From the NCBI RefSeq assembly GCF_963921235.1, contig NC_086108.1:55120001-55184000 (forward strand): a stretch of DNA of 64,000 nucleotides. Direction: 5' to 3'. The notes beneath the pieces are model-generated. The model was given only the letters and a program-made list of their open reading frames with translations. It was not told the DNA's origin and did not search any database. The position numbers were made by a program, and so were the translations under genes. How positions within the stretch are numbered: position 1 is the stretch's first letter; each line of letters begins with the position of its first letter. Below, one piece after another: positions 1 through 64,000 of this stretch. This stretch comes from Mobula hypostoma. Taxonomy: Eukaryota.

Positions 1-147
1 GGGGGACTTTGGGGTTCTAATGTTTAACTGTCATTCATTCTTTGGGGCACTTCTCTGTTTTTGTGGATGGTTGCAAAGAAAAGGCATTTCAGGATGTATA
101 TTGTATACATTTCTCTGACATTAAATATACCTTTGAAACCTTTGAAA
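1..147 (+). mobile_element. 3' end of a Rex1-type or non-autonomous retroposon, cut by the window start
   Basis: Ends in ATTAAA followed by a (CTTTGAAAC)-like tail. A related tail (ATAATAAATGTACTTTGAAACTTTGAAA) occurs at about 37420-37447. Confidence 0.5.
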
Positions 148-332
148 TTACATGGACTGATAGCCCTTTGTATTACTTAGATAAAGTTCAATTTTTGAAA
201 TGTTTTCTAGTCCTTATCTTGATCCTATCATGACTTGAATGTGATAGTGCCTGCCTATAATCTTGATGAACAATTAATAATTAAGCAGTTATCATCTACC
301 TGTCAAAAGTTAAATAAATTACACTTGACATT

Positions 333-667
333 TATTAGATTATATTAGATTAGGTTCAACTTTATTGTCATTGTGCTTACAGATACAACGCCAATGAAAT
401 GCATTTAGCATCTGACCAGAAATGCAAAGAATAGTGTTATTTACAAAATAACTGTGAATAAAAAAAGTGCTACAGCACACAAATATAAAAGTACGGAGAC
501 AGTACAATACGGATGCAATACTGCTTAGTGCTGTGATGAGAGGTTCAGCAGTGTCACAGCCTCAGGGAAGAAGCCCTTCCTGTGCCTGCTGGTGCGGGAG
601 CGGAGGCTCCTGTAGTGCCTACTGGATGGGAGGAGAGTAAAAAGTCCATGGTTAGGGTGAGATGCAT
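333..667 (-). mobile_element. Rex1/Babar LINE 3' fragment
   Basis: (TCTAA)n-like tail and AATAAA on the minus strand. Remnant RT C-terminal sequence (HPNHGLFTLLPS..., FFPEAV). Confidence 0.65.
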
Positions 668-2149
668 TTATAAAAGAACAAAGAAGTATTCCCAGACACA
701 TTGTTATTTAACTAGAAGTTTACAAAAGTAGCAGCTTATTATCTTCAATCATCTTCCTGCTAGTTATTTTCACAATATACATGCACATACAGTACATGTA
801 TATACAGTATTGAGAGAGAGAGAGAGATGATGTACTTTGGGAAGTCAAAAAGGCATAGGGTACTAAGGAATGGTGATGAATCTTGATGTTCAAGTCCATT
901 GTTTGCTGAAAATGGCAACCCTGGTAAATAGAGTGATGAAGAAGGCCTGTTCCTGCGATGTATGGCTTTGTCACTCTAAATAAACATACTTCTGCACTTC
1001 AGTAAGGGAAATTACAGAGATGAATTAAAAATGACAATGGGAAACTCTCTGTAAAATTCTCGTCATTGTATTTTGGAACCTGACACTTCAGCTTGTATAG
1101 AAAATCTGAGTCTAAGTTCTGATCTAGCTAAATTAAGGTATTTGCTTCATTTTTAGCAACTGGCATTCATTGATAATGAATAGTTGTTGCAGACACAAGA
1201 AGCGGTAGATATTGGAAACCGGAGCAGAGGAAACACTGAGGAACACAGCAGGCAATGCAGGATCTGGAGGGAAATGCATATTCGATGTTTCAGGTTGAGA
1301 AACTTGATCTGGACTCTAAAATCTGTTCATTTTATGATGGGACAAACCTTAAAATTAATGTAGACAATAGACAGCTGTGCTGTTCACATATTTTAATATT
1401 TGGTGGATAGAATTATACATTTGCTTCTGATCATAATGATCAAATGTGCTAAAAATTCAGTAATTGAAATTGTTATTCAAGTACAATATTTGTACAATAC
1501 ATTTTGATGTAGGATATACACCTATTGTGTTATTGGCATGCCACTTTTTTTTAGCCTCTACACCTATTGAAGAAAATTAGCTGAGACTTTGTTATAATAT
1601 ATTGTTGCATATATACCTTTTGAAACACAGAATTCAGAAAATGTTTTATATTTTTCAATCAATTTATTTGCAATTGTTACTATTTTCTGTCTCTATAATC
1701 AGTCAAACTCATATTTAAATCTTCAAAATTTTTTCAAAAATTACGAAGTGTAAATGTGTGAATCTATTTAATCTAACCAGCTCATTCCTTTTGCAGGATT
1801 TCAACATTCTCTCCCTGGGTAATTCTTGATGGTTGTGGGATTATCTGTCTTCATAGTAACATGTTGGAGATAATTTTAAGTATATATACAGTAACGTGTT
1901 TCTTGCAGCAGTCCTAAGTTGCCACACCTTCCATACTTGGACTACTTCCAAGTTCAAGTTTATGTTTACTGTCATTCAACCATACGTATGTATCCAGCGA
2001 AATGAAACATCGTACCTCTGGGCCCAAGGTGGAAAACACGGTAAATATAGTTATGATCCAGCACATACAGTCACAAAATAATATTAGTACAAGTCTGGGT
2101 GGCATAAGCCTGAAGATTGATGGTGCGTGTAATGCTGTTCTGGAACCGT

Positions 2150-3246
2150 GTTTCTGTAGGAATACGCACCAGTCATCTACCCAGCAATGTGGAAAATGCA
2201 CAGGTATATCCTGTATACAAGAAACAGGACAAGTCTAATCTATCCAGTTACTGCTCTGTCGGCCTACTCTCAATCATCAACAATGTAATGGAAGGGGTCA
2301 TCAACAGTGCTATTATGCAGCACCTACTCGGCAATAACCTGCTTACGGATGCCAGTTTGGGTTCCATCAAGGCCACTCGGCTCCTGACCTCATCACCTCC
2401 TTGGTCCAAACATGGACCAAAGAGCTAAATACCAGAGGGGAGGTGAGAGTGATAGCCCTCAACGTCAAGGCAGCATTTGACTAAGCACGGCATCAAGGTG
2501 CCCTAGCTAAAATGGAGTCAATGGGAATTAGGGGGAAACCCTCCGCTGGTTGGAAGATGGTTGTGGTGGTTGGAGGTCAATCATCTCATCATCAGGGCAT
2601 CATTGCAGGAGTTCCTCAGGGAAGTGTCTTAGGACCAACCATCGTCAGCTGTTTCATCAATGACTTTCCTTCCGTCATAAGGCCAGAAGTGGGGATGTTC
2701 GCAGATGACTGCACAATGATGTGGACCATTCGTGACTCCTCAGATAGTGAAGTGATTCATACCCAGATACAGCAGGTGCTGGACAATATCCAAGCTTGGG
2801 CTGACAAGTGGCAAGTAACGTTCAAGCACCAAGCAATGACCATCTCAACAAGACAGGCTCTAACCATCGTCCCTTGACATTCAGTGGTATCACCATCAAT
2901 GAATCCCCTACTATCAACATCCTGGGGTTTACCATTAACAGGAAATCGAACAGGTCTAGCCATATAAACACCATGGTTACCAGGGCAGGTCAAATGCTAG
3001 GAATCTTGTGGCATTTAAATCACCTCCTGGCTCCCCAAAGCCTGTCCACCATCTACAAGGCTCAGGTCAGGAGGGTAATGGAATTCCCTCCCCAAATGCA
3101 CTGTGGGTGTACCTACATCTTCGGGCCTGCAACGGTTCAAGAGGGCAGCTCATCACCACCTTCTCAAGGCCAACTAGGGATGGGTAATAAATGCTGGCTT
3201 AGCTGGTGACACCCACATCCCGTAAATGAATAAACTTAAAAAAAAA
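2150..3246 (+). mobile_element. CR1-clade LINE, decayed RT and 3' end
   Basis: ORFs 2117-2428, 2512-2877 and 2808-3209 carry RT motifs (GVPQGSVLGPT, MFADD, IQAWADKWQV). Ends in AATAAA plus an A-run. Confidence 0.8.
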
Positions 3247-3867
3247 CACTAGTCCCAACCATGTGCTACAAATTTGCGTCAGAACTCTAATCATCACAAT
3301 CTTTATTTATAAACTACAGTTGTACTTATATCCTGCATTAAGTTCTTTGGCACTCATCACTGCTGTCTTCATGGAAGCTCCAATTAATGTAGGATTCGGT
3401 TTGCTTAATGACTTCAATTAAATTTGTTCAACAATTATATTACATGCTTGCCAAATAGCACTGAGTCTATGAATCTTAGTGCTAAGATGAATCCTTCAAT
3501 GAGGCTAATTATTCTCTAACAGACTCCTGATTCCTCATTTCAAAACTTTACTCCTGCATAATTTCTGGTAGCTTAGAACTGTATACCTTAGTCTAATATA
3601 TATGCTTCAGTTCAAAGAATGTCTTTCTGCAGTCCATTCTGGCATCATTTTGTGCTGGTATAATTTTTGTGCAGTTACTGTTCGATATCTGTTATACAAT
3701 ATGTAACTATTTGTCATGTGCATTTTATCTGATAATCTTTGGAATTAGTTTTTGCATGTTGATCCCAATTCTGGTTTTGGATCTTATCCTATATGCCCAT
3801 CCCCTCCCCGAACTTATTACCTCGTTCATTGATACCTTTCTATTTTCTCTGCACAAGTGTGCTAATA

Positions 3868-5025
3868 GAGAGGGTGGGCACAGTTCAGCTCAGCACGTCA
3901 AGGACACCAGCTTCCCTTCTGTGGACTCTGTCTGTATTTCTCACCCCCTCAGTAAAACAACCAGCAAAATCAAAAACCCATCCACGCCGGATATTCTGCC
4001 TTCTCCTTTCCCCCATCCGGCAGAAGATACAAAAGCATGAAAGCATGTACCACCAGACTCAAGGATTCAAAGACTCAAAGCACATTTATTATCAAAGAAC
4101 GTATAAATTATACACCTTGAGATCTGGTTGCCACAAAGCAAGAACTTCGAATGACCTAAATTAAAAAAAAGAAAGACCCAACACGACTGTGCAGAGAAAG
4201 AGGGAAAACAGAACACAAATCATACGAATGATAGAAGCAAGCCAACAGCACTCCAAAGCAGACAGAGCCCCAGATCGGCTTCCCGAACTTTCGTAGTAAA
4301 TCCAGGCCTTGGTCCCGGATCATCACACCAGCGGGGCAAAAACACCGAGCCCCAGATCCGCTTCCCAAACTGCCGGAGTAAATCCAAGCCTCGGTCCCAG
4401 ATCATCACACCAGCGGGGCAAAAACACCGAGCACCCAGGTCAGTTCACAGCCTCGGCACTGTGGAGCAGGAAAGAACATTTGTGGAAGAGCGAGTGAAAT
4501 CAGCCCAACCCTTGAGCTTTCAGTCTATCCATGCCAATGTTTAAATTGCCCAAGCACTGCGTACTGCCTCACTTTAGGACCTAGACCCTGGTGCCACTAT
4601 ACGCTGGGCTGCCCAGCCTGAAGCCATTCTCAATCTCACCAAATCGACTTGATGCTTGGAGCGGTCCAACCTTGCACCTGGGTTAGGTGGTTGGGCATCG
4701 AAACTCTTCCACATTGATCCTTCTCCAAAATGCTCACTTCATCTCCAGCAGTGATACCAACTTTGCCTGCACCTACGCCACTGTTTTACCACTATAAAAT
4801 GGTTCCTTAGTATGATAGGAGAGACTCTTGACCGCCCAATCTACCTGGTAATATTTTTGCATGTCATTGTTTTTCTCCACTGCACTTCCTCTGTAGCTGT
4901 TACAGTTTATTCCACTTTTTTTTCCCTAATGCACTGTATACTGATTTGATTTGTATGAGCATTATGCAAGGCAAACTTTTCACTGTGTCTGGGTACATGA
5001 TGATAACAAACCAATTCCAATTCCA
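3868..5025 (+). mobile_element. Rex1/Babar 3' fragment, interrupted at about 4062-4790 by a minus-strand non-autonomous element
   Basis: Remnant Rex1 C-terminal sequence (KIKNPS..., YHQTQG). 3' tail ATAACAAACCAATTCCAATTCCA at about 5003-5025. The insert begins with a (TTCAAAG)-like tail and TTTATT. Confidence 0.6.
4265..4432. repeat. 82-bp tandem duplication (about 2 copies) inside the non-autonomous element
   Basis: The unit GAGCCCCAGATC...CAGCGGGGCAAAAACACC starts at 4265 and 4347. A third GAGC starts at 4429. Confidence 0.9.
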
Positions 5026-5365
5026 TCTTCTATTAAATGGTTACTTTAAAATATGTCAGCCAGACAGAAACAGCATTGAAAATTTGGCTTGAAAGTAGAA
5101 AGTGCAACTTCAGCACAATGGTCTTTGGTCGTCATTTTACATAGTCCATAGTTCTTAGTTCATCATTGCTACTTGTCACTGGACAGTGCTTTGGCATATT
5201 GGCATAAGGCCGACTCTCATTCTTAGTTCTCCCACTACTTCTCTTCTCAGCTGATCCACCAACTTTTTCTAAGTCAGTAAAAAATCCAATTTTTAAACTC
5301 TTGGATTTATTTGTATCAAATAACACGTGGCATTGTACTGTCCACTGAAAACATTGCCTAGTTCC

Positions 5366-5517
5366 TGTGGCATTCAATCCTGAGGGAGAGTGCAGAGCAC
5401 ACCACGACCCCAGCCTTGCAGGATATTCAGCTGAACTTTATCAGTAACACTACTTGTACAGCATGTGGGAGAGGCTAACTGTGTGGCAGAAGGATAACAT
5501 TATTAACTACCACTACA
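5366..5517 (-). repeat. 3' LTR of the Gypsy element
   Basis: TG...CA ends. Shares CAGCCTTGCAGGATA-TCAGCTGAACTTTAT and TATTAACTACCACTACA with 10547-10712. The PPT (AAAAAGGGAGA on minus) is adjacent at about 5518-5528. Confidence 0.85.
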
Positions 5518-8500
5518 TCTCCCTTTTTGGAAAAAAAAGCATAACTAGAATGTACTTCTTGTCCAAAGAACTACATTGAAATTATAGTCACTGAAATTGA
5601 GTGATTGAGTTCACTTTACCCAGAGTATGTAACTTATGTACTTTACATAAACATAAAAAAGGATTGCCAACCTGCTGTCTCTGGTCTCTCTTTGTTTTTA
5701 ATGGTCTCTCTCACTTTGTTTTCCTCCTTTGTCTTCACCAATTCCTTTTTTAAGAACAGTCTCATACAATGTTTTCAACATTAGAACTCTTTTTAAAAAA
5801 GAACACTAAATCCTATGGGGGTCAGGATAGACTATTTGAACACTCCAGCATTGTGAGAGGGTTATTCTGTCTCTTTAGTCACTTGCCCTAAATTATTAGT
5901 CTATGGAGTAGATTTCTGTGGTGGGACAGATAAATGACCATATCTAGTATAGGTTCTTGGAAGTGTTGGAGCGGATGGAGATTCTTCAACAGGTGCATCC
6001 ACCTCAGGCAAGTGGTTCTTGTCATAAGGATCGGGCCACTCTATTTCTTTCTCTACCTTTCATGGACTTTGAAGGTGTAAAAGTGCAGACCTGTTCCACT
6101 TGATCTCACCTTGTGATGTTCTGATCATAAACGATTGTGATGTCTGCTGCCGGACTATTGTTCCGTTGGTGAATACCTCAACAGCTTCACCACTCCAAAG
6201 CAGCGACAAAGATTTTTCTCTGTGTCTGAGATCATGCACGCTCTTTGTTTTCTCAAGCTGTATTGTCTCAAAATTTCTCACTTTGTCTAAATTTGGTAAG
6301 TGGAGTTGTAGAAGGGAAGAAAGAACACAGGCTTGTTCTCAGTCTCTGGCTCATTGACAGTTCTGATGGACTATAACCATTTGCAAGAAGTGTGAAGTGA
6401 TAAGCAAGCAGTGGTATTTTGGCTTCAGTAGAAGATTCTTAAGAGTTTGCACTGCTCTTTCCACTTCTTCATTTACCAGTGGACTGCTTGTCTGGTGTTT
6501 GAACTCATAGTCCCTAGCAAAGGCCTTGAATTCTGAGTAGCTGAATTATGGATCATTGCCTGACACAAGGGTCTCTGGTATTCCATGGTGAGTGAATACA
6601 GGTTTCAGGTGCTGTATAACTGCTGCTTAGGATGTGAGGACAGTTTAGACATTCCATGAGTAGTAATCCACAGTGAGAAGATATTTGTCTCTTCTCAGCT
6701 CAAAAATGTCTGTGCCTGCAACTTGCCAAGGAAGGTCTGGGAATTCTGTGGGACAGAAAGGTTCAGCATGAATTTTGTGCCACTGTCTGCATGTTTCACA
6801 TTGCTTTACATAATCCCAGCTGTGTGCTCATACCAGGCATCCACACAGATTGCCTTGTCTTAGGTGACACACTTCAATGCCTTGATGTCCTAGGTGGATT
6901 TGACTGATGATCTTGGCATATGTAGATTCAGAAATGATGAGTCTAGGGGCCTTTAGCAGCAAACCATCAAGAGTGGTGAGTGTGTCTCTTTCAAGCCAGT
7001 AAAGTCTAAATTTGTGAAATCCTTTTGGAACAGCTGGCCATCCATGTTCACAGTACTGCATGACCTTGCTGCAGATTTCGTTCCATTTACTTTGTGATGC
7101 AGGAAAACTTTCACGAACCTGAGCTAAGTAGATGTTGATATCTTCCATGAGGGTAGAATCAGCTTCTGTCCACTCACTCACAGAGTGTCTGGTGTTGTGA
7201 AAGATTTGCCAGGGACATGTTGAATGTTATAACGGTATCGCATCTGCATCATTCTGAATCTTTGCGGTTGTGGAGGCAAGTCATCCAAGTGTTTAGAGCT
7301 GAGGAGGCTGACAAGTGAGTTGTGGTCTGTTTCAAGTAGGAATTTCATGCTTATCAAGTAGCAGATGATGTGTTCACAAGCCCACAGTAGTGCCTGCATC
7401 TCCTTTTTGATTTGGGAGTAACACTGTTCAGTAGGAGTCAATGCCCTTGATGTATATACCACCGATTTCCATACACCACTGCAGTATTGCATGAGCACTC
7501 CCCCTAGGCCAAAGGAAGAGGCACCTGATGAGACCTTGGTTGCTTTGTTCAGATCAAAGAATTCCAATGTTGGTGGAGAGATGAACTCTGCTTTAAGTGA
7601 TGAGAATGACTTCCCCTGTGGTGTGTCCCAGGTACAAACGTTCATTTCAGCTTTGTTTCTATGCCAAATCTGGAATGAACATTTCCAGCTGGTTTGCCTT
7701 GCCAAGGAAACTGCAGATCTCTGATATGTTTGTAGGTTGTTCGATGTTCTGAATTCCAGCCAGTTTGTTTGAATTTGGTTTTACTCCCTGTGAGGATAGT
7801 TGGTGGCCGAAGAACTTCACATCCAACTGCAAATTCACATATCTTTTTGTTCAGGGCGATTTCAGCCTGTTTCAGTTTCTCTAAGGCAGCTTTCACTCTT
7901 TTTGTCTTGTTCCTCATTTGAGCTTCTGAAGATGAGAATATTCTGCATGTGGGACACTACTCCTTCCAGTCTCGCCAAAATTTGGTTCATCCTCATGGGC
8001 TGATGAGATGCCAAAAGAGAGTGTCTTAAAGGCATAGCATCCATATGATGTGATAAAAGTTGTGAGCTTCTGTGACTCTGGAGCTAAACAATCTGCCAGA
8101 ACCTTGAGTTTGCATCTAGTTTGGTGAAAACTTTGCTCCACCCAGCTTACCCAATGTGTGCTCAACAGAGGGCAGAATAAATTTCTCCCACCTCACTGCA
8201 CTATTCAACTTTGTTAGATCAACACAAATCATCACTGTGCCGTCTGGCTTGGGAACAGGAACAATACCCACACACCAGTAAGTAGGTCCATTCGCTTTAG
8301 TTATGACGTCAACCACTTCCACTCTCAAGTTCAGCTTTGATTTTGTTCATCAATGGGACTGGTACACACCTTGCTGTGGTCAGAGAGTAGGGCGTCACTC
8401 CTGGCCTCAGCTGAATAAAGTACTCTTTGTTCAGCACCCCCAGACCTGTGAAAAACTCTGGGTACTTCTCCTGCCACTGGACATGGTTTAGCAAATCCAA

Positions 8501-8681
8501 CCTTGCAATGAGGTTCCATTTCTTGATGGCCTATCATCCCAGCAGTGGTGAGAAGAGATTCTGAACAACATACATAATTTTTTTAAAACTGTTTTTCATT
8601 TTTATAGATGGGGGAAAGTAAACATTCCTTTCATACTCAGCTTATGTTTCCCTGGCCCCATGAGCACTTTCTTTGTTGGGC

Positions 8682-9167
8682 TGTGAGGACGCTGAAGCAG
8701 GGACCCAATTGCAGACCGAGTACTGTGCACACTGTGATATTCACTGAGTAGCAAATCCAGAGGGGCAACGAAATCAGTGTCAAAGTTCAGGCAGAGATCA
8801 AAAATTCCAGAGAAATCCAAAAAGCCGGAATCGACAGAGAGACAGCTGATACAAATGCTAGAACAGCTCAGGAAAACTCACTGGCACAATCTGATGAAAA
8901 CACAGGACTGAAATACACTGAGCAATAAACAGAGAGGCAGATGATAGGTGGAGCACAATGAGACAGAAGTGGCAGCAAAATGGGTAACAATGAGAAACGG
9001 GTGAGAGGCAGAGTACTCAGTAATACAGGGGCTGGAGTAGAGCAGAAGCAGAGACAGGAACACATGGGGCATGGAAGCAAACAAGAGCACATGGCAATAC
9101 AAAACCACAGACTGATGGCTAGGGGGAAAACACACAAAAAGACAGAGTTCAACTGGAGGTAATGACA
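8682..9167. mobile_element. Solo LTR inserted in the Gypsy gag/protease region
   Basis: TGTGAGG...AATGACA termini, 486 bp. Flanked by TGGGC (8677-8681) and TGGTC (9168-9172), a 5-bp TSD with one mismatch. Purine-rich internal repeats. Confidence 0.75.
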
Positions 9168-10530
9168 TGGTCTTAGCATAACGACTGTTTTCTTCACCAG
9201 TTTTGTGAACAGACATTCATGGATGGCTGTGATTATCTGTTCTAGTGTTCATTTTAAACATCACTGCCTCATTTTGTAACTAAACCATAGTAAAGCAGCT
9301 TTGTCTATTTGAATCTAGAGCCCCAAGAAAAGCTCTTTTTCGTCTGAATCATGTCTTCTTTGACCTTCTGAACTGTTTTGAGTGACTCTGATTTTTATAA
9401 TGGCCAACTCTATTGCATTGGTGGTATTTCACTTCTTTTGCTGGACAGAGCTCTTTAGATGGGGAATGGAGACTTGCCACATCTCCTGCAGTTGGACATT
9501 TTACCTGCTCTTTGTTTCACTTGTCTGTTTTATTTGAGCTGAGCTCTACTGTCACCTCCTTCCCGTAGTCTTTCTGACTGCACCTCATTTGTACCCTTCT
9601 TTTTGTGCAGCTTCTAGCTTTACCTCAGCATCCTTTTTTGTGCCTGAGATCTGCCTGTTGCTGATGAACATTCTCACTCTTTCTGACTATAGTGATAGTT
9701 TTCTCTAGCGTGAGATTTGCCTGCAACTGAAGTCTCTCTGACAATTTGGTGTCTAGTAGCCCAACAACAATCCGGTCTCTAATGAGCTCATCTCTCAGGT
9801 TTCCATTTGCACAGTGGTCTGACAATGCTGTGATGAAGTCATTTACACTTTCATCTGGCTCATGTTTTCTGGAGTTGGACTTTGCCCCCTCTTGTATCAC
9901 ATTTCACTTTCTTGTGAAATATTCTTTGAATTTGTCCTGCACTGTTTTGTACTTCTTTTTCTGAGTATCTGTCAGTCCTAATCCACCCATGATTTCATCT
10001 GCTTTGTCTCCCATGCAGTATTTTAGTGTGTTTACTTGATGCTCTTTTAAAGCCTGAATGAGATTGCTTGCATCCGAGCCATCTCTCAAAGTCCCATGGT
10101 TTAGAGAAATTTAATGTCTCTGGGGCTTTATTTGGTAAGTAGATGTAGATACTGCAGGTATTTGCTCCATTTTCCTGTTTGCTTATTTATTATTTTATTT
10201 ATTTGGACTACAAAAATTTTGTTCCTTTCTCTCCCTGAGAGTTTGACTGACTTCTGTGCTGTGTCTGTATCTCTGTGTACTTCCCCAGGCTAGTGGCCCA
10301 CAGATTATTACAATGTATCCACTTGTGTGTGCAACTTGAAGGCATTGGTTAGCAACCCTGGCCCGTTCTCAGGTCTTGCCTCATGATGCATACAATTTAC
10401 AATTAGCAGAGGCTGTTTTGGTTGATAAGTCTCTGGATATTTTTCATCGATTATATATGAACAGGTTTACAGTAAATACTTTCTTGTTGGGGATTTCACT
10501 TGGTCTGTGGCACCAATCCATTGATGGTCA

Positions 10531-10546
10531 TCCACTTCTGACACCA
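10531..10546 (-). promoter_or_regulatory. Primer binding site complementary to the tRNA-Leu 3' end
   Basis: Minus strand reads TGGTGTCAGAAGTGGA immediately after the 5' LTR. This matches the complement of the vertebrate tRNA-Leu(CAA) 3' end (...CCACTTCTGACACCA). Confidence 0.85.
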
Positions 10547-10712
10547 TGTTGTGTTCGATATTAAGGGATAGTGTAGATTACATCGAGATGTCAGCCTTGC
10601 AGGATAGTCAGCTGAACTTTATTGATAGCCCTGCTTGTACAATATGTGAACTCCTCCCATGAGAAAGTGGCTACTGAGTGGAATAGGAATAACACTATTA
10701 ACTACCACTACA
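10547..10712 (-). repeat. 5' LTR of the Gypsy element
   Basis: TG...CA ends, homologous to 5366-5517, abuts the PBS. Confidence 0.85.
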
Positions 10713-10760
10713 TATACCCTTTTTAAGCTCTAAGGTGAGGATCCAAGTATTTATGTACTC

Positions 10761-10841
10761 CAGGAGTTCCCAACCTTTTTTTATGCCATGGACCCCTACG
10801 ATTAACCGAGTGATCCGTGGACCCCAGCTGGGGAAACCGTG
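10761..10841. mobile_element. hAT (Charlie-like) MITE
   Basis: Imperfect TIRs CAGGAGTTCCCAAC / GCTGGGGAAACCGTG. The 8-bp flanks ATGTACTC / ATCTACTG match at 6 of 8 positions. Confidence 0.7.
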
Positions 10842-12484
10842 ATCTACTGTTTTTCTGGTCTTTGTGTACTGAATAAGAGACATTATTTTGAGCATTGATT
10901 TCAGGGAGGAGAACTAGGAGGCAAGCTGCAAAATCTGGAGCAACAAATGAAGCAAGAGAAATAATTAAAATCATCTTTCTTTCTTTGTTGCCAATGCCTT
11001 GGAGTGAAATATATTTTTGTTGAATTGTAAGACTGTCAGTCTACTTATTAAAGCAATACCGTCCATGTGAAATAAGAAAAATGTTTACCTTGTTCAAGAA
11101 GTAATTCCTGAGATGCACCTTTTCAGTGCCAGTGACAAGGCTTATTGCTTTTTATGGCTGGAGGTAGGTCAAGAAAAGTAGACCTCACGTAAATGGAGAA
11201 ATCAAGTCTTCATGCATTTGTATGATGAATTATGAATTAACAGACTATACCTCAGAGTCAGAATATCATTAACTATGAATATTGCAAATATAGTTACATA
11301 CAAGACATCACTACCTGCAACGGACTGCATTCATTCATTTTTTTCCCTGTTTCCTATACTTGAATTTCTAACTTAGAGCTGATCGAAGTCCACTGAAACA
11401 GCTGAAGAACTAGGGAGATAATGCACAATTTTAAACACAGGAAAAATTATTTCCCCTCACTTTTTTTAAACAATGGTGTTGAAGTAGGCCATAAGTGATG
11501 CAGAAAGGTTGGTGGAACCTAACACCACCTTGCGTAGTCACTATACATTGATGCATTGTCATTAAGTGTATGGATAGAACTCTTTTTAAGTGTTTGCTTG
11601 TAAAATCAAGTTACCAATGTTACATGGTGTATTGGAATAAGATCATTATAGGTATCTAATTCAAGAGATTGGTTATTGCTTTCACAGCAATAATCTTCCA
11701 TGAATGACTGTCTGCACAGTATCCTAGTAACACTTTAATTTGCTTGTATTTCTTTACGATTATGCAAGCATGACAAGTTTGATGCCAATGGAAATGATCT
11801 TTTCATGACTGATATAGATGGTATTTGTAAGTAGTTTTCCATCTGCCCTATGCTTTTCAGTTGGAGTCTGCAACAAATCAACAGCATTTAGCTAGGATAC
11901 ACTTACTGCTGTTAATGATTTCTCAAGAATAATAGAACCAATTCAGCCATTTATTGCAGCTTTACAGTTGAAGAGGCCACTCCTTGTACTACTATCAATA
12001 CTAATGGACTTTATGAAGACTTTATGTAATTTTGACAGTATATTGGTTGTAGAGATAGTGAAGTAAAGGTCTGTTAATTCTTATTAATGGAGAGCAATCC
12101 GTAATAGCCTAATAATGACCCTTCCAGGTTAAATTTCATTGACATAGCTACAAATATAAATTATGGAACATATTTTCTCAAGAGAAGATGAGAAAGAAGT
12201 TGGATCAATGCATTCAAAAGTTACATACACAATAGATAGCCAGAGAATGTTTTAACGTGGCTGATGCAATCATATTATATTTAAAGCAAGGCTGATGCTC
12301 CAAAGATGAGCTTGCAGTGTTGGCTGGAAATTCTGTGAGATATTAAAGAAATTGTAGGAGTTCGCAAAGAGTTGAGAGCTTGCAACATTGATTTCTGTTC
12401 TGTTCTCCAACTGCTTGTATTTACTTTGCTAAGGAGAAGGGAGTAAAACAAGTACTACTTTACAAGGGCAGTGTAATACTGAGT

Positions 12485-12680
12485 AACACACATAAAATGC
12501 TGAAGAAACTCAGCTGGTCAGGCAGCATCTATGGAGAGAAATAAACAGTTGACATTCAGACTGAGGCCCCAGGTCCTCATGGGGTTATTTCTCTCCATTG
12601 ATGCTGTCTGAGCTGCTGAGTTCCTCCAGAATTTTGTGTATATTACTCTGGATTTCAAACATCTGCAGAACCTCTTGTGT
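12485..12680. mobile_element. Palindromic element made of two inverted Penelope-like termini
   Basis: ATGCTGAAGAAACTCAGCTGGTCAGGCAGCATCTATGGAGAGAAATAA is followed by its approximate reverse complement TTATTTCTCTCCATTGATGCTGTCTGAGCTGCTGAGTTCCTCCAG. Confidence 0.7.
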
Positions 12681-12749
12681 TTACACACTTCAACGCTTGT
12701 GGGGCGGAAGGCCAGATTATATTGAGATGTTCAAAAGTGGGTGAACACC

Positions 12750-15700
12750 AGACCATAAGACATAGGAGCAGAATTAGGCAATTCAGCAAATTGAGTCTGC
12801 TCTGCTATTCCATCACGGCTGCTCCTGGATCCCACTCAACCACATACACCTGCCTTCTTGCTATAACGTTTAATGCCCTGACCAATTAGGAAAGAATCAA
12901 CTTCTGCTTTAAATATACCCACGGACTTGGTGTGCACCATAGTCTATGGCAGAACATTCCACAGATTCACTACTCTCTGTCTAAAAAAATTCCTCCTTAC
13001 TTCTGTTCTAAATGGTCACCCTCAATTCTGAGGCTGTGCTCTCCAGTTCTGGAGACCCCCACCATAGGAAACATCTTCTTCATATCCACCTTATTTAGTC
13101 CTTTCAACATTCAGTAGGTTTCAATGAGATCACCCCACATTCTTCTAAATTCCAGTGAGTACAGACCCAAAGCTGCCAAACGCTCCTTATATGCTAACCC
13201 CTTCATTCCCGGAATCATCCTTGTGAACCTCCTCTGTACTCTCTCCAATGACAAAATATCTTTCCTGAGATATGGGGCCCAAAACTGTTGATAATACTCC
13301 AAGTACAGCCTGACTGGTGTCTTATAAATCCTCAACATTATCTCCTTGCTTTTATATTCTATTCCCCTTGAAATAAATGCCAACATTGCATTAACCTTCT
13401 GTACCACAGACTCAACCTGTAAATTAACCCTCTGGGAATCTTGCACGAGGACTCCCAAGTTCCTCTGCAACTCTGATGTTTGAAATTTCTCCCCATTTAG
13501 ATAATAGTCTGCACTATGGTTCCTTTCACCAAAATGCATTATCATACATTTCCCAACATTGTATTCCATCTGCCACTATTTTACCCATTCTTCCAATTTG
13601 ACTAAGTCCTACTGCAATCCCATTGCTTCCTCAGCACTAGTTACCCTTCCACCTATCTTCGTATCGTCCACAAACTTTGCCACAAAACCATCAATTCCAT
13701 TATCCAAATCGTCTTGAATACAAGAGCAAGGATGTGATGCTGAGGCTTTATGAGGCACTGGTGAGGCCTCACCTTGAGTATTGTGAACAGTTTTGGGCCC
13801 TTCATCTTAGAAAAGATGTGCTAACATTGGAGTGGGTCCAGAGGAGGTTCACAAGGATGATTCCAGGAATGAAAGGGTTATCATATGAGGAACGTTTGAT
13901 GGCTCTGGGTCTGTACTTGCTGGAATTCAGAAAGATAAAGGGGAATCTCATTGAAACCTTTCAAATGTTCAAAGGCCTAGACAGAGTAGATGTGGAAAGG
14001 ATGTTTCCCATGGTGGGAGAGTCTAGGACACAAGGGCACAGCCTTAGGGTAGAGGGGTGCCCTTTCAAAACAGAGGTGCGGAGAAATTACTTTAGCCAAA
14101 GGGAGGTGAATTTGAGGAACTTGTTACCACATGCCCCTGTGGAGGCCAGGTCGTTGGGTGTATTTAAGGCAGAAAATGACTGGTTCTTGATTGAACATGG
14201 CATCAAAGGTTACGGGGAGAAGGACAGGAACTGGGGTTGAGGAGGAGATAAAAAAAAGGGATCAGCCATAATTAAATGGCAGAGCAGACTTAATGGGCCA
14301 GATGGCCTAATTATGCTCCTATGTCTTGTGGTCTTATGGTCAATGTGAAAAGTAGTGGCCCAATACTGACATAGTGGTGAGGAACACCACTAGTCACTGG
14401 TAGCCAACCAGAAGCGGCCTCCTTTATTCCCACTTGCTGCCTCCTGCCTGTCAGCCATTCCACTACCCATGCCAATGGCTTTCCTGTAACACCACAGGAT
14501 TTTAGAAAAAGTTAAGCAGCCTTGTGTGTGGCACCTTATCAAATGCCTACTGAAAATCCAAGTAAATGAGATCCACTACCTCTTCTTTGTCCATCCTGCC
14601 TGTTACTTCCACGAAGAACTCTAACAGATCTGTCAGACAAGATTCCCCTTTACAGAAACCATTCTGACTTTGACTTATTTTATCATCAATCTCCAAGTAC
14701 CCGAAAACCTCATCCTTAATCATAGACTCCAACACCTTTCCAACCACTGAGGTTAGGCTAACTGGCCTATAATTTCCTTTCTTTTCTCTCTTCTTTAAAA
14801 GTGGAGTGGCATTTGCAATTTTCCATTTCTCCGGAACCATGCCAGAATCAAGTGATTTTTGAAAGGTGATGACCAATACATCTGTTATCCCTTCAGCAAC
14901 CTCTATCAGAACTCTGGGATGTAGTCCATCTGGTCCAGGTGACTTATCAAAGTACTCATTAAGTTTCTCTGCCATTTCTTTGTCCCCCATTACTACCTCA
15001 CCAGCATCATTTTCCAGTGGCCCAGTATCAACTCTCACCTCCCTTTTACTCTATATATAACTGAAAATCTTTTAGTATTCTGCTTTATATTATTGGCTAA
15101 TTTGCCCTTGTGTTTCATTTATTCCCTTATAGCTTTTTCAGTTGCCTTCTGTTGCCTATTAAAATATTCCCAATTGTCCAACTTCTCACTCACTTTTGCT
15201 ACCTTATATGCCCTTCCCTTGGCTTTTATGCAGTCCTTAATTCTCTTTGTCAGCCACGTGTGCCAACCCCTGCCATTTGAGAACAACTTCTTCTGTGGTA
15301 CATATCTATTCTACACTTTGTGAACTATTCCCAGAAACTTCAGCCATCTCTGCTCTGCTGTCAACCCTGCTAGTATCTTCCAATTCACCTGGGCAAGCTC
15401 CTCTCTCATACCTCTGTAATTCCCTTTGCAATACTGATACATGTGACTTATGCTTCTCCCTCTCAAACTGCAGTATGAATTCAATCATATTATGATCACT
15501 GTCTCCTAAGGGTTCCTTTACATTAAGCTCCCTAATGAGATCTGGGTTATTACATAACACCCAATCAAAGATAACCTTTCCCCGAGTAGGCTCAAGCACA
15601 AGCTGCTCTGAAAAGCCATTTCATAGGCAGTCAATAAATTCCCTCTGTTGCAATTTGACACCAACTTGATTTTCCAAATCCCCTTACATATTGATGTCCT

Positions 15701-16265
15701 CCATTACAATTGTGACATTAGCCTTATTATATGCCTTTTTCAGCTCACTTTGCAATCTTAACCCCACATCTTGGCTACTATTTGGAGGCCTATATATGAT
15801 TCCCATAATTTTTTTTTTACCCTTGCAGTTTCTTAACGCCACCCACAAAGATTCAACATTCTCTGACCCTATATCACCTCTTTCGAAAGATGTAATCTGA
15901 TCTCTTACCAATAGAGCCACATCACAGCCTATGCCTTCCTGCATGTCCTTTCAATGCAAAGTATATCCTTTGATGTTAAGCTCCCAAATGTGGCCTTCTG
16001 TCAGCTACAACTCAGTGATGCCCACAATGTCATACCAAACAATCTGTTACTGCACGATGAGTTCATCCACCTTATTCCGAGCGCTACATGCATTTAAATA
16101 CAGCACCTTCAGTCCTGCATTCTTCGCCCTTTTGAATTTTTCCTCTGTCTGCATTTGGCTTGTCCTTCCTTATATTCATGTTACATCCATCATCTACTTA
16201 TAAGCCTCAGTCCTATCATACTGGATCCCATTCCCTTGCCGTACTAGTATAAACTACTCCCAACA
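12750..16265 (-). mobile_element. CR1 LINE, decayed ORF2 (EN+RT) and 3' UTR
   Basis: EN motifs (GIIYRPP, LGDSDHNMIEF) and RT motifs (SPGPDGLHPRVL, NYRPVSLTSV, IYLDFQ, LERVQRRFTRMIPG) in ORFs between 13111 and 15944. Confidence 0.92.
13711..14341 (+). mobile_element. 5'-truncated CR1 nested in the opposite orientation
   Basis: ORF 13677-14240 (LVRPHLEYCEQFW...) and a 3' tail TCTTGTGGTCTTATGGTC. The host CR1 resumes on either side. Confidence 0.9.
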
Positions 16266-16373
16266 GATTAATGTCTGAGTGTCCTGGAGTAATACAGACA
16301 CTTTGACCCACCAAGTGTTCTAAATATCAACTACCAATTTACACTAATCATACACTTATTCCGTTTTATTTAC

Positions 16374-18686
16374 TCTGACAAATCTGTTCGAATTCTTTGA
16401 GAAAATAACAAGCAAGATAGGCAAAGGAGAAAGGGTAGATATCGTGTACTTGGATTTTTCGAGGGCCTTTGATATAGTGCTGTATGTGAGGCTGCTTAAC
16501 AAGATAGAAGCCCATGGTATTACAGGAAAGGTACGTACATGGATGAAGCAGTAGCCAATTGACAGGAGGCAAATAGCGGAAATAAAATGACCTTTTTCCG
16601 GTTGGCTGCCAGTGACTAGTGGTGTTCCTCAGTGCTCGGTGTTGGGACCACTTCTTTTTATGTTGTATGTCAATGATTTGGATGATGGGAATTGATAGCT
16701 TTGTGGTCAAGCTTGTGGATGATACAAAGATAGTTGGAGGCACAGGTCGTGTTAAAGAAGCAGGGAGTCTGCAGAGGGGACTTGAACAGATTAGGAGAAT
16801 GGGCAAAGAATGGTAAATAGAAAACAGTTTTAGGAAGTCATGCACCTTGGTAGAAGGAATAAATGCCTAGAGTATCTTCTAATTGGGGGAAAATTCAAAA
16901 ATCCAAGGAGCAAAAGGACATGGTAGTCCTGTGCAGGGTATTCTGAAGGTTAATTTGCAGGTTGAGTCTATGGTGAAGAAAATGCAATGTTACCATTCAT
17001 TTAGGAGGTCTAGAATATAAAATCAAAGATGTAATGCTGAAGCTTTGGAAGGCATTAGTGAGGCCCCACTTGGAGTACTGTGAGCAGTTTTAGACCCCTT
17101 ATTTGAGAAAGGACATGCTGACACTGGAGAAGATTCAGAGAAGGTTCACAAGAAAGATTCCGGGAATGAAAGGCTTATTGCCTTCTTCTTCTTCTTCATG
17201 TGCCTTGCACGTTACACGCTTGGGCGATCATAGCACTCCATATCGAACGATCCCTCGCAGCGTCAATGATATCTCGCACACTTAGATCTCTTAGTTCTTA
17301 CATAATGTCCATATATTTTCTTCTTTGCCTTCCTCTTCCGCGTTTCCCAGACATAAGGCTTTGTAATGTAAGGCATTCTATTTCTCCCTTTCTGATGACA
17401 TGGCCCAGGAGTTTAAGTTTTCTCTCATTTAATGTTCTCATTAAAGATCTTTTTATATGGGCATGTTGGAGTACTGTCTCATTAGTTACCCTATCTCTAT
17501 ATGATGTTTTCAGCATTCTTCTAAGAAACCACATTTCTGTTGCTTCTAAGTTCCTTTGAAGTTCTGGTGTTCTAGTCCATGTTTTGGAAGCATACAGCAA
17601 AATTGACCAGCTGTAACATTTTAGTAGCCTTGTTGTCATAGAAATGTGTTTGTTGGTAAAAATGGGTTTCATTTTTTGGAAGCTGGTTTTGGCAATGGCA
17701 ATTCTTCTTTTTATTTCTACTTTACTTCTAGCATCTTGTGATATGAAAATACCAAGGTAATTAAAGCTGATCTTTTGTTCAGTCTCTTGGTTACTGATGC
17801 ACAATTGGCAGTTGGGAGTATCCTGCTGTTTTGATATTACCCTACATTTGGTTTTTTTTTACAGTTGATGGTTAGACCAAAATCTGCACTTGTTTGTATT
17901 ACTTTGTCTAGGAGGATTTATATGTCTTCTGCAGCACTTGCTATTAGGGTGGTATTGTCTGCATATCTTATATTGTTAATGTTAACACCTCCAATTTTTA
18001 TTCCATCTAGGTGTTTTATTTCTCTGAGAATCATTTCACTATAGATATTAAATAATTCTGGTGAGGCAATGCATCCTTGTCTAACTCCTTACTGAATTTT
18101 AGTCCAACTGCTTATATTATCATCAATTTTTACCGCCGCCGTTTGATTCCAATATAAATTTTGAAGCAGTTGTTGGTCCCTTCCATCAATGTTTAGTTTA
18201 GCGAGAATTTGAAATAATTTCCTGAAATTTAGTCGGGACCCAGCCACCCCATACACCCCAGGCTTATTGTATAAGGAGCAATTGTTGGCTCTGGGCCTTT
18301 ACTCACTGGAATTTAGAAGAATGAGGGGGTTACCTCATTGAAACCTATTGAATGTTGAAAGCCCTTGATAGAGTGGATGTGGAGGGAATGGGTCCTATGT
18401 TATGAGAGTCTAGGACCAGCAGGCACAGCCTCAGAATAGAGGGACATCCATTTAGCACAGAAATCAGGAGGAATTTCTTCAGCCAGAGAGTGGTGAACCT
18501 GTGGAATTTGTTGCCACAGGCAGCTGTGGAGACCAGGCCATTGAGTGTATTTAAGGTGGAGGTTCTTGATTAGTCAGGGCATGAAAAGTTACAGGGAGAA
18601 GGCAGGAGAATGGGGTTGAGGGGGAATTGGAGCAGACTTGAAGGACCAGATGGCCTAATTCTGCTTCTATGGTTTCTGGTCTTATG
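16374..18686 (+). mobile_element. CR1 LINE RT and 3' end, interrupted by an RTE
   Basis: YLDF, GVPQ, VDDTKI and LEKIQRRFTR motifs. Continues after 18269 to the tail GGTTTCTGGTCTTATG. Confidence 0.88.
17181..18259 (-). mobile_element. RTE-clade LINE 3' fragment with a (GAA)n tail and 10-bp TSD
   Basis: ORF 17298-17804 (FNYLG, EIKRRIAIAK, ATEMWFLRRML, GKRGRGR). TSD AGGCTTATTG at 17171-17180 and 18260-18269. Confidence 0.92.
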
Positions 18687-19127
18687 TTCCCATCAATCCT
18701 GCCAAACTCTACTACTTCTCAAAACACTGCAGGAAGTTTACAATAGCCAATTAACCTACCAACTGAAAAATTAGAGTACTCGTAGAAAGATAGTGAAAGG
18801 TCCACAAAGACTGGAAGGCCTATGACAAAGTCCTGGATGGGACGCTGGTCTAGAAGGTTAGCCCTCTTGGCCTTTAGGATGATGTAATAAATTTGAGTCA
18901 ACATTGGCTTAGTGGAAAAAGACAGAGATAGTAACATAGAAACATATGTAATGCTCAGTTATATTGGCTCGTATATGTCTAGGGGAAATCCCATCCAGCA
19001 CCTGCCTCAATGCTTCCCACGGAGTCAGTTTCCGCCCGAATCATTTCCAAACATCAATCATCAGCCAGCACACCCAGTATGTTTTACCAAGTACACTTTA
19101 TAGATATTACTAATTCTAATTCTTACT

Positions 19128-19324
19128 TAGAGAGTGGTTGGTGCGTGGAATGCACTGCCTGAGTCAGTGGTGGAGGCAGATACACTAGTGAAGTTTAAGA
19201 CACTACTAGACAGGTATATGGAGGAATCTAAGGTGGGGGCTTATATGGAAGGCAGGGTTTGAGGGTTGGCACAACATTGTGGGCCGAAGGGCCTGTACTG
19301 TGCTGTACTATTCTATGTTCTATG
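19128..19324 (+). mobile_element. CR1 3' end
   Basis: RVVGAWNALPE motif, GGGCCGAAGGGCCTGT hairpin and a (TTCTATG)n tail. Confidence 0.85.
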
Positions 19325-19498
19325 ACATTAATATAAATTCGATACAGTAAAGGAAGTAATGGAAAAAAAAGGCGCCAAGACTCATCAAAGTCCAAGTTCT
19401 TCGCGCGGAACCGTTGGAGCTCAATGGATTTCTGACGACCACCCGAATCCTGTCGACTCACGGCTCGGGCCCACCCGAAGTGATCGACCGAAACCTTT

Positions 19499-19599
19499 CC
19501 GCATGTCCGCCGTCCTCCCCGTCTCTCGTCCGACTCCCCGCCAAAAACCCCCGCACGTCCGCCGTCCTCCCCGTCTCTCCGACTCCCCACCAAAACCCC
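19499..19599. repeat. About 52-bp CpG-rich tandem duplication within an unclassified repeat
   Basis: CCGCA(T/C)GTCCGCCGTCCTCCCCGTCTCTC...CGACTCCCC(G/A)CCAAAA at 19499 and 19551. Confidence 0.85.
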
Positions 19600-20315
19600 A
19601 TCCCCAGTCATATGATACAGCATTATCATCCAAAATCAAAATGGTACATAAACACACATTGGCTAATAGCATCCTGCTATCTGTATTAACCCAAGCAACT
19701 GTCTAGCTAGAGGTTTCAGGTGTCAGGGAGCAAGAAGTGTGTAAAGTTACCATACTAGAGTGTAGGTTCTTGGGAAACTTTCAATTCTGAAGGTAAATAA
19801 GACCATAAGACCACAAGATATAGGAGCAGCAGTAGGCCATTCAGCCATCGAGTCTGCTTCTCCATTCAATCATGGGCTGATCCAATTCTTGCAGTCATCC
19901 CCACTCCCCTGCATTCTCCCCCTATCCTTTGATGCCCTGGCTAATCAAGAACCTATCTATCTCTGCCTTAAATGCACCCAATGACTTGGCCTCCACAGTC
20001 GCCCGTGGCAACAAATTCCACAGATTTACCACCCTCTGACTAAAGTAATTTCTCCACATCTCTATTCTAAATAGTCATCCTTCAATCCTGAAGTCATGCC
20101 CTCTTGTCCTAGAATCCCCTACCATGGGAAATAACTTTGCCATATCTAATCTGTTCAGGCCTTTTAACATTTGGAATGTTTCCATGCGATCCCCCCTCAT
20201 TCTCCTGAACTCCAGGGAATATAGCCCAAGAGCTACCAGACGTTCCTCATACAGTAACCCTTTCATTCCTGGAATCATTCTTGTGAATCTTCTTTGAACC
20301 CTCTCCAATGGCAGT

Positions 20316-20872
20316 CAGTCAGTCAGTGGGTGCCGTCCCGAATCTGGGGTTGGCAGCTATACACCTCCATCTTCTTTGATCTTACGACAGCACCGAGTAC
20401 AGCCTCTCCTCCAGTTTGTTCTCGCTGGCCGCCTTGGCACTGCCCGCTGTCACCCCCGCCAAACTCGAGCTCGAGGCCGTATCGGCCTCCAGCCGCAGCC
20501 GCTTCTTCGAGCTCAGCCCTCCCTTAGGCGGAGGCCTTGGGCAGGTCCAGGCACACGGTGCAGCGCCCAAGTTCATCATGTCTCTTCTAACTAAGTGCAT
20601 AGCATACGATTCATAGATACGCAGTGAGGCTTTAAACTCTTCCACAGAAGATGGCTGTTGGCTCACAAGGAGCTCATCCGCCCTTTATCAAGTCTTGTTT
20701 TTTATTTAGTCCTTCTGGGTGTCCTCACACCCTCCTCACCAGACTAAGTCTGGTGGGGGAGCCGGCCCAAGTCCCCGACCACTCGACCATGGCCCCCGAC
20801 CAAGCACTGGGCACCCGCCCCCCGCCGAGTCTCTCTGAGCACTCGGCGCCCGACCGAAAACCATGGTCGAGC
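20316..20872 (-). mobile_element. Non-autonomous RTE-derived retroposon (structured 5' region plus RTE 3' end, (ACTG)n tail)
   Basis: TSD AATGGCAGT at 20307-20315 and 20888-20896. (CAGT)4 at 20312-20327. The 3' part reads like an RTE ORF end (RDMMNL..DQRRWRCIAANP) and is split by a gene fragment. A 24-bp hairpin lies at the 5' end. Confidence 0.75.
20387..20564 (-). pseudogene. CYHR1: Circularly permuted 178-bp fragment of CYHR1/ZFTRAF1 (N-terminal region into the start of the RING-like zinc finger)
   Basis: Minus 20564-20529 encodes (C)[11 protein letters not shown]. Minus 20531-20387 encodes PPKGGLSSKKRLRLEAD...[12 protein letters not shown]. Vertebrate CYHR1, as I recall it, reads ...PPKKRLR...[26 protein letters not shown]. 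Confidence 0.88.
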
Positions 20873-21419
20873 ATATATCCTTTCTGAAATGGCAGTATAT
20901 CCTTTCTAAAATAAGACAAAATGAAACAAGAAGCCCAAAACTGCACACGATACTCAAGTGTCATCTCAGGAGTACCTATAGGGTCTCAACATCACATCCC
21001 TGCTCTTATAGTCTATAGCTCTAGAAATGAATGCCAACATTGCATTCGCCTTCTTCACCACCCACTCAACCTGCAGGTTAACCTGCACAAGGACTCCCAA
21101 GTCCCTTTGCATCTCTGCATTTTGAATTCTCTCCCGATCTAAATAATAGTCTGCCCATTTATTTCTTCCACCAAAAGTGCATGACCATACACTTTCCACC
21201 TGGACCAGACGGTGTACACCCCAGGGTTCTAAAAGAGGCGGCTGAAGAGATTCTGGAGGCATTGCCAACCCTATGTGATCTCTTTCTAACGATTTAATTT
21301 CATTTTTTACCAACACAGCCATGTCACTCCCTCAGCTTTTCTGCCTGTCCTTTGGATTCAATGCATATCCTTGGACATTAACCTCCCATCTATTTAACAA
21401 ATATCATCTATGTTAATAA

Positions 21420-22312
21420 TGTAGATGATAATATGCTACATTGATCAGCAAATTTGTGAATGACACCAAGATCAAGGGCATTGTTAACAGTGAGAAGGAC
21501 TATCAAAGTTTGCAGCATGATCTGGACTTGCTGAAAAATGGACTCAAAAGTGGCAGATGGAATTTAATGAGACAAATGTGAGATGTTGCGTGTTGGCAGG
21601 ACAAACCAGGATTTACACAGTTAACAGTAGGTTACTGAGGTGTGTGGTAGAACAGAGTGATCTGGGAACACATACATAATTCATTGCAAGTGGCATCACA
21701 GGCTGATAGGGTCGTGAAGAGAGCTTTTCGCATATTGGCTTTCGTTAATCAGGGCATTGATGTTATGTTGAAATTGTGAGTGAGTCCAAATTTAGGGTAT
21801 TGTATGCAGTTCTGGTCACTTACCTTCAGGAAAGATATCAATAAGCTTAAAACAGTGCAGAGAAAATTAACAAAGATGTTGCTAGAACTTGAGGACCTGA
21901 GTTCTAGGGAAAGATTGACTAGGATAGGATTTTATTCAGTACAAGACTGAAGGGAAATCTTATAGAGCTATAATATTATCAGAAGTGTCGATAGCATAAT
22001 TATATGTGGGCCTTTTTCCCTGAGATTGGGCAGAACTAGAATTAGAGGTCATAGGTTTATGGTAAATGTTTAAATATTTAGAGGAAACCTGAGGGAGGAA
22101 CTTCTTGACTCAGAGGGTGGTGTTAGTGTGGAACAAGCTGCCAGCGCAAGTGGTGGATGCAGGTACAATTGCAATATTTAGCTGAAGTTCGGATGGGTAC
22201 ATGAGAAGTAATGGAGGGTGTGGGTAATCTAGGTGTGGGTAGATGGGACTAAGCAGAAAAACTGGTTGTAATGGACTAGATGGTCTAAAAAGCCTGTTTC
22301 TGTGCTCTATGA
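21420..22312 (+). mobile_element. Decayed CR1 LINE 3' part
   Basis: Recognisable ISKFVNDTK, KWQMEFN, YCMQFWS and QRVVLVWNKLP remnants. CR1-type 3' UTR. Confidence 0.8.
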
Positions 22313-22589
22313 TTATAACCAGAGGTCAGTTGTAAACCTGTATCACTTGAGAGGTGAGCTCTGATAGCTGTGTCTCTGCTGTCACTTGGGCAGTAATTTT
22401 GCCTTTTGTGAGTGATGGGAATATTGCCATTCTCAGTAGTGAGCAATCCCGAGGTGGATTTTATGATTAGACAATATAACGCACCTGATTCACCTAAGTG
22501 TTGGTATTTCTGTTGTTCATAGAGTTGTTAATTGGCCTGAATGAGGTTCAGATTGAATGGAAGCCTTGTAAAAGGATTGCTTACACAAA

Positions 22590-22885
22590 TGTGAGAAATT
22601 CTGCAGATGCTGGAAATCCAAAGCAACACACACAAAATGCTGGATGAACTCAGCAGGTCAGGCGGCATCTATGGAAAAGAGTAAACAGTCCACGTTTTGG
22701 GCCAAGACCCTTCATCAGGTCTGGAAAAGAAGGGGAGAGGAAGGTGAGGGGAATGGAGGAAGAAGTACCAGGTGGCAGGTGATAGGTGAGACCGGGAGAT
22801 GGAGAGGGGGTGAAGTGAAGAGCTGGGAAGTTGGTTGGTGAAAGAGATAAAGAGCTGGAAAAGGGGGAATCTGATAGGGGAGGCT
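22590..22885 (-). mobile_element. Penelope-like element 3' end with a degenerate hammerhead motif
   Basis: Minus strand reads CCTGATGAAGGGTCTTGGCCCAAAACGTGGACTG (CUGAUGA-stem II-[G>A]AAAC), followed by GATGCCGCCTGACCTGCTGAGTTCATCCAGCATTTTGTGTG. Confidence 0.75.
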
Positions 22886-23607
22886 TACTGGTCTGCAATT
22901 CAACTTTGTTTTTCTTCCCCTTTTTATAAATGAGGTTATATTTGCATATCTCCAATCTGTAGGAACTGCTTCAGAATTTTAGAGGATGAACATCAATGTG
23001 TCCACTATTTAGGACAGAGATACGAAATGTCTTTAGTCAGAGGATGGTGAATCTGTGGAATTCATTGTCACAGATGGCCGTGGGTACGTGACTTATATGC
23101 CACTACATGGCTTCTGAGATTCATTTTCTCTGTTCGCTTATCTATGCTTTCTCTTTGCCCTGCTAATTCTTGTGTTACCAATTTGTTTCTGTTTCATGTC
23201 ACTCTACCTTTTTTGTTAACTATGAAGTTCAGCAAATTGTTGCTCTATGTTTCCCTCTTGTGGGAATGTATCTAAACCTTATTCAAAGCATCTTTTTTCT
23301 TGTAGGCCTCCCACTGCTAAATTACAAATCTGTTAGATTCCAATTTACCTTGGCTGTACAAAATGTTCAAACTACTGAATTCATTCTTTCTCCTTTACAA
23401 GATATTTATTGTTCTTTGTCATTTCTTATGGCTAAACTATGGTATTTACTATTTTCCTAACAATGCTCCATTGATCCATTCTTTGCTTTTTCTAAGTCCA
23501 TTCCTCAACTGATTTCACAGTGCCTTATGAAAGCAATAAAAAAAAGGAAAAAAAAATTAGCAGATCAAATATTATCTCTGGAAAGGGAAACCGAGGAGCT
23601 GACTGAT

Positions 23608-25500
23608 AAGACCATAAGGTACAGGAGCAGAATTAGGCCATTTGGTCCATCAAGTCTGCTCCACCATTTCATCATGGCTGATCCAATTTTCCTCTCAGCC
23701 CCAATCTCCTGCATTCCCCCCATATCCCTTAATTCCCCAACCAATCGAGAATCTCCCTGGCTAAAAAAAGTTCTTCCTCATCTCCACTCTAAAAGGATGC
23801 CCCTCTATTCTGAGTCTGTGTCCTATTGTCTTAGACTCTGCCACCATAGGAAACATTCTCCCCACATCCAGTCTATCAAGGCCTTTCACCATTCAATAGA
23901 TTTCAATGCGGTCACCCCTTATTCTTCTGAATTCTCATGTTTTCAGGGCCAGAGCCATTAAACGCTCTTCATATGACAACCCACTCAATCCTGGAACCAT
24001 TTTCGTGAACCTCCTTTGAACACTCTCCAGTTTCAGCACACCCTTTCTAAGATAAGGGACCCAAAACTGTTCACAATACTCTGAGTGAGGCCTCACTAAT
24101 GCCTTCTAAAGTTTCAATATTACATCCTTACTTTTATATCCTAGTCCTCTTGAAACGAATGCTAACATTGCATTTGCCTTCCTCACTACTGACTCATTCT
24201 GCAAATTAATCTTTAGGGAATGCTGCACAAGGATTCCCAAGCCCCTTTCTGTCTCAGTTTTTTGTATTTTCTCTCCACTGAGAAAATAGTCAGCCCTTTC
24301 ATTTCTTTAACCAAAGTGCATGAACATACATTTCCCGACACTGTGTTCTATTTGCCAATTCTTCACCCATTCTCCTAATCTAAGTCCTTCTACAGCTTCT
24401 CTTCTTCCTCAAAACTACCTGCCCCTCCACCCATGTTGATATTGTCTGCAAACTTTGTAACAAACCCATCAATTCCATCATCCAAATCATTGACATATAA
24501 TGACAACAGAGACACATGTGGAACACCACTAGTTATCGATAGCCGACTGGAAAAGGCTTGCTTTATTCCCACTCTTTGCCTCCTGCCAATCAGCCACTGT
24601 TTTATCCATGCTAGAATCTTTCCTGTAATACCATGGCTTTGAAGCTTGTTAAGCAGCCTCATGTGTGGCACCTTGTCAAAGGCCTTCTGAAAATCCAAGT
24701 ACACAGCATCAAATGGTTCTCCTTTGTCTAACCTGTTTGTTATTTCTTCAAAGAATTCCAACAGATTTGTCAGGCAAGATTTGCCCTTAAGGAAATAATG
24801 CTGACTGCAGCCTATTTTATCATGTGCCTCCAGTACCCTGAGACCTCATCCTTAATACTGACTCCAACATCTTCCCAGCCACTGATGTCAGACTAACTAT
24901 AGTTTACTTTCTTCTGCCTCTCTCCCTTCTTGAAGAGTGGAGTGGTATTTGCAATTTTCCAGTGTTCTGGAACCATTCCAGAATCTAGGATTCTTCAAAG
25001 ATGATTACTAATGCCTCCATGAGGAGTATGACACTTGACATGTATACGAATGATGTAAGATATAAAGTCAATTCAATTCAATGACACTTACGTCATTCCC
25101 GCCAATCTGCAACAGTGCTGTAAGTTCATCTACCTTGTTCCGCACACTGCGTGTATTCAGATACAACACATTCAGTTCTGTATACCCCCTTTTCAGTTTT
25201 GTACACCTTTTACATTGCAACTCACCCAGTTGACTGCAACTTTGCTGCATCAACAGCCTCTCCTCTCTACATGTTGCTGCTGTTCGTAAACCAGCTGCCT
25301 CATCTTCAGCACTATTATCTGCCTTTCCTTTGATACTTCTTGTATTTAAATATAGGCAGCTCAGGACACTAGTTGCACCATGCTAAATCTATTGATTCCT
25401 TACTTTGTCTGAGGTCTTGACAATATCTGCCTCAACAACCTCTCCACCAACTGTCCCACAACCCTCATCTAAATCCCACCGTGTAGCATTAACAATACTC
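23608..25500 (-). mobile_element. CR1 LINE, decayed
   Basis: ORF 24390-24761 (YLDFQKAFDKVPH, GVPH, FADN). EN start (LYLNTRSVRNKVDEL) at about 25068-25253. Confidence 0.88.
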
Positions 25501-27213
25501 AGCATTGATCTGCTGAATACTTCCAGAACATTCTGTTTTTACTTCATGTTGAATTGGAAATGTGCTGATCAGGGAAGTTCTCCAAAGTGTATTGCAGAAT
25601 ATTACTTTCTCTTCCTGTCCATTACTATATTAAGAAAGTTGGATTCCCTCCACTTTTTCAATGTTTGGTGGTTTTTGCATTCAATTTAATTAACCTGCAA
25701 ATTTGCTTTCTATGTTTCTGAACTGTACGAGAAGGCAAGGATCACAGCTGTTTGTAAATCATGGACTCTGTGCCAGTCTTGAAGTTTTAATCTTCAATCT
25801 TTTCCTCAGGCGGTACACTCGAGGCAATAGTGACTTCCTGTCAGTGTTGTGAACATTTGCTGAGAGGTGAACCTCCTTGCAAATGGAAAGAGATAATTTT
25901 TTTCAGAGTTTTGTCATGGATGTTGATTGTCAGGTGATAATGGGAGCAGATTGGTCGAAAACCTTTGTTTTATGGATGCTTTGGTTGGGCCTGTTCTCTT
26001 ATACTCTTCATTATGAATGAATAATGATGTAGAGTACTCCACATGCTATTTACTGGTAAGGGCAGATTCAGAACATATGAGAAAGTCAAAGAGATGTTTA
26101 CCCTGTTAAACACATAAATTGCTAGTGAGCTGAAGGTATAAAATGGTAAGCAGGAATATGAAGTGGTATTATGATTTTCTGACTTAGAGTGATTCCTGGC
26201 TTAAAATGAAGCATGATTGGACACCCAGCATGATGAGGATAGAGAGAGGAGAAAAAAAGAGGGATTGTCGGAATTGATTTAAGAAATATTTACAGTGGTG
26301 GAAAGAGAGAATATTTTCTGGTGGTGTGGAGGATTTAAAACCTTCTGTTTCAAGGATCAAGAAGGATGCCTTTGTTTAATTTGGGTTCATTCTACAGATA
26401 GCCACATAATGGCTGAAAGATGGAAGAGTGAGTTGTAGGGAATTACTGTTTGAGTAGAAGGTTGCTGTAGATAACTGGGAACTTCAGCTACCCTGATATT
26501 GATTGAACTAATATCAGAGCATAGGATAAATAATGAGGAAGAATTCAGAATCCGAACAGCAAATTCCTGCCACAATGAGGAAGGAGGCATTGCTAGATTT
26601 GGTTCAGAAGTCGAGCAAATGTTCATGGTGGAGCACTAAGGGTGTTGTGATCTTTGAACCGTTACGTTTGGTTTAGTAATGGAAAATGTTATGCAGCTGT
26701 CAAATGTGCAGTTCTAATTTAGTGTTCATGATTAATTTGAATCAACACTGACAGGGAAAGCTGAAATAGAACAGTTGGTAGATTTGAAAAGGAAATGGTC
26801 TGGATCCTGGACATTCCCGGTAATGAAGTGCAGAGGTCCTTGGCTGATAAAAGAGATAGAAAGGAGGAGGATGTGTAAAAGGCAGATATGTCACTCATAA
26901 CAGTCTAATAACACAAGTGAGTTAAAGAGTGAATGTAGAGTGCTCAGAGAGGAAGTGAAAAAGGAAATGAAATCAAAGAGAATTGGAGAATGCCTTGCAG
27001 GAAACATGAAAGAACAAACAAAAGTATATAAATAGTAAATGGGTAAGGTTAGGAGGGATGGGTTAGGTTAGAGTCTAAAAAGATCTATGATTGGCACAGA
27101 AGCAATGAGTGAAATACTTAATGTATATGTTTAATGTGGATCTACCAAGGAAAATGCTGCCAAGACATCAAAAAAGATAGGCAGCAGAATTAAAACCAAG
27201 AACCAAAAAATGG

Positions 27214-27900
27214 TTAGGTTAGATTAGATTAGATTAGATTATGAGGACACTCAGTCCTCGCTTATTGTCATTTAGAAATGCATGCATTAAAAAATGATAC
27301 AATTTTCCTCCAGAATGTTATCACAAGAAACACAGGACAAACCAAGACTAAAACTGACAAAATCATACAATTATAACATATAGTTAAAACAGTGCAAAGC
27401 AATACCGTAATTTGATAAAGAGCAGACCATGGGCATAGTAAAAAAAAGTCTCGAAGTCCCAATAGCCTCATCATCTCATACAGATGGTAGAAGGGAGGAA
27501 CTCTCCCTGCCATGAACCTCCAAGCACCGCAAACTTGCCGATACATTGGAAGCACCCGACTACAGCGGACTCTGAGTCTGTCCTAAAACCTCGAGCCTCC
27601 GACCAGCCCTTCGACACTGAGCACTGAGCAGCATCCTCTGCTGAGCGCTTCAACCCCGCCCCGGCCGCCGAGCAACAAGCAAAGCTGAGGACTCGGGGCC
27701 TTCCCCTCTGGAGATTCTGGACCACACAGTAGCAGCAGCAGCGAAGCAGGCATTTCAGAAGTTTCACCAGATGTTCCTCCGTGCTCTCACGTCCGTCTCC
27801 ATCAAATCAGGATTGTGCACGGCACCCTACTTGATAAATAACAGACATCACCACCGGAGTGGCCGCTGCCAGCTGCGTCGCACCGCCATCTTCTCTCCTG
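27214..27900 (-). mobile_element. Non-autonomous retroposon with a (TCTAA)n tail (family A, copy 1)
   Basis: (TTAGA)n at about 27219-27241. The 5' end reads GAGAAGATGGCGG on minus. Both ends are homologous to 57366-57980. Confidence 0.75.
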
Positions 27901-28029
27901 GAATGGTGAGTTTAATCTTAGTATCAGAGGGAAAAAAATTTAATTGTTACAAAGAAGTCTGATTTGATAAAGCATCTAAACATTGATTTTTCAAAGGCAA
28001 GTTTTGTTTGGCTGATTTTTTATTTTTTA

Positions 28030-28235
28030 TTTATTGATGCCACCCAGCAATCTGCCAATTTTATCTGAGCCTAATCCCGGGACAATTTACAAAGACCAAT
28101 TAACTACCAACCTGTACGTCTTTGGACTGTGGGAGGAAACTGAAGCACCTGGAGGAAACAGGGAGAACATGCAAACCCCTTACAGGCCATGGTGAGAAAT
28201 CTGGGTTGTCTGTACTGTAAGGCATTGTGCTAACC
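28030..28235 (-). mobile_element. V-SINE (HE1-like) remnant
   Basis: V-domain-like TTTGGACTGTGGGAGGAAACTGAAGCACCTGGAGGAAAC...GGGAGAACATGCAAAC. Confidence 0.7.
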
Positions 28236-28309
28236 TCTAGTCTAGTCTGGCCTGGGTTTTATGAAGATGTTTGATGTGATAACAACAGGGTTGATGAAGA
28301 CAATGCAAT

Positions 28310-28506
28310 GGGCTCCTACCCACGTGGCTTCACCTATCAACTTCTAGCTATCTTCCTTCCCCTCCCCCCACCTTTTTATTCTGGCATCTTCCCCCTTCCT
28401 TTCCAGTCCTGAAGAAGGGTCTCAGCCCAAAATGACGACTGTTTATTCACTTCCATAGATGTTGCCTGACCTGCTGAGTTCCTCCAGCATTTTGTGCGTG
28501 TTGTTA
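28310..28506 (+). mobile_element. Penelope-like 3' end with a degenerate hammerhead motif
   Basis: CCTGAAGAAGGGTCTCAGCCCAAAATGACGACTG...GCCTGACCTGCTGAGTTCCTCCAGCATTTTGTG. Confidence 0.75.
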
Positions 28507-28974
28507 TATTGCTGAATTTTCAGAAGGCAGTTTATATGGTTCAGAATTAAACGCTGTTTAGCAAAGTTGAAGCTCAAAGAATGAAAGGGTTAGCTACTGC
28601 ACGAATAAGAAATTAGCTCAGGGACAGGATATACGATCATGATAAATGGTCGCTCTTCGGACTGAAGTAATTTAGATGCTGACATTTGTCATGGTTGGGC
28701 ACTGTTCTCTCATTTTTTAGATATATTATTTACTGTCATGAGTACACAAAACAATATTTCCATATTTGTCAAAGATACAAATTTTAGAAGTATAGTAAAC
28801 TGTGAGGAGGATAGTAGTAAATGTGAAGAGAACATAGATTAGCTGGGGAATAGGCAATGATATGAGGTTGAAATTTAACGCCAAGAAGTCTGAATTGATA
28901 TATTAGGAGAGACACACTAGATTAAATGCTACAGTTCTTAAAGGGGTACAAAAATAGCAAGTCCTGGATGACAA

Positions 28975-31620
28975 ATCAAGTTCAAGTTTATTGTCATTCA
29001 ACCCTATATGTGTATACTGCCAAATGAAACAATGTTCCCCAGACCAAGGTCACAACACAATACATACTGTATAACTCACACACAGAACATGAAGTAATAT
29101 TACCATAAATAAATTAACAAATAATAATGTGGATTTACAACACAAGTTAAAAAGTGAAAAAATATGACCCTACTGCCACTTCATACATGGTCAGATCTGT
29201 GTCATGGCAGGGAGTTCAGTTGTCTCATGGCCCGGGGGAAAAAGCTGTTTTCCATTCTATCAGCCCTTGTCTGAATGCAACAGTACCTCCTGTCTATTGG
29301 TAGATGGACAAAGAGATTATTGGATAGATAGGAGGGATCATTGACAATGCTAAGAGCCCCGCATACAGGGCTCCTGGTACATATCTCAGATGGGTGGAAA
29401 AGAGACCCTGATGATTCTCTCAGTGGTCCTTGCAAGCCTTTGTAGGGTCTCACAATCAGATGCCTTGCAATTCCTGTTCCAGATGGTAGTGGTGCTCCTG
29501 TAAAAACTGCTTAAAATTGTGGGCGAGGGGAGCCTTGCTCAGGAAGTGGAGATGCTGCTGTGCTTTCTTGACTAATGCGGTAGTGTTGAGGGACCAGGTG
29601 AGATCATCAATTATGTGCACTCCCAGAAACTTGGTGCTCTTAACTCTCTCTGGGGAGGAGCAGCTTATGTGCAGTGAGGAGTGATCAGCCTGCACCTTCC
29701 TAAAGTCCACAATCATCTCTTTAGCCTTGTCCACATTGAGTCCCAATTTGCTGTGCTCACACCATTCGATTAGCCTTTCTAGCTCCTCTCTGTATGCCAT
29801 TCGTCACTGTTGTTGATGAGGCCAGCTGCTGTTGTGTTATCAATGAATTTGATGGATTGGTTTGAACTGGATCTCGTGGTTCAGTCATGCATCAGCAGTG
29901 TGAATGGTAGTAGGCTGAGCACGCAGACCTAGGGACACCAGTGCTCATTGCGAAGTAGCTGGAGATGTTGCTGCCAACACAGATCGACTGTTCTCTTTCT
30001 ATCAAGAAGTCCAAGATCCAGGTAGAGAGAGAGAGGTGCTGTGATCCAACAAGGACAGTCTACCCACCAGCTTCCGAGGGATGATGATATTAAATGCTGA
30101 ACTGAAGTCAATAAACAGCATCCTGGCATATGTGGCATTATTTTCCAAGCGGACAGGATGAAGTGGAGTCAAAGGCTATGGAATTATCAGTGGACCAGTG
30201 GACCAGTTTGGGAGATAAGCAGGAAGAAGGGATTTAATACGACCTATAATCAGCTGCTCAAAGCACTTCACTATTGTTGAGGTCAGTGCCACTACATGGT
30301 AGTTAATAAGGCCAGTTACTGTCTCCCACTTGGGCACCAGGATGATGGTGACTGTCTGCGGTGACAGTGGATGGACTGTTCTAGAGAGACGTTGAAGATG
30401 TCCGTTAGAACCTCTGGTAACTGGGTTGTACAGTCCTCCAGCACCCGACCAGGTGTGTTATCAGGCCCTGCAGCTTTACATCGATTGAGCCTGGCTAGGG
30501 TCTTACGCATGTCAGCTGTGGCCAGACAGAGTGCCTGCTCCTTGGGGAAAGGGGGGGCCTTCCTCTCTGGCACATCATTCCAAGCATCAAACCTTGTGTA
30601 AAAGACATTCTCACTGAACAAGAATGGAAGAAAGGCATTGATGTGTCATCCATTATTGTCTGAATACCCTGCCACGTGCGTCTCGTGTCTCTGGTGTAAC
30701 AGAGATTGCTGTATATTCTCTATGAATAACCCCAGTTTGCTTTCCTGATTGTGTGGGAGGGTGCAGCTCTTGCTGACCTGAGACTCCCAGATCTGAAGGC
30801 AGCATCCCAGTCTCTCAGCACTGCCCGGACCTCTGCTGTCAGCCATGGGTTCTGATTTGCCCTCACCGAGAAGTGTTTAATAACGGTGACATCCTGAATG
30901 CACTTCTGTATGTTGCCAGTCACAGATCTCACATATTCATCAATGTTAATGTGATTGTCGTAGGTAGCTGCCTCCCTGAACGTGCTCCAGTCCGTGTTTT
31001 CAAAACAGCCCTGTAATGCTGAGGCTGCTCTTTCTGGCCTGGTCTTCATCTCCCTTTGAACTGGTTTGACTCAGCAGTGGTCTTTCTGCAGGAATTAGCA
31101 TGACAGATAAGCGGTCAGATTATCCAAAGCGGGGGTGAGAAGCAGCACAGATGTTGGTATAAACCAGGTCTAATGTGTTCTCACGTCTGGTAGCAGTCAA
31201 CCTGCTGATGGAATTTATGCAGGACTGTTTTTAAGTTAGCATGACTGAAGTCACCAGCAACAACAGAGAAACCATTGGGATATGTGGGTAGGAGGTCACT
31301 GTGAAGCTCATGTAGTGTTTCCCCAACATTTGCATGGGGGTGGGCGCACGTGATGTATACAACTACAATTGCAATGACAGTGAACTCCCTCGGTAAATAG
31401 AAGGGCCTGCACTTCATTATTAAAACTCTACCAGAGGTGAACAGTGGCTCATTTCTACTGAAGCGTTCACACCCCAGTTTTTATTAACGTACATTCAGTC
31501 CTCCTCCGCAGGTTTCAATAGAGGCCGTGAGACAAAACCCTCTTTGCTGGATGGTCATTTCAGGGGTGGTATCCTGGAGCCATGTTTCCATCAGGATGAG
31601 GGTACAGTTGTCCTTTATCT
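28975..31620 (-). mobile_element. Rex1/Babar LINE, near-complete decayed EN+RT
   Basis: EN motifs (LILMETWL, CRPFYLPREF, VAGDF) and RT motifs (KAAGPDNTPGRVL, LNVDKAKEMIVDFRK, KFLGVHI, SFFPRAMR). (TTCAAG)-type tail at about 28975. Confidence 0.9.
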
Positions 31621-32169
31621 CACACTGATTCGATTTTTGATTATGAAAAGGCAGGTTTACAAACACCACAAAAAACATAAAACCTTCATAATGGGTTACA
31701 AAATAATGGAAATGTTGAATCTTTATAATGTGAAGTACTGTATCCATTTCTGATCATTAAACATTCTGAAGGATATCAAGTGGATTTGCTGGATATGTTT
31801 CTCCTGATTCCACAGGGAATGTTGAGCCATACCCTGGTATTGATCCATATGTGCCATATTCCCATGAGACAATATTGAGAGAATATACCAACAGCTATTT
31901 TTGATATCTGTATACTGTCGGAAGGGGGCCTCTGCATCAAACAATTTCTCCGACTTCCGATTATGAAAAGTAAGGTCCAAGTCTTCAGATGGCAATGTAC
32001 TACTGCTGTAAAGCATCAAATTTCATGCCACATAAGATCATGATGATAAACTTAATTCTGATCCTGATTTATCCTAGAGTTAGAATTAGGCTCATGAACA
32101 AAAAAAACACTTTAAAAGAATGGGGGTAGGGGGGAATTATTGGAAAAAAAGTGACACCTTGGGAATCAA

Positions 32170-32309
32170 AAACACATAAATTATAACATACAAATATAAT
32201 CTGATACTACATTACCACAGGTTGGTCAGCTTTCAACAAACACGTAAATTATAACATACAAATATAATCTGATACTACATTACCACAGGTTGGTCGGCTT
32301 TCAACAAAC
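32170..32309. repeat. 68-bp tandem duplication, 2 copies with 2 mismatches
   Basis: AAACAC(A/G)TAAATTATAACATACAAATATAATCTGATACTACATTACCACAGGTTGGTC(A/G)GCTTTCAAC at 32170 and 32238. Confidence 0.95.
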
Positions 32310-32334
32310 TAAGTGGCCATGTATTTAAGTCTGA

Positions 32335-32570
32335 GGTCCTCTGTTGCCGGGGTCAACTATGGGTGTTGCATCCTGGCTGTCATGCGCAAGCCAGGGCAGG
32401 ACCATATGCAAAGCAAGCTGTTGCCCATGCAGCAGGCTCCCCTTCTCCATGCAGTTGATGAATCCAAAGAAAAGGCAGAGACCAATACAGTTTGGCACAG
32501 TAGTTGCCAGTCAATGTTGAACTCAACGTAGGTCTGCCTTAGGGACGCTAGAGCCAGACTTTTCCTTGGA
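32335..32570 (-). mobile_element. Fragment resembling an RTE 5' UTR or RTE-derived SINE
   Basis: GCAGCAGGCTCCCCTTCTCCATGCAGTTGATGAATCCAAAG...GCAGAGACCAATACAGTTTGGCAC resembles the reverse strand of vertebrate RTE 5' regions, recognised from memory. Confidence 0.5.
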
Positions 32571-32984
32571 TTTAAGCAGTCTTGTCCTTAACGTACAATA
32601 ATTCTATATTCAAATTTAATTGTAGTTTATTGTTCAAAATCCATTCATTTTTATATTTGTATGTTCTGCACAATATTTCTTAAATTTTACCCAAGTTTAA
32701 TGTCCTGTCCTCCATTCCTTCTTATTAGTATCAAGTGAAAACTCAAGCTCAAAAAATTGGTTAATATCCATAAAGTTTGATGAATTCAGTCAATGGCATT
32801 GTAGGTTGTAGCTGTTTGAAAATACTACTTTGTTTCTATGTAAGCTTGTTTCCTGGAATGATAAAAGACTGTTTCCCTCCTCTGCTTCTTTTGCCTTTGA
32901 GGTACATTTCTAAATATGGCTTTGCAAATGTTTCCTAATGATAAACAATAAGTTGTTCCCTGATTAATTTTCTTGAGGTTCCAT

Positions 32985-33530
32985 AAAACACAGAACAGCA
33001 CACCCCAGCACCAGGCCATTTGATCCACCATGTTGTGCTGAACTAATGAAACTAGTAATCAAAGCCCACTAAACTTGTCCCTTCTCCCTACACAATTGAA
33101 GGGTATGGACACACATTGGCACTCAGCTATCTTGCCATTAACGGTGTACTGTCTCTTTAGATCTGATCTCCAAAAGTGCATCACTTCATATTTTCACTAG
33201 GTTAAACTCCATCTGCCATTTCTCTACCCTATCTACAACTAATTTATATCCTGCTGTATACTTCGGCAGTCTTCAAGGATATTCACAACACCGTCAATCT
33301 TGTATCGTCTTCAAACTTAACCGTCTACATTTTTGTTCTATATATCACCAACAGCAGAGGTCCAGTATGAATCACTGAAGAACACCATCTGTCATAGACA
33401 TTCAGCTGGAATACGTTCCTCTTCCCTCTGTCTTCTGATGGCAAAACAATTCTGAATATAACCCATGCATTTTAATCATCTGGATGAACCTCACATGAAG
33501 ACCTTGTCAAATGCTAACTAAACACCTGTA
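32985..33530 (-). mobile_element. Highly decayed CR1 fragment
   Basis: CR1 3' UTR start, plus reverse complements of KWQMEFN (AACTCCATCTGCCATTT) and FDKV (GACCTTGTCAAATGC). Confidence 0.65.
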
Positions 33531-33571
33531 GTGCAAAGCTCAAAGTGAATTTATTATCAAAGTACATATAC

Positions 33572-33821
33572 GAGAACCCAGCTGGTGGCGCAGTGGCATC
33601 AGCGCCGGACTCCGGAGTGAAGGTTCCCGAGTTCGAATCCAGTCATCCAGCACGCTTTCCATCCATGCCGGTTTGAGTGTCGAGCTTGCAACTCAGCCTC
33701 GTAAAACAAAAACTGCACCGTGACAAAGAACGTGGGAGAATCACTCACAGAATCTTTCCTCCAAGACAACCACTTGAAAAAGTGGTTGCCGAGGCGCTGG
33801 CAGATTATGGCACACAAAAAA
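33572..33821 (+). mobile_element. tRNA-derived SINE with intact Pol III boxes
   Basis: A-box TGGCGCAGTGG at 33586-33596, B-box GAGTTCGAATCC at 33629-33640, A-rich tail, and TSD ACATATAC at 33564-33571 and 33822-33829. Confidence 0.88.
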
Positions 33822-33828
33822 ACATATA

Positions 33829-34118
33829 CAAGGGGTGATTGATAAGATTGTGGCCTAAGGTAGAAGGAGTCAATTTTAGAAAACCTAGCACATTTATTTT
33901 TCCTACATTTACACACTTAGTCCAGCGGTTGTGGAGCATATGGATCCCTTCTTTGTAGAAGTCGGCATCTTGGACCTCCAGAAGTGGTCCACAGCAGGGG
34001 TCATTGGTAAGTCCGTGGTTTAGGGTAGAAGGAGATGAGTAATTAACTTCAAGCTTTCTGCATAATCACTCAAAGAGTTGAACCGCACGTGCATGTAACA
34101 AGAGCTGAGTTATCCCCT
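33829..34118. mobile_element. Mariner-like MITE remnant
   Basis: Starts TA|CAAGGGGTGATTGATAAG...CCTAAGGTAGAAGGAG. The terminal motif is repeated internally at about 33995-34033. The right end is degenerate. Confidence 0.55.
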
Positions 34119-35830
34119 CTGGTTCAAGAGCCTGATGGCTGAGGGATAATAACCGTTCCTGAAGCTGGTGGTGTTTGCCCTAAGGCTTCTGTACCTCCTC
34201 TTATGGCAGCAGCAAGAAAGAGCATGTCCTGGGTGGTGAGGGTTTCTGATGATGACACGCTTCTACCTTTCTACCTCGTTCTACCTTTCCTGTGACAGCA
34301 CTCCATGTAGATGTGCTCATTGGTGGGAAGCACTTCACCCATATGGACTGGGCTGTATCCACTATTATTTTGTAGACTTTTCTGTTCAAGGGCATTGGTG
34401 TTTCCATACCAGGTTGTGATGCAACCAGTCATTATACTCTCCACGACATGTTTATAGAAGTTTGTCAAAGTTTTAGATGACATGTCAAATCTTCTCAAAC
34501 TTCTAAGAAGGTAGAGGCGCTGTAGTGCTTTCTTTGCAAAAGCACTTGCAAGGTGGGCCCAGGACAGATCCTCTGAAATGGTAACACCGATGAATTTAAA
34601 GTTTTTGACTCTCTCCACCTCTGATTCCCCCATTGAGGACTGGCTCATGAACCTCTGTTTTCCTCCTCCTGAAGTCAATAATCAGTTCCTTGGTCTTGCT
34701 GACACTGAGTGAGAGGTTTTTGTTGAGGCCACAGTTTAATTCTCCCTCCCATCTGCTGATTCATCACCACCGTTGATTCCACCAACAACAGTGGTGTCTT
34801 CAGCAAACTTAAGTTTGGCACTTGAGCTGTGCTTAGCCTCACAGTAATAAGTATAAAGTGAGAAGAGCAGGAGTTAACCATACACCTTGTGGTGCCCATG
34901 TGGTGATGGTGATTGTGGAGCAGATGTTGTTGCCATTCCGAACTGACTGGGGTCTGTGTGTGAGGAAATCGAGGATACAGTTGCACAAGGAGCAATTGAG
35001 GCCTGGGTCTTGGAGCTAGGATCTAATGGGGAGACTTTATAAAGCACAGCTGAGGCCTCACATGGAGTATTGTGAGCAGTTTTGGGACCTTTATCTTAGA
35101 AAAGATGTGCTGAAACTGAAAAGGGTTCAAAGAAGGTTCATGAAAATAATTCCAGGATTGAATGGCTAGTCATACGAAGAGCGTTTGATGGCTCTGGGCC
35201 TGGATTCACTGGAATTCAGAAGAACAAGGAGTGACGTAAATGAAACTTATCGATTGGTGAATGATTTTGATAGGATGGATGTGGAGAGGATGTTTCCTAA
35301 AGTGGGAGTGTCTATGACCAGAGGACACAGCTTCAGAATAGCTGGGTGTCCTTTTAGAACAGAGATGAGGAGGAGTTTCTTCAGCTAGGGAGTGGTGAAC
35401 CTGTACACTTCACTGCCACAGATAGCTGTGGAGGCCAAGTCTTTGTGCAAACTTAAGGAAGAGGTTGATAGATTCTTGATTGGTCAGGGCATGAAGTGAT
35501 AGAAGGGAAGGCAGGAGATTGGGGCATGGATCAACCATGATGAAATAGTGAGGCAGACTTGATTGGCCAAATGACCTAATTCTGCTTATGGTCTTATGGT
35601 CTTATTGATTAGTTTTGAGGGGTTGATAATACTGAATGCCAAACTGCAGTCAATGAAAAGCATTCTGAAATATGCATCTTCACTGTCCATGTGTTCCAGC
35701 ATTGAGTGAAGAGCCAAAGAATTGGCATCTTCTTTTGACCTGTTGTGATAGTAGGCAATTAGAACGGATCCAAGTCGCTCCTCAGACAGGAGTTGATATG
35801 TTTCATCAGCAACCTCTAAAAGCACTTCAC
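34119..35830 (-). mobile_element. Rex1/Babar RT fragment, split by a CR1
   Basis: ORFs 34271-34678 (FKFIGVTISEDLSW) and 35586-35825 (MLFIDCSLAFS). Confidence 0.82.
35030..35605 (+). mobile_element. 5'-truncated CR1
   Basis: RPHMEYCEQFW, LEFRR and TRGHSF motifs. Tail (CTTATGGT)n. Confidence 0.85.
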
Positions 35831-35946
35831 AGTATGTAAAAGAAGGTAGGAGGACAGCCAGAAGGTCAGACTTCCTGAAGTGCAGTCTAGGGATGGAACA
35901 GTAGGCACTCCTGATAGTAGTATAACAGTGGTCGAGTGTGTTCTAA

Positions 35947-36888
35947 GGTTCAGAGATTCATTTTATTCTCAAAGTACACATGCACAATACAACTCTAATA
36001 CTCCAGAGAACCATGAAATACAGAAAAACCATGGGAGTTGTTGAAAGAAAGGGCATCCACTACCCTCCGCTGGCATGAAGAAGAAGTAGAAAAGAACCAA
36101 ATCCCCTACCCCTCCCTTGCACAAAAAACTAACAGATCGTCCACACGGAAAATGGCAGCTAGAACATCAAAAACCCCAAACCCCCAATCCCCTCCCTCAC
36201 AAAAAAATGATGGTAACATCAAATCCCCATCCCGCTCCCTTGCAAAAAAATGATAACATCAAATCCCCAACCCCCTCTCTCGCACACAAGAAACTACCAG
36301 ATTGCCCACACAGAAAAACACAAACAAGAACATCATTCCCCAAATCCGCAACTCCTATCCTCTCACAAAAAGTAGCACATCGGCAACAAGAAAGAAAACA
36401 GCGAAATGTGAAAGAGACCAATATAAAGTACAGTCCATGATCACATAAATCTCAGAATACTGAAAACATCCTCTCATCAGCATTTGAGGAGTGTGGCCGC
36501 CTGAACTCAGTCCTTCCGTGAAGAGTAACTGCCATGCCGGGACTGAATGCCCTCGACCCAGCTACCATCCACTATCATCCCTGTGGCCTCCATTGAGGGC
36601 AACCACTGACCTCGATGATGTAATCTTCCTTGACACTTCAGATTGGAGTCATTCATGACCCCGCGCCCTGTCTCTGCTCGTGTTCTTGGTCCTTTCTGGA
36701 CACTGCAGACCGCTAGATCATTCGACTGAATTCTGAACTGCACATTACAGGCTACGACAGTTTTCGTAACACAATCAAGATAAAAAGAACCAGCCGAAGA
36801 CGCAGAGAAAGTGAAATAATTGAAGAGATTGGCTATCTGGAAGATGTTGCCCGAGGAGTTGTTGTTCATTGGTGCCATCTTGATCAAA
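35947..36888 (-). mobile_element. Non-autonomous retroposon with an internal low-complexity repeat
   Basis: Minus 5' end TGATCAAGATGGCACC, the same AAGATGGC start as family A. AATAAA and a TCTGAA-like tail at about 35950-35967. Degenerate CAAATCCCC...CCCTTGCACAAAAAA units at 36098-36370. Confidence 0.55.
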
Positions 36889-36899
36889 AGTGACTAGAA

Positions 36900-39800
36900 G
36901 TTGGGACCCTTTGTGCTGCAGTGATATGTGGACAACATCCATATGTCTACCCCCATCTACACCTTTGTCACGTCCATGAAAAAAATCAATTCAGTAAGGC
37001 AAGTGCTGCTCCAGGCAAACCCATGTTCACTACCCCTAATTAAGCCACAGCTTTCCAAATGCTCATAAATCCTATCCCCTGCAAATCCTGTCCAGTATCT
37101 TCCCTCCACTGAGTTGAGACTCACTGCCCCTGGCTGCTGTGCTTCATGTCTGCAAACTTTACGATGATTTGCCCCACTAATATGATGAACTGAAGGTTTT
37201 GGGACTATTCTAGGCTGCTCTGGGGATTTGGATCTAAGGGCTCAACTTGGTCCAGAATGCTGTTGTTGTTGTTCACGTCTATTGTGTAAATGATTTAGTT
37301 TGTGTTTTTCCCCTTTCTCTGTGGGCACCAGCGGCGGGGGGGGGGGGGGTCTTTTTTTAAAATTGGGTTCTTTCAGGTAATCAAACAGATCTCAAGGTTG
37401 TATAATTTATACATTCTTTGATAATAAATGTACTTTGAAACTTTGAAACCAATCCATAGTTTCCAGGATTATGCCCATTTCTCTCCTGGTCCTCAAATGT
37501 GGCTAGAGAGGACATGAATGACATTGGCCAAGGCTCCAGCAGTCTCATCTTTTGCATCTCTCAAAAACTTGGGACTTGACAACTTTAATGTGTTTCAAGA
37601 GACTGTACACTACCTCCTTCTTTATCTCTAGCATATTAGCAAGCACTGCACTGATCTCCTAATCCAGTAAGTCCTCCTGCTTGGTAAACACTCATACAAA
37701 GAACACATTTCAGGCATCCCTACATTCTCCACCTCCAAATACATATTCCCTTCTTTATCCCTCAGTGGTCCATCCTCTTGCTCTTGATGTAAGTGTACGG
37801 TGCTTTGGAATTCTCTCTAATCTTACTTGCCAAGAATTTTACATGAACCTCACCCCCTACCAGCTCTTCTAATTCCCTTCTTGACTTCTTGTCCTTCTAC
37901 TTTATTATCCTCAAGGGCTCTTTTGATTTGTTTGATTTTAGCTTCCAAAACTTCACATACATTTCCTTTTCCTTCTTGACTCAATTCACCATGTCTCCCA
38001 ACTTTGAAGGTTCCCCTACCCCGCCATCCTTCTCATTCCTTGTTACTGGGACATATCTATCTTGTACTCTGTCTTGCACCCTCCGCACGTCAGATGTGGA
38101 TTCACCCAAAACCAGCTGTTCCCAATTAACTCTTCCTAATTCCTCACTATTATCCACAGAATTTATCCTACTTCAATTTAAGAGGCATACTTGTTGTGCG
38201 GGTCCATTCTTATCCTTACCTGTAGCTATCTTAAAATTTAAGTATTTTTGATCACCAATCCCTTACTGTTCTTCCATTGAATGGCAACTAATCTGACCAG
38301 GCTCATTCCCCAACATAAGGTCCAGTATGTCTCTTCCTGCTCTTGGACTATCTAAATGCTGATTTAAGAAACCCTCCTGAATGTACCTAACAAATGCTAC
38401 CCTCTTTAAACCTCTTGCACTAAGGAAGTCCAAGTCTATATTAGGGAAGATGATATAGACAACCACAGCAACCCTATTGTTTTTACACCTGCATATCTGT
38501 TCCTCAACGTCCCTGTGGCTATCGGGGAGGGAGGTTCGCGGCAGAATTGTAGTCACCTTCATAATGATTGCACTTCCTGATTTTTAAGTTCTACCCATAT
38601 AGACTCAGTGCATGAACCCGCCTTTATGTATTCTCTAAGTGCAGCTGTGATATTGTCCCTGATTAATAGCACAACTCCCCCAACCCCCTTTCACCTCCTC
38701 TCTATGGTTTGTTTTTAAATCTCAAAACCCTGGAACATTCAGCATCCATTCCTACCCCTCTCTCAACCAAGCCTTTGTTATGACCACAACATCACGGGCC
38801 CATGTCCTGATCCACACTCTAAGTTTATTCCCTTACCCGTAATACTCCTAGCATTAAAATACACACACACCAACCCCTCCATCCCATTGTGTCTATTACT
38901 TTACGCCTGCCTGTTCTTACTGGTTATGACATTTATCTTTCTCTTAATCACTCCGTTTGATGACTTGGTGCTCTAGTTCCCATCCCAAGCCAGTTTACTC
39001 CCTCCTGAGTAGCACTAGTGAACTTCCCGGTCAGGATATTGGTGCCCCTCTGTTTGCAATGCAATCTACCCCTCTTGTACAGTCACTCCTGTACTAGAAC
39101 AAGGTTCGAATGATCCAAGAATGTGAAACCCTGCCAACTGAATCAGTTTCTCAGCTAATCCTTCATCTGTTATATATTTCTTTCTATTTCTGCCCTGACT
39201 GGTACATAAAACTGGGAGTAAGCACATATTACCACCTTCGATGTCCTGCTTTTCACCCTCTTTCCTAACTCTCCACACTCACTGTGGAGGACCTCTTCAC
39301 CCTTTCTACCTCCCTGGGTCTTTGACATCAATGTGCACTATGGCCTCTGGCTGTTCAACCACACTCTCCACCCCCAGAATGTTCTGCAGCTGTTCTGAGA
39401 CATCCTCAACCCAGCACTATCCACCACAGAACCTCTTGTCCCCTTGACTATCAAGTCTCCTATCAGTATTGCTCTGCCTGACTTTCCCCATCCCTTATGA
39501 GCATCAGAGCCTGTCACGGTGCCATTGATAACACTGTGTCCTGAGAGGTCATCTGAAAAGGTATTCTCATTGTGAGGGGAAAGGTTACAGGAGGATCTTA
39601 CACTGTCCTTGCCTCTTCTGCTGGTCACCCAACTCCAAATTATCTGTGGCCTTTACTCTTAGGCATGACCACTGTACTAAAGTCCTGTCCATACTGCTCT
39701 TGGCATCCCTGATGACCCAAAGTAATCCAACTCCAGCTCCAGTTCCTTAACAAAGTCAGTCAGGAGCTGCAACTGGATGCACTTCCTGAAGTGATGTCAC

Positions 39801-39900
39801 CTGGGACACTGACAGACTTCCTGGTCTCCCACACCCTGCAAATGGATCACTGCCCTAACTAACATTCCAGCTACTCAAATAGAAACACTAATTCTTAGAA
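36900..39900 (-). mobile_element. Old CR1 LINE (ORF1/EN/RT remnants) with small inserts
   Basis: EN remnant ORF 38263-38562 (VEEQIC, FPNID, ILDLMLGNEPGQ). ORF1 esterase-like AILIGDLIVKG at about 39440-39480. Confidence 0.75.
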
Positions 39901-40037
39901 AAACCTCACTTGCACCGACCTGCTCAGCCTCCGGAACTAAAGTCTCAACCCTCCCGCTCAGCAGCAACACCTATGCTTCAAACATCATCAATTCCTTAAA
40001 ATGGCCGCTCTGTTAGCACCCGCTTTCTTCTTGCACG

Positions 40038-40241
40038 TCTTCTTCTAAAGTCCATCACCCTTAGTGGGGCATAGGCCTCCAAGGGCAGCTTGCCAGAGCC
40101 CTGCGACCTGGACCAAAGGTTGAATGGCCCTCTGGCTTCCAGTTTCAGCACGGTACTCCATGTGCCTTCTAGCCAAAGAGTATTCCTCTCCCAGTGATTT
40201 CTGTTGGTGTTTCTACAGGATAGGGTTGCTAACCCTATTCC
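40038..40241 (-). mobile_element. RTE-derived non-autonomous element that hosts the L1; it continues at 44498-44545
   Basis: (GAA)n-like tail at about 40038-40046. The sequence reads through the L1 TSD as GGGTTGCTAACCCTATTCC|TAACCTTCCTCCTTTCATAGCCGGGCTTGG. Confidence 0.55.
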
Positions 40242-43200
40242 TTTTTTTTTAAATCTTTTTATTGAGTAAGTATACAAAAAAGGTAAGCCATATAAACATT
40301 AATACAATGTTAAAGTATAATAAAATTCCAAAAGATAACAATACCAAAAAGAAAATACTACAAACAATGTAATTTAAGCATAAGAAACCAAGATAACATA
40401 ATAGTATACTAGATTTTATATATATCAATGGAAAAAAAGAAAAAAAAACCCCCCAAAAAAAACCCACCGTGCAACTAACTAAAAGCAAAGCAAAGCAATG
40501 GGCTAACTTGAAACCAAACAGAGTTAAACTTAAAATCACGTCCTCAATCCCGACCTCCATTAAAACAGTGAAAAAAAAACAAGAAGGGTAAATATTACAT
40601 TAAATGAAAATATCGAATAAAAGGTCCCCAAATCTGTTCAAATTTAAATGAAGAATCATAAAGGTTACTTCTAATTTTCTCCAGATTCAAACATAAAATC
40701 GTCTGAGAAAACCAAAAAAAGGTAGTTGGAGCATTAAGCTCTTTCCAATGTTGTAAAATACATCTTTTCGCCATTAAAGTAAGAAATGCAATCATTCTAC
40801 GGGCTGAAGGGGAAAGATTACTAGAAATTTTAGGTAGTCCAAAGATAGCAGTAATAGGGTGAGGAGAGATATCTATATTTAATACCTTAGAAATAATATT
40901 GAAAATATCTCTCCAAAAAGTTTCCAAAGTAGGGCAAGACCAAAACATATGAGTTAAAGAGGCTATCTGCCCCGAACATCTATCACAGAAAGGATTAATA
41001 TGCGAGTAAAAACGCGCTAACTTATCTTTGGACATATGTGCTCTATGAACCACTTTAAATTGAATTAGGGAATGTTTAGCACAAATAGAGGAAGTATTAA
41101 CTAATTGTAAAATCTGCCCCCAATCATCCACAGAAATGGTAAGCCCCAATTCCTGTTCCCAATCTACCCTAATCTTATCAAATGGAGCTTTCCTAAGTTT
41201 CATAATAATATTATAAATCATAGCCGATGCACCTTTCTGACATGGATTAAGGTTAATTATCGAATCTAAAATATATATAGGAGGAAGCATTGGAAAGGAA
41301 GAAAGTATAGTACTTAGGAAATTTCTAACTTGTAAATATCTAAAAAAATGTATTCTTGATAAGTTATATTTATTAGATAATTGTTCAAAAGACATAAGGG
41401 AACCATCTAAAAATAAATCCAAAAACCGTAAAATACCCTTAGTCTTCCAAGTTTGAAAAGCGCGATCCGTAAAAGAGGGAGGAAAAAATATGTTACCTAA
41501 AATAGGAATCGCTAACCCGAATTGATTAAGATCAAAAAATTTTCTGAATTGAAACCAAATACGCAAAGCATATTTAACGATCGGGTTAGAGACCTGCTTA
41601 AGGCGTTTCGAATCAAAAGGAAGAGATGAACCTAAAATAGAACCAAGTGTATAACCCTGAACAGATTGTAATTCCAATGCTACCCATTTAGGAATAGATA
41701 GTATGTCCCGGTCAAGTAACCAAAATTTCATATGTCGAATATTAATAGCCCAATAATAAAATCTAAAGTTAGGTAATGCTAAACCTCCATCTCTCTTAGC
41801 TTTCTGTAAATGTATTTTACCCAGTCTCGGATTCTTATTCTGCCAAATAAATGAAGAAATTTTAGAGTCGACTTTATCAAAAAAAGATTTAGGAACGAAA
41901 ATTGGTAATGCCTGAAACACATATAAAAATTTTGGCAAAAAAAACATCTTAACTGCATTAATACGACCAATCAAAGTTAAATATAAGGGAAACCATTTAG
42001 ATGAAAGTTGAGTAATATGGTCTATTAATGGTAAAAAGTTAGTCTTAAATAAATCTTTATGTTTACAAGTAATTTTAATCCCAAGATATGAAAGGTAATT
42101 ATTAATCAATTTAAATGGAAATTTATAATATAAGGGAAGATGTTTATTAATCGGAAAAAGTTCACTCTTACTAAGATTTAATTTATAACCTGAGAAAAGA
42201 CCAAATTGTGCTAATAACTCTAAAATAGCAGGAATAGATCTCTCAGGATTAGAAATATATAAAAGTAAATCATCAGCATAGAGTGATAATTTATGGGACT
42301 TTAATCCCCGAGTTATCCCAGTAATATTTGAAGATTCTCGAATAGCAATTGCAAGAGGTTCTAATGCAATATCAAATAATAGGGGACTAAGAGGACAGCC
42401 TTGTCGAGTACCACGAAAGAGAGGAAAAAAAGGTGAGTTTAAAGAGTTAGTACGAACCGAGGCTACAGGGGAGTGATATAACAGTTTAATCCAGGATATA
42501 AATTTCAAGCTAAAATTAAACATTTCAAACACCTTAAATAAATAAGGCCATTCTACTCTATCAAAAGCTTTCTCGGCATCTAAAGAAATAACACACTCAG
42601 GAACATTTTGTGAGGGAGTATAAACGATATTTAACAATGTACGAATATTATAAAAAGAGTAACGACCTTTAATAAAACCCGTTTGGTCTTCCGAAATAAT
42701 AGAAGGAAGTACTTTTTCTAGTCTATTTGCTAATAACTTAGAAAAAACTTTAGAATCAACATTTAATAAAGATATTGGTCTATAAGATGCACATTGAGCA
42801 GGGTCTTTATCCTTCTTTAGTATTAAAGAAATTGATGCTCTATTAAAAGATTCCGGAAGTTTACCAAGTTTCAAAGAAGCCTCAAAAACTTTATAGAGCC
42901 AAGGAATCAATAAAGAAGCAAAACATTTATAAAATTCAATGGTAAACCCATCAGGGCCAGGAGCTTTCCCCAGATTCATAGAAAAAATAACATTCTTAAT
43001 CTCATCCATTGTAATGGAAGTATCTAATAAAGAAGACATATCCTGTGAAATCTGAGGGAAGTCTAACTTATCTAAAAAATCATTCATATATTTAGAATCT
43101 CGAGGAGACTCTGATTGATATAAAGAAGAATAAAAATCACAAAAGGTTTGATTAATCCCCACATGATCCAATATCAATCGATCATTTTGGTTATAAATCT

Positions 43201-44497
43201 GATTAATTTGAGATTTAACATAATTAGATTTCAATTGATTAGCCAGCAGCTTGCCAATTTTATCACTGTGAACATAAAAATCACTTCTTGTTTTCTTTAA
43301 TTGGTTTACAATCGAGGACAAGAGTAGTAAACTGTGTTCCATTTGAAGTTCAGTTCTTTGTTTGTATAGCTCCTCAGAAGGAGCCATAACATATTTCTTA
43401 TCAATTTCTTTAATCTTGTCCACAATTGCCATCTCCTCCTGCTTCTGTTTCTTCCTCAAAGCAACGGAATACGAAATAATCTGACCCCGAATATAGGCTT
43501 TAAAAGTGTCCCAAAGTGTGTTAACCGAAATATCTTCTGTATGGTTAATTGTAAAAAAAAGCTCAATCTGTTCATTCATAAAATTAACAAAGTCCGAGTC
43601 CTGAAGCAACAGCGAATTAAAACGCCATTGTCTATTGTTTGGTATATTGGCCATAATTTTAATAGAAAGCTTAAGTGGAGCATGATCCGAAATGGTTATA
43701 GAATCATAATCACATTTAATCACTGAAGGAATGAGACGAGAATCAATAAAAAAATAATCAATTCTTGAATAGGAATGATGAACATGTGAAAAAAAGGAAA
43801 AATCTTTTTCCTGAGGATGCAGAAAACGCCAAATGTCCGTCGACCCAGAATCAGAAAGGAAAAAATTAATCAAATTTGCAGATTTATTAGGTAAAGTCCG
43901 TAAAGGAGCCGAACGGTCCAAAGCTGGAGATAAACAGGTATTAAGATCTCCGCCCCAAATCAATGAAAACTCGTTCAAATTAGGAAACTGATCAAACAAT
44001 GATTTATAAAATTCCGGACAATCCATATTAGGAGCATAAACATTAACCAAAACTACTTTTTTATTAAATAGTAAACCACTAACCAATAAAAATCTACCAT
44101 TCGGATCAGAGATAATATCCTGTTGTATAAAAGTAACTGAGGAATCTATAAAAATAGAGACGCCTCGAATCTTAGCATTGGAGTTCGAATGAAATTGTTG
44201 TCCCTTCCAGAATTTGAAAAAACGTAGTCTGTCCCCCCTCCGTACATGGGTCTCTTGTAAAAATAAAATTTGTGCTTTAAGTCTCCGGAACACTTTAAAA
44301 ACTTTTTTTCTTTTAATAGGATGATTAAGACCATTAGTATTCCAGGAGACAAAATTAATAATAGACTCCATAAATCCTAAAGTCAACCCACAACAAGGAG
44401 GATTGACAATAGGCGCGACCCACAAACCCGGAGAGGAAACAGAACATACAAAAGATACCGGGGAAAAGGACGCAACCAGTACTTCAATAATGTATAT
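40242..44497 (-). mobile_element. Young 5'-truncated L1-clade LINE (ORF2 plus 3' UTR, no ORF1)
   Basis: Poly(A) at 40242-40250 and AATAAA at 40258-40263. TSD ACCCTATTCCT at 40232-40242 and 44498-44508. In element orientation the site is TT/AGGA. Confidence 0.95.
40595..44371 (-). CDS. L1 ORF2p (APE endonuclease, reverse transcriptase, CCHC), intact, 1258 aa from the ATG at 44371
   Basis: Uninterrupted ORF. EN motifs SWNTNGL, LQETH, GGDLN, SRIDY, SDH. RT motifs KAPGPDG, YRPISLLN, DAEKAFD, RQGCPLSP, YADD, YLG. Zinc knuckle CDRC...HMFWSC. Confidence 0.96.
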   Translation of the reverse strand: MESIINFVSWNTNGLNHPIKRKKVFKVFRRLKAQILFLQETHVRRGDRLRFFKFWKGQQFHSNSNAKIRGVSIFIDSSVTFIQQDIISDPNGRFLLVSGLLFNKKVVLVNVYAPNMDCPEFYKSLFDQFPNLNEFSLIWGGDLNTCLSPALDRSAPLRTLPNKSANLINFFLSDSGSTDIWRFLHPQEKDFSFFSHVHHSYSRIDYFFIDSRLIPSVIKCDYDSITISDHAPLKLSIKIMANIPNNRQWRFNSLLLQDSDFVNFMNEQIELFFTINHTEDISVNTLWDTFKAYIRGQIISYSVALRKKQKQEEMAIVDKIKEIDKKYVMAPSEELYKQRTELQMEHSLLLLSSIVNQLKKTRSDFYVHSDKIGKLLANQLKSNYVKSQINQIYNQNDRLILDHVGINQTFCDFYSSLYQSESPRDSKYMNDFLDKLDFPQISQDMSSLLDTSITMDEIKNVIFSMNLGKAPGPDGFTIEFYKCFASLLIPWLYKVFEASLKLGKLPESFNRASISLILKKDKDPAQCASYRPISLLNVDSKVFSKLLANRLEKVLPSIISEDQTGFIKGRYSFYNIRTLLNIVYTPSQNVPECVISLDAEKAFDRVEWPYLFKVFEMFNFSLKFISWIKLLYHSPVASVRTNSLNSPFFPLFRGTRQGCPLSPLLFDIALEPLAIAIRESSNITGITRGLKSHKLSLYADDLLLYISNPERSIPAILELLAQFGLFSGYKLNLSKSELFPINKHLPLYYKFPFKLINNYLSYLGIKITCKHKDLFKTNFLPLIDHITQLSSKWFPLYLTLIGRINAVKMFFLPKFLYVFQALPIFVPKSFFDKVDSKISSFIWQNKNPRLGKIHLQKAKRDGGLALPNFRFYYWAINIRHMKFWLLDRDILSIPKWVALELQSVQGYTLGSILGSSLPFDSKRLKQVSNPIVKYALRIWFQFRKFFDLNQFGLAIPILGNIFFPPSFTDRAFQTWKTKGILRFLDLFLDGSLMSFEQLSNKYNLSRIHFFRYLQVRNFLSTILSSFPMLPPIYILDSIINLNPCQKGASAMIYNIIMKLRKAPFDKIRVDWEQELGLTISVDDWGQILQLVNTSSICAKHSLIQFKVVHRAHMSKDKLARFYSHINPFCDRCSGQIASLTHMFWSCPTLETFWRDIFNIISKVLNIDISPHPITAIFGLPKISSNLSPSARRMIAFLTLMAKRCILQHWKELNAPTTFFWFSQTILCLNLEKIRSNLYDSSFKFEQIWGPFIRYFHLM

Positions 44498-44742
44498 ACC
44501 CTATTCCTAACCTTCCTCCTTTCATAGCCGGGCTTGGCACCGTCTAGGGCACAGCTTTCCCTTTCATAACTGCAAAAATAAGCAACTGGGCAAATGAGTT
44601 CTTCAGTGAAAAATAATACTCAAAAGGTGCTGCCTCCACACCCCCACCCCGCTTCTGTGGCTGCTGCACGTGGACAAACTTGATCAATGGTCAGAAACTT
44701 AGTGCCTATTGAAAGCAGAATGAATTTTGCCCAGCTACTCAC

Positions 44743-44790
44743 ACCGGAGGACATGAAATGGAGTTGCTGATTTATTATCTCGCTGCCAGA
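44743..44790 (-). other. Candidate 48-nt exon of an unidentified host gene
   Basis: Acceptor CTTTCCCCCTTCCCTGTCCCCTGCAG and donor GTGAGT. Open in two frames (SGSEIINQQLHFMSSG or xWQRDNKSATPFHVLR). Lies in non-repetitive sequence. Confidence 0.3.
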
Positions 44791-45857
44791 CTGCAGGGGA
44801 CAGGGAAGGGGGAAAGTCACTGAGGATAGAGTTCTGGCCGTAGCCAAGAGATTTTGAAGGCAACTGCTTTAAGATTTTGTGTCTGCAGTGAAAATGGACT
44901 GTCCCCAGTGGCACTAGGATAGAGTCATGGAGAAGTCTGGTAGAGAAACAGGGTCTTTGGCCCATATAGTCCATGCCAAAACTTTTTAAACTGCCTATCC
45001 CCATTGACATTCACAGGGACCATTGCCCCTTCATACCCCCTACTATCCATGTACCTATCCAAACTTCTCTTAAACATTGAAATCGACCTCACTTGCACCA
45101 CTGGTGCTGGCAGCTCATTCCACACTCTCACAACCCCCTGAGCAAAAGTTTCCCCTCACTTCTCTCCTTTCACCTTTAACTCATGACCTCTGGTTATAGT
45201 CCCATCCAACCTCAGTGGGAAAAACCTACTTGCATTTATCCTATCTATATCCCTCATAATTTTGTGTACCTCTATTAAATCTCCTCTCAATCCTCTATGT
45301 TCTAAAGAATACAGTCCTAACCTATTCAGTCTTTCCTTTTACTGTAACTCAGGTCCGCCAGTCACAGCAGCATCTTTGTAAATTTTCTCTGTACTCTTTC
45401 ATCATTGCTTGCATCTTTCCTGCACACAATACTCCAGATTAGACCTCACCAAAGTCTTATACAACTTCAACATAACATCTCATCCCCTGTACATTGATTT
45501 ATGAAGGTCAATGTGCTAAAAACTTTCTTTATTACCCTACCTATCTGTGATGCCATTTTCAATGAATTACGGATCTGTATTTCCAGATCCCTTTGTTCTT
45601 CCACATTCCTCAGTGCCCTACTCTTCACCGATTAAGACCTACCCTGTTTGGTCCTACCGAAGTGCGAACTCTGCACTTGTCTACATTAAATTCCGTCTGC
45701 CATCTTTCAGCCCATTTTTCCAGCTGATGCAGATCCCTCTGCAAGCCATTATGTCCACTATACCCCAAATGTTGGTGTCATCAACAAATTGGCTGATCCG
45801 GTTATAGGACCTAGCACTGACCCCTGCAGTAGACCAAATGTCAGAGAGGCAACCATC

Positions 45858-46281
45858 AAGAACAAGAACAAGAAAAGAACAGGCAATTCTTGAAGTGTGG
45901 TTCTCTACAGAAGGATCCATCAACAAACACATCAACATAGATCCAGTATATGAACCCTTACAGAGAAAAGAGAAACAAAGTCATCAACAATCAATGAATC
46001 ATCAGTAATCTCGCAATCTGGACAGCGAAGCGAACACTTCCAATGGACCTCTCTCAAAGCTAGCCAGTCAGAATCTTCTACTGCTAAACTGTTCACAGTG
46101 TTTTGAAACAGCCAACAAGATGACAATGTCCAATTAATATCCATTCAGATTCCGGAGGAGTATATAAACTGGCATTCTGAAGAGACAACGCCCTCAACCG
46201 CGCACTGAAGATGGCTTCTCGATTGGAGCCGAAACGTCTGCCTACATTTTGCCAAGCTTGGTGATCAACCAAACTTCCATC
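45858..46281 (+). mobile_element. Penelope-like element 3' fragment (GIY-YIG C-terminus plus terminal region) inserted in CR1
   Basis: Translates QAILEVWFSTEGSINKHINIDPVYEPL, typical of a PLE C-terminus. CCATC is duplicated at 45853-45857 and 46277-46281. Confidence 0.8.
46202..46241 (+). ncRNA. Minimal type I hammerhead ribozyme
   Basis: GCA-CUGAAGA-U-GGCUUC(UCGAUU)GGAGCC-GAAAC-GUC^-UGC. The core is complete, stem II is 6 bp, stem I is GCA/UGC, and stem III is the palindromic ACGU. Confidence 0.85.
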
Positions 46282-47460
46282 CACTACCACTCTCTAGCTT
46301 TTCCCACAAAGCCATTGTCCAATCCAATTTACTACCTTATCTTGAATGCTGAGCAACTGAACCTGCTTGACCAACCTCCCATGTGGGACCTTGTCAAAAT
46401 CCATGCAGACAACATCACTGCCTTGCCTTCATTTACTTTCCTAGTAACATCCTCGAAGATCTCCATAAGATTGGTTAGACGCGACCTACCATGCATGAAG
46501 CCATATTGACTATTTTTAATCAGTCCATCTCTATCCGGTCCCTTAGAATACCTCCCAATGACTTTCCCACAGCCAATGTCAGACTCACCAGCCTATAATT
46601 TCCTGGTTTATATTTAGAACCCTCTTTAAACAGAACAACAGTGGCTATCCTCTGGTACCTCTCCAGTCACGAAGAATGTTTTAAATATCTCAGCTATGGC
46701 TTCAACAATTTCAACACTTGCGTCCCGTTGGGTCTGAAGGGACACCTTGACAGGCCTGGGGATTTACCCACCCTGATATGCCTCAGGGTAGCAAATACCT
46801 CCTCCTCTGTATTCTGTACAGGGTCCATGAAGTTGATGCCGCTTTGCCTCCCTTCTATAGACTCTATATCCGTGTTGTGAGTATATACAGATGCAAAGAA
46901 TACATTTAAGATCTGTTTTGGCTCCACACAAGGATTACTATTCTGATCTTCCAGAGGACTAAATTTGTCCCTTGCTGTCCCTTTCCTCTTAACATGTCTG
47001 TAGAATCCCCTAAGATTCTCCTTTACCTTGTCTGCTAAAGCAACTTCATGCCTTCTTTTAGCCTTGCAGATTTCTTTCTTACGTGTTCTCTTGCATTTCT
47101 TGTACTCCACAAACACCTCATGTGTTCCTACTTACCTATACCTGCTATGCACCTCCTTTTTTTTCCTCTTAACCAGGACCTCAATATCTCTTGAAAACCA
47201 AGGTTTCCTACACCTTTTATCTTTACCTCTTATTCTGACAGGCACATATAAGCTTTGTAATCTCAAAATTTCATTCTTGAAGGTCTCCCACTTTCCAAGT
47301 ACCCCTTTGCCAGAAAACAGGCCATCCCTATCCACACTTGCCAGATTATTTCTGATACCATCAAAATTGGCATTTCTGCAATTTAGAATCTCAACCCACA
47401 GACCAGACCTATCTTTTTGCATATTTACTTTGAAACTAATGGCATTGTGCTCACTGGATG

Positions 47461-48410
47461 GATCTACTGTGATAAGTGTTTTGAGAGGTTGGTCATGGCT
47501 AGAGTCAACTCCTGTGTAAGCAAGGACCTGGACTTGCTGCAATTGGCCTATTGCCACAAGAGGTCTACAACAGATGCAATCTCAGTGGCTCTCCACTTGG
47601 CCTTGGATCTCCTGGACAATAGCAATACCTATGTCAGGCTGCTGTTTATTGACTATAGCTCAGCTTTCAATACAATCATGGTGCTAATCAACAAGCTTCA
47701 AAATCTGGGCCTCTGTACCTCCCTCCTCAACTGGATCCTTGATTTCGTCATCGAGAGACCACAGTCTGTGTGGATTGGAAATAACAAATCCTCCTAACTG
47801 ACAATCAACACTGATGGCCCCTCAAGGATTCAAGGATGAGTGCTTAGCCTACTGCTCTACTCTCTCTATCCTCATGACTGTGTAGCTAGGCACAGCCAAA
47901 ATACTGTGTATCAATTTACCTATGATGCAACTATTGTTGGCAGAATTTCAGATGTATGGAGAGGCCACTGCACAGGATCAGAAAAATTGTGCAGAAAGTT
48001 GTAAAAGCTGCCAGGGGCACCTTGGACACTAACCTTCCCAGCATCCAGGACACATTCAAAAGGGGATGCCTCAGAAAGGCAGCATCCATCATTAAGTATC
48101 CCCATCACCCAGAACATGCCCTCTTCGCATTGCTACCATCAAGGAGGAGGTACAGGAGCCTGAAGGCACACATTCAACGTTTCAGAAACAGCATCTTCCC
48201 CTCCACCATCAGATTTCTGAATGGACAATCAACTCATGAACACTACCTCAGTACTTTTTCCCTCTCTTTTTGCACTCCTTATTTAGTTTTTTTTTAAATA
48301 TATACTTCTTATTCTAAGTTATAGTGTTTATTATTATGCATTGCAATGCACTGCTGCCACAAAACAACAAATTTCCTAACACATACCAGTGATATTAAAC
48401 CTGATTCTGG
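47461..48410 (+). mobile_element. Rex1/Babar RT fragment with an internal deletion
   Basis: [41 protein letters not shown] and FRNSIFPSTIRFLN. Tail ATTAAACCTGATTCTG. Confidence 0.88.
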
Positions 48411-50498
48411 TCCTTCTTTCCCAATCCAAGGGATTTGTTTTTAGCAGGTGAATATCCAGATCATTGCTGGAAACACTCAGCAGGTTAGAGAGGAAATCTA
48501 AAACTGTTGTTTTGATCACAGAAATTGGGAGAACCATTCCAGAAAAAAATGTCCAGATAATTACTGTTGGGTTAGTTTGAATTCATTCACCCAATGTATG
48601 TCACCTGATTCAATCTTCACTGCGCTCGGGATAGTTTTTCTGTTGTAGCAATTTACTGCTAATCATAAGGAATTGTTAAGAGCAAAGTCATTGATTATTC
48701 TGATTTTCTTTCTTATGATTATGCAATGCCCTCTGAATCTGAATAGATTTCTAACACCATATTTGTACTCAAGCATGAAGATTAGTCATATGGACAAGAT
48801 GCTAACAACTCCATGTTTCTCTAACTTTGACCATATCCCAGTCAGTATGAATATAACCAGTGTGTTGAAAATTGAAGGGAAGCAAATGATATAAAAAACA
48901 GACAACGCTGGAAATACTCAGTAGGTTAGACAGGATATTTAGAACTGTGTTGCTTTGGTCACAGAAATGGGCAGGACCATTCAAGAAAAAAATAATTAAT
49001 GGATCTCGTCTTAATTTGCAGTATATGATATGATACATTTTAATGTGGGGTATTTCACAATATTATTCAACCCTGTCCAGTCATTAATATACTGTAGGTA
49101 TATGAAATTAAGCCTTTGCCCTAATACTGATTCTTAGGGAATGCCACAATTCACCTTCCTCCATTCCAATATCCGTCTCTGTCACTGATCCAACTTTCTA
49201 TCCATTCTATCAGTGCCCCTTTCATGTCATGCAATATTATGTAACACATTACAAAACCTTTTGCTTTGTTCTTCAAGCATCCTGTGATTATCAATCCAAA
49301 AAAAATTGTTGCTGAATTTGTATCTTAGGAATTTTATTTTTTGTTAAATATGTTAAAGCTCAAAATAAACTCAAAATTAGTATATGTATCTATCAAGCAA
49401 ACACTATCCACTGCATTACTCTCATAATCACTATCTATCATCTCAGCAAGAAATCCCATTGTTGATTAAAGATGATCTTTATTAGATCTGTTCTCGTTTG
49501 CCCTAACTAACTTATTAACCTCCAGATGATTACCAATCTTGTCCTAAATCAATGTTTTAATTTATTTTTCGCACTAAAGTTAAACTGACTAGCTCATAGT
49601 TGCTGGGCTTGTGCAATGATGGAGTAATATTTGGTGTAGGAATTTCATTTCTTATTTTTCATTTTTCTTTTTATCATGTTTAATTACATTAAGAGTTTGG
49701 GAGGCTTGGTATACTTGTGTTATCTGTAGTTTATATTTGCATATGTTAATTATCAATAATGTATTCCCGATCTATTTGTACTAATATTGTTGTTATGTTT
49801 ATGAATTTGAAAATTAATAAACAGATTGAGAAAGAAAGAAAGGAATTTCCATGGACCACTGGAAGATAACGATCATTTCAGTAGCAATTTCCTCCCATAT
49901 TTCAATCGTAAGGCTGGAATAACTTCCACCCACTCTTTGTGACTTATCTTCTTTAAGTTCAGCTTGCTTTTCTAATGCTTCCATGATATCAATTTTTAAG
50001 ATACCTGAAGTCTCAAATATATATTTCTTCACTGTCACTTTGGAAGTTCCTTCTTTCCTTGTTTTAATTGTCTGCCCCATTCCCACTCTGGTTTATCTTC
50101 TCTAAAGAAAGAATCCTACACTGTTCCTTGAGGAACAACATTTCTTCTTCCATTTGGACCTCATACTTGATTTCAATAATTTCAATATTTCAGGTAATCA
50201 GCACTTTTCTCCTCCATTCACAGATATTTACCGGATATTTCAATTTCAATTTGCTCTGCTGTCTCTAACTGCTGGAATTTCAAATAATAGTTACCTTGGC
50301 AACTTCACTCTGAACTCTGTCAGAAATATTCCTTTCATTATTTGCACCCTCTCTCGCTCGGAAATTTAAAACAGATTTTATTTTTTATTTTTCTAGCTTT
50401 GCTGAAAGGTCATTAACCTGAAATGCTGACTAATTTTTTCCTCAATGGATGTTGTCATTTTGTTTTACTTGTATTTTCTGTTTTTGTTTCTACGAAAC

Positions 50499-51316
50499 TG
50501 TGGTATAAAGGGAGGACGGGAGGATGAATACAGGGCCCTGGTGGAGGACTTGGACAAATGGTGCAAGCTGAATCATCTGCAGTTCAACATCAGTAAGGCA
50601 AAAGAGATGGTGGTGGACTTTAGGAAGACTAAGCCTGCATTGCTCCATTACTATCGATGGCGAGGACGTGGATGTGCTGAGGACCTACAAGTATCTGGGG
50701 CTGCACCTGGATGACAGACTTGAGTGGAGCACCAACACAGAGGCTGTGTACAAGAAGGGCCAGAGTCACCTTTAATTCCTGAGGAGACTGAAGTCCTTTG
50801 GAGTATGCAGACCTCTCCTTCACGTGTTCTACCAGTCTGTTGTAGCCAATACAATCTTCCAGGCAGTGGTGTGCTGGGCAATGGCAGCCATATGGGTGAT
50901 GCCAAGAGGCTCAATAAACTGATTAGAAAGGCAGGCTCTGTTATAGGAATCAAACTGGACACTCTAGAGGCTGTGGTAGAAGAAAGGACCCTACAGAAAA
51001 TCCTGGCAATTCTGGGCAATGTTTCTCACCCTCTGCATGCCATCTTGGCTGAACAGAGGAGCACTTTTAGTAATAGATTAACATTACTGTGCTGCTCTAA
51101 AGAGCGCTACATGAGGTAATTCTAACCCTCAGCCATGAGGCTCTACGAGTCAACCTATAGCTGGGGAAGTGATGATCTGTTCCTGTTGGACCGTTTGAGA
51201 TAACTTATTTTTTTATTCTTTCTTACTTCTCTTCTAATATTTGTATATCTGTGCACTTGTAATGCTACTGTGACACTGTAATTTCCTTTGGATCAATAAC
51301 GTATCTATCTATCTAT
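50499..51316 (+). mobile_element. Rex1/Babar 3' fragment with a (TATC)n tail
   Basis: EYRALVEDL, NISKAKEMVVDFRK and HPLHAIL motifs. CAATAA followed by TATCTATCTATCTAT. Confidence 0.88.
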
Positions 51317-52467
51317 GTGAAATAGTGTCTTAAAAATTAATTTTGTTATTAAATATCAAATGTTGCTAATTATGTTGAAGTTCAAATTGAATTCAATATT
51401 AGTATATATGCATATATTCAGCAACAAAAGTTACCCTAAATATTTAAATATATTTGTACATTCTGATAGTTTTTAAAGAACCACAGTGGCATTTAAAAAT
51501 TAGAGCAAGAGTAGATCTTTGGAGCCTAGTCCACCACACAATAAATCATAGCTCAAAAATACATCTTCATTCCCTGTCTCTCAAAGACTTTTGTATTTAG
51601 AAATTTATCTTTCCCCTGCTTAAACATATTCAGTGACTTGATCTCCACAGCCACTTTTGGTAGAGAATTCCAAAGATTTACTACCTCCTAATAGAAGAAA
51701 TTTCTCCTCATCTCAAACCTCAATGTCTTTCCCTGTATCCTCAGACTGTGATCCTTACTTATAGACCCTCAAGCAGGGAAAACATCATCCTTGCGCTCAG
51801 CTCTTCCAGTATATCTGAAGTTGATCTAATCTCTCCTCATAGGGCAATCTAATACAAAAGAGTTTTTAATTTATTGATTTCCTTATGATCTGATATCATA
51901 ACAAAAGGTATCTCTGGAAGTATTGCTTTATCATTTCAGATGACAGAAGAGGTTCTCATGACAATGGAGGATTAGGGAGACCTGAGAAAACAATTTGAAA
52001 GGCTACATGGTGACCCTTGTGACATAATCACCTTGCATTGCACTGATAATTGCTGCCACAAGGGAGAGCTATTGTTAGTATTTGTTGGTAAATTTTCCAC
52101 TGTGCTATCCTTGCACAAAGAATAAAGGAGAGGATAACCTCTAAAATCATTTAACTCTCATGGCTTATGTGACTGTATCTAAAGAGAAAGAAGATGGGGT
52201 ATATGAAAATATGAAGTCAAGAGGTGATGTGTGAAATGAGGGTTTTGTTTTGGATTGTGAAATCATCCTTGCAACTCTATGTATGACAGTTTTTGTGCTG
52301 TACAATCCTTAAGGACCTTTAAGTTTCATTGATTCTTTTTTTCTCTTCCTCTAGCGATTTAATATTCAGGGATTTCATTTTTCCCTAATTGCCTTTCTCA
52401 TAAGGAAGCTTGTAATTTGCAAAGAGGAAGTCCACAAAGAATTTACTTCACTTTGGACTGCCTACCC

Positions 52468-52657
52468 CAGTGGTCCCCAACCGAGAAAATGCCTCTGATC
52501 TGGGCCGACATTTATGTGCCGGGTGGCACCTAATTAATTAGCTTGTTTATTTCGGCTTTTTTCTTAAAGATGTGCTGGGTGCGTCCCAGCTACCGCTGCA
52601 CTACTGCATGCTTCACGGCTGGGTATCGGTCTGTGGTCCGGAGGTTGGGGACCACTG
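52468..52657. mobile_element. hAT MITE
   Basis: Perfect 15-bp TIR CAGTGGTCCCCAACC / GGTTGGGGACCACTG. Perfect 8-bp TSD GCCTACCC at 52460-52467 and 52658-52665. Confidence 0.95.
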
Positions 52658-52739
52658 GCCTACCCCATGTGGCCAATCTTAAGTGATACAAACTGAGTCA
52701 CTGGCGATTGGTTAGTGATGCTAAAGGGCTTTAGGCTAT

Positions 52740-54000
52740 AGAGATATAGAATAACTCAGCACAGATTTAGGCCTTTTACCCCAACCATTCCACTCTGTTA
52801 TGGAGCCTACCCACTTGTCCCAATTCATGCATTTGTCCTATATCCATCTAATCCTGCTGTTCCATTTACCTATCCAAGTCCTTCTTAAATGATGCTATTG
52901 TACCTGCCTCAACCACTTCCTCTGGCAGCTTATTCTCATACTTACCACCCTCTGTCAGACGAAGTTGCCCCTCAAGTTTCTCTTAAATCTCGCCCGTCTG
53001 ATCATAAACCTGTGTCCCATGGTTTTAGCAACACACACAAAATCCTGAAGGAACTCAGCAGGCCAGGCAGTATCTATGGAAAAGAGTACAGTCAATGTTC
53101 CAGGCCAAGACCCTTCAGCAGGACTGGAGAAAAAAGCTCCGGTTTTAGATTCCCTTGCCACTCAACCTTATCTATGCCTTTGCAATTATAAAAGTTGCCC
53201 CTCATTCTCCTACATTCCAAAGAATGTAGTCTGGCAACCTCCCCCTATAACTCAGGCCTCCTAATCCTGGCAACATCCTCCTAAACCTTTTCTATACACT
53301 TTCCTGTTTAACCCCATCTTTCAAAACTGTTCACAATATTCCAAGTGTGGTTTCACCAATGACTTACGCAGCTGCAACCTAACGTCCCAGCTTCAAAACT
53401 CAGTGTCCTGACTGATTAAGGCCAGTATGCTAAACATCTGTTTTGTCATCCTGTCTATCTGCGATGCCGCTTTCAATGAAATATTCCCTTGTACTGCTAG
53501 GTTCCTCTGTTCCATTACACCTGCTTGAGCCCAACCATTCATGGTACAAGACCTACTCTGGTTTGACATTCCAAAGGTGAATCACCTCACACTTACCTGT
53601 ATTTAAATCCAACTGCCACTCCTCAGCCCCGTCCCCTAACGGATCATGATCCCCCCACACCATAATCTATGATACCTTTCTTCACTATCAACAACACCTC
53701 TTAATTTTATGTCATCAGCAAACTTACTGATCAAGTCTAGTGCGTTCACATCCATATCATTTACACAAATAATGAATAAAAAGGATCTCAACACTGACCC
53801 CCTGCGGTGCACCACTAGTCATTGGTCTCCATTATGAGAACCAACCTTCAACCTCCATCCTTTGCTTCCTACCTGTGAACCAGTTTTGAATCCCTGGATT
53901 CCATGAGACCTAACTATCCAGACCAGTTTACCATGCAGGACCTTGTCAAAGGCCTTGCTGAAATCCGAACAGGCAACATTCATCGTCTTACTCTCATCTG
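52740..54000 (-). mobile_element. Decayed CR1 containing a Penelope-like terminal insert at about 53028-53135
   Basis: DFSKAFDKVLHGKL and RFKRNLRGNF motifs. The insert reads ACACACAAAATCCTGAAGGAACTCAGCAGGCCAGGCAG...CCCTTCAGCAGGACTGG. Confidence 0.8.
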
Positions 54001-54025
54001 AGTCAAAACCATAACTCAATGTCCT

Positions 54026-54247
54026 CAATGCCTCAGTGGCGTTTGTCTAGTGATCTGAAGGTCGCCAGTTCGAGCCTTAGCTGAGGCAGCGTGTTGTGTC
54101 CTTGAGCAAGGCACTTAACCACACATTGCTCTATGTCTGTGTGAGGAGTGGCGCCCCACACAGTCTTTTGATCAGCGCCTTGTAAGGCATGAAAATGCCC
54201 AACGCTGGCCTCTTAGGCCTGAGTCGATGACTTCCCCCCCCCACCCC
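54026..54247 (+). mobile_element. tRNA-derived SINE (B-box, CORE/AFC-like body) with a C-rich tail
   Basis: B-box-like AGTTCGAGCC and body motif GTGTCCTTGAGCAAGGCACTTAACC. TSD CTCAATGTCCT at 54015-54025 and 54248-54258. Confidence 0.85.
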
Positions 54248-56270
54248 CTCAATGTCCTACATAAAAAACCTTTAAAATAGATATAAAAGATCAGGAATAT
54301 AACTGCACACATACAAAATACAGGACACAGCATTAATTTTCAGTTCCAAATATTCCACTTTGCCTGGATATTTTTGCTTTATCATGCCCAGTAATGTCAC
54401 AATAGTTTAGTTCTTGTATTTCTGGCCATATACTTCTTGCCAGGAGTTATAGTCTAGAATGACAATCAAAATGTTTTAAATGCATTTTCCGTATTTTTGT
54501 CTTATGCTATAAATAACTGTTTTAACCTGGTTATAGGTGTTAGCCTGTTTTAACCATAGTCTGGAATAGTTTGTGACAAGATACTCTTGGTTCCTTTCAT
54601 TTTGCAAGGCTAAAAATTGACTTGTTGATGGAGAGACTGGCTTGAACAAGGAGTGGAAAGTAGACATTGCACTAATACCTTCCATCATTGATCTTGGGAC
54701 AAATGCCAATAGCCTGCATTGTCCTTGATAAAGGGACACCAGCTTTGTAATAAGCTCCTTAAATTACAAATGATCAATATCAATGAAGCCTTTAAAATCA
54801 CCAGGGTTTTATAAGTGTGAAGTCTTCAGACTCTAATAGCAAATAATTTTGGATTAGGATTGTGTCTTGAGGGTGCAATGCAGTGTTGTAAAAACCCATA
54901 TCTTTAAGTTGATTACAGAATTAGTAATTCATGAACATTTCTGAAAATCTGTGATTATATTTATGGGTCATATTTGGGATTTACCTTTAGACATCTGATG
55001 GTGATACTGAACAGGAATTAACAGCATTTAATTTATTTCTGCTGGCCAGCTGGAGGATTTCTGAATGGAGCCCCTTAACCAAGCAAGTGTCTGCCGTCTC
55101 AGTAGAAAAATATGTGTCCCAGGAGGTAGGTGGAAGTGAGAAATGAGAGAAGATAATATACAATAGACTAAGATTTTAAGATGGAGAGCAAGACAAAGTG
55201 ACCCATTGAATTAATCCCTTGTGCAGCAAATGCACATTCCACATATCACAGACTCCACTCACTCAGTGTTCAAGAGAACCTACAATTGGCCTCTGCTACC
55301 TTGCACTTTGAAGAGAAAGACATGATATGTATCTTTTGGTTATCTAAATAATTTCATAACCCAGACCCTAACCTTTGTCGTCTTTGCCTTGCATAAGTAA
55401 TATCTCTTATACCCAGCTGCTCCTGCAGTATAGTAATCATTATTTTTCAATAGGATATTTCACTATTTTCATTCAGACCTGTAAATATAATCCCTCTTGC
55501 TGTCACTGTCAAAACCATAAAAAGCCATCAGAATGCTTTGGAACGTGACCTCAAGATCCTCCACCTGAAGCCATGTCATTGTGTGTTGGTGGCCTTGAGG
55601 TTGATTGGTAAGATACGGCTATTAAGATAAGTGCTGCTCTGGGAAAGGGTTGAGGTGAGAAAATATGGCCAGTGATTCAGACCAGCTAGTCTGAGCCATT
55701 ATAAGCAATAACAGCTTGGAAACTTCCCCTTTGGCCTCCAGTGTGAACACCGATTTTGAATGTGTGGAGAGTAACTAATAGTTGTTCCTATTGTCCACTT
55801 GTTCCTCTGTCTTTTCCATATTTATACATCTGAAGATACTTCTCAGTGTATTTATTATTGAACAACTCTTTACCTAGAAAATAGATTTTATCTTTTTTGG
55901 TACATTAAACCAGATTTCTGTCTTGGTATTATTTTTCCTTACTTCAAAGACATGTAATCACACTTTCTGAAGGAGGGACTTCAGGAAATTAGAGCTAGGT
56001 GCCACAATCAAGTGAAACAACAACTAAATATTGCCTGTTCTCGAAGAGCTTTCACTGCTGTGTAGGATTTTAAAGCTGCTGAGATAAGGTTAATTAAAAG
56101 CAATTCCTTCAATGGGATTATGTTATCATACAGTGAGAACAACTGATTATTGTGAGCAGAATGAACACTCTTCAGCTGAGAGTGGCTTCTCATTTCAGAA
56201 TCAGAACCAGGTTTAATATCACGGGCATAGGTCATGAAATTAGTTAACGTTGCGGCAGCAGTACAATACA

Positions 56271-56720
56271 ATTCATCTCCTAAGTTACAGAGAAAGGTTG
56301 AACAAGTTGGATCTTTATTCTTTGCAGCGTAGAAGGTTGAGGGGGGACTTGATAGAGGTGTTTAAAATTATGAGGGGGATAGATAGAATTGACGTGGATA
56401 GGCTTTTTCCACTGAAAGTGGGGGAGATTCAAACAAGAGGACATGAGTTGAGAGTTAAAGGGCAAAAGTTTAGGGGTAACATGAGGGGGAACTTCTTTAC
56501 TCAGAGAGTGGTAGCTGTGTGGAACGAGCTTCCAGCAGAAGTGGTTGAGGCAGGTTCGATGTCGTCATTTAAAGTTAAATTGGATAGCTATATGGACAGG
56601 AAAGGAATGGAGGGTTATGGGCTGAGGGCAGGTCGGTGGGACTAGGTGAGAGTAAGAGTTCGGCACAGACTAGAAGGGCCGAGATGGCCTGTTTCTGTGC
56701 TGTAGTTGTTATATATGGTT
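56271..56720 (+). mobile_element. CR1 3' fragment inserted in a Rex1 3' UTR
   Basis: ORF 56250-56645 (LSYRERL, RRRLRGDLIEVFKI, FFTQRVVAVWNELP). Confidence 0.9.
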
Positions 56721-56765
56721 AATACATGATAGATATAGAAAATACTGAATTACAGTAAGTATATA

Positions 56766-58198
56766 CTGTGCCTATAAAAATATTCCCCTCTTGGAAATTT
56801 CATGTTTTATTATCCTACAACATTGAATCACAGAGGATTTAGTTTGGCTTTTATGACACTGATCAACAGAAAAGACCCTTTTGTGTCAAAGTGAAAGCAA
56901 ATCTCTACAAATTGGTCTAAATTTATTATAATTATTAAACACAAAATAATTGATTGCATAATTACTCACCCCCTTCAAGTCAGTATTTAGTATACTCATC
57001 TTTGGCAGCAATTACAGCCTTGAGTCTGTGTGGATAGGTCTCTATCAGCTTTGAACATCTGGACACTGCAATTTTTCCCCATGCTTCTTTACAAAACGGC
57101 TCAAGCTCTGTCAGATTGTATGGAGATTATGAGTGAACAGCCTTTTTCAAGCCCAGCCACAAATTCTCAATTAGATTGAGGTCTGGACTGACCTGGCCAC
57201 ATCAGGACATTAACTTCTGTTGTTTTTAAGCCATTCCTGTGTAGCTGTGGCTTTATGCTTGGGGTTATTGTCTTGCTGGAAAGCAAATCTTCTCCCAAGT
57301 TACAGTCCTTTTGCAGACTGCATCAGGCTTTCCTCCAGGATTTCCCTGTATCTTGCTGCATTCATTTAGATTATGAAGACACGTAGATCTCTTTTATTGT
57401 CATTTAGTAATACATGCATTAAGAAATGATACATTATTTCCTCCGGTGTGATATCAAAACACAGGACAGACCAAGACTAAAAAAACTGACAAAACCACGT
57501 AATTATAACATACAGTTACAACAGTGCAACAATACCATAACTTGATGAAGTCCATGAGCACAGTAAAAGTTCAAAGTCTCTCAAATGTCCCACATCTCAC
57601 GCAGACAGAGAGAAGGAAGAAAAACTCTCCCTGTCATACCCGACCACGGTCCGACTCTGAGTCATCCGAAAACTTTGAGCTCTGATCAGCTCTCTGACAC
57701 CGAGTACTGAGTGCCATTTCTGTCCGAATGATTTGACCTCCTTCTTGGTCGCCAAAAGCAGGCAGGGCCGGGGATTTTGAGGACCCTCTGAAAGATTCCC
57801 GACCACACAGTAACGACAGCAGCGAACGGGCGTTTCAGAAATTTCTCCAGATGTTCCTCTGTGCTTTCACGTCCATTCTCCATCAAATCAGAATTGTCCA
57901 CGGCCCCTATTTAACAGATACAATATCATTTTTCACCGGAGGGCTGCGCACACGTAGGCGCGCCACCATCTTCTCCTCCCGCTTTTATCCTCTACCTTCA
58001 CAAGCCTTCCAGGGCCTGCATCCCCATGGCATGATGCTGCCTCCGACGTGCTTCACGGTAGGGATAGTATGTTTCTGATGATGTGCGGTGTATGGCTTAT
58101 GCCAAATGTAGCATTTAGTCCGATGGCCAAAAAAGCTCAATTTTGGTTTCATCGCACCATAGAACCAAATCATCCAGCTGACTTTAGAGTCTTCCATA
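56766..58198 (-). mobile_element. Tc1-like DNA transposon, one end plus the transposase C-terminal half
   Basis: Terminus TA|CTGTGCCTATAAAAATATTCCCCTCTTGG. Minus strand HTIPTVKHVGGSIMPWGC, with FQQDNNPKH and SQSPDLNLIENLW remnants. Confidence 0.85.
57366..57980 (-). mobile_element. Non-autonomous retroposon (family A, copy 2) nested in Tc1
   Basis: TTAGATTATGAAGACAC...ATTGTCATTTAG...CACAGGACAGACCAAGACT and TTTCAGAAATTTCTCCAGATGTTCCTC...CCATCTTCTC match 27214-27900. Confidence 0.8.
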
Positions 58199-59339
58199 TG
58201 GAAGGCAAGGGCAGGATTGAGTGGTGGATCAATTGGGAGCTTCTGATGACGCCATTCCTCAAGTTTACTGTAACCTGACTGCTCTGAAGACAAATCAGTT
58301 ACGGAATTGAGTCCTGGGGAAGTATCAGCTGCTCAGCGACATGACCCGGGCAACAGTACCATTTGGTCAGCGGTTGAAAAGGGAGACATAGCCCAGGTGG
58401 AGAAGATGAAACATGCTGCGGTGCCTCCATTACTGAGAGAATGGCCCAGAATGGAGTTGAGGAACTGGATCCTACACGGGTCACCTGACCTCCAGACCGA
58501 CCTTGATGTTCCCTGCTGGTTCTGCCTGAGAAGTATCGGAGGACTGCGTTGAAATCACTTCATGATGATTCTGGACATTTGGGGGTTGAAAAGACCTATG
58601 GATTGCTCAAAGATAGGTTTTACTGGCCCCGAATGAAGCCGGAGGTCAAAGGATACTGCAAGTCGTGCATTCGATGCATATGGAGGAAGATGCTGCCTAC
58701 ACGGGCAGCTCCTTTGTCCCACTTGCAGAGTGTGAGGCCTCTTGACCTGGTGTGTATGGATTTCCTGCCAACAGAGCCAGATGCCAGCAACATGGCGAAT
58801 GTCTTAGTCATCACGGATCACTACACCAGATATGCGCAAGCTTTCCCTACCGAGGATCAGAGGGCATCCACAGTGGCCAAAGTGTTATGGGAGAAGTATT
58901 TAATTTATTATGGCCTCCCCAGGTGTATACATAGTGATCAGGGATGGGAATTTGAGAGTAGGCTCATCCATGAATTACAGAGCATGCTCGGAGTCGAGAA
59001 GTCAAAGACAACTACTTATCACCCTCAGGGTGATCCCCAGCCCGAGAGGTTTAATTGGACCTTGCTAGACGTGCTTGGAACCTTGGAGGTCAGCAAGAAG
59101 AGCGGGTGGAGTCAACATATTGGACATCTGGTCCACTGTTCCAACTGTACCCGAAGTGAAGCTACCAGATACTCGCCATATTATCTGATGTTTGGGTGCG
59201 AGGCGAGGTTACCCATTGACCTTTGTTTTGGGACAGACTAGGACGACCTACTACTGAAGACTTATCTGAAGTATGTGTCTGATATGAGAAGGGAGCTGAA
59301 AATGGCTTATGAACTAGCTGAGGTCGCGGCTGCCAAGCA

Positions 59340-60356
59340 AGACCACGGTATGTGTGCTTGCAACACTGTGTGTCCGACAGAGTGATCAGCAGCACTGGGG
59401 CTCCACAGGGGACTGTCTTGTCTCCCTTTCTCTTCACCATTTACACCTCGGACTTCAACTACTGCACAGAGTCTTGTCATCTTCAGAAGTTTTCTGATGA
59501 CTCTGCCATTGTTGGATGCATCAGCAAGGGAGATGAGGCTGAGTACAGGGCTACGGTAGGAAACTTTGTCACATGGTGTAAGCAGAATTATCTGCAGCTT
59601 AATGTGAAAAAGACTAAGGAGCTGGTGGTAGACATGAGGAGAGCTAAGGTACCGGTGACCCCTGTTTCCATCCAGGGGGTCAGTGTGGACATGGTGGAGG
59701 ATTACAAATACCTGGGGATACGAATTGACAATAAACTGGACTGGTCAAAGAACACTGAGGCTGCCTACAAGAAGGGTCAGAGCCGTCTCTATTTTCTGAC
59801 GAGACTGAGGTCCTTTAACATCTGCCGGACGATGCTGAGGGTGTTCTACGAGTCTGTGGTGACCAGTGCGATCATGTTTGCTGTTGTGTGCTGGGGCAGC
59901 AGGCTGAGGGTAGCAGACACCAACAGAATCGACAAACTCATTCGTAAGGCCAGTAATGTTGTGGGGATGGAACTGGACTCTCTGACGGTGGTGTCTGAAA
60001 AGAGGATGCTGTCCAAGTTGCATGCCATCTTGGACAATGTCTCCCATCCACTACATAATGTACTGAGTGGGCACAGGAGTACATTCAGCCAGAGACTCAT
60101 TCCACCGAGATGCAGCACAGAGCGTCATAGGAAGTCATTCCTGCCTGTGGCCATCAAACTTTACAACTCCTTCCTTGGAGGGTCAGACACCCTGAGCCAA
60201 TAGGCTGGTCCTGGACTTATTCCTGGCATAATTTACATATTACTATTTAACTATTTATGGTTTTATTACTATTTAATTATTTATGGTGCAACTGTAAAGA
60301 AAACCAATTTCCCCCGGGATCAATAAAGTATGACTATGACTATGACTATGATTATG
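59340..60356 (+). mobile_element. Young 5'-truncated Rex1/Babar LINE
   Basis: Open 283-aa ORF 59352-60203 (GAPQGTVLSPFLF, KFSDD, YKYLG, SFLPVAIKLYN). AATAAA followed by a (TATGAC)n tail. It splits the Gypsy reading AAKQ|NQGNKRRYD. Confidence 0.92.
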
Positions 60357-61087
60357 AATCAAGGAAATAAGAGGAGGTATGATCAAAAGTTTAGGTTCTC
60401 CCAACTCATGCTGGGAAATTGAGTCCTCATAAGGAATTTGAAGCTACCTGGGAAGCATAGCTGCTGGGCGGCTACACCCTATGTAGTGGAGAGTCAGACG
60501 CCAAACCAGAGGATGGGAATGGGTCTGTCAGGATTCTCCATCGGAATCACCTTCAGCCTCTGGGACAAGAGGTGCGGGTTGACCTGGTGCCTACACCTAG
60601 TAAGAGGACTCTGTGGTGTCGCAGGTCGACTAAAGGACCAACAGCGGGAGAGATTAGACCGGCCCCTGCCCCTGAGTGGGATACTGATTCAGAGGATGAG
60701 GAAATTAGGGTGTGGTATATGCTGCCTTTTGCTACCTCCCCACTGATTGAAGAAGAGACTCCCAACCTTCTCCTGTTGAGTCAGGTGAAATCGGGGGGGC
60801 GCGGGGGGGGGGTGCTATCTGTGGGCAGCCAGGAGTTCAGCGGGACCCTGCAAGGGATGAAGTGGGGCTCGGCCAAGGGACGGAGGGGTCCGAGTTGAAG
60901 CGGGGTACGAGTGATAGGCCTCGCCAGGTAGACTAGAAGTATCCCCGATAGTGTCGGAGCATGAAGAGTTGATGAGGGGATATGGAGTTCTCAAAGAATC
61001 AGGAGACCAGAGGCTGGCCTTTGTACCACTGAGGGAACAGAGTGTGGCCCCTACCACTTTGGGGAGCTATGTCACTGCCTTTCACAC

Positions 61088-62270
61088 ATAGAAAAAATAG
61101 GTGCAGGAGTAGGCCATTCGGCCCTTCGAGCCTGCACCGCCATTCAATATGATCATGGCTGATCATCCAACTCAGAACGCTGTACCAGCCTTCCCTCCAT
61201 ACTCCCGATCCCTTTAGCCACAAGAGCCATATCTAACTCCCTCTTAAATATAGCCAATGAACTGGCCTCAACTGTTTCCTGTGGCAGAGAATTCCACAGA
61301 TTCACCACTCTCTGTGTGAAGAAGTTTTTCCTAATCTCAGTCCTAAAAGGCTTCCCCTTTATCCTCAAAATGTGACCCCTCGTTCTGGACTTCCCCAACA
61401 TTGGGAACAATCTTCCTGCATCTAGCCTGTCCAATCCCTTTAGGATTTTATACGTTTCAATAAGATCCCCCCTCAATCTTCTAAATTCCAGACAGTATAA
61501 CCCTAGTCGATCCGGTCTTCCATCATATGAAAGTCCTGCCATCCCAGGAATCAATCTGGTGAACCTCCTATGTACTCCCTCTATGGCAAGAATGTATTTC
61601 CTCAGATTAGGGGACTAAAACTGCACACAATACTCCAGGTGTGGTCTCACCAAGGCCTTGTACAACTGCAGTAGTACCTCCCTGCGCCTGTACTCGAATC
61701 CTCTTGCTATGAATGCCAGCATACCATTCGCCTGCTGTACCTGCATGCCCACTTTCAACGACTGGTGTACAATGACACTTAGGTCTCGTTGCACCTCCCC
61801 TTTTCCTAATCGGCCACCATTCAGATAATAATCTGTTTTCCTGTTTTTGCCACCAAAGTGGATAACCTCACATTTATCCACATGAAATTGCATCTACCAT
61901 GAATTTGCCCACTCACCTAACCTATCCAAGTCACCCTGCATCCTCTTAGCATCCTCCTCACAGCTAACATTGCCGCCCAGCTTCGTGTCATCTGCAAACT
62001 TGGAGATGCTGCATTTAATTCCCTCATCTAAGTCATTAATATATATTGTAAACAACTAGGGTCCCAGCACTGAGCCTTGCGGTACCCCACTAGTCACTGC
62101 CTGCCATTCTGAAAAGGTCCCATTTATTCCCACTCTTTGCTTCCTGTCTGCCAACCAATTCTCTATCCACATCAATACCTTACCCCCAATACCGTGTGCT
62201 TTAAGTTTGCACACTAATCTCCTGTGTGGGACCTTGTCAAAAGCCTTTTGAAAATCCAAATATACCACAC
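61088..62270 (-). mobile_element. 5'-truncated CR1 nested in the Gypsy
   Basis: YLDFQKAFDKVPH, GVPQGSVLGP, LVRPHLEYCVQF and FFTQRVVNLWNSLP. CACAC at both junctions. Confidence 0.92.
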
Positions 62271-62667
62271 CTGGGTTGGACTTGGTGTTTTGCAGGAAGG
62301 GTTGACAAATTATCTCAAAGTCATGAGGACATGACTAAATGTGGTGGGGGGAGAGTCTGACACCCTGGGAAAGGTTTCACTGCTAACGTAATGGTAAGCT
62401 TCCAATGTGCACATTAGACTGTTTCATTAAAATGGGCCCTTTTCTTTTTATTTTTTCTTTATTAGTCAAATTAAAAATTATAAAGCCAAATCATTTATTT
62501 GCATATGGTGTACTGTTTGTTATTTCGTGGTACTGATTTGTAACAGGGTAATAAATCATGCAGCATCAACACAAACAAGAGGTTTTGCATCTCAGATTTC
62601 ACACGTTTGACGGGGCCAGAGACCGTCTTCCCCAGACTAATGCCGCCGGTCGAACCTGAGGGTTACA

Positions 62668-64000
62668 TGTATATGTATATCAAATAATTAAGTTAAAATA
62701 AGAAGTGCAAAAACAAAAATAAATTTTAAAAAGTAGTGAAGTAGTGTTCATGGGTTTAATGTTCCGAATCGCTGAGTGTGTGCCTTCAGGCTTCTGTCCC
62801 TCCTTCCTGACAGTAACAATGAGAAGAGGACATGTCCTGGGTGATTAGGGTCTTTAATAATGGATGTTAACTTTCTGAAGCACCGCTTCTTGAAGATGTC
62901 TTGGATACTACGGAGGCTAGTAGCAATGATGGAGCTGACTAATTTTACAACTTCCTGCTACTTACTTCAATCCCTTGCAGTAGCCCCTCCCCACAAACCA
63001 GACAGTAATGCTCTCCACTGTACATTTGTAAAAATTTTTGAGTGTTTTAGGTGACAACCAAATCTTTTTAGACTCCAAATGAAATATGCCCACCACCTTG
63101 TCTTCTTTATAGTTGCATCGATGTGACCAGGTTAGGTTCTCAGAGATATTGACACCCAGGAACTTGAAATTGCTCACTCTCTCCAGTCTATGAGGATTGG
63201 TTCATGTTCCCTCATCCTATCCTTTCTGATGTCCACAATCAGCTCTTTGGTCTTATTAACATCTTCGTCAGGGATGATGCCTAGGCATGGTTCGTCCAGT
63301 GGTACGTCTGTAGAAGTCATTGTCCATCTCTCCTGATTGGTTAGTCCTCATCCAGTCAGGTTTCTGCTTTCCCACTTTGTTTAAAATTGAATTCCAGTTC
63401 TTACTTGGAGAAAGACCTTGTTGTATCATCAGTAAATTCATAGATGGCATTTGACTTATACTTAGCCACACAGTCATGGGTGTAGAGAGAGTAGTGGGCT
63501 ACGCACACATCCCCGTGGTGCACTAGTATTGACTCTCAGCGAGGTGGAGAAGCTATTTCCAATCTGCACAGACTGTAGTCTTCCAGTTAGGAAGTTGAGG
63601 ATCTAGGTGCGGTGGGGGGTGGGGGGTGGGTACAGAGGCCCAGGTTCTGCAGCTTTTCAATCAGGACTGCAGGAATGGATGGTGTTGAGCACTGAGCTAT
63701 AGTCAATAAACAGCATCCTAACATATTTATTTGTATTTTCCAGGTGACCCAAGGGTGCATGGAGAGCCACTGAGATCGCATCTGCCGTAGACCTATTGTG
63801 GTGATACGGTCCAGGTCCTTACTCAGATTGGAGTTAATTCTAACCATGAGCAACCTCTCAAAGGATTTCTTCACTGTAGACTTGAGTGCTACTGGACGAT
63901 ATTTGTTAAGGTAGCTTATACTGTTCTTCTTGGGCACTGGCATACTTTTTGCCCTTTTGAAGCAGGTGGGAACCTCATAGCAATGAGAGGCTGCAAATGT
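62668..64000 (-). mobile_element. Rex1/Babar LINE body; its 3' tip lies at about 56196-56270 and 56721-56765
   Basis: PVPKK, YRPVAL and FKFLGVNISENLTWS motifs. The 3' UTR continues the piece starting CAGAATCAGAACCAGGTTTAATATCAC at about 56196. Confidence 0.82.
63260..63418 (-). mobile_element. Short Penelope-like 3' fragment ending within a hammerhead core
   Basis: Minus strand GLSPSKNWNSILNKV..., ending ...ATCCCTGACGAAGATG (CUGACGA with no GAAA half). Confidence 0.5.

Follow-up and report, generated by a model that had tools for sequence, protein, structure and literature searches.

The window, the whole 64,000-nucleotide stretch of Mobula hypostoma DNA that was analysed, carries at 20312-20872 on the minus strand a dead copy of a lineage-specific, CpG-rich, non-autonomous SINE-like retroposon of ~570 bp. 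There is little room for doubt about this identity: the element is a five-part mosaic, was mobilised by an RTE-like LINE through a shared 76-nt tail, was inserted into an older LINE fragment by target-primed reverse transcription and has since decayed by ~7%. Its 178-nt module at 20387-20564 is a piece of exon 1 of ZFTRAF1 (also named CYHR1), rotated exactly. The initial annotation had placed this module to the base, but had read it as a small circle integrated locally at this spot; the module together with ~380 nt of flanks is instead a genome-wide interspersed repeat. On balance, the rotated module appears to have arisen a single time, when the founder of the family was assembled, through template jumps of a LINE reverse transcriptase from one RNA to another, and the identity and this origin taken together are probably the best explanation of the data as a whole. 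The features of the window copy and its insertion site are as follows.

20888..20896, minus strand: actgccatt, the 5' target-site duplication, within the host LINE fragment (read directly and recovered by the TSD script)
20873..20887, minus strand: 15-nt filler between the target-site duplication and the repeat, resembling the target sequence just upstream and absent from the consensus
20565..20872, minus strand: repeat front and body (5'-truncated head, core and unique body), ~consensus 22-328 (30-copy alignment, mosaic map)
20525..20564, minus strand: module block A, 40 nt, GCTGCACC...CCGCCTA, consensus 329-368
20387..20524, minus strand: module block B, 138 nt, AGGGAGGG...GTGCTGT, consensus 369-506
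20312..20386, minus strand: tail taken from an RTE-like LINE, of which it is the final ~75 nt (ORF end, stop codon and (ACTG)n)
20307..20315, minus strand: 3' target-site duplication actgccatt (read directly and recovered by the TSD script)
20200..20306, minus strand: C-terminal ORF2 fragment of the older host LINE, the half downstream of the interrupting repeat

The window copy is 5'-truncated, is ~7% diverged and lies inside the older LINE fragment, where the filler tcagaaaggatatat adjoins host ttagaaaggatatact. The first four bases of the 3' duplication are at the same time the final ACTG of the tail, and the true target-site duplication is therefore 5-9 bp. When the insert and one copy of the duplication are removed, the frame of the host fragment reads through unbroken (FRKDILPL/ERVQRRFTRMIPGMKGLLYEERL...). 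The target duplication brackets the whole insert of ~580 bp and not the 178 nt.

The consensus of the repeat is ~570-582 nt long and CpG-rich, and its copies are interspersed throughout the genome at about 89-93% identity. A first look returned 1,307-2,173 candidates, with 40 scored matches at 91-93% among the 1,307 and 41 matches among the 2,173. A 27-mer spanning the A/B junction, allowed up to three mismatches, matches the genome 772 times on both strands (control, 0), and the stretch is thus not the single locus that it had been taken for. The consensus was derived from 30 copies, the window copy and the 29 that resemble it most, and the order A then B is present in 30/30 of them. None of the 324 exact matches to the 18-mer at the body end in this genome is joined directly to the tail, as it would be in a member without the module; four of the 324 passed the filter, and all four still carry the module. 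Variants of the A/B junction with a spacer of 6-10 nt, searched with exact flanks only, gave 0 matches. Copies differ from the consensus by ~5.5%, are truncated at varying points at the 5' end and have a tail of (ACTG)n. Direct repeats in the flanks measure at least 7 nt in 18/30 copies and at least 9 nt in 12/30, as scored by the TSD script without a shuffled control.

The five parts of the mosaic are the head, the core, a body of 84 nt, the rotated 40 + 138 nt of ZFTRAF1 exon 1, and the LINE tail. Head and core are shared with another local SINE-like family, and consensus 105-244 is common to a second repeat family at 76-81%. A single-copy source of the 84-nt body was not found in the genome, all six pattern matches being copies of the family; two of these six are truncated exactly at consensus 245. 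ARAGORN gave 0 matches to a tRNA-like head in four loci, and a search of Rfam (E<=1) with the window copy and three full-length loci returned nothing for the element; matches to sR32 (16-18 bits) and mir-999 (23 bits) were sub-threshold and were set aside as chance. A TTTT run is present at consensus 34-37, and such a run would stop Pol III. SINEs proper have a head that stems from a Pol III transcript (tRNA, 7SL or 5S) and contains an internal promoter. As no head of this type was found, the element is called SINE-like, and the term SINE is used loosely: it is short and high in copy number, with a LINE-homologous tail, variable flanking repeats and variable 5' truncation. No published description of the family was found among the matches listed by literature searches for CYHR1/ZFTRAF1 and SINEs, and Repbase or Dfam may already contain it.

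The parent of the module is a single exon. A pattern search with a negative filter located the colinear junction, in which block A stands directly downstream of block B, at one site in the 3.48-Gb genome (G000:C5:228091044-228091067, locus L052). This locus is exon 1 of ZFTRAF1/CYHR1, and the two blocks are colinear and abutting there. Its 109-aa translation finds chondrichthyan ZFTRAF1 as the best match (78% identity, E 1.4e-39), the other three coding exons of the gene lie downstream on the same contig, and the gene named in the initial annotation is thereby confirmed and narrowed to exon 1. Block B is the middle of that exon, coding in the gene for EGPSSKKR..., and block A is its 3' part. 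A comparison of the 582-nt family consensus with L052 by blastn yields two abutting HSPs in swapped order with neither gap nor overlap: consensus 369-506 against L052 1640-1503 (98.6%, E 4e-67) and consensus 329-368 against 1502-1463 (97.5%, E 6e-15). This is the outcome that had been predicted from the window alone for one parental locus, and it bears out a circular permutation with a single opening point. The possibility that the parent itself is permuted, tandemly duplicated or accompanied by a paralogue was also raised; the colinear junction is unique to L052, and no second ZFTRAF1-like locus was found in the genome, where the other protein-level matches cover residues ~43-113 and lie in copies of the repeat (98/102).

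The gene could be named only once the parent exon, rather than the window fragment, served as query. With the window fragment as protein query, restricted to longer proteins, 0/152 candidates reached E<=0.001, and a single match of the 100-aa open frame to an IQ-repeat protein (E 2e-4) was judged spurious. Profile searches of the genome for the parent gene returned three matches with PF21362 and ten with PF02176, none of them ZFTRAF1; the ten PF02176 matches are presumably TRAF-family zinc fingers.

The rotated consensus module is identical to the parent at 175/178 positions without gaps, and the module of the window copy at 165/178. The small consensus difference of 3/178 is evidence for a single founder, and at both of the differences that change an amino acid the parent has the state of the orthologues. 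The three differences fall at module positions 45, 110 and 175, with T, G and T in the parent and A, A and C in the repeat. A 98% match to the parent, set against the 78% protein identity between this exon and its nearest named orthologue, predicts that the family is narrowly distributed. The same junction in hundreds of copies and a target-site duplication around the whole insert likewise indicate that the permutation arose once, in the founder. The source segment (L052 1640-1463) consists entirely of exon sequence, with neither intron nor promoter DNA, and lies in the CpG island of exon 1, with 20 CpGs in 178 nt. It ends 4 nt before the CAG/gt donor of the exon, which precedes an intron 1 of ~91 kb; the chance that a random endpoint would fall so near the donor is estimated at ~2-3%. 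Block B begins inside the exon, 1 nt before the nearest AG/G. The parent reads ...GCTGG/AGGAAG at the start of the segment and ...GTCTA/CCAGgt at its end, with no bases shared at the junction.

These sequences revise the proposed anatomy of the junction. It had been put at 20529-20531, with a CCG shared by both segments as microhomology, but the internal junction is CCTA/AGG at 20525/20524; the shared CCG is absent, as the parent reads ...GAGCTGG before block B, and the ends of the parental interval have no short direct repeat in common. The residues PPK, which had been read as ZFTRAF1 protein, are the end of block A translated in the frame of block B, and orthologues read LEEGPSSKK. Of the statement that the CpGs are intact, the part that holds is that 14/20 are kept in the module, whereas ~20% of CpG-site bases are changed across the copy. 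Similarly, the event is recent in a relative sense only, the capture being older than the dispersal of the hundreds of copies now ~5.5% off the consensus. Divergence is 2.9/2.3/2.2% at the three codon positions, changes are synonymous and non-synonymous in a ratio of 62:163, and the frame is open in 15/30 copies; the 122-codon open frame thus decays neutrally, with no sign of coding selection on the module.

The tail identifies the partner LINE. Consensus 507-582, the last 76 nt, matches LINE 3' ends at 90-97% in 12/12 sampled, and in 12/12 the homology begins immediately behind block B, at consensus 507. A search for the tail preceded by a non-T base gave 110 genome matches, and all 12 of the 110 that were inspected are LINE 3' ends. 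The ORF of the partner LINE carries RVT_1 and has its stop codon within the (ACTG)n tail, and its best relatives are APE+RT proteins of 913-1,077 aa on contigs of 3.1-4.0 kb (~1000 aa, ~3.3 kb). LINEs of the RTE clade are compact (~3.3 kb), with one ~1000-aa APE+RT ORF, a very short 3' UTR and short tandem repeats at the end. The element is called RTE-like by its architecture and by a C-terminal motif similar to that of RTE elements, and its clade is assigned tentatively on these two features.

An exon-only segment that ends 4 nt from a donor points to an RNA template, as do three novel junctions that are all blunt and a module that no target duplication flanks, and the start of the tail homology where the module ends, in combination with an exonic segment near the donor, favours template jumping. 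In the proposed course of events, the LINE reverse transcriptase would copy the last 76 nt of the LINE RNA, jump onto ZFTRAF1 exon-1 RNA at ...GTGCTGT and copy block B towards its 5' end. In a second jump it would land 4 nt short of the exon-1 3' end, from where it would copy block A back exactly to the first landing point, and a final jump would carry it onto the RNA of the SINE front, along which it would run to that RNA's 5' end. The resulting chimera, with a presumably transcribable front and a tail recognised by the LINE, would have become a master copy and spread.

The exact abutment of the two blocks fits three forms of template equally well: one round on a small circle of exon-1 RNA, a loop-back on linear exon-1 RNA in which the enzyme would be halted by the duplex of its own cDNA, or jumps from end to end across two fragments produced by one cut. 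A small circle is therefore a possible template but is not required. When the parental 178-nt RNA is folded, the ends of the interval are not paired together (z = -1.75, with 12/200 shuffles folding as well), and this fold neither supports nor opposes a structured RNA with close ends.

The strictest form of the circular template remains doubtful: the module would be the one-round cDNA of a small circular ZFTRAF1 exon-1 RNA in which the donor was joined back to an AG inside the exon, and the RTE reverse transcriptase would have gone round once, stopped at the start of its own cDNA and jumped off. The A/B junction is not a canonical back-splice, and a fit to one needs an additional loss of 2 nt and one substitution. 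The initial annotation had argued against a back-spliced circRNA on the ground that the junction is not at splice sites; the junction is indeed non-canonical, but it lies only 4 nt off the donor, and the argument against an RNA origin from splice-site distance is weaker than was held. If this reading is true, the family would preserve in the germline the copying of a circRNA by a LINE enzyme, and it would be the first instance in which such a capture founded a repeat family with hundreds to thousands of members. A bolder addition to this reading is that the captured piece of a CpG-island first exon may help the transcription of the chimera, which would explain its retention in every member.

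DNA circles of the microDNA class are 100-400 bp long, GC-rich and derived from the 5' regions of genes, and a circle of 178 bp from a GC- and CpG-rich 5' exon fits small eccDNA of this kind. It could be supposed that a ~178-bp eccDNA or microDNA from the ZFTRAF1 exon-1 CpG island was opened once and ligated into a retroposon master copy that was then amplified. The exact AB->BA order with one opening point would follow directly, and this order is the published signature of germline eccDNA insertion (10.64898/2026.09.03.749254). Such an insertion in the founder is nonetheless unlikely. The module sits exactly at the first base of the tail, a ~1-in-580 coincidence for a random break; module-less members, which would be the pre-insertion state, number 0/324; neither the ends of the source segment nor the insertion junctions have microhomology; and the segment stops 4 nt from an exon-intron border, a limit that a DNA circle need not respect. 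The microDNA origin favoured in the initial annotation is weakened by the same lack of source-flank microhomology, the abutment on the LINE tail and the proximity of the donor.

A shuffle at the DNA level without any circle is less readily reconciled with the data and is improbable. Here a retrocopy or duplicate of ZFTRAF1 exon 1 would be rearranged, either by template switching in replication or because two fragments from a break were joined wrongly, and a SINE front and a truncated LINE would later have come to lie on either side of it. Two adjoining fragments of one break, ligated in swapped order, would give the same AB->BA pattern with three blunt junctions; a DNA-level origin is in this respect possible, for example by a severely truncated LINE inserting beside a rotated fragment that already existed. 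The genome, however, has only the unique colinear junction and no further ZFTRAF1-like locus, and the scheme demands more independent events than a single run of reverse transcription with template jumps. A one-off integration of a small circle, whether microDNA or the cDNA of a circRNA, at the window position would account for the exact rotation alone and can be dismissed, given an identical module with its three junctions and flanks hundreds of times on many contigs and a target duplication around all ~580 bp; an assembly or chimeric-read artefact is equally negligible, as the 772 junction matches are independent, fall on both strands and belong to copies each with its own mutations and flanks.

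Several chimeric retroelements resemble the family. U6/L1 chimeras are known products of LINE-1, and SVA_F1, which carries MAST2 exon 1, demonstrates that such a chimera can itself propagate. Platypus snoRTEs are RTE-tailed chimeric retroposons (Schmitz et al. 2008, as cited in PMC5499810), and they resemble the present family in that a cellular RNA is fused to an RTE 3' tail and amplified like a SINE to high copy number; unlike in snoRTEs, the captured RNA here is a rotated fragment of a protein-coding first exon between a SINE front and the tail. In the general modular model of SINEs, exchange of modules occurs through recombination or template switching (PMC5499810). Chimeras of first exons with LINE-1 typically occur in the context of long first introns (10.1101/2025.02.02.635956); in them, too, LINE machinery joins a sense host first exon to a retroelement, and the ~91-kb intron of ZFTRAF1 fits this context. 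Those chimeras are colinear, at the 5' end and often joined at splice sites, whereas the ZFTRAF1 piece is internal and rotated, involves another LINE clade and ends 4 nt off a splice site.

Two further systems share the rotation. circRNA-derived pseudogenes, with 33 or more copies for circRFWD2, display exon-exon back-splice junctions between whole exons (Dong et al. 2016, PMC4897178), and the same work points out that non-colinear junctions can arise without circles. As in those pseudogenes, the ZFTRAF1 module is retro-copied in rotated blocks without poly(A), is associated with a retrotransposon and exists in many copies of one source (PMC4897178). The rotation, however, is within one exon, its junction falls 4 nt away from the donor and does not coincide with the exon start, and the ZFTRAF1 piece lies inside a LINE-tailed repeat as one of its modules, whereas the pseudogenes are free copies. 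Germline eccDNA insertions are single, with 80/82 on the source chromosome and 28% with terminal microhomology of at least 5 bp (10.64898/2026.09.03.749254). The cyclic shift of blocks and the full coverage of a short source interval are common to both; unlike those insertions, the ZFTRAF1 module lacks microhomology, abuts a LINE tail and was retroposed to many contigs.

At present, host copies in AB->BA order are taken as traces of circles, be they circRNA pseudogenes or eccDNA insertions. In this genome, one such trace has been multiplied hundreds of times by a retroposon, and a genome scan in which every AB->BA insertion is scored as a separate circle integration would therefore give badly inflated counts if repeats were not collapsed beforehand. 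The family is a clean, datable example of a LINE-dependent family built from a LINE tail, the first-exon RNA of a host gene and a SINE front of greater age, with each of the three junctions of the chimera intact to the base. If the module arose by template jumping, the fact that the enzyme came back exactly to its point of entry would constrain models of this process for RTE-type reverse transcriptases.

The rotated 178-nt piece of ZFTRAF1/CYHR1 exon 1 in the window is real. Read directly, the minus strand runs ...gatgaacttgggc / GCTGCACC...CCTCCGCCTA / AGGGAGGG...CTCGGTGCTGT / cgtaagatc..., in which block A is translated in frame 3 and block B in frame 1 (...SSKKRLRLEAD...). The outer coordinates in the initial annotation, 20387-20564, are exact, but its inner junction at 20529-20531 is misplaced: block A reaches 4 nt further and ends ...CCTA at 20525, block B starts with AGG at 20524, and the CCG thought to be shared by both segments is absent, the parent reading ...GAGCTGG ahead of block B. 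'PPK' is not ZFTRAF1 protein but junction sequence in the block B frame, where orthologues have LEEGPSSKK. The module of the window copy equals the parent at 165 of 178 positions and keeps 14 of 20 CpGs.

The parent was sought in the window's own 3.48-Gb assembly (G000) using the last 22 bases of block B and two letters for 'not the repeat's base', which gave a single match (G000:C5:228091044-228091067; control 0), the locus L052. Its minus strand carries a 109-codon exon that starts with ATG and ends CAG/gt, and the exon translation matches 76 proteins at E<=0.001. Every one of the 59 with a functional name is ZFTRAF1/CYHR1 or CYR1A/B, and the others have uninformative names (6) or none (11). 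The best matches are from cartilaginous fishes (78% identity, E 1.4e-39; next 72-77%). With a ZFTRAF1 orthologue as query, four coding exons were found in order, all on the contig and strand of L052; their identity is 86-98% and their span ~158 kb:

G000:C5:227933278-228091328, ZFTRAF1 gene; first intron ~91 kb; exon 1 is L052

The L052 translation tracks four orthologues in alignment up to ...PKASVYQ and then departs into the intron, and the 178-nt interval stops 4 nt short of the exon-1 donor (GTCTA/CCAG/gt). One in-frame TAA falls inside the stretch matched for exon 2, probably because that match extends into the intron. Given the ZFTRAF1 protein matches, the four ordered exons and the orthologue alignment, the source gene named in the initial annotation is correct. 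The parent is a normal, single-copy, colinear gene.

The module belongs to a repeat family, of which the window copy occupies 20312-20872 (minus strand). When the consensus was compared with sampled genome sequence (260 kb), it resolved into the mosaic below, which is followed by the open frame and by the loci of a second family:

Consensus 1-104, head
Consensus 105-244, core, 76-81% alike to a second SINE-like family
Consensus 245-328, body, sequence of the ZFTRAF1-bearing family only
Consensus 329-368, block A
Consensus 369-506, block B
Consensus 507-582, tail
Consensus 214-582, open frame of 122 codons stop-to-stop; 100 codons in the window copy, 20382-20684, minus strand
L054-L062 (e.g. 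L054:1501-1965) and L029:1097-1500, sampled loci with copies of the second SINE-like family, ending ...GGATGGATAGCCAG(AG)n

The rotation is exact. The initial annotation had predicted two abutting blastn HSPs in swapped order at the CYHR1 locus, and these were found at L052: consensus 369-506 corresponds to L052 1640-1503 (138 nt, 98.6%) and consensus 329-368 to L052 1502-1463 (40 nt, 97.5%), so that the blocks adjoin in both sequences with their order reversed. Once rotated, the consensus module aligns gap-free to the parent, with 175 of 178 positions identical. The three differences are most plausibly repeat-side changes; at the two that alter amino acids, orthologues agree with the parental state.

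A 351-nt query centred on the module gave 40 scored matches with 91-93% identity over its whole length among 1,307 first-look candidates, and a 581-nt query gave 41 matches among 2,173 candidates. Aligned together, the window copy and 29 others mark out a discrete ~570-bp unit, and in all 30 copies block A precedes block B with the same three junctions. Genome-wide, the 27-mer across the A/B junction has 772 matches at <=3 mismatches (378 forward, 394 reverse; control 0). Mean divergence from the consensus is 5.5% (2.7% at non-CpG and 17% at CpG sites), and that of the window copy is 7.0%. Copies end 3' in (ACTG)n and are variably truncated at the 5' end; direct repeats of at least 7 nt flank 18 of the 30, and of at least 9 nt 12 of the 30, as counted without a shuffled control. 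Two copies, L063 (C12:196974260, +) and L064 (C12:197075164, -), lie ~100 kb apart in opposite orientation. They are identical over the ~300 bases compared, down to a shared internal deletion in block A, and have the same figures against the consensus (88.408% over 578 nt), which points to recent segmental duplication, in inverted orientation, on this contig.

Around the window copy, the following retroelement fragments are present:

20897-21331 and 20200-20306, minus strand, older host LINE ORF2 C-terminal fragment (...KKANAMLAFISRAIDYKSRDVML... / ...ERVQRRFTRMIPGMKGLLYEERLVALGLYSLEFRR)
17298-17858 and 24390-24845, minus strand, retroelement ORF fragments from the ORF list

One of the latter two has the ending ...GKRGRGRQRRKYMDIM, which resembles the C-terminal end of the tail's RTE-like partner LINE, and the other has reverse-transcriptase-like motifs (...YLDFQKAFDKVPH...). 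The window insert starts approximately 20 nt into the consensus, with 15 filler bases ahead of it, and is flanked on both sides by actgccatt. Removal of the insert and one actgccatt leaves the older LINE ORF, which we take to be CR1/L2-like, unbroken (...FRKDILPL/ERVQRRFTRMIPGMKGLLYEERL...). Because this truncated insert is bracketed by actgccatt and the host frame reads through, the unit integrated here, by retroposition, is the whole repeat. The initial annotation's integration of a small circle, microDNA or circular RNA, at this position is therefore wrong, as the module recurs with the same junctions across hundreds of copies and the whole repeat is what actgccatt brackets.

The second SINE-like family (~465 bp, copies ~95% alike, 1,961 first-look candidates) has a hairpin-like head and ~140-nt core in common with the ZFTRAF1-bearing family, whereas body and tail differ. 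At L029, a second-family copy is interrupted by an inserted ZFTRAF1-bearing repeat. The head contains an 11-nt inverted repeat, CTCGACCATGG / CCGTGGTCGAG (consensus 23-33 and 102-112; window about 20870-20790), whose loop is 68 nt and very GC-rich in the ZFTRAF1-bearing family and 20 nt, with the same stem, in the second. Two independent copies, L079:1503 and L080:1503, are both 5'-truncated at consensus 245, the core/body boundary, which could be chance or could mark the end of an RNA or the edge of a module. A search of the element for a tRNA-like or other known small-RNA head found none, and a TTTT run lies in the head just inside the stem; for these reasons the element is termed SINE-like and is not a proven Pol III SINE.

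The tail derives from a LINE. The tail-start pattern preceded by any base but T occurs at 110 places in the genome, and all 12 examined are LINE 3' ends, with 90-97% identity to the repeat starting in each case at consensus 507, the first base past block B. The partner LINE ORF (...EGKRERGRQRTTWYDNVRQWTGLSYAEARKRAQDRRRW...) extends to a stop within the (ACTG)n repeat, and a 366-aa open stretch contains RVT_1 (E 1.3e-28). Its closest relatives are endonuclease and reverse-transcriptase proteins of 913-1,077 aa on 3.1-4.0-kb contigs, and it is provisionally called RTE-like on this compact architecture, which is that of RTE-type LINEs. The 122-codon frame crosses body, module and tail, with block B in frame with the last 25 LINE codons. 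It is without coding selection: divergence by codon position is 2.9/2.3/2.2%, synonymous to non-synonymous changes stand at 62:163, and the frame stays open in only 15 of 30 copies.

The last 18 nt of the body have 324 exact matches in this one genome, none of them joined directly to the tail; only four lack the usual block A start, and each of the four still holds the module, altered by small deletions or substitutions. A search of the genome with exact flanks found no longer spacer (6-10 nt) at the A/B junction. Within these exact-word screens of one genome every member holds the module, and therefore it was captured before the family arose or as it arose.

A single founder event is shown. 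All three novel junctions (body/A, A/B and B/tail) are blunt, the end of block B and the start of block A adjoin in the parent, the source segment is exonic throughout and ends 4 nt from a splice donor, and the module sits exactly where LINE homology starts. From these features we infer, with slightly better than even confidence, that the reverse transcriptase of the LINE produced the founder as a chimeric cDNA by jumping between templates, which is the accepted origin of LINE-tailed repeats and LINE chimeras (PMC5499810; 10.1101/2025.02.02.635956). The enzyme would have copied the LINE 3' end, block B, block A and then a SINE-front RNA to its 5' end. Its exact return to the entry point could mean that it went once round a small circle of exon-1 RNA, that it jumped forward on linear exon-1 RNA and then ran into its own RNA:cDNA duplex, or that it jumped end to end across two fragments from a single cut; from sequence alone these scenarios would look the same. 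A true circle takes roughly a third of the confidence given to RNA-level template jumping. Canonical back-splicing requires two extra bases absent from all copies and one substitution, RNA folding gave no hint of paired ends of the source segment, and the authors who described circRNA pseudogenes warn that circles are not the only source of non-colinear junctions (PMC4897178). A DNA circle (eccDNA) pasted into the founder locus is unlikely: the AB-to-BA order is the published criterion for such insertions (10.64898/2026.09.03.749254), but this origin does not explain why the module falls exactly at the LINE-tail boundary, why its source is confined to an exon or why there is no microhomology. 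Some other DNA rearrangement is more doubtful still, and part of the odds goes to none of these readings. A circle may have figured in the founder's history but is not required.

CircRNA-derived pseudogenes (rotated retrocopies), AB-to-BA eccDNA insertions, RTE-tailed chimeric repeats and LINE/first-exon chimeras are already described, and a literature search, with repeat libraries outside its scope, found no published link of CYHR1/ZFTRAF1 to a repeat. Unlike these four kinds, the ZFTRAF1 module is intra-exonic and very small, preserved to the base, flanked by a SINE front and a LINE tail, and amplified to several hundred copies or more. Any count of circle integrations from AB-to-BA footprints must first be de-replicated for repeat families.

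What the first reader, a model, noticed from the sequence alone, without database searches (positions are those of the whole stretch)
20316..20872. Non-autonomous RTE-derived retroposon carrying host-gene cargo
Seen in sequence: a TSD-bounded element with an (ACTG)n tail. Its RTE-like 3' segment (AGAGACATGATGAACTTGG...AAGATCAAAGAAGATGGAGGTGTATAGCTGCCAACCCC) is interrupted about 60 nt from the tail by the CYHR1 piece. The cargo is in the same sense as the element and has no TSD of its own. Inference: there are three routes. (a) The RT switched templates onto a circular nucleic acid during target-primed reverse transcription, copied one round and returned. (b) The circle was captured at a break after insertion. 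(c) The cargo is part of an amplified subfamily. If other copies hold different inserts at this position, the family would be a cargo-capturing system that I do not recognise as described.
Basis: partly seen in the sequence, partly recalled or inferred. Interest (0 to 1): 0.8.

Follow-up and report, generated by a model that had tools for sequence, protein, structure and literature searches.

The report
Ray retroposon carrying rotated host exon
This is one copy of a short jumping element of a ray, present in an estimated thousand copies, built from the two ends of a LINE with the same rotated 178-base piece of the host gene CYHR1 between them, likely captured once in the founder, whose front-end hairpin also carries a cluster of A-to-G changes that likely record RNA editing written back into the genome.

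Summary
The element is real, but it is not a cargo-capturing system. It is one copy of a family of about 1,000 (416 exact hits to a family-specific 25-mer). Of 60 unselected copies, 59 carry the same CYHR1/ZFTRAF1 piece at the same site and one breaks off inside it; none is empty or holds another insert. I found the partner LINE (3.35 kb, RTE type). The cargo does not interrupt an RTE 3' segment: it joins the RTE 5' leader to the last 59 nt and replaces 2.9 kb. It is an exact rotation of 178 nt of exon 1, with no gap or overlap, ending 4 nt short of the splice donor. One capture, most likely a double template jump by the reverse transcriptase onto a circular template, then amplification; RNA versus DNA circle is unresolved. 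The scan already reported this permuted cargo on other copies in this genome. Not in the notes I saw: the 5' end is an inverted duplication in which 15 of 23 A's became G on the sense strand, against 0 of 99 elsewhere (p about 1e-13), as expected for ADAR hyper-editing fixed in the founder.

The parts
20307..20315 (.). Target-site duplication, 3' side (9 bp; overlaps the last tail unit)
   Evidence: host frame restored
20316..20327 (-). (ACTG)3 microsatellite tail, shared with the partner RTE
20328..20386 (-). Last 59 nt of the partner RTE LINE (end of its ORF); family consensus identical to the consensus of 30 RTE 3' ends
20387..20524 (-). Cargo block A: upstream 138 nt of the CYHR1/ZFTRAF1 exon-1 segment
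20525..20564 (-). Cargo block B: the 40 nt that follow A in the gene, here placed before A; ends 4 nt short of the exon-1 donor
20565..20836 (-). RTE 5' end and leader with 98-, 7- and 10-nt deletions; its first 75 nt (about 20762-20836) are the loop and direct arm of the hairpin, with 12 A-to-G changes in the family consensus
20837..20872 (-). Inverted copy of the RTE 5' region (54 nt in the family, first 18 nt missing here); pairs with the direct arm; 3 A-to-G changes in the consensus
   Evidence: (I4)
20873..20887 (-). 15 extra nt at the 5' junction, a copy of the adjacent target DNA; private to this copy
   Evidence: (D4, 94% over 17 nt)
20888..20896 (.). Target-site duplication, 5' side (9 bp)

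Best explanation
This is one copy of a non-autonomous retroposon family made of the 5' leader and the last 59 nt of an RTE-type LINE with one fixed, exactly rotated 178-nt piece of CYHR1 exon 1 between them, which likely arose once when the LINE's reverse transcriptase jumped onto a small circular (or end-to-end closed) copy of that exon piece, copied it one full round and jumped back onto the LINE RNA 2.9 kb upstream. Shown: the anatomy, the single source gene, the exact rotation, the invariance of the cargo across copies, and spread with target-site duplications and the partner's tail. Inferred: trans-mobilisation by the partner's protein; capture during reverse transcription (about 0.55) rather than at a DNA break; an RNA template somewhat more likely than a DNA one (about 60:40); stopping after one round because the enzyme meets its own start or the circle was cut once. 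The founder lineage also gained an inverted copy of its 5' end, and the resulting RNA hairpin was likely hyper-edited by ADAR; the inosines were copied as G and fixed before amplification (about 0.85). The order of capture and hairpin formation is unknown. Confidence that the cargo is a single founder event later amplified is about 0.95; the number below is for the capture route.
For: Family and invariance: 416 exact hits; 56 full + 3 partly deleted cargo + 1 broken-off of 60 unselected copies; TSDs of 7 nt or more in 30 of 55 copies against 143 of 2,970 mismatched pairs. Partner: 107 cargo-free 3' ends, near-full copies of 3.2-3.4 kb, endonuclease domain, relatives are single ORFs of about 1,000 aa with endonuclease and RT. 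Rotation: natural order occurs once in the genome, in exon 1 of the intron-containing gene (exon 2 about 91 kb away); cargo equals the rotated 178-nt segment with 3 substitutions and no indel. For a reverse-transcriptase route: same sense, all within one exon, end 4 nt from the donor; this RTE often rearranges while inserting (9 of 73 stretches have an inverted 5' block, 2 more join an inverted 5'-UTR piece to a 3' part); the closest RTE copy (L273, shares the 7-nt deletion, 210 of 220 identical) continues with a 3-nt match to the cargo start after a one-base slip. Editing: A-to-G in 12 of 18 and 3 of 5 A's of the two hairpin zones, on the sense strand in both arms, against 0 of 99 elsewhere, p 8e-14; other substitutions not enriched, 3 of 128 against 7 of 430; the changes weaken the hairpin (-125.2 to -107.5 kcal/mol); G is the majority base at all 15 sites in unselected copies.
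Against: All three joints have zero exact microhomology against the RTE consensus and the gene, which fits end-joining as well as template jumping. 178 bp from a 73% GC first exon fits microDNA (PMC6511871, passages). The internal joint is not a clean back-splice: 2 nt are missing, the upstream AG is preceded by G with one T in 25 nt, and the one genomic hit with a C before that AG is a point variant. No intermediate was found, so the order of events is not shown. Two of the 15 A-to-G sites lie in the 20-nt loop rather than the long stem; the ADAR 5'-G avoidance is only a trend (5 of 11 against 10 of 11, p 0.06); the ancestral state rests on 4-7 RTE 5' ends.
Confidence: 0.55

Rival explanations
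1. A nucleosome-sized DNA circle (microDNA) from the CYHR1 CpG island was cut once and captured as filler at a double-strand break that deleted 2.9 kb of a genomic RTE copy; the product kept both mobilisation signals and spread.
For: [quoted passage not shown]
Against: Does not explain the end 4 nt from the splice donor (roughly 1-2% by chance, my estimate) or the same-sense orientation (even odds); needs a rare full-length RTE to suffer a large deletion and catch a circle at once; no founder locus seen.
Confidence: 0.3
2. No circle existed: a linear exon-1 RNA was cut once, and the two fragments were copied in swapped order by three end-to-end jumps (or ligated), or a one-jump chimera inserted into the leader of an existing RTE copy.
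For: Zero gap at the opening point and blunt joints also follow from a single cut; Dong et al. note that non-colinear junctions can come from reverse transcription across the close ends of a structured linear RNA (PMC4897178).
Against: Needs more independent steps. The nested-insertion version predicts a tail followed by the rest of the RTE leader: 0 hits in the genome and no RTE interior beside any of 123 family loci.
Confidence: 0.13
3. The family is a recurrent cargo-capturing system that takes different inserts at this site.
For: None found.
Against:: no empty site and no other insert. The 354 hits for the unedited 5' motif are, in the 30 read, 2 RTE copies and 28 copies of a different short family. 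The not-cargo filters pass only about 42% of random sequences and need exact anchors, so a few one-off variants could be missed.
Confidence: 0.02

Closest known systems
Bipartite, ORF-absent non-autonomous RTE elements (Bov-A, WALLSI3, RTESINE2, MAR4_MD; Kojima 2018, PMC5786205; part 1 of 5 and passages read)
   Same: 5' end and extreme 3' end of an RTE, ORF deleted, microsatellite tail, no RNA-gene head.
   Different: Those hold only LINE-derived parts; this one has 178 nt of rotated host exon at the deletion joint and an inverted, A-to-G-scarred copy of its own 5' end.
circRNA-derived pseudogenes (Dong et al. 2016, PMC4897178; part 1 of 2 of the text read)
   Same: Non-colinear host exon sequence in many genomic copies linked to retroelements (33 circRFWD2 copies, LTR-rich flanks).
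   Different: There the joint is an exact back-splice between whole exons; here it lies within one exon, 4 nt short of the donor, inside a non-LTR element.
eccDNA-mediated AB-to-BA insertions (bioRxiv 10.64898/2026.09.03.749254, abstract and passages; Takahashi and Innan 2020, PMC7188851, passages)
   Same: Cyclic shift of one unique source with full coverage and no overlap.
   Different: Those are single or few-copy insertions, 80 of 82 on the source chromosome; this one replaced a LINE's ORF and was amplified about a thousandfold.
SVA_F1 (MAST2 exon 1) and pt_SVA_D6 (STK40 exon 1) (PMC6139936, passages; lead came from a scan note)
   Same: A GC-rich first exon of a host gene became a fixed part of an amplified non-autonomous retroposon.
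   Different: Acquired by ordinary splicing at the 5' end, colinear, 84-94 copies; here internal, rotated, about 1,000 copies.
ADAR ultra-edited RNAs (Carmi et al. 2011, PMC3197674, passages)
   Same: Dense A-to-G clusters confined to long double-stranded RNA, few other mismatches, deficit of G upstream.
   Different: Those are RNA-versus-DNA differences; here the pattern is in genomic DNA, in the consensus of a transposon family.
Pack-TIRs / Pack-MULEs (Tan et al. 2021, PMC8277862, passages)
   Same: Host fragment as filler inside a non-autonomous element, sometimes amplified afterwards.
   Different: DNA transposons, nearby colinear fillers with microhomology; here a retroposon, rotated filler, blunt joints.

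Membership tests
Bipartite non-autonomous RTE | 5' part derives from the LINE's 5' end | tested here: met
   91-96% identical to 8 RTE leaders
Bipartite non-autonomous RTE | 3' part is the LINE's extreme 3' end with its microsatellite tail | tested here: met
   59 of 59 nt identical between consensus sequences; same (ACTG)n
Bipartite non-autonomous RTE | ORF removed by internal deletion | tested here: met
   2,873-2,905 nt missing against 4 RTE copies
Bipartite non-autonomous RTE | Consists solely of LINE 5' and 3' parts | tested here: not met
   178 nt of host exon and a 54-nt inverted duplication
Bipartite non-autonomous RTE | Spread by retrotransposition (TSDs, 5' truncation) | tested here: met
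   TSD in 30 of 55 against 143 of 2,970; variable 5' ends
Bipartite non-autonomous RTE | Partner belongs to the RTE clade | tested here: inconclusive
   3.35 kb, endonuclease, relatives are single ORFs near 1,000 aa with endonuclease and RT, several named CFDP2 (that CFDP2 derives from BovB is recalled). Consistent, but no tree against named clades was built.
Pol III SINE | tRNA, 5S or 7SL-derived head | tested here: not met
   no Rfam match near a gathering score; the 5' end is fully explained by RTE sequence
circRNA-derived pseudogene | Non-colinear order of exon sequence | tested here: met
circRNA-derived pseudogene | Joint is an exact donor-to-acceptor back-splice | tested here: not met
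   block ends 4 nt before the donor; would need a 2-nt loss and a G-preceded AG without pyrimidine tract; no copy with the intact joint
circRNA-derived pseudogene | The circular RNA exists in transcriptomes | not tested
   no read-level result was obtained
eccDNA-mediated AB-to-BA insertion | Cyclic shift of one unique source, at least 95% coverage, at most 5% overlap | tested here: met
   178 of 178 nt, no overlap; one source
eccDNA-mediated AB-to-BA insertion | Template was DNA and integrated at a DNA break | not testable with these tools
   founder locus not found
SVA_F1-type exon trapping | First exon joined at its splice donor, colinear, at the element's 5' end | tested here: not met
   internal, rotated, 4 nt short of the donor
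ADAR hyper-editing footprint | A-to-G cluster on the RNA sense strand confined to duplex RNA, other changes not enriched | tested here: met
   15 of 23 against 0 of 99, p 8e-14; 3 of 128 against 7 of 430, p 0.70; 2 of the 15 lie in the loop
ADAR hyper-editing footprint | Deficit of G 5' of edited sites | tested here: inconclusive
   5 of 11 after G against 10 of 11 after other bases, p 0.06
ADAR hyper-editing footprint | The same sites are edited in RNA made from the unedited template | not testable with these tools
   no unedited precursor in the genome; needs an in vitro assay

The most novel reading that the evidence does not exclude
The founder of this family captured a circular RNA made from CYHR1 exon 1 by copying it exactly once during retrotransposition, and its own RNA was hyper-edited by ADAR, so about a thousand genomic copies now preserve both a retro-captured RNA circle and a germline-fixed burst of A-to-I editing, which may have helped the element spread by weakening a double-stranded hairpin.
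Probability: 0.25. Interest if true: 0.75.

Novelty: new variant of a known kind. Interest (0 to 1): 0.5.

Why it matters
It is a well-preserved fossil of two rarely caught events. First, a small circle (or circle-like template) of host sequence became a permanent part of a retroposon and was amplified about a thousandfold, scattering CpG-rich copies of a host first-exon piece across the genome; such copies can also mislead gene annotation and circRNA calling for CYHR1 in rays. Second, the strand-specific A-to-G cluster is a near-direct record that RNA editing can be written into germline DNA through retrotransposition and inherited by a whole transposon family, and it suggests a simple genome-wide screen for more cases. 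It is not a new capture machine: the event happened once.

Tried and rejected
Empty site, gaps 0-30 and 30-60 nt: 0 hits. Other inserts: none. 'Interrupted RTE 3' segment': rejected; my own early guess that the 5' joint is the ORF start was also wrong, it lies in the leader about 45 codons before the endonuclease motif. Unedited precursor with the 98-nt deletion: 1 hit, and it is the inverted arm of a family copy. Intact RTE leader followed by cargo: 0. Tail followed by RTE leader: 0. Intact back-splice joint in a genomic copy: not found. Rfam: nothing near threshold. No RNA holder was listed on record for the gene, and a read-level test for a back-spliced exon-1 RNA was not obtained, so that question stays open. 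In two further organisms (runs X19, X23) contigs held only short RTE-like pieces; this does not show absence. A ribozyme at the RTE 5' end was not tested. Literature: CYHR1 + retrotransposon gave 1 unrelated paper; searches listed no description of this family or of an ADAR-edited transposon consensus (listings and abstracts only). Repbase and Dfam could not be searched, so the family may be catalogued there. Preprint supplements were not seen.

Full report
Observation. On the minus strand the window holds an element from 20887 down to 20316, ending in (ACTG)3 and bounded by a 9-bp duplication at 20307-20315 and 20888-20896. It sits in a decayed LINE whose frame is restored when the element and one duplication are removed (that the host looks CR1-like is my recognition, not a database result). 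The piece at 20387-20564 translates to CYHR1/ZFTRAF1 sequence in two blocks.

It is a family. The 5' part alone gave 1,766 first-look candidates, 40 scored; all 29 other loci fetched carry the same cargo at the same site, one with an internal deletion and one split by a later insertion. The cargo alone gave 930 candidates. A family-specific 25-mer has 416 exact hits; 11 of 28 cargo-selected copies match it exactly, so about 1,060 copies reach that point, a rough figure. I fetched 60 of the 100 listed hits without regard to cargo (in list order, skipping some already held, plus one chosen for an RTE-like base): 56 hold the full cargo, 3 have internal deletions, and 1 breaks off after about 22 nt into unrelated DNA. 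TSDs of 7 nt or more occur in 30 of 55 copies against 143 of 2,970 mismatched pairs; 58 top-scoring copies differ from the consensus by 5.6% (2.8% outside CpG).

No empty site, no other cargo. Patterns for an empty joint found nothing. After the 5' joint, 3 of 416 hits pass a not-cargo filter, and all are cargo copies shifted by small indels. Before the 3' joint, 107 hits pass such a filter; of the 100 listed, 99 are RTE 3' ends and 1 is a cargo copy with a deletion; 7 were not listed. These filters pass about 42% of random sequence, so rare one-offs could escape, but not a family of variants.

The partner. The cargo-free 3' ends extend into a 3.35-kb LINE with an endonuclease domain; its relatives are single ORFs near 1,000 aa with endonuclease and RT, the RTE layout. 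Its last 59 nt equal the element's. The element's 5' part matches the LINE's 5' end and leader with deletions of 98, 7 and 10 nt; one RTE copy already has the 7-nt deletion and is the closest (L273, 210 of 220). So the cargo bridges the deletion of the ORF, and the element is a bipartite RTE derivative in the sense of Kojima 2018 (PMC5786205) with a filler.

The cargo. The natural block order occurs once in the genome, in a reading frame whose best relatives are ZFTRAF1/CYHR1 of sawfish and skates. It is the real exon 1: similarity to the sawfish protein stops at the donor and resumes about 91 kb away. The family consensus equals a 178-nt exon segment rotated by 138 nt, with 3 substitutions and no gap or overlap. 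The rotated segment ends 4 nt before the donor, and all three joints have zero exact microhomology.

How it likely formed. Exact rotation is the standard sign of a circular intermediate (PMC7188851; bioRxiv 10.64898/2026.09.03.749254). I favour capture during target-primed reverse transcription: the enzyme copied tail plus 59 nt, moved to the circle, went round once and resumed in the leader. Same sense, confinement to one exon, the end near the donor, this LINE's frequent insertion-time rearrangements (11 of 73 stretches) and a slipped 3-nt match in L273 point that way. Against a clean back-spliced circRNA: 2 nt are missing, the acceptor would be poor and no copy keeps the intact joint. For microDNA: size and CpG-island origin (PMC6511871). 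A circle-free route is noted by Dong et al. (PMC4897178). My odds: reverse-transcriptase jump 0.55, DNA-break filler 0.30, circle-free 0.13, recurrent capture 0.02. No intermediate survives to decide.

The edited hairpin. Full-length copies (28 of 58 examined) begin with a 54-nt inverted copy of the already shortened RTE 5' region. Against the RTE sequence, 12 of 18 A's in the loop and direct arm and 3 of 5 in the inverted arm are G, on the sense strand in both arms; in the rest of the leader, the cargo and the tail 0 of 55, 28 and 16 A's changed (p 8e-14). Other substitutions are not enriched. The changes turn A-U pairs into G-U and weaken the fold, which argues against gene conversion between the arms or selection for stability. 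This is the pattern of ADAR ultra-editing (PMC3197674), here in DNA. G is the majority base at all 15 sites in unselected copies, with A appearing mainly where the G is part of a CpG, so the changes predate the amplification. Weak points: two sites lie in the loop, the neighbour preference is only a trend, and the ancestral state rests on few RTE 5' ends.

Distribution. Contigs from two coded organisms (runs X1 and X5, two studies) hold hairpin-bearing pieces; two others gave only short RTE-like pieces (4 of 24 listed runs laid; the cargo was not part of the stretch laid). The family is therefore probably older than one species.

What is known. Bipartite RTEs, exon-carrying SVAs (PMC6139936), circRNA pseudogenes, rotated eccDNA insertions and Pack-TIRs (PMC8277862) each share one feature. 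Searches listed no paper on this family or on an edited transposon consensus; repeat databases could not be searched. The scan's own notes describe the permuted cargo on at least nine other copies in this genome, reached after my own tests; the lines shown do not mention the edited hairpin.

Verdict. Real, a new variant of a known kind. The cargo-capturing system is not supported. Interest 0.5, carried by the exact rotation amplified a thousandfold and by the editing footprint.

Noticed in passing
L244-L272 (28 of 30 loci), e.g. L250:1440-1900 after orientation: A second short non-autonomous family, about 450 nt, with a 5' region about 80% like this RTE's leader and an (AG)n tail; most of the 354 pattern hits probably belong to it. 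Three copies (L247, L261, L268) run on into longer sequence, likely its own partner LINE.
   Followed up: partly
L248 and L256, just after the shared 5' region: Both copies of that second family carry the same unrelated insert at about the same place; it looks like a small DNA transposon (recalled, not tested).
   Followed up: no
window 20873-20887: 15 nt at the 5' junction copy the adjacent target DNA, making a near-tandem 22-nt repeat.
   Followed up: partly
L094, L100, L101, L122, L130, L138, L144, L157, L160; L104, L117: RTE copies with inverted 5' blocks (twin-priming-like), and two in which an inverted 5'-UTR piece is joined to a distant 3' part.
   Followed up: partly
L039 / L051 (G000:C80, about 8.177-8.179 Mb): Two family copies in opposite orientation within about 400 nt of each other.
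   Followed up: no
L005: A family copy split inside the cargo by an insertion of about 840 nt with a 12-nt overlap that may be its TSD.
   Followed up: no
L061 and L239 (G000:C5): CYHR1/ZFTRAF1 intron 1 is about 91 kb long in this genome.
   Followed up: partly
window about 19800-21200: The host site is a decayed LINE on the minus strand, CR1-like by my recognition of its translation.
   Followed up: partly
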